DNA of 11,530 nucleotides from an uncultured archaeon (GTDB taxonomy: Archaea; Thermoplasmatota; Penumbrarchaeia; JASLWR01). The notes beneath the pieces were generated by a model. The model did no database searches. It was not told the DNA's origin and saw nothing but the letters and a program-made list of their open reading frames with translations. The position numbers were made by a program, and so were the translations under genes. Location: positions 1-11,530 of the forward strand of contig CAYFHS010000018.1 of NCBI GenBank assembly GCA_964342815.1. The letters are read 5' to 3'. Shown here piece by piece: positions 1-11,530 of the stretch; the stretch's first letter is position 1; every line of letters begins with the position of its first letter.

Positions 1-54
1 CAAGTGGGGAATTTTCAAGCGCCGAAATTGGGGAAAATTGGAGCGCCGTTGACA
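1..54. mobile_element. Terminal segment of a probable IS21-family insertion sequence (element extends left of the window)
   Basis: The reverse complement of 1-54 reads TGTCAACGGCGCTCCAATTTTCCCCAATTTCGGCGCTTGAAAATTCCCCACTTG. It has a 5'-TGT end followed by two spaced copies of an AA(A/T)(A/T)TTCCCCA-containing repeat, the architecture known for IS21-family ends (TG...CA termini, multiple internal transposase-binding repeats). The upstream membrane-protein frame changes character exactly at this boundary. No istA/istB is visible in the window. Confidence 0.7.
5..48 (+). repeat. Two imperfect 20-nt direct repeats, 24-nt period (putative transposase-binding sites)
   Basis: 5-24 TGGGGAATTTTCAAGCGCCG versus 29-48 TGGGGAAAATTGGAGCGCCG; 16/20 identical. 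Confidence 0.85.
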
Positions 55-300
55 TAACAATAACATATATAATCCAGCTAAACTAAAAATAGTTAAAGCA
101 ATAATTCCCACGCCCTGTCCAAGATAATATGCGAAGGAGGAGATGATATGGCGATCACCCATCAATACTTTAGATAAACTTTCAAATAAATGTTTTTTAC
201 CTTCTTTTAAGCGGCGGATCTGATATAGATTGAAAACACCAGCGAGAGAAAATAGGAATGCTGCCAGTATTGCGATTCCTTGATTTGGTGTGTCCATCAT
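55..300 (-). pseudogene. Small two-TM membrane protein, 3' end interrupted or replaced by the IS end (frame stays open to the window edge)
   Basis: Hand translation from ATG 300: MMDTPNQGIAILAAFLFSLAGVFNLYQIRRLKEGKKHLFESLSKVLMGDRHIISSFAYYLGQGVGIIALTIFSLAGLYMLLL (82 codons), then CQRRSNFPQFRRLKIPHL from IS sequence with no stop before position 1. Two hydrophobic segments flank a basic loop. AGGAAG lies 8 nt upstream, and the gene starts 23 nt after the stop of 324..743. It is absent from the ORF track, presumably because no stop lies in the window. Confidence 0.55.
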
Positions 301-323
301 ATGCGATACTTCCTGTCTCAAGT

Positions 324-743
324 CTAATCTTCGAAAGTATATTTCAATTTCCCTTTTATGAAAACCATATACCTATAACCACGAAATGCAGGAAAAAGGT
401 TCCGAGGTTTTTTGGGTTCGATCATAATAAAGATCGCTTCTTTCTTTAGATCATCAATATATGACATTACTACATTACCACGTAATAATCCTTGATTTGT
501 GATATTATTGTTCACCAATATTTGAAATGTTCCAACTCTTTTGACAAGGTAAAACTCTATTTTACAGGTCGAATTTTGTTTTAATTTAAATTCAAATTTT
601 ATATATTTTTCATTTAACTTTTTTTTCTTTCTTATCAATATATATGAGAGTTTGATAAAATAAATTAAGTATATGATGATGAATGATAACATTAATACCA
701 TCAAGAATAATCCAATGCGCTGGCCGGTAGATATGATATTCAT
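324..743 (-). CDS. Hypothetical membrane-anchored protein (N-terminal TM, basic stretch, beta-rich soluble part)
   Basis: 139-aa ORF in very AT-rich DNA, where such length is unlikely by chance. Hydrophobic segment IGLFLMVLMLSFIIIYLIYFI is followed by RKKKK. A TATA-like box lies upstream. No family recognised. Confidence 0.65.
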   Translation of the reverse strand: MNIISTGQRIGLFLMVLMLSFIIIYLIYFIKLSYILIRKKKKLNEKYIKFEFKLKQNSTCKIEFYLVKRVGTFQILVNNNITNQGLLRGNVVMSYIDDLKKEAIFIMIEPKKPRNLFPAFRGYRYMVFIKGKLKYTFED

Positions 744-770
744 ACCTCATTAATTTTTGTTTTTCTCTCC

Positions 771-780
771 TTATATAAAA
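771..780 (-). promoter_or_regulatory. Candidate archaeal TATA box for the 324..743 / 55..300 pair
   Basis: Minus-strand TTTTATATAA ends 28 nt upstream of ATG 743, matching archaeal spacing with a very short leader. The region is AT-rich, so a chance match is possible. Confidence 0.35.
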
Positions 781-1182
781 TCCTCATACACTATAGATTT
801 TACTCTTTATTGTTCCATGAATTACAATTTCTAAGCTCTGTAACGGCTTATTAAGGAAGTTATAAGGATCGGGAGAGTGCGGGCTAGGTAGGACACCTTT
901 AAGAGACGTCCTTCATCCAGAATGACCGAAACGGTTTTTACGAGATGGGAAAACGGGAATGGAAACAATATATATGATGGAATGGATGTATAATAAATGG
1001 AGGCGAAGAACAATTCGAAATTGACTATATGAAAACAATAAAGTCTGATTTACGCTCAATAAATACATCGCGTTTTAAAGAAATCTATTATAACAATATT
1101 AATATCGAGGATTTTTTATTTTAAAATTTTACATATAAAATTACAATTAATAATCAAATCATATTTGGTTCATGGTGGAAAA

Positions 1183-1746
1183 ATGGCGCAGCGAGAAAGA
1201 AAAATGAAAGATTGCCCAATATGTGGTTGTAAACTAAATCCGAAAAATTATGAAAGACATCTTTCCAAGGTCCATGGTACTGATCCTGAAAAACAAGAGA
1301 TAGAGGATAAAAGAAAATTAACAAGAGCGGAGGAGCGGAAATTGGAATATGAACAGAGAAGCAAGAAAATAAAAATTGCATTCACTATTACATTTATTGT
1401 TGTTATTGGAATTGTGATTTATTTCATAATGTTCCCGGATGATATGTCCGTGGATAACTTATTGCCAATTGGGGACGATGAAGGTCCCATAGCAAATGCA
1501 GGTCATGATGAAACGGTAGCTGTTGGTGAAGTAATTTCATTTACCGGGACTGGTTCCGGTTCAACTGGTTCTTTTGTCCAATTTGAATGGGATTTTGATG
1601 GCGATGGGATATATGATAATAGTTGTGGAACATGCGGCAATATACAACATTCATATGATGAGGCAGGCATCTATACTGCTACATTCAGAATAACAGATAG
1701 CGCTGGTGCAACAGGAACTGATACTCGCATTATCACCGTGATCTAG
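1183..1746 (+). CDS. C2H2-type zinc finger / single TM / PKD-domain protein
   Basis: CPICGCKLNPKNYERHLSKVH (C-x2-C-x11-H-x4-H), a charged coiled segment, TM IAFTITFIVVIGIVIYFIMF, then PKD hallmarks (PIANAG, ISFTG, FEWDFDGDG, HSYDEAGIYTATFRITDSAG). ATG 1183 with GGTGG upstream is preferred over TTG 1165. Confidence 0.85.
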   Translation: MAQRERKMKDCPICGCKLNPKNYERHLSKVHGTDPEKQEIEDKRKLTRAEERKLEYEQRSKKIKIAFTITFIVVIGIVIYFIMFPDDMSVDNLLPIGDDEGPIANAGHDETVAVGEVISFTGTGSGSTGSFVQFEWDFDGDGIYDNSCGTCGNIQHSYDEAGIYTATFRITDSAGATGTDTRIITVI

Positions 1747-1883
1747 TGAAAATTCGGTCCCGGTATATTATTTTTCATAATGGAATTTCTTTAGTATTGA
1801 ATTGTTTTTCATTTGATGAAAATATGTTATGGTTTTACTCATGATTTAGCTCCTCGTAATAAAAATTAGGAAACTTAAATAGT

Positions 1884-2693
1884 TCAATCTTCAGTATTTG
1901 TATCCAACATTTTAATTTCGAATATCATCGGTCTGCCGCCCAAGTGCTTGTAATCGTCCTCTCCATATCCCTTTTCCGGGGGTATCTCCACAACCCTGCT
2001 TTGACCTTCCCTCATCCCTTTGAGGCCCTCTTCAAAACCGATAATGACCGAGTTATCCTCTGCTTCGAATTCCCCCCCCTGATTGTGGTACCATCCATAC
2101 TCATTGAATATCTCTCCACCGCCGTAATACACCAAATTGTAATCGACCTTCGCCGGGTGATTATCCAGATCAGCTTCTTCGGAGCTAAATAGATCAACAG
2201 TATTCTTTGTTGTGATATATCCGGTCCTTGACGAATTTGTCGTTGATCTCACCTTAATTTTAATTTCCTGAAAAGTGTCTTTTTCCGTAATTTCGGTGGT
2301 AATCGTTACAATTTTGTAGCCCCATTCTTCTCCCGGAATCTGATTTAATTCATCACCGCCCGAAAAGGTTACATTCCAGCTGTTCGGGGCGTCAGATTCA
2401 AAAATGAACGAATCTTCTTTTATACCAGGGTTTTTTACAAGCACCAGATATTGCGTACCCACATCGGGATCTACCAGGTGAGAACTGCATTTGTATGGTT
2501 CATGACCACCATCTTCCTCATTCATGGTCTCAACTTTCATTGGAATTGAAGATTCGATTTTTAAATTATCGTCATCATCCTCATTATTGTCCTCGGTACC
2601 ATTGTCTTTTTTATCAGCGTTGATACATCCTACACTCCAGATGACCAGTAATACAGATATGCATGCTATAAAGGTCAATGACTTGTTCAGCAT
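1884..2693 (-). CDS. Predicted lipoprotein with a C-terminal FKBP-type peptidyl-prolyl isomerase domain and an N-terminal Ig-like (COG1470/NEW3-like) domain
   Basis: Signal/lipobox MLNKSLTFIACISVLLVIWSVG-C, an acidic linker, then YLVLVKNPGIKEDSFIFESDAPNSWNVTFS (Ig-like strand pattern). FKBP core VIIGFEEGLKGMREGQSRVVEIPPEKGYG...HLGGRPMIFEIKML. ATG 2693 has GGGTG 7 nt upstream; the ORF-track start at 2744 is less likely. Confidence 0.8.
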   Translation of the reverse strand: MLNKSLTFIACISVLLVIWSVGCINADKKDNGTEDNNEDDDDNLKIESSIPMKVETMNEEDGGHEPYKCSSHLVDPDVGTQYLVLVKNPGIKEDSFIFESDAPNSWNVTFSGGDELNQIPGEEWGYKIVTITTEITEKDTFQEIKIKVRSTTNSSRTGYITTKNTVDLFSSEEADLDNHPAKVDYNLVYYGGGEIFNEYGWYHNQGGEFEAEDNSVIIGFEEGLKGMREGQSRVVEIPPEKGYGEDDYKHLGGRPMIFEIKMLDTNTED

Positions 2694-2730
2694 TTTTTTA
2701 CACCCTGATTTTGAATAATACGGCACCTCA

Positions 2731-2738
2731 TTTATAAA
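2731..2738 (-). promoter_or_regulatory. Candidate archaeal TATA box for the FKBP lipoprotein gene
   Basis: TTTATAAA would place a start site near 2706, just ahead of the GGGTG RBS (2705-2701). A minus-strand T5 run at 2783-2779, about 20 nt after the activase stop, could end the upstream operon transcript. Confidence 0.4.
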
Positions 2739-2803
2739 TATCACTTAATTTTTGTTCTTAAACGCAATATTCTCAGCCAAAAAGTACACCCATTTAGATA
2801 CAT

Positions 2804-3601
2804 CTACTGCCTTTTCAAAAACATCTTCCTCGCTATTATCGCCGCACCCGTGGCAGTCACGATCTGGGGCATTGGAGGCACTACCATCTTCCGGCCCAGT
2901 TCAACCTCAAGAGCAGCTATCATTCCGATGTTTCTTGCCGGACCCCCATCGAAGAATACGTTATCACGGATCCCCACTTTCTTTGCCATACCCACAAGTC
3001 TTCTTGCCACCGCCTTGTGTATCCCTGCAATTATATCCTCCTTCTTTTCGCCCTTGAAAATAAGTGAAGCCACTTCTGATTTAGCAAATACCAGACAGGT
3101 CGTTGTGATATCCACGGGATTCTTGGAGCTCAGAGAAAGCTCCCCCATATCGTCGAGATCGACTTCCAGAACCCGTGCTAGTATCTCCAGGAACCGTCCG
3201 GTCCCGGCGGCGCACTTGTCGTTCATGGCAAAGTTTGTCATCTTCAGATCGTCATCAAGCGCAATTACCTTGGTGTCCTGCCCCCCTATATCGATGATCG
3301 TTCGTATTTTCTGTGTTTGTGCAATATGCTGCACTCCCGTGGCATTGGCGCTTATCTCGGATATGTTCTCGTCTGCAAAGCTTACCACTCTTCTGCCGTA
3401 TCCCGTGGACACCATATAATCCACTTTCCGGGGATTGATCTTCGCCAGACGACACGCCCGCTTCATCGTCTTCTTGGCTGTCTCTTCGTGGTCGGATCCT
3501 GTGGGAGATACTGCATATCCCACAATTTCCGTATTCTTCATTACCACCACCTTTGCGTAAGTGGACCCAAGATCGATTCCCGCTGTCAGCGTATCCCCCA
3601 T
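2804..3601 (-). CDS. ATP-dependent [4Fe-4S] electron-transfer activase (HgdC/BcrAD-BadFG/DCCP-R-like, ASKHA fold)
   Basis: GIDLGSTYAK, STGYGR, DIGGQDTK, NDKCAAGTGRFLE (C130), TTCLVFAKSEV (C169), DGGPARN and a C-terminal ATGAAIIA motif. Start overlaps the upstream stop (TGATG); GGTGA lies 6 nt upstream. Confidence 0.93.
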   Translation of the reverse strand: MGDTLTAGIDLGSTYAKVVVMKNTEIVGYAVSPTGSDHEETAKKTMKRACRLAKINPRKVDYMVSTGYGRRVVSFADENISEISANATGVQHIAQTQKIRTIIDIGGQDTKVIALDDDLKMTNFAMNDKCAAGTGRFLEILARVLEVDLDDMGELSLSSKNPVDITTTCLVFAKSEVASLIFKGEKKEDIIAGIHKAVARRLVGMAKKVGIRDNVFFDGGPARNIGMIAALEVELGRKMVVPPMPQIVTATGAAIIARKMFLKRQ

Positions 3602-5874
3602 CAGGAATCACCCCCGGCTGAAGCAATGATCAATGCGGCACCGAACGCACCTACGAACATCGGTTCGTCGGCCACGGTCACACTGTGTTTCATCCTCTTT
3701 TCAAGCTCTGACACCACGTTCTCGTTGGCAGCCACTCCCCCGGCGAGCAGAATATCGCCCTTGATTCCCATGGACTTCGCTATAGCAGACACTTTTTTGG
3801 CCACCATCTCGTTCAATCCCCCTATGATATTCTCTTTGTTGATCTTTTTAGCCACCAGTGAAACCATTTCGGATTCGGCGAAAACCGTGCACGTCGCCAC
3901 AACGCAGGACGGGCAGTCAGCCGCGCATCCGAGAGCGCCCATTTCATCCGGTTCCACGCCAAGCGACGCCGCCATTGTATCGAGAAACGTTCCAGTACCC
4001 GACGAGCATTTGTCGTTGGTCTTGAACGACGACAATACTCCGCCATCATCCAGGTCCATGACCCTTATCCCCTGACCTCCTATGTCTACCACTAGTCTAA
4101 CAGAATCCATCTGGGCCTTGGCTCCCTTGGCGAAGGCCGATATCTCCGTGGCATCCATATCTGCGAACTCGATGGAGTTCTTCCCCTGCCCTGTGGCAAT
4201 AATACCGGTAATATCTTTTTTCTTCAGACGGTTCTTCCGAAGCAGCTTTCTGAACATCCGGTAACCCAGGGAGTTGGGATCCATGGTGGTGGAATCCATC
4301 AATCTGTCCTTGACCTCGCCACCGCGAACGAGAACCATTTTTGTATATAACGCACCAACGTCGATTCCTACAAAATATTCGTCCCGCGTTGACTTATCTA
4401 ATTTCTTTTTTTCCCGGCTGCTTCCCAATAATCTTTTCTCTTCGGCCAATCCCGCCAGTTCCTCCAACTTCGTATCCCCGAATCCCTTTACCTCCTCCAC
4501 CGCCTGTTTTCCTGTTTTTTTGAACTCTTTTCGGGACTTGATCATTTCCAGGAAAGCTTCCACCCTTGTCCTGATCTGCTCCACATCCCCCTCGTCATAT
4601 TCCGTCTCCAATTTCAACATGGAAATCTGATTTTTTCGGAGCTCCATATCGATCCTGGAAGCTTCCAGGTTATTCAAATGACATCCCCGAAGAACGTGGA
4701 AAAGTACACCGTCCAGATCGTATTCTTCTAAATGATTGTTCATTCTCGTTATCCTCTCGTCGTTGGGAGTGAAACACGGACATGTGCATGGATAAAGATA
4801 CCGCTCCGCAATGGCCGTCACCATGGATGACATGGACCCCTCATCGATAACCACGGGGTCTTGAAGCAGCCGAGTGCTGGAGCACAGCTCATCTATGATT
4901 ATTATCCCGTCCGATTCCTCGACAAGATTGGGGATCTTCCAGTTAGGCCACATGATGGGGGAGCCCGCCAGAAGAATCCTTGGTGAATTTTCTCTTGCCA
5001 CCCATTCCTTTCGGGATTCTAGCTCGTCTATCTCCTTCAACAGTTTTTCCATATTCTCGCACCAACGGGGCAGGTCATCAATCAGAGAAAGCTGGGAGAT
5101 CAAGATCATGTCGGCACCCCAGAGGGATACCCGGTTCCGTTTTCTCGTTTCCATCAGTTTAGTCCAGAGGCGGACCGCCTCGTTATATTGACCAATCGCG
5201 TTTCTCAGGGATGCTCTCTTTATCCGAGCTCCGGTGAGGTCCTCAAGGCGGTACATGAGAAATTTCATTTCCTCAAGCCATGTCTTTGAGTTTGTGTCGC
5301 CGGTCTTGACCCTGGGGACGTTGAGCATCAATACCGGCACGAAATCCGAAAGTATTTCACCCAGCTTCATTTTCCCGTCGCAGGTGGCCGGTGCCACAAC
5401 AAGATCGCATAGCTCAAAGTAGGGGTCCGATTCTACCATCTTGTTACCCAGTGTCGATTTCACCATGGGACACAACCCGGCATCCCCCAGCAGCTCATTG
5501 GCAGGATGAACTGGATCATAATATCCGGAACACAAACGAACAACCTTTGCTCCCGTTGCCATGATCAGTTCATTTGGTGTGAAAACACAGAGGCTTCCCA
5601 CGATCTTTCCACCCTTTTCCTTGAACTCCTTCAATTCGGCGATGCGAGGCGAGTCACAGCCGGCCATCTCGTCGAAATAGCTCATGGCCTTTGGTCGGGG
5701 TTTCATGGATTCACGGTATTCCCTGTTCCGGACTGCCATCTCCATATTTCCCTTAGTCGTCTTTTCCCTCTGTTCCTCTATGTCCTGTTTCATGTCCTCC
5801 CGCATGTAACGAGGCTGGTTCACATTCGACAGTTCGGTAATAGAGTTATCCGTTTTTTTCCTGAAAATTCCCAA
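3601..5874 (-). CDS. Fusion: double-cubane cluster protein (2-hydroxyacyl-CoA dehydratase-family fold, aa ~56-446) + activase-like ASKHA domain (aa ~500-757)
   Basis: N domain motifs RPKAMSYFD, LCVFTPNEL (C96), LCSG, LCPMVKS (C135), TCDGK (C165), PRILLAGSP, WKI, DELC (C331), CTCPCFTPN (C367), LRGCH (C398) and LKLETEY...QIRTRVEAFLEMI parallel the Carboxydothermus DCCP sequence as I recall it. C domain: GIDVG, DIGGQ, NDKC623, TC662TVFAESE, GGVA, GAFGAAL. TTG start with GAGGTG 6 nt upstream. Confidence 0.88.
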   Translation of the reverse strand: MGIFRKKTDNSITELSNVNQPRYMREDMKQDIEEQREKTTKGNMEMAVRNREYRESMKPRPKAMSYFDEMAGCDSPRIAELKEFKEKGGKIVGSLCVFTPNELIMATGAKVVRLCSGYYDPVHPANELLGDAGLCPMVKSTLGNKMVESDPYFELCDLVVAPATCDGKMKLGEILSDFVPVLMLNVPRVKTGDTNSKTWLEEMKFLMYRLEDLTGARIKRASLRNAIGQYNEAVRLWTKLMETRKRNRVSLWGADMILISQLSLIDDLPRWCENMEKLLKEIDELESRKEWVARENSPRILLAGSPIMWPNWKIPNLVEESDGIIIIDELCSSTRLLQDPVVIDEGSMSSMVTAIAERYLYPCTCPCFTPNDERITRMNNHLEEYDLDGVLFHVLRGCHLNNLEASRIDMELRKNQISMLKLETEYDEGDVEQIRTRVEAFLEMIKSRKEFKKTGKQAVEEVKGFGDTKLEELAGLAEEKRLLGSSREKKKLDKSTRDEYFVGIDVGALYTKMVLVRGGEVKDRLMDSTTMDPNSLGYRMFRKLLRKNRLKKKDITGIIATGQGKNSIEFADMDATEISAFAKGAKAQMDSVRLVVDIGGQGIRVMDLDDGGVLSSFKTNDKCSSGTGTFLDTMAASLGVEPDEMGALGCAADCPSCVVATCTVFAESEMVSLVAKKINKENIIGGLNEMVAKKVSAIAKSMGIKGDILLAGGVAANENVVSELEKRMKHSVTVADEPMFVGAFGAALIIASAGGDS

Positions 5875-5885
5875 TCTTCACACCT

Positions 5886-6830
5886 CTATTTGTTGGGTTT
5901 TGATTCAATGATCGTTTTGTTGAATGCCAGCAAACCCAGCGCACCCTGCTCGGGACAGCACTCCACGCATCTGCCGCAAAGTGTGCACTCGGGTCCTGTA
6001 ATATTTTCCTTCTCCATCTCTTCATAAACCGTATGAAAATCCTGTGGACAGACACGCAGGCATATGCGGCATTTCGTGCATTTAGCCGGGTCTTTGCGCA
6101 GCCATATCAGAGATAGTTTATTGAACAATGCCATAAGCGCACCCATGGGACATATCCTGCACCAGAACATTCTTATGAAAAATGATCCAACAACGAAAAG
6201 TACGAGAACGATAATCGCGGTAATTGGTAATGCTGCTGAAGTGATACCGAAGGGTGCCTGAAGTAATGTAAAAAAACCTTGAGCGGGACATATCTGACAG
6301 TAAGGAAGTGATAGGGTTGCGGAATATTCACCAAATCCAAGGCTCGGGATTCCAATGCTTATTGCCACCAGGAGAGTAAAGAATAAAACCGCATATTTCA
6401 GCTGGTCCAGAAGGGAGATCCATTTCCGACTCAGCTGCAAATGAGGTATTCGCAGGGACTGTCTTATGGACATCAGCAGCTCCTGGGTCAATCCGAAAGG
6501 ACAAGCCCAGGAACACCACGTTCTTCCAAGGGCAACTATCAATAATAAAATTATGAGCATGGGTGTGATCATGTCAACATAAAAGGTTGAATATCCTCCC
6601 TGTAGCCATTGTTGCAGCGAATAGTAATAGCAGTAGGTTGGAGCATTGACGATGTAGCGGCATGATGCATTGGGGAGCAGTACGTAGCGTAATGTAGGGT
6701 CTCTTCCAAATTCGAACATTCCGAACAGAAGGCTGTTCAGGAGTATGAATATAAAAAATGCGATGAGCCTGCGGATAATGGTGATCCGTTTCTGTTTCGC
6801 CCATTCTTTCAACGACAAAATGAGACTCAT
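5886..6830 (-). CDS. Membrane polyferredoxin, NapH/MauN/RdxA-like 4Fe-4S binding protein
   Basis: Multiple TM segments; GRTWCSWACPFG, YCQICPAQG and FWCRICPMG motifs; two C-terminal ferredoxin motifs CTKCRICLRVCP and CTLCGRCVECCP. ATG 6830 (GGAGG 6 nt upstream, overlapping the upstream TGA) is preferred over 6851. Confidence 0.9.
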   Translation of the reverse strand: MSLILSLKEWAKQKRITIIRRLIAFFIFILLNSLLFGMFEFGRDPTLRYVLLPNASCRYIVNAPTYCYYYSLQQWLQGGYSTFYVDMITPMLIILLLIVALGRTWCSWACPFGLTQELLMSIRQSLRIPHLQLSRKWISLLDQLKYAVLFFTLLVAISIGIPSLGFGEYSATLSLPYCQICPAQGFFTLLQAPFGITSAALPITAIIVLVLFVVGSFFIRMFWCRICPMGALMALFNKLSLIWLRKDPAKCTKCRICLRVCPQDFHTVYEEMEKENITGPECTLCGRCVECCPEQGALGLLAFNKTIIESKPNK

Positions 6831-7552
6831 CATCCCCCTCCCACGACGCATTGTCCGGTAAAATATTTATTCATATAGTAAATCCCAATGCCAAGAAGGG
6901 TGAGGAGACTCATCATATTGAGAGTAAATGAGATCTTTGGATTGGCCTTCAAAGCAGCCAGTTGTGTGATAAGGTCCCCGATAAGAAAACCGATGATGGG
7001 GTATGCGCTGGAGGTGATGGCAAAAACCGCGGTGAGAAGGATTGCCAGAGGGAATCCCGTGGTGATCAAAAGGGGGGCCAGTATCAGCATCTTAAGGCAT
7101 GGTGTGGCCCCACGTAACATTCCGTATAGAAAACCGGTCTTTCCAGATATTTTTCCGGGCGGACTGTGCATGCTGCATCCCCCGCACCCCGTTCTTTCCT
7201 CTGTGCCGCATCCCGTGGGACATGAGGCGCAGTTTGTGCATCCTTCGTTTTCCCGTCTCACTCGCTTTGCCCTCCGCAATCCTGGTAGGATGTGTTTTAC
7301 AAAGATAAAAAGTGCAAACAGTACAGTAATTATCCCGAAGATCAGGGTATAAATATCGGTTGGGATATCGATGAAAAGTCCAAAGAGAGAAATTATAGTT
7401 CCCAACGTCATGATACCGATAAAACGTCCCAGAATGAAAGAGAGAGCCATGCTTTTAGAATGTGTGCGGTTGCCAAACGACAGAAGTAAACAGACCCAGG
7501 AATTCCAGAAAGAAACACCTATCATGGCTGCTGCCGCCACTTCCGGCCACAT
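6830..7552 (-). CDS. Polytopic membrane protein, CcdA/DsbD_2 (TauE/UreH-like) superfamily, with a Cys-rich loop
   Basis: About 6 hydrophobic segments; C21 in the first TM and GFLYGMLRGATPC152 resemble the two-Cys CcdA/DsbD_2 pattern. Loop CTNCASCPTGC...GCGGC. Start overlaps the upstream stop (TAATG). Confidence 0.65.
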   Translation of the reverse strand: MWPEVAAAAMIGVSFWNSWVCLLLSFGNRTHSKSMALSFILGRFIGIMTLGTIISLFGLFIDIPTDIYTLIFGIITVLFALFIFVKHILPGLRRAKRVRRENEGCTNCASCPTGCGTEERTGCGGCSMHSPPGKISGKTGFLYGMLRGATPCLKMLILAPLLITTGFPLAILLTAVFAITSSAYPIIGFLIGDLITQLAALKANPKISFTLNMMSLLTLLGIGIYYMNKYFTGQCVVGGG

Positions 7553-8865
7553 TATACCCGTCCCCTCCCTTTGCGGATCGATTTTGTCAATACGCTAAGC
7601 TCAACAAGAAATAATATTACCAGAACCAGCAGGATTATTTGAAGAATCAGTTTGAAAACATCGGTCTCTCCCAGGATTATCTCGATATCGTGTGTCTTTC
7701 CGTCTATCACGTAGATATGCGGCGAAGTGTAACCGCTTGTGTAATCCCCCTTTCCCTGGTAACCCCCCTGTGCAGCAATTATTTCCAGCTGTGGGTCCGC
7801 ATCCAGGTCCACTGCGGTAATTCCCATGACATCGGTGCCTAATAATGGACTCTTCCATTCGATATCATGGGTCATTCCGTCGATAATATAGAGATAACCG
7901 GGTTGATTTCCAACCATTATCTCCTCAACGTCATCGTCATCAACGTCCGCAACCGCAAAGCCAAAGGGTTTTGGTCCCAGGTTGCCGCTTTTGTAAAGCT
8001 TTTTATAAATCCCATCTGCAGGATCATACTGGAAAATATAGATCCAACCGTCGTTATAACGATAACCGTTCGATAAAACTATGTTCGGAGTCCCATCATT
8101 GTCGACGTCGCGTATAGCCAGCCCCTGCACGCATCCTCCCAGATCGTCGCTCTCCCATTCGGGTTTCCCCCTGGAATTGTTCGTGACATTATATACTCTA
8201 ATGTAACCTTCACCCGCTACATCGCCCAGAGCCGCCCCGCATCCGGCCACAACCTCCACGATACCGTCACCGTCAACGTCTCCCACGTCGATAGCCCGCC
8301 ACCTGGAATTGGCCTTCGCCGTCATAAAGAAGGGTTTATCGGTGCCACACTCTATCACATAGAACATCCCGTTCGGTTCATCGGTCTTGTATGCCGTACC
8401 CACTACGATATCATCCTTGCCGTCTCCTGTAAAATCATGAAGAGCGATTCCATGGGCATCCCTCCCCGATCCCTCATATTTCCATAGCAGTTTGCCGTCC
8501 TCCCCGGAAAATACAAATATTTTTCCCATACCGTTCCCAACCACAATTTCAACCCCATCGTCACCGTACACGTCCCCCAACTCGATTCCCCATACGCGAT
8601 TACCGCCCACCTCCAGGCTGTATTCGAGGAAGAAATCGCCCCGGACATATTCCAAAACGGTGACATATCCGTTGTAATCCCCGTAGACGAGTTCGATCTT
8701 GCCGTCGCCGTCAATGTCGCCGGCCTTGATTGAATTGTATCTCCCGGGTGCGGTATTGAAATCTTCACCGGAGACCTCGGCATTTATCGGGCCAGCAAAC
8801 GAAATTGTAATGAGAACGAGAAACAGAGAGAAACAGCTCAGCTTTCGAAAAAGATTTATCCGCAA
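7552..8865 (-). CDS. Secreted FG-GAP/VCBS-repeat beta-propeller with a C-terminal TM anchor
   Basis: Signal peptide; seven DxDxDG-type repeats (GDIDGDGKIE, GDVYGDDGVE, HDFTGDGKDD, GDVDGDGIVE, RDVDNDGTPN, ADVDDDDVEE, VDLDADPQLE); hydrophobic C-terminus followed by KSIRKGRGR. TTG start 1 nt after the upstream stop. Confidence 0.9.
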   Translation of the reverse strand: MRINLFRKLSCFSLFLVLITISFAGPINAEVSGEDFNTAPGRYNSIKAGDIDGDGKIELVYGDYNGYVTVLEYVRGDFFLEYSLEVGGNRVWGIELGDVYGDDGVEIVVGNGMGKIFVFSGEDGKLLWKYEGSGRDAHGIALHDFTGDGKDDIVVGTAYKTDEPNGMFYVIECGTDKPFFMTAKANSRWRAIDVGDVDGDGIVEVVAGCGAALGDVAGEGYIRVYNVTNNSRGKPEWESDDLGGCVQGLAIRDVDNDGTPNIVLSNGYRYNDGWIYIFQYDPADGIYKKLYKSGNLGPKPFGFAVADVDDDDVEEIMVGNQPGYLYIIDGMTHDIEWKSPLLGTDVMGITAVDLDADPQLEIIAAQGGYQGKGDYTSGYTSPHIYVIDGKTHDIEIILGETDVFKLILQIILLVLVILFLVELSVLTKSIRKGRGRV

Positions 8866-8866
8866 C

Positions 8867-10084
8867 TCAACCCCGCCTCCGCCTTAGTTTCTTTTTGAAT
8901 GGTCTGATAACTAGAAGGATCACGAAAACCACCGATACAAAAGTAAATATGCCCAGACCGACCCGGGTCTTTGTAAATATAATAAACTCTTCCACCGGTT
9001 CCTTCATGGAATACATTACTATATAGCGGGATTTCCCTAGAGCTGACACGAATTTACTGCCGTCAGGAGACCATCTTGAAGCCATTACGTTCGAATCGTA
9101 TTTCTCGCCCTCCCTGAATATAACTATTGGCTCGGATACTGCGGGATTATAAATACGGGCTCTCTTCTCTATACCTGAAGTTAGAAAATAATCGTTTGAC
9201 CTGGACCATCGGGCGCCTCTTACACAGTTATCGTGCTCGTATTTCTTGTGTGATCCCGCTTCAAGATCCCAAACCCTAGCTGTATAATCCCGGCTTCCGC
9301 TCACAATCCTCTTCTCATCCAAAGACCAATCGCAGTCCAGTACTCCGGAGGTATGGCCTTCGAGTTTTTTCCAAAGCGAGAAATTACCGGTCTCATAGAT
9401 GCAAATGGTGGTGTCGTCAGAATTTACTGCAAGTTTAGATCCACTGGGGCTGAACCGGGCCGAAATAATTGGTCCTGCAGTCTGATCAGCAAGGGTTCGG
9501 ATACATTTCCCCGTGGCCACATCCCATACTTTTGCGACATTTTTCGAGACGCCCGTACCATTTACTTTTTCTCTTCCTGACCCGCTGACAATCCAAGTAC
9601 CGTTAGGTGACCAATCGACGCATAGAACGGAACCCAGATGCCCGGAGAGCTTTTTATTCTCGGTCCAATCCGAGGTGGTAAAGATGTGGATTACTTTGTC
9701 ATCCCCGCAAACCGCAAGATACCTGCTGTCGGGAGAGAACGACAGATAACGCAATGGATGCTGGATCCCGGCAGGAACCAATCCGTCGCAGCGAGTTCGA
9801 GTATCCGGAATACCGAAGGAATGTTCCAGCACTCCAGTGCTGGCATTGTAAATGTTCACTTGTCTGTCGAAATAGACTCCCGCGATCATGGAACCGTCCG
9901 GAGACCAGTCACACATCCACAGTGTCGCCAGCGAATCAGTCCTCTGTGCCTCCCATTCAACCGTCAACCAGTCCGGGCGTAGTTCGGTAGACGTTTCGCC
10001 CTTTACAGCAAACGGGATCTTTAATGAAATGGATAAAATGATCTGTATGAGGATGACAGATAGGGCTAAATATCTACGAATCAT
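8867..10084 (-). CDS. WD40-repeat beta-propeller with a signal peptide and C-terminal TM anchor
   Basis: About 7 WD40 repeats (DWSPDGSMIA, SFSPDSRYLA, SGHLGSVLCVDWSPNG...KVWD, RFSPSGSKLA, EGHTSGVLDCDWS...RVWD, RWSRSND, RWSPDGSKF). N-terminal hydrophobic leader; TM VGLGIFTFVSVVFVILLVI + RPFKKKLRRRR. Start overlaps the upstream gene by 11 nt; GGAGG upstream. Confidence 0.92.
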   Translation of the reverse strand: MIRRYLALSVILIQIILSISLKIPFAVKGETSTELRPDWLTVEWEAQRTDSLATLWMCDWSPDGSMIAGVYFDRQVNIYNASTGVLEHSFGIPDTRTRCDGLVPAGIQHPLRYLSFSPDSRYLAVCGDDKVIHIFTTSDWTENKKLSGHLGSVLCVDWSPNGTWIVSGSGREKVNGTGVSKNVAKVWDVATGKCIRTLADQTAGPIISARFSPSGSKLAVNSDDTTICIYETGNFSLWKKLEGHTSGVLDCDWSLDEKRIVSGSRDYTARVWDLEAGSHKKYEHDNCVRGARWSRSNDYFLTSGIEKRARIYNPAVSEPIVIFREGEKYDSNVMASRWSPDGSKFVSALGKSRYIVMYSMKEPVEEFIIFTKTRVGLGIFTFVSVVFVILLVIRPFKKKLRRRRG

Positions 10085-11411
10085 TTTTTTTCAACCTCCT
10101 CTTGCGGGATATCAAAATCACCAAAAATAATATGTCCAAAATAGCAAAAACAATAATCGGGATCAAAAGAGTCGGATAGAGCTTCAATTCTTCGTCTTGC
10201 GCCGTTTCATCCGTCTCTCCATCTATTTCACCGATTTCAACTCCTTTCAAACAATACATGTAACCGTCAGTGCTACCGACATAAAGATTCGCTCCCGAGA
10301 AAACAGGCGAGGCAACTATGGTTCCGGCTGTCTTGAAGCTCCATTCCTCGGTGCCGTTTTCATAATTTATTGAAAATAATGAATCACCCATTCCAATAAC
10401 AATAATATCCGAAATAATAAGTGGTGACGATCCGCCCTCGAAGTTCTCCGCTTCGAACTTCCAAATAACCTCACCCGGACTGATTATTTTATTGTCATCA
10501 GGGTCCTCGAAGGGTATACAATATATAAATTCGTAATCCGAAAAGAAGATTCTATCCTTGTTCATGCCTGCGGAAGTGTACATATCCGTCCCGGCCTTGA
10601 ATTCCCATACAATTTGCCCCGTTTTTCCGTTGTATCGGTATAGCGACCGGTCGATCCCGGAGGAAAATAGAATATCGTCTCCCTCGATCATAACCGTGGA
10701 ATAGATGTCGCCGTCCGTTATAATCTCGTAGATGAACTCGCCTGATTTTGCGTCCAGGCAGACCAATCTTCCCGATGAATCTCCGATATAAAGTAGATTA
10801 TCCTTAATTGCGGGAGTGGACCATACGCTGCCGCCGAATGAAATTGAATAATTCCAGGCCATTGTACCGTTATTTTCGTGTAAACAGTAGATATTTCCAT
10901 CATCAGCACCGAAGTATATTTTTTCCTTGTACAGTTTGGGAGAGCTCATTATCCCTCTGCCAGCGGAAAAATTCCATTGCTCAATACCGTACTCGGCATT
11001 GATACAGTAAAATTTTTTATCTCCACTACCGATGTATAATTTCGCTTTGGACACCAGAGGCGAACTGGAAATATCACCTCCTGTGGGAAAGATCCATTTT
11101 ACGACACCGGTTTGTGCATCGAGACAGTAAACGGATCCGTCCTTGGAACCGAAATATATCTTTCCGGACACTACTGCCGGGGAAGATTCGATCCCTCCGT
11201 CAGTCTTGAACTTCCAGAGCAGTTCATCAGTGGTTCTTCCCTTGGAAGGATAGATCCCGCTGTTTGAGTTATCCCCCCTGAACTGGTTCCAATCACTATT
11301 CCCTCTGGTGAATTCACCAGCTGCAATTGAGGTATTAACCAAGAATAGAAGGAATAACATACCTGCGATCATAATTGTCTTTATTTCGATTCCCGAAAAG
11401 CTCTCTTCCAT
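10074..11411 (-). CDS. PQQ-binding-like (BamB-type repeat) 8-bladed beta-propeller with a signal peptide and C-terminal TM anchor
   Basis: WNQFRGDNSNSG leader motif and eight blades of the SSPxV...YFGS.DG..YCLD...G...W type; TM LLIPIIVFAILDILFLVILI + RKRRLKK. An alternative start is ATG 11372. Confidence 0.92.
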   Translation of the reverse strand: MEESFSGIEIKTIMIAGMLFLLFLVNTSIAAGEFTRGNSDWNQFRGDNSNSGIYPSKGRTTDELLWKFKTDGGIESSPAVVSGKIYFGSKDGSVYCLDAQTGVVKWIFPTGGDISSSPLVSKAKLYIGSGDKKFYCINAEYGIEQWNFSAGRGIMSSPKLYKEKIYFGADDGNIYCLHENNGTMAWNYSISFGGSVWSTPAIKDNLLYIGDSSGRLVCLDAKSGEFIYEIITDGDIYSTVMIEGDDILFSSGIDRSLYRYNGKTGQIVWEFKAGTDMYTSAGMNKDRIFFSDYEFIYCIPFEDPDDNKIISPGEVIWKFEAENFEGGSSPLIISDIIVIGMGDSLFSINYENGTEEWSFKTAGTIVASPVFSGANLYVGSTDGYMYCLKGVEIGEIDGETDETAQDEELKLYPTLLIPIIVFAILDILFLVILISRKRRLKKNDS

Positions 11412-11435
11412 CGTATTTCCACATGGTTTGTATCG

Positions 11436-11443
11436 TCTATAAA
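11436..11443 (-). promoter_or_regulatory. Candidate TATA box for the 7-gene operon (leaderless transcript)
   Basis: Minus-strand TTTATAGA occupies -32..-25 relative to the A of ATG 11411, preceded by GCTAAA (BRE-like). No Shine-Dalgarno precedes this ATG, whereas internal genes have one. Confidence 0.4.
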
Positions 11444-11530
11444 TTTAGCGGCATTCGCGCTTTCAAACGATACCGTAATCTTCATCTGCGTGTTCTTGAT
11501 GAGGAGGGAGGGAGGTTCGGAAAGTGGATT

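Follow-up and report, generated by a model that had tools for sequence, protein, structure and literature searches.

The window, by which we mean the whole stretch of 11,530 nt that was analysed, comes from a marine Thermoplasmatota archaeon, and its minus strand holds seven ORFs (g1 to g7) that span positions 2804 to 11411. The preliminary description had read these as one tightly coupled run of seven genes, and the ORF positions bear out its coordinates and its intergenic junctions, which are -11, +1, -1, -1, +11 and -1 nt from g1 to g7. The -1 nt at the g4/g5 junction holds only when g5 starts at the second ATG of an ATGATG (codons 7-8), directly 5' of which stands GGAGG; a start at the first ATG would make the two genes overlap by 22 nt. 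Internal ribosome-binding sites and an upstream TATA-like box had also been described, and both were found: GGAGG- or GAGGTG-like boxes lie ahead of each gene from g2 to g7, and the TATA-like box read from the sequence, AAATTTATAG, lies at 11437..11446 on the minus strand, approximately 30 nt 5' of the g1 ATG. The last unit of an unstranded 13-nt tandem repeat array occupies 11503..11530, and the array runs beyond the window end and a 100-N scaffold gap. Upstream past this gap, a gene for a fourth anchored PQQ-like propeller is found on the g1 strand, and the same contig beyond the window carries a divergent DsbD_2 gene paired with an FtsX-type permease gene. Because the contig continues with these genes, the unit is larger than seven genes, and the count of seven is an artefact of the window end. 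The downstream FKBP-type gene (g8) was considered as a further member and rejected, as it is absent at that place in all relatives. No aromatic-CoA pathway genes were found in the window.

The first three genes, all on the minus strand, encode anchored beta-propellers of three families. The 445-aa g1 product (10074..11411) is a PQQ-like, BamB-like propeller (Pfam Beta-prop_ACSF4, 1.7e-60; PQQ_2, 1.6e-35) that resembles BamB and archaeal cell-surface proteins with PQQ-like repeats. It stayed far below the cut-off for PQQ-dependent dehydrogenases (69 against 480 bits for TIGR03075 and related models). The 405-aa g2 product (8867..10084) is a WD40 propeller (Pfam WD40, 5.5e-38), and the 437-aa g3 product (7552..8865) is an FG-GAP, integrin-alpha-like propeller (Pfam FG-GAP_3, 1.4e-19) with DxDxDG motifs, which gave PDB profile matches to ITFG2 and integrin alpha. 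Relatives of g3 align with it at 42-67% identity, and its last blade and transmembrane anchor are strongly conserved. As the preliminary description had proposed, hydrophobic segments are present at both ends of each propeller: each has an N-terminal hydrophobic segment (signal-like in g1) and a C-terminal helix, transmembrane in g1, that is followed by a basic tail, the segments being residues 13-31 and 416-434 in g1 and 5-23 and 375-393 in g2. With BtuG-like corrinoid binding by the propellers in mind, we searched the PDB, and only BamB, designer propellers, integrin and ITFG2 were returned, matches that neither support nor exclude such binding. The propellers of the cluster look like generic scaffolds, and no recognisable extracellular redox cofactor site was found in any protein of the cluster.

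The fourth gene (g4; 6830..7552, minus strand) encodes a divergent membrane protein of 240 aa. It had no match in Pfam (E up to 1) or NCBIfam, including the DsbD_2 family PF13386, and nothing was returned by a PDB sequence search or by BLASTP against the neighbouring DsbD_2 protein; hhalign with that one protein as the target gave only 20%. When the alignment of the g4 family was compared by hhalign with that of the bona fide DsbD_2 proteins associated with the module, the match rose to 98% (E 2.5e-13, 193 columns). Among 19 family members, one matches DsbD_2 (E 0.0058), and single members match TauE and Cad. In addition, a Foldseek search with the AF2 model (pLDDT 76) gave CcdA (5vkv) as the sole standout (prob 0.99, E 0.07, TM 0.51-0.54). 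In this model, two cysteines lie at helix breaks, one per pseudo-symmetric half: C152, in an RGATPC motif, is invariant in the family, and C21, in TM1, is kept in every member that includes the TM1 helix. The long and variable central loop is rich in Cys and His. Profile-profile and fold comparison thus identify g4 as DsbD_2/CcdA-like.

These features would fit an export of reducing equivalents that keeps the cysteines of surface proteins reduced or correctly paired, in a thiol-disulfide pathway of the CcdA/DsbD type whose cytoplasmic donor would be unusual. In its favour are the CcdA likeness of g4, with its conserved Cys in either half, a second DsbD_2 gene that adjoins the permease, and the many cysteines of the WD40 and PQQ-like propellers. 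Known CcdA/DsbD pathways, however, use thioredoxin electrons and need no ATP-driven low-potential reductase, and among the conserved neighbour genes of the archaeal loci no thioredoxin-like exported partner was noticed. Moreover, the g3 alignment has no invariant Cys column, and g4 is an optional part of the system, being present in 16 of 39 relatives and absent from the other 23, the closest relative included. We therefore consider thiol export improbable.

The fifth gene (g5; 5886..6851, minus strand, probably starting at codon 7 or 8) encodes a NapH-like membrane polyferredoxin (Pfam Fer4_5, Fer4_10), in which the domain search found Fer4_5 and a dicluster ferredoxin domain. Four hydrophobic segments and a positive-inside charge pattern predict four transmembrane helices, and the AF2 model had a pLDDT of 79.5. 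Its invariant motifs are CX3CP (C113/C117), CX2CP (C231/C234) and two cytoplasmic 4Fe-4S motifs of the form CX2CX2CX3C. Four further cysteines (C64, C74, C185 and C188) lie in two loops that charge and hydrophobicity assign to the outside; they are invariant in the wider NapH-like subfamily across phyla, which has 16 invariant cysteines. Among the relatives of g5, the four are retained or replaced together, and each g5 that lacks them has a g4 beside it. These quartet-less, g4-bearing loci may form one clade and would then go back to a single evolutionary event. The predicted outer-face Cys quartet, kept or lost as a set, appears to be a new feature of NapH-like proteins. A PDB search with g5 matched generic ferredoxin domains only, with no solved NapH-type membrane domain among the matches.

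The best named matches of g5 in NCBIfam were models of the NapH/MauN kind, those for NapH being NF007013 and TIGR02163; in addition, another Thermoplasmatota variant of the locus has a surface protein of the haem-binding EB_dh type. Both points would suit a respiratory, energy-conserving module in which a true NapH-type quinol dehydrogenase feeds an external terminal reductase. Against this, g5 falls far short of the NapH models, with 90.8 bits for a cut-off of 234 and 88.5 bits for a cut-off of 213, and no NapG- or NapA-like partner gene was found, whether in the window, in the following 18 kb or among the conserved neighbours of the 44 relatives. Spending ATP to energise electrons is also the reverse of energy conservation, and we give the quinol-linked explanation only the slightest chance.

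The last two genes encode an ATP-driven reductase. The g6 ORF (3601-5874, minus strand) contains HGD-D and BcrAD_BadFG domains: residues 1-455 (4510..5874) form a double-cubane cluster protein (DCCP) domain, and residues ~496-757 (3601..4389) form an ATPase of the activase/archerase type, ActA (TIGR00241, 191 bits; BcrAD_BadFG, 2.2e-38), with a linker of ~50 residues between the two. The DCCP domain matched PDB 7yyl_C (1.2e-78) and 6eno (5e-78) and scored 353.8 bits, just over the cut-off of 350, against the NCBIfam double_cubane model NF040772 (sequence cluster IV of IPR010327); in the whole-genome search with NF040772, g6 scored 356 bits. The published seven-Cys motif of DCCPs reads CX19CX18-19CX29CX166-170CX32-34CX32C (PMC7317905). 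All seven cysteines are present in g6 as C96-X18-C115-X19-C135-X29-C165-X165-C331-X33-C365-X32-C398, in which two spacings are off by one, so that the strict pattern fails; a relaxed pattern matched 31 of 38 relatives. Six of the cysteines are invariant in 34 relatives, and C115, the seventh and a non-ligand position, is not. We regard the assignment of the N-terminal domain to the DCCPs as sound by sequence, with putative [8Fe-9S] binding and ATP-driven reduction, and it agrees with the preliminary description, as do the families assigned to the other products, by Pfam and NCBIfam in general and by profile-profile and fold comparison for g4.

A second, free activase/archerase ATPase of 265 aa, ActB, is encoded by g7 (2804..3601, minus strand; TIGR00241, 261 bits) and is 63-84% identical to its orthologues. 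Both ActA and ActB exceed the TIGR00241 cut-off of 125 bits, and each has the pair of cysteines that bridges the activase cluster (C623/C662 in ActA, C130/C169 in ActB), corresponding to C115/C152 of DCCP-R (PMC9351452). The phosphate-1 loop of ActB is canonical (GIDLGSTYAK), and that of ActA reads GIDVGALYTK, in which Ala replaces Ser, as it does in all ActA-type orthologues. The DCCP-activase fusion occurs in the window and, among the relatives, in one other locus (L029); one genome has the g4, g5 and DCCP genes without a full activase.

Complex prediction placed g5 and the DCCP domain together with a score of 0.70, against 0.32 for the best control. This score, which expresses model confidence, was obtained with our own shallow alignments and with DCCP as a monomer, although DCCP is a dimer; by a calibration that is rough, as our own alignments were used, 58 of 80 solved complexes attain 0.70, as do 2 of 110 mismatched pairs. 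Three runs shared at least 95% of contacts, with a partner pLDDT of 85. In the predicted interface, the first 4Fe-4S motif of g5 (255-267) lies on residues 339-362 of DCCP, which adjoin the cluster ligand C365. The NapH-like ferredoxin domain is thus predicted to dock on DCCP, an arrangement that is new here; the PDB matches of the g5 and DCCP searches included no NapH-DCCP complex. The preliminary description had suggested a membrane complex, and that part of its reading is strengthened by the predicted docking and by the conserved outer-face Cys quartet.

The docking model fits equally well with DCCP as a terminal cytoplasmic enzyme acting on a small molecule that is delivered by the propellers and the FtsX-type permease. 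The NapH-like protein would then serve only as membrane anchor and as electron donor to the activases, with no outward reduction. The characterised relatives (DCCP, 2-hydroxyacyl-CoA dehydratases and benzoyl-CoA reductases) all end the ATP-energised electron on a substrate-binding catalytic cluster (PMC7317905, PMC9351452). In addition, g6 aligns to the long DCCP form from position 35 of the solved structure onwards and therefore covers much of the long-form N-terminal extension, which yields narrow small-molecule channels, and the small ferredoxin encoded at the end of the Bathyarchaeia version of the locus could be the donor. A terminal DCCP nevertheless leaves unexplained both the four outer-face cysteines that are invariant across phyla in the NapH-like proteins and the recurrence of the CcdA-like protein, and the archaeal loci have no conserved importer of a known substrate. 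We consider this explanation unlikely, if still one to be taken seriously.

The arrangement of these genes is conserved in more than 40 related genomes. In a set of 44 Thermoplasmatota loci, with counts limited to contigs that are long enough, g5 comes after g3 in 38/38 loci and DCCP does so in 33/33, and the upstream side of g3 carries g2 in 36 of 37 relatives and g1 in 32 of 33. The order of propeller, NapH-like and DCCP genes is kept across families of the phylum, and g3 itself is present in 32 of 401 Thermoplasmatota species genomes, concentrated in the class of the window. An FtsX-type permease gene is found in 21 of the loci, in divergent orientation in the window genome. The linkage between propellers and redox genes is beyond chance. 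The preliminary description had named a failure of the two groups to co-occur elsewhere as refuting its reading; as all related loci of sufficient length have the two groups together and in one order, the reading escapes that refutation. Its seven-gene unit needs to be redrawn: the conserved set also takes in the fourth propeller and the FtsX-type permease, g4 and the adjacent activases differ from locus to locus, and the window itself belongs to a rare hybrid type with a DsbD_2-like protein and adjacent activases, one of them fused to DCCP. Other neighbours occur in few archaeal loci each (acyl-CoA dehydrogenase, GNAT, an fn3 protein, NMO, a Kelch protein, and a radical SAM protein with a small protein) and gave no clue to a substrate.

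More widely, the NapH-like, DCCP and activase genes stand side by side as a trio in approximately 66 of 80 loci that represent many bacterial and archaeal phyla. Extracytoplasmic proteins (DUF4198, TonB-dependent receptor, CARDB, CBM9-like or beta-propeller) always accompany the trio, and 23 of these loci have DsbD_2. Propellers for surface functions or adhesion might also form a module that is unrelated to the cytoplasmic reductase and its membrane ferredoxin and is their neighbour by position only, since the propeller families are generic. This explanation is already strained because of the synteny: one gene order holds in 33/33 to 38/38 informative loci of several families, the genes overlap or are 1 nt apart, and in other phyla extracytoplasmic proteins of different folds always come before the trio. 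Mere adjacency is thus very improbable.

In bacteria, the trio forms cassettes with a TonB-dependent receptor, DUF4198 and DsbD_2, and ExbBD-TonB genes are found in related modules; no published account of these cassettes was found in the literature searched. Of 28 bacterial loci scanned, 7 have a cobalamin riboswitch (RF00174) upstream in the same orientation, which would put these genes under repression by cobalamin, and 20 show none. The trio loci behind RF00174 include that of the cultured Sporomusa ovata DSM 2662. Beside the archaeal clusters, no B12 or metal gene is conserved. The window genome, at 89% completeness, encodes B12-binding proteins, and neither CbiC nor CobS was found in it.

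The window holds the larger part of a conserved Thermoplasmatota system, and we see about an even chance that in this system ATP-boosted electrons are exchanged between DCCP and the NapH-like membrane protein in the service of a surface capture apparatus. ActA and ActB would form a heterodimer around a bridging [4Fe-4S] cluster and spend ATP to charge the [8Fe-9S] cluster of DCCP with an electron, following the solved DCCP:DCCP-R complex. The NapH-like protein would carry DCCP on its cytoplasmic ferredoxin domain, the two would exchange electrons, and reducing power would reach the outer face through the NapH-like Cys quartet, the CcdA-like protein or both. The target of reduction would be something held by the anchored propellers, working with the neighbouring FtsX-type permease. 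We infer the outward direction of the electrons solely because the potential of the DCCP cluster is very low. Points that weigh against the mechanism are the generic look of the propellers, the lack of a recognisable extracellular redox cofactor site, the variability of g4 and of the adjacent activases, the absence of conserved B12 or metal genes beside the archaeal clusters, and the 20 of 28 bacterial loci in which no riboswitch was seen.

A more specific form of this reading is that the NapH-like protein, DCCP and the activases make up an ATP-driven transmembrane pump of very-low-potential electrons, which would leave through the outer four-Cys site or, in some lineages, a CcdA-like relay and reduce a ligand held at the surface, for example a corrinoid or metal complex before uptake; DCCP would then be a relay, not the terminal enzyme. 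We put this forward tentatively, as a possibility that may well turn out otherwise. If it is true, the pump would be a machine of a new kind. Because the related bacterial modules accompany a TonB-dependent receptor, DUF4198, ExbBD-TonB and often a cobalamin riboswitch, we guess by analogy that the likeliest job would be to capture or process, by reduction, a scarce metal or metallocofactor, corrinoid or cobalt, which is a rather doubtful guess.

DCCPs are widespread and have nitrogenase-like reducing power, and their discoverers described their physiological function as unknown (PMC9351452, PMC7317905). The fixed partnership with a membrane polyferredoxin, a CcdA-like protein and extracytoplasmic proteins for capture or uptake points to where, and with whom, at least one large DCCP subfamily works in archaea and many bacterial phyla, and the cluster gives the DCCP family a testable cellular context. 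The occurrence of the trio behind a B12 riboswitch in cultured S. ovata makes concrete experiments possible. The cluster is also a large, lineage-typical cell-surface apparatus of uncultured marine and sediment Thermoplasmatota. The preliminary description knew of no described system that combines these parts; likewise, we found no paper on the combination.

The closest known systems each share part of this set. The DCCP/DCCP-R system of Carboxydothermus hydrogenoformans (CHY_0487/0488; 6ENO, 7YYL) shares the 1e-78 match, the seven cysteines and an activase encoded alongside. That system is soluble and consists of two genes with a homodimeric reductase, of which a single dimer sits on the DCCP dimer axis in the solved complex (PMC9351452), whereas here there are two activase paralogues, one of them fused to DCCP, the DCCP gene always follows that of a NapH-like protein, the predicted docking partner, and the set is tied to surface proteins. 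Class I benzoyl-CoA reductases (BcrABCD/MbdONQP) are likewise ATP-driven low-potential reductases with a heterodimeric pair of activase-type ATPases, and g7 and the g6 C-terminal domain match MbdQ/MbdP and BcrA/D; here, a single DCCP-type HGD-D gene takes the place of the BcrB/C pair, in a membrane and surface context.

The NapH/MauN/NosH polyferredoxins, of which the cupric reductase CcoG is a relative, share with g5 four transmembrane helices, Cys-X-X(-X)-Cys-Pro after TM2 and TM4, and two 4Fe-4S motifs. g5 differs from them in its low NapH score, in the lack of a NapG/NapA-like partner among the genes of the locus and its conserved neighbours, in having CX2CP as its second motif, in the extra subfamily-wide outer-face Cys quartet and in its fixed partner DCCP. 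With the CcdA/DsbD_2 thiol-disulfide transporters (PDB 5VKV), g4 shares the predicted fold, the 98% profile match and one helix-break Cys per half, but TM1 has a single Cys instead of CxxxC, the central loop is long and Cys/His-rich, and the protein is optional, without a Pfam match or a thioredoxin-like partner among the conserved neighbours. The bacterial TonB/DUF4198 cassettes share the same NapH-like subfamily followed by DCCP and activase, often with DsbD_2, and with capture proteins upstream. They have outer-membrane uptake machinery, one activase and, in 7/28, the cobalamin riboswitch; the archaeal version, without a riboswitch, has two activases, an FtsX-type permease and anchored propellers.

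The seven minus-strand ORFs (g1 to g7) lay exactly where a preliminary description had placed them: three anchored propellers (g1, 10074-11411; g2, 8867-10084; g3, 7552-8865), a CcdA-like protein (g4, 6830-7552), a NapH-like polyferredoxin (g5, 5886-6851), a double-cubane cluster protein (DCCP)-activase fusion (g6, 3601-5874) and a free activase (g7, 2804-3601). The junctions from g1 to g7 were -11, +1, -1, -1, +11 and -1 nt as described, given that g5 was assumed to start at the second ATG of ATGATG, preceded by GGAGG. Shine-Dalgarno-like boxes were present ahead of g2 to g7, in line with the internal ribosome-binding sites proposed, and a TATA-like box (AAATTTATAG, minus strand) was read from the sequence ~30 nt 5' of the g1 start. 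Directly 5' of this box, between g1 and the propeller gene upstream of it, lies an intergenic 13-nt tandem repeat array (window 11503-11530, then contig CAYFHS010000018.1:11631-11765, which is L080:631-765 in the record of the same contig beyond the window), with at least 10 copies of two variants, GAATCCACTTTCC and GAATCCATTTGCC. It is broken by a 100-N scaffold gap (contig 11531-11630); because of its position, the array could influence expression.

All seven genes of the proposed unit were thus present, but the unit was not complete, since further genes belonging to it lie past the window end. Beyond the gap and the array, on the strand of g1 to g7, we found a complete gene for a fourth anchored propeller, PQQ-like and extended by an additional C-terminal domain (contig 11784-13292, L080:784-2292). 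Divergent to it on the plus strand are a canonical DsbD_2 protein (contig 13486-14127, L080:2486-3127; Pfam 3.9e-15) and an FtsX-type permease of 1194 aa with two FtsX domains (contig 14156-17740, L080:3156-6740), with no ABC ATPase gene adjacent to the pair. In 21 related loci a permease gene of this kind is instead found upstream in the same orientation. The window makes up the first 11,530 nt of a contig of 77 kb, part of a 4.35-Mb genome (completeness 89%), and its DNA is contained in marine and seawater metagenomes. At its left end (1-2000), GC is much lower (31-35% vs 45-52%), with small membrane-protein ORFs giving no family match and a plus-strand zinc-ribbon/TM/PKD-domain protein (1165-1746). 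An FKBP-type peptidyl-prolyl isomerase (1884-2744, minus strand), which bears a lipoprotein-like signal (…WSVGC…) as well as an acidic linker, is encoded 59 nt 3' of g7; it was rejected as a unit member because related loci carry no conserved copy there.

A profile scan with the g3 alignment returned 44 loci, all from Thermoplasmatota MAGs, and synteny relative to g3 was counted only where contigs extended far enough. g3 was followed by g5 in 38/38 loci and by DCCP in 33/33; propeller and redox genes therefore do occur together elsewhere. g2 and g1 preceded g3 in 36/37 and 32/33 loci, activases were adjacent in 17/27, and g4 was present in 16/39. g3 occurred in 32 of 401 Thermoplasmatota species genomes, mainly in the window's class, and was not found in a same-genus genome of 93% completeness. 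One layout lacks g4 and has two adjacent activases (16 loci); another has g4 and no adjacent activase (10 loci), its genomes mostly carrying tandem activase pairs elsewhere. Only the window, L020 and L049 combine g4 with adjacent activases. The complete 2.0-Mb chromosome CP070767.1 (locus L067, genome G063) has g4, g5 and DCCP, g3 only as a fragment, neither g1 nor g2, and no full activase chromosome-wide (best match 40 bits); this may be a decaying copy, or DCCP may work there without its ATPase. Downstream of DCCP, some loci of the g4-bearing layout (L059, L060, L064 and L069) encode a radical SAM protein of ~280 aa, a small unknown protein and a PQQ-like protein of very large size (1300-1650 aa); L045, L054 and L066 have a Kelch propeller there instead.

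Domain searches and hydrophobicity analysis bore out the propeller types (g1, PQQ-like and BamB-like; g2, WD40; g3, FG-GAP) and their anchoring. Each starts with a signal-like N-terminal region and ends in a helix that carries a basic tail, from which the propellers are predicted to face outward. Their likenesses are to BamB, to surface repeat proteins of archaea, and to integrin or ITFG2. A true PQQ dehydrogenase was rejected for g1, whose score fell far under those families' cut-offs.

g4 gave no family match. However, CcdA was the sole standout match of its AlphaFold model, and profile-profile comparison with bona fide DsbD_2 proteins gave 98%, so the CcdA-like label is right at superfamily level. 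Among the 19 family members an RGATPC motif is invariant, and a TM1 cysteine is shared by all that include this helix. For g5, the four hydrophobic helices, Fer4_5 domain and two-cluster ferredoxin domain agreed with a NapH-like polyferredoxin; NapH models were its best named matches, yet at 91 bits against a cut-off of 234, and by sequence g5 would work as a NapH relative does but is not NapH itself. The CX3CP, CX2CP and ferredoxin cysteines of g5 are invariant. Four extra cysteines (C64, C74, C185 and C188) fall in two loops placed outside by charge and hydrophobicity. Relatives kept all four or had all replaced by Thr, Ser, Glu and Asp/Ala, with one intermediate, and in a wider subfamily sample all 16 cysteines were invariant, this quartet included. 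The quartet looks like a single functional site on the outer face. Every quartet-less g5 is accompanied by g4, which may be able to stand in for the quartet; since the quartet-less loci possibly form a single clade, the pairing could also reflect one evolutionary event.

The assignment of g6 and g7 was likewise upheld. In g6 an HGD-D domain and an activase are fused, and the protein scores narrowly above the NCBIfam double_cubane cut-off; its N-domain matched the solved double-cubane protein at 1e-78 and has 7/7 cysteines of the published motif (PMC7317905), two spacings being off by one. The fusion is common only to the window and its closest relative (L029), the latter without g4. Both activases (the g6 C-domain and g7) retain the cysteine pair that bridges the [4Fe-4S] cluster in the DCCP reductase (PMC9351452). 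The first paralogue (g6 residues 496-757, window 3601-4389; orthologues in L020 and L031-L071) always reads GxDVG-A-(I/L)-x-T-K in the phosphate-1 loop, while G-S occupies this position in the second paralogue and in most of the single activases of bacteria. Ala for the canonical Ser suggests an asymmetric ATPase pair. The two paralogues would form a heterodimeric pair like that of class I benzoyl-CoA reductases.

Predicted jointly, g5 and the DCCP domain scored 0.70, a mark reached by 58/80 solved complexes and 2/110 mismatched pairs, counts that are only rough because our own alignments were used; the best control scored 0.32. Three runs shared at least 95% of contacts (partner pLDDT 85). 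In the model, g5 faces DCCP residues 190-238 and 339-380 through its first ferredoxin cluster motif and its second cytoplasmic loop, adjoining ligand C365 and away from the aligned counterpart of the reductase contact near N111 in the solved complex (PMC9351452). The modelling supports binding of g5 to DCCP. ATP hydrolysis would push an electron onto the double-cubane cluster of a DCCP seated on the NapH-like protein. This cluster is not reduced by dithionite (PMC9351452); thus electrons exchanged directly with ordinary ferredoxin clusters would be expected to flow out of DCCP and into the membrane protein. The electron would pass onward to the outer-face site or a CcdA-like relay, and a ligand would be handled there by the propellers and the permease. 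The parts, their order and conservation and the cysteine patterns are observed directly, and it is very probable that the system is one functional unit. That reducing power goes outward has a little less than an even chance. Its main rival, that DCCP is itself the terminal enzyme and acts in the cytoplasm on a molecule brought in from outside, appears unlikely.

With distant g5 subfamily members as the query, 80 loci were recovered (Desulfobacterota, Alpha- and Gammaproteobacteria, Sporomusa ovata, Omnitrophota, Planctomycetota, Lentisphaerota, Bathyarchaeia and others), and in ~66 of them the NapH-like gene was directly followed by DCCP and activase. This trio was surrounded in double-membraned bacteria by a TonB-dependent receptor, DUF4198 proteins, DsbD_2 (23 loci) and ExbB/ExbD/TonB, and in Bathyarchaeia by a CARDB surface protein, DsbD_2, two activases and a small ferredoxin. 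In a second archaeal variant (L143, L145, L146 and L147, from other Thermoplasmatota/'Methanobacteriota' MAGs), the surface protein combines an EB_dh (haem-binding type) domain with fn3 repeats and is accompanied by a propeller of 629 aa, an N-terminally extended NapH-like protein of 600 aa, DCCP and activase(s). What stays constant is that a protein for extracytoplasmic capture or uptake is encoded next to the trio. An Rfam scan placed a same-strand cobalamin riboswitch upstream of the trio operon in 7 of 28 bacterial loci; an eighth has a cobalamin riboswitch just downstream of the trio. In cultured Sporomusa ovata DSM 2662 (L097, NZ_CP146301.1:2544114-2561013), the riboswitch leads NifH-like, two NifD/K-like, an unknown 284-aa, NapH-like, DCCP and activase genes, followed by CbiK-CbiZ and TonB-receptor units that are likewise riboswitch-led; a B12-controlled unit thus brings together two distinct reductase systems, both ATP-driven and of low potential. 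The cobalamin link holds in a sizeable minority of the bacterial loci and is not universal; archaeal loci had neither a riboswitch nor any conserved B12 gene in their vicinity. The window's genome (89% complete) encodes two B12-binding-domain proteins, and CbiC and CobS were not found in it, which is at most compatible with a need for cobamide uptake. That the ligand is a corrinoid, cobalt or some other metal species in short supply is rather doubtful.

We found no paper joining DCCP with NapH-like proteins or describing the g1-g7 cluster, in agreement with the earlier statement that no described system combining these parts was known. New from the window are the hybrid fused variant, the all-or-none cysteine quartet with its link to g4, the recognition of g4 by profile comparison, the g5-DCCP docking result and the count of the riboswitch link among bacterial trio loci. 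If outward ATP-driven electron transfer were shown, this would be a machine of a new kind. Compared with known systems, it is an archerase/DCCP system extended to the membrane and the cell surface.

Follow-up and report, generated by a model that had tools for sequence, protein, structure and literature searches.

The closest described relatives of the system reported here are the double-cubane protein DCCP of Carboxydothermus hydrogenoformans and its reductase DCCP-R (6ENO, 7YYL, 7YZM). In their solved complex, DCCP2:DCCP-R2, the two-fold axis is occupied by a single reductase dimer, and the C-terminal helix of each DCCP subunit touches one reductase subunit (PMC9351452). The phosphates are bound in DCCP-R by S9-N11 and Q92-D94, with D94 as a candidate for the base and K96 as part of a hydrogen-bond network (PMC9351452). 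DCCPs fused to their reductase have already been published as 'Class III', proteins of about 550 aa without the seventh Cys (PMC7317905), so such a fusion is not new in itself.

The second system for comparison is class I benzoyl-CoA reductase (BcrA/BcrD, BzdP/BzdQ, MbdP/MbdQ; 9GAI, 8S02; PMC11971306). Here too, paralogous activases lie side by side, and BzdN, a partner module of this system, carries a double-cubane cluster as well. The catalytic partner of the activases is a BcrB/C or BzdN/O pair and no fusion occurs, whereas a single DCCP gene takes this place in the locus described below. Our literature searches found no paper on the MbdONPQ structure and nothing linking double-cubane proteins to Thermoplasmatota or to NapH.

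The fused gene, its DCCP domain and its operon

The window, a stretch of 11,530 nucleotides from an uncultured archaeon of the Thermoplasmatota, contains an uninterrupted frame on the minus strand (3601..5874, with the stop codon at 3601-3603) that encodes a protein of 757 aa composed of a DCCP domain, a linker and an activase domain. The gene starts with a TTG located 7 nt past a Shine-Dalgarno-like GAGGTG box and 11 nt past the stop of the upstream gene. The N-terminal extension thus begun (residues 1-55; 5710..5874, minus strand) is kept in P0011, which is 85% identical over residues 1-756.

The DCCP domain comprises residues 56-446 (4537..5709, minus strand). Pfam HGD-D matched residues 96-445 (E 5e-90), the NCBIfam model NF040772 'double_cubane' gave 353.8 bits (cut-off 350), and the PDB entries 6ENO and 7YYL aligned with residues 56-446 at E values of about 1e-78. 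In a Foldseek comparison the AF2 model reached a target-normalised TM score of 0.90 with 6ENO, better than with HadC or BzdN. The assignment of the domain to the DCCP group and not to the single-cubane dehydratase subunits, which a sequence-only reading of this DNA had made, is therefore upheld. The alignment with the C. hydrogenoformans protein extends over the full length and covers all seven motif cysteines, but residues R110 and N111, which contact DCCP-R, are replaced by Ala and Gly.

The same reading had named C96, C135, C165, C331, C367 and C398 as cluster ligands. Five of these aligned with DCCP cysteines and were invariant across 22 orthologs; the exception was C367, which is a Ser in one ortholog while the neighbouring C365 is invariant. 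With ligand numbering taken from the motif and the residue numbers in PMC7317905 and PMC9351452, the choice of C365 yields X33 and X32 as spacings, in agreement with the published 7-Cys motif (PMC7317905). Both spacing and invariance make C365 the more likely sixth ligand. The complete motif (C96, C115, C135, C165, C331, C365 and C398, separated by 18, 19, 29, 165, 33 and 32 residues) is within one residue of the published one, and C115 corresponds to Cys94 of DCCP_Ch, the seventh cysteine, which is not a ligand. An [8Fe-9S] double-cubane cluster is most likely bound by C96, C135, C165, C331, C365 and C398. The presence of C115 and the greater length separate the 757-aa protein from 'Class III'.

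Directly upstream of the fused gene, as in fused and unfused relatives, lies a gene for a NapH/MauN-like membrane polyferredoxin with two Fer4_5 domains and a dicluster domain (5886..6851, minus strand). It is preceded by a gene found in only some related operons (6830..7552, minus strand) for a polytopic membrane protein with a Cys-rich loop, P0005, which had no Pfam match even at E 10. Three beta-propeller proteins of the FG-GAP, WD40 and PQQ-like types (7552..11411, minus strand) make up the upstream portion of the operon, which is conserved. Each of them ends in a hydrophobic stretch and a basic tail which by eye resemble a membrane anchor. Unlike that of C. hydrogenoformans, the operon is linked to the membrane, through the NapH-like protein and the surface propellers. 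No terminator-like site was found on the minus strand within the operon, and promoter-like matches occurred at chance level only.

Two distinct activases

The C-terminal domain of the fused protein (residues 500-757; 3604..4377, minus strand), hereafter ACT1, has the ASKHA fold of the activases. It matched BcrAD_BadFG over residues 502-749 and TIGR00241 with 191 bits, and it contains both bridging cysteines, C623 in the context NDKC and C662 in TCTVFAESE. The next gene (2804..3601, minus strand) encodes a free activase of 265 aa, ACT2, with C130 and C169, the cluster helix TCLVFAKSE and a TIGR00241 score of 261 bits. Its start overlaps the stop of the fused gene by 1 nt (TGATG). A fused activase domain with both bridging cysteines and a second activase behind it had been recognised from the letters of the DNA, and both identifications stand. 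The bridging cysteines are invariant in ACT1 and in ACT2. In the fused clade extra cysteines (here C650, C654 and C657) have been gained just ahead of the ACT1 cluster helix; they could alter cluster ligation.

As with DCCP-R, the partner of the DCCP belongs to the ASKHA ATPases and has two cluster cysteines, but the C. hydrogenoformans system has one homodimer-forming reductase gene, whereas here there are two paralogs, one of which has changed ATP-site motifs and is covalently fused to the DCCP. The models benz_CoA_red_D, benz_CoA_red_A and bzdQ gave 93-173 bits, far below their equivalog cut-offs of 313-578, and the operon has just one HGD-D gene where class I benzoyl-CoA reductase has two different HGD-D subunits; in both respects the locus differs from that enzyme.

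In 14 related genomes DCCP, ACT1 and ACT2 are separate, usually overlapping genes of one operon with the order propellers, NapH-like protein, DCCP, ACT1, ACT2. The fused activase domain was 44-53% identical to unfused ACT1 and 32-41% to ACT2, while the free gene was 62-72% identical to ACT2 of the unfused genomes. In a phylogenetic tree a single branch (SH-aLRT 99) split the 17 rows of ACT1 from the 19 of ACT2, and the fused clade nested within ACT1. Identity and tree topology show that ACT2 corresponds to the free gene and that the fused domain is the ortholog of ACT1. The ACT1 branches were several times longer; ACT2 is much better conserved and ACT1 evolves much faster. Gene order, orthologs, neighbours and the motif asymmetry described below are shared with the unfused operons of Thermoplasmatota-like archaea (L004-L006, L037-L048), but the fusion itself, a conserved linker part of about 38 aa and the extra Cys are restricted to the family in the window. 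The fusion is a lineage-specific joining of neighbours in the conserved module DCCP, ACT1, ACT2.

The most informative feature, on which the sequence-only finding is silent, is the degeneration of the ATP-site motifs in the fused copy. The canonical phosphate-binding motifs (DxGS.., GGQD.K and GTGRF) are present in ACT2 as DLGSTYAK, DIGGQDTK and GTGRFLE, but they are absent from fused ACT1 (DVGALYTK, DIGGQGIR and GTGTF) and from every ACT1 ortholog. Among the 16 complete ACT1 sequences the first motif is DxGA[I/L]xTK in 15 and DVGGVTTK in the sixteenth (L004). GG[Q/H]G[I/V]R occurs in all 17, as does GTG[T/C/S]F. The ACT2 rows have DxGSTYxK, GGQDTK and GTGRF except for two divergent G008 copies, both with GGQDSK and one with GTGKF. 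Since the position two past GS is variable even among canonical activases, only the Ser-to-Ala change counts in the first motif.

It might be thought that the ACT1 changes only tune the kinetics of a heterodimer in which ACT1 and ACT2 both hydrolyse ATP, as has been assumed for BcrA/BcrD. ACT1 retains the first Asp (D11), the phosphate-1 Thr-Lys pair (T17/K18), a Glu matching the 'redundant base' E69, and the DxGG, GGVAxN and GAxGAA motifs; judged by the Asp, Thr-Lys, Glu and GGVAxN it may still be able to bind, or slowly hydrolyse, ATP. Furthermore, class I benzoyl-CoA reductase is reported to use one ATP per electron (PMC11971306) despite similar changes in MbdP. That both subunits are fully active is nevertheless unlikely. 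The GGQD Asp, present in every ACT2 and in 20/20 canonical activase domains read, is a Gly in 17/17 ACT1; the phosphate-1 Ser and the GTGRF Arg are lost; and there is the much faster evolution of ACT1. In the MbdPQ heterodimer, whose structure is solved (9GAI), the delta subunit MbdP offers a parallel: it has GGQT and GTGMF at the positions changed in ACT1 while MbdQ is canonical, although MbdP, unlike ACT1, keeps the phosphate-1 GST.

Proposed assembly of the reductase

The best reading of these observations, and one we hold to be probably correct, is an asymmetric ACT1:ACT2 reductase tethered to the enzyme through ACT1. Because ACT1 and ACT2 are distinct paralogs inherited together across an archaeal class, a heterodimer resembling BcrA/BcrD is the most economical arrangement. 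Both are ATPases of the HgdC/DCCP-R type, and as paralogs they are old. One copy of each, with two cysteines apiece, would bridge a single [4Fe-4S] cluster in the manner of BcrA/BcrD and MbdP/MbdQ. ACT2 would supply the competent ATP site, and ACT1 would be a structurally conserved partner, catalytically weakened or dead, that may bind nucleotide. Driven by ATP hydrolysis in ACT2, the bridging cluster could then pass an electron of low potential on to the double cubane. The flexible linker, leaving the C-terminal helix of the DCCP domain, would hold the reductase beside its docking site, and the NapH-like polyferredoxin probably connects the system to the membrane for electron transfer.

Complex prediction with two ACT1 domains, one ACT2 and one 4Fe-4S, in which ACT2 was the scored partner, lends weak support to the pairing. 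The ipSAE was 0.49 (0.53, 0.49 and 0.49 in the individual runs) compared with 0.00 for the best control, the partner had a pLDDT of at least 85, and at least 62% of the contacts were common to the runs. The pass mark was reached by 58/80 solved complexes and 2/110 mismatched pairs, but passes at or below 0.60 comprised just 7/80 solved complexes and both of the mismatches. Moreover, the score may reflect structures learnt by the predictor, since similar dimers have already been solved.

The sequence-only reading had proposed a heterodimeric activase permanently attached to the enzyme. Two distinct co-inherited paralogs across the archaeal class speak for the heterodimer, but the permanent attachment leaves a stoichiometry problem. 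[quoted passage not shown] A fused dimer brings two ACT1 domains to each DCCP dimer, however, so that the docking seen in the solved complex is not open to two heterodimers at once. Pairing of ACT1 with ACT1 across the axis would fit the symmetry of DCCP2:DCCP-R2 better.

This consideration leads to an alternative in which the two ACT1 domains of (DCCP-ACT1)2 pair on the two-fold axis as a built-in [4Fe-4S] relay with little or no need for ATP, and a homodimeric ACT2 either feeds the relay or competes for the site. The fusion provides exactly one ACT1 per DCCP chain, matching the solved complex with its single reductase dimer on the DCCP axis and one subunit per C-terminal helix. In other DCCP-like/activase fusions the single gene appears to be sufficient by itself, and the extra cysteines of the fused clade are close to the cluster helix. 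We nevertheless give the symmetric arrangement little credence. Unfused ACT1 has similarly changed motifs and is always accompanied by ACT2, an ACT1 homodimer would be without the conserved GGQD Asp at both of its sites, and two different dimers would both require a single docking face. Finally, the only solved paralogous activase pair (MbdPQ, 9GAI) is a heterodimer whose delta subunit is changed in a similar way.

The linker, other fusions and their significance

The linker covers residues 447-499 (4378..4536, minus strand) and agrees with the Lys/Glu-rich segment of about 53 aa noticed earlier between the two domains: it has 53 aa, and 11 Lys and 8 Glu were found in the 51 residues counted. 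It starts directly past the C-terminal helix of the DCCP domain (H428-454 in the AF2 model), and residues 456-496 have a pLDDT below 50 and are predicted to be disordered. Among fused homologs the first 38 or so residues are conserved and the remainder is variable.

The fused architecture is common to 12 protein clusters (90% identity; JGI, ENA, NCBI and Logan) that are 62-100% identical. In the closest unfused relative, L004, the DCCP stop lies only about 10 nt ahead of the ACT1 core and in another frame, which places the fused and split states one small change apart. That the fusion reflects a mistake of assembly or a frameshift, or that the gene is decaying, is nevertheless so improbable that we dropped the idea: 12 independent clusters, drawn from four sources of data, have in common the fused frame, a linker of 54-64 aa with a conserved start, the synteny and the downstream ACT2.

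Many fused HGD-D/activase families were found. 'Class III' and other such fusions of 555-690 aa are single polypeptides, many with the same domain order, but they are about 30% identical to the 757-aa protein and their activase ATP motifs are canonical. Of 22 sequences read, 19 belong to other HGD-D/activase fusions of 555-775 aa, and GGQD together with GTGRF or GSGRF was found in 19/19 of these. The degenerate ATPase domain followed by a second, free activase thus sets our protein apart from 'Class III' and these other fusions. In G051 and G050 there are open frames 771, 949 and 739 aa long, but we rejected them as activase fusions: the additional residues precede the DCCP part, match no activase and overlap with further frames.

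A second fused lineage, P0135 (40% identity), does have an ACT1-type domain, joined through a Pro/Ala/Gly-rich linker, and is directly followed by an overlapping canonical ACT2 with TCLVFAKSE. Its linker and that of the family in the window are unrelated. A bolder version of the asymmetric ACT1:ACT2 reading, advanced tentatively and at somewhat less than an even chance, is an obligately asymmetric 'half-site' reductase serving the DCCPs of this archaeal group, in which the live ATPase ACT2 and the degenerate, fast-evolving ACT1 would share one [4Fe-4S] cluster and two lineages would have fused ACT1 to the enzyme independently.

As an evolutionary event the fusion itself is modest, fused DCCP-like proteins being known already. 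The three-gene DCCP/ACT1/ACT2 system is widespread among the relatives of this archaeon and the fused version is specific to its lineage. Its strict linkage to a NapH-like polyferredoxin and surface propellers provides a physiological context that may point to the role of DCCP. With DCCP and ACT1 held at a fixed ratio by the covalent tether, a complex that can otherwise dissociate could become easier to purify and to study by cryo-EM. A natural pairing of a canonical with a degenerate ATPase would also allow a test of whether both ATP sites are needed. If the half-site reading is true, a single ATP site would suffice to drive an electron, and the fused protein would be a natural complex of fixed stoichiometry for structural work and for measuring ATP consumed per electron.

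The operon and its double-cubane domain

The window genes at 2804-11411 constitute a compact operon on the minus strand, with junctions that overlap or span few bases. It encodes three propeller proteins, PQQ-like (10074-11411), WD40 (8867-10084) and FG-GAP (7552-8865), a Cys-rich polytopic membrane protein of 240 aa (6830-7552), a NapH/MauN-like membrane polyferredoxin (5886-6851), the fused protein of 757 aa (3601-5874) and a free activase of 265 aa (2804-3601). The fused gene starts with TTG, with GAGGTG 7 nt before, and overlaps the free activase gene at a TGATG preceded immediately by a GGTGA box. The 240-aa membrane protein carries a CxxCxxCxxxC...CxxC loop, gave zero matches in Pfam and NCBIfam searches and was found in some related operons only (26-54% identity). 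The operon end adjoins a low-GC stretch at 1-2744 (31-35% GC versus approximately 50%), in which 1884-2744 encodes an FKBP-type protein that is anchored in the membrane and has an acidic linker; this gene was not conserved downstream of the activase at other loci.

All tests applied identify the N-terminal domain as a double-cubane cluster protein (DCCP), as the sequence-only reading had proposed. Pfam HGD-D spans residues 96-445, and the NCBIfam equivalog for double-cubane reductases (NF040772) gave 353.8 bits, its cut-off being 350. The dehydratase and benzoyl-CoA reductase subunit models of NCBIfam remained far under their cut-offs, and the domain grouped with DCCP, not with single-cubane dehydratase subunits. 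The best solved relatives were the DCCP entries 6ENO and 7YYL (E approximately 1e-78, residues 56-446), and the AF2 model of the whole protein (pLDDT 83.5, pTM 0.74) matched 6ENO with a TM of 0.90, HadC and BzdN being poorer matches. All seven Cys of the published DCCP motif (PMC7317905) were found: C96, C115, C135, C165, C331, C365 and C398, with C115 aligned to the non-ligand Cys94 of the studied DCCP. Five of the six cluster ligands suggested from the sequence (C96, C135, C165, C331 and C398) lie in the motif; the sixth, C367, is doubtful. C363, C365 and C367 form one CxCxC run. Because the spacings via C365 (X33 and X32) agree with the published motif, and because C365 is invariant among 22 orthologs while C367 is replaced by Ser in one, C365 is the likelier sixth ligand.

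R110 and N111 of DCCP touch its reductase DCCP-R in the solved complex. Their positions are occupied by Ala/Gly in all DCCPs with the activase partners described below (window 5464-5478, residues 133-137, GDAGLCP region) and are still Arg-Asn in L049, a distant paralog without nearby activases.

Origin and distribution of the fusion

The fused architecture is rare. A domain survey, of the kind suggested by the sequence-only reading, retrieved twelve 90%-identity clusters, each at least 62% identical to the window protein, which collapsed to one representative and one fragment at the 50% level; among 61 related genomes only the window's own family (G000, G003) possessed it. The next-best DCCP homologs (52-64% identity, 440-470 aa) were unfused, and in 14 genomes an unfused DCCP lay in the same operon, followed by two separate activase genes, ACT1 and ACT2. 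Unfused ACT1 shared 44-53% identity with the fused domain, which was only 32-41% identical to ACT2, while ACT2 of these relatives and the window's free activase shared 62-72% identity. A quick tree of 57 activase domains with an arbitrary root placed ACT1 and ACT2 on opposite sides of one branch (SH-aLRT 99) and set the two jointly apart from the remaining activases (SH-aLRT 96). The fused clade was nested within ACT1, whose branches were much longer. From identities and tree, the window gene is therefore a DCCP that has been fused with ACT1, the gene next downstream, and the second free activase of the sequence-only reading is ACT2, the conserved third gene of the DCCP-ACT1-ACT2 module.

A second fused lineage is represented by P0135, a protein of 837 aa that is 40% identical to the window protein and combines a DCCP with an ACT1-type domain (GGQS, SSGTGCF). 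Its Pro/Ala/Gly-rich linker is unrelated, in the tree its activase domain lies apart from the main ACT1 clade, and a canonical ACT2 with TCLVFAKSE overlaps downstream; no NapH-like or propeller genes were found nearby. Two independent fusions are the simplest reading, and ACT1 is always the fused partner because of gene adjacency.

The Lys/Glu-rich linker of about 53 aa noticed in the window protein was confirmed at residues 447-499 (modelled pLDDT <50). The linker is more than mere filler: its first 38 or so residues are conserved in all 11 readable fused homologs, the last 15-25 being variable.

The nearest unfused relative, G007, has only approximately 10 nt between its DCCP stop and the core of ACT1 (GIDVGG), which is in another frame (L004:3360-3420). 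No ATG, GTG or TTG start was found before that core; a frameshift, an error in sequencing or an unusual start could account for this. The G003 fused protein has approximately 84 additional C-terminal residues past ACT1 (L031:4807-5060), and the free activase on the P0019 contig has 358 aa instead of the usual 265 or so. Three loci with an orthologous DCCP (53-59% identity; L034 in G014, L036 in G006, and L051) kept the NapH-like neighbour, with no downstream activase gene in the available sequence. Further members of this superfamily occur in the window's own genome: a four-gene cluster of two HGD-D and two activase genes, one activase also with DxGA (G000:C31:39389-43410), a divergently placed HGD-D/activase pair (C7:89120-91748) and three proteins of approximately 1430-1460 aa with two activase domains each (C22, C19, C9).

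Asymmetry of the two activases

Both the fused domain (191 bits) and the free protein (261 bits) exceeded the TIGR00241 cut-off and matched the solved activases HadI, HgdC, MbdQ and DCCP-R. The Cys pairs that in this family bridge a [4Fe-4S] cluster are C623/C662 and C130/C169 respectively, as previously read from the sequence. In every genome with the pair the motifs are asymmetric. ACT2 shows DxGSTYxK, GGQDTK and GTGRF, except for two divergent copies in G008, and ACT1 shows DxGA[I/L]xTK (DVGGVTTK at L004), GG[Q/H]G[I/V]R and GTG[T/C/S]F, while retaining both Cys, the canonical cluster helix TCTVFAESE, GGVAxN and GAxGAA. Phosphate contacts in DCCP-R come from S9-N11 and Q92-D94; D94 is also a candidate catalytic base, and K96 belongs to a hydrogen-bond network running to the cluster (PMC9351452). 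Compared with DCCP-R, ACT1 has lost the Ser, Asp and Lys and retained the Glu matching the 'redundant base' E69. The ACT2 cluster helix, TCLVFAKSE, has Lys or Arg in the position of the Glu in all orthologs with an ACT1-type partner. Because the neighbouring helix Ser in DCCP-R extends to the opposite subunit's phosphate loop (PMC9351452), the change could be compensatory, but it traces to a single evolutionary event.

The G008 copies follow a DCCP ortholog (48% identity; L047:5797-8802), have canonical ATP motifs and the helices AESE and AQSE, and are placed with ACT2 in the tree; they may represent a separate duplication or a state preceding degeneration. A Cys-rich loop, LGC..DCPSC....C662 (window 3904-3927; C650, C654, C657), was gained by the fused clade directly before the ACT1 cluster helix. 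C654-Pro and another Cys two or three residues upstream are present in each of the 12 representatives of the fused clusters, and P0135 also has Cys-Pro there; in unfused ACT1 and in ACT2 a non-Cys residue precedes the Pro.

Proposed pairing, stoichiometry and relation to known systems

The most economical model, which we regard as somewhat favoured, is an ACT1:ACT2 heterodimer. The two would share a single [4Fe-4S] cluster; ATP hydrolysis would fall to ACT2, while ACT1, a weakened partner, would serve in the window's lineage as the tether to the enzyme. In a competitive complex prediction, one ACT2 was scored as the partner in the presence of two ACT1 domains and one cluster. The ipSAE was 0.49 (best control 0.00), a value that may reflect memorisation, as structures of similar dimers have been solved; the partner had a pLDDT of 85 or more, and the runs had 62% or more of their contacts in common. 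Of 80 solved complexes 58 reached the pass mark, as did 2 of 110 mismatched pairs, passes at ≤0.60 comprising only seven of the solved complexes and both mismatches. The prediction lends weak support to the pairing.

The main difficulty of the model is stoichiometry: a fused dimer brings two ACT1 domains, whereas in the solved structure each DCCP dimer carries a single reductase dimer, placed on its two-fold axis (PMC9351452). Alternate docking of two tethered units, or a differing quaternary structure, is proposed as a way out. Pairing of the two ACT1 domains with each other, the third way out, would fit that symmetry better but is less likely, since ACT1 is degenerate in unfused relatives too and strictly co-occurs with ACT2.

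The heterodimeric model has a counterpart in class I benzoyl-CoA reductase. In the solved MbdPQ heterodimer (9GAI) the delta subunit MbdP, like ACT1, is changed at GGQD and GTGRF (to GGQT and GTGMF), and MbdQ is canonical. The ATPase part encoded in the window may be likened to such an alpha/delta pair, yet the enzyme is not a benzoyl-CoA reductase. Many further proteins join HGD-D and activase domains, in either order, and all 19 that were read have canonical ATP motifs. P0155 (588 aa) has two tandem activase domains, the first canonical and the second strongly degenerate (GGQST, without the NDKC context). Fusions of this kind have been described, including 'class III' DCCPs fused to their own reductase (PMC7317905). 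The window protein is similar to these in principle but keeps the seventh Cys, has a degenerate ATPase domain and would need a second gene. The new elements are the window-type fusion and, underlying it, the systematic difference between ACT1 and ACT2.
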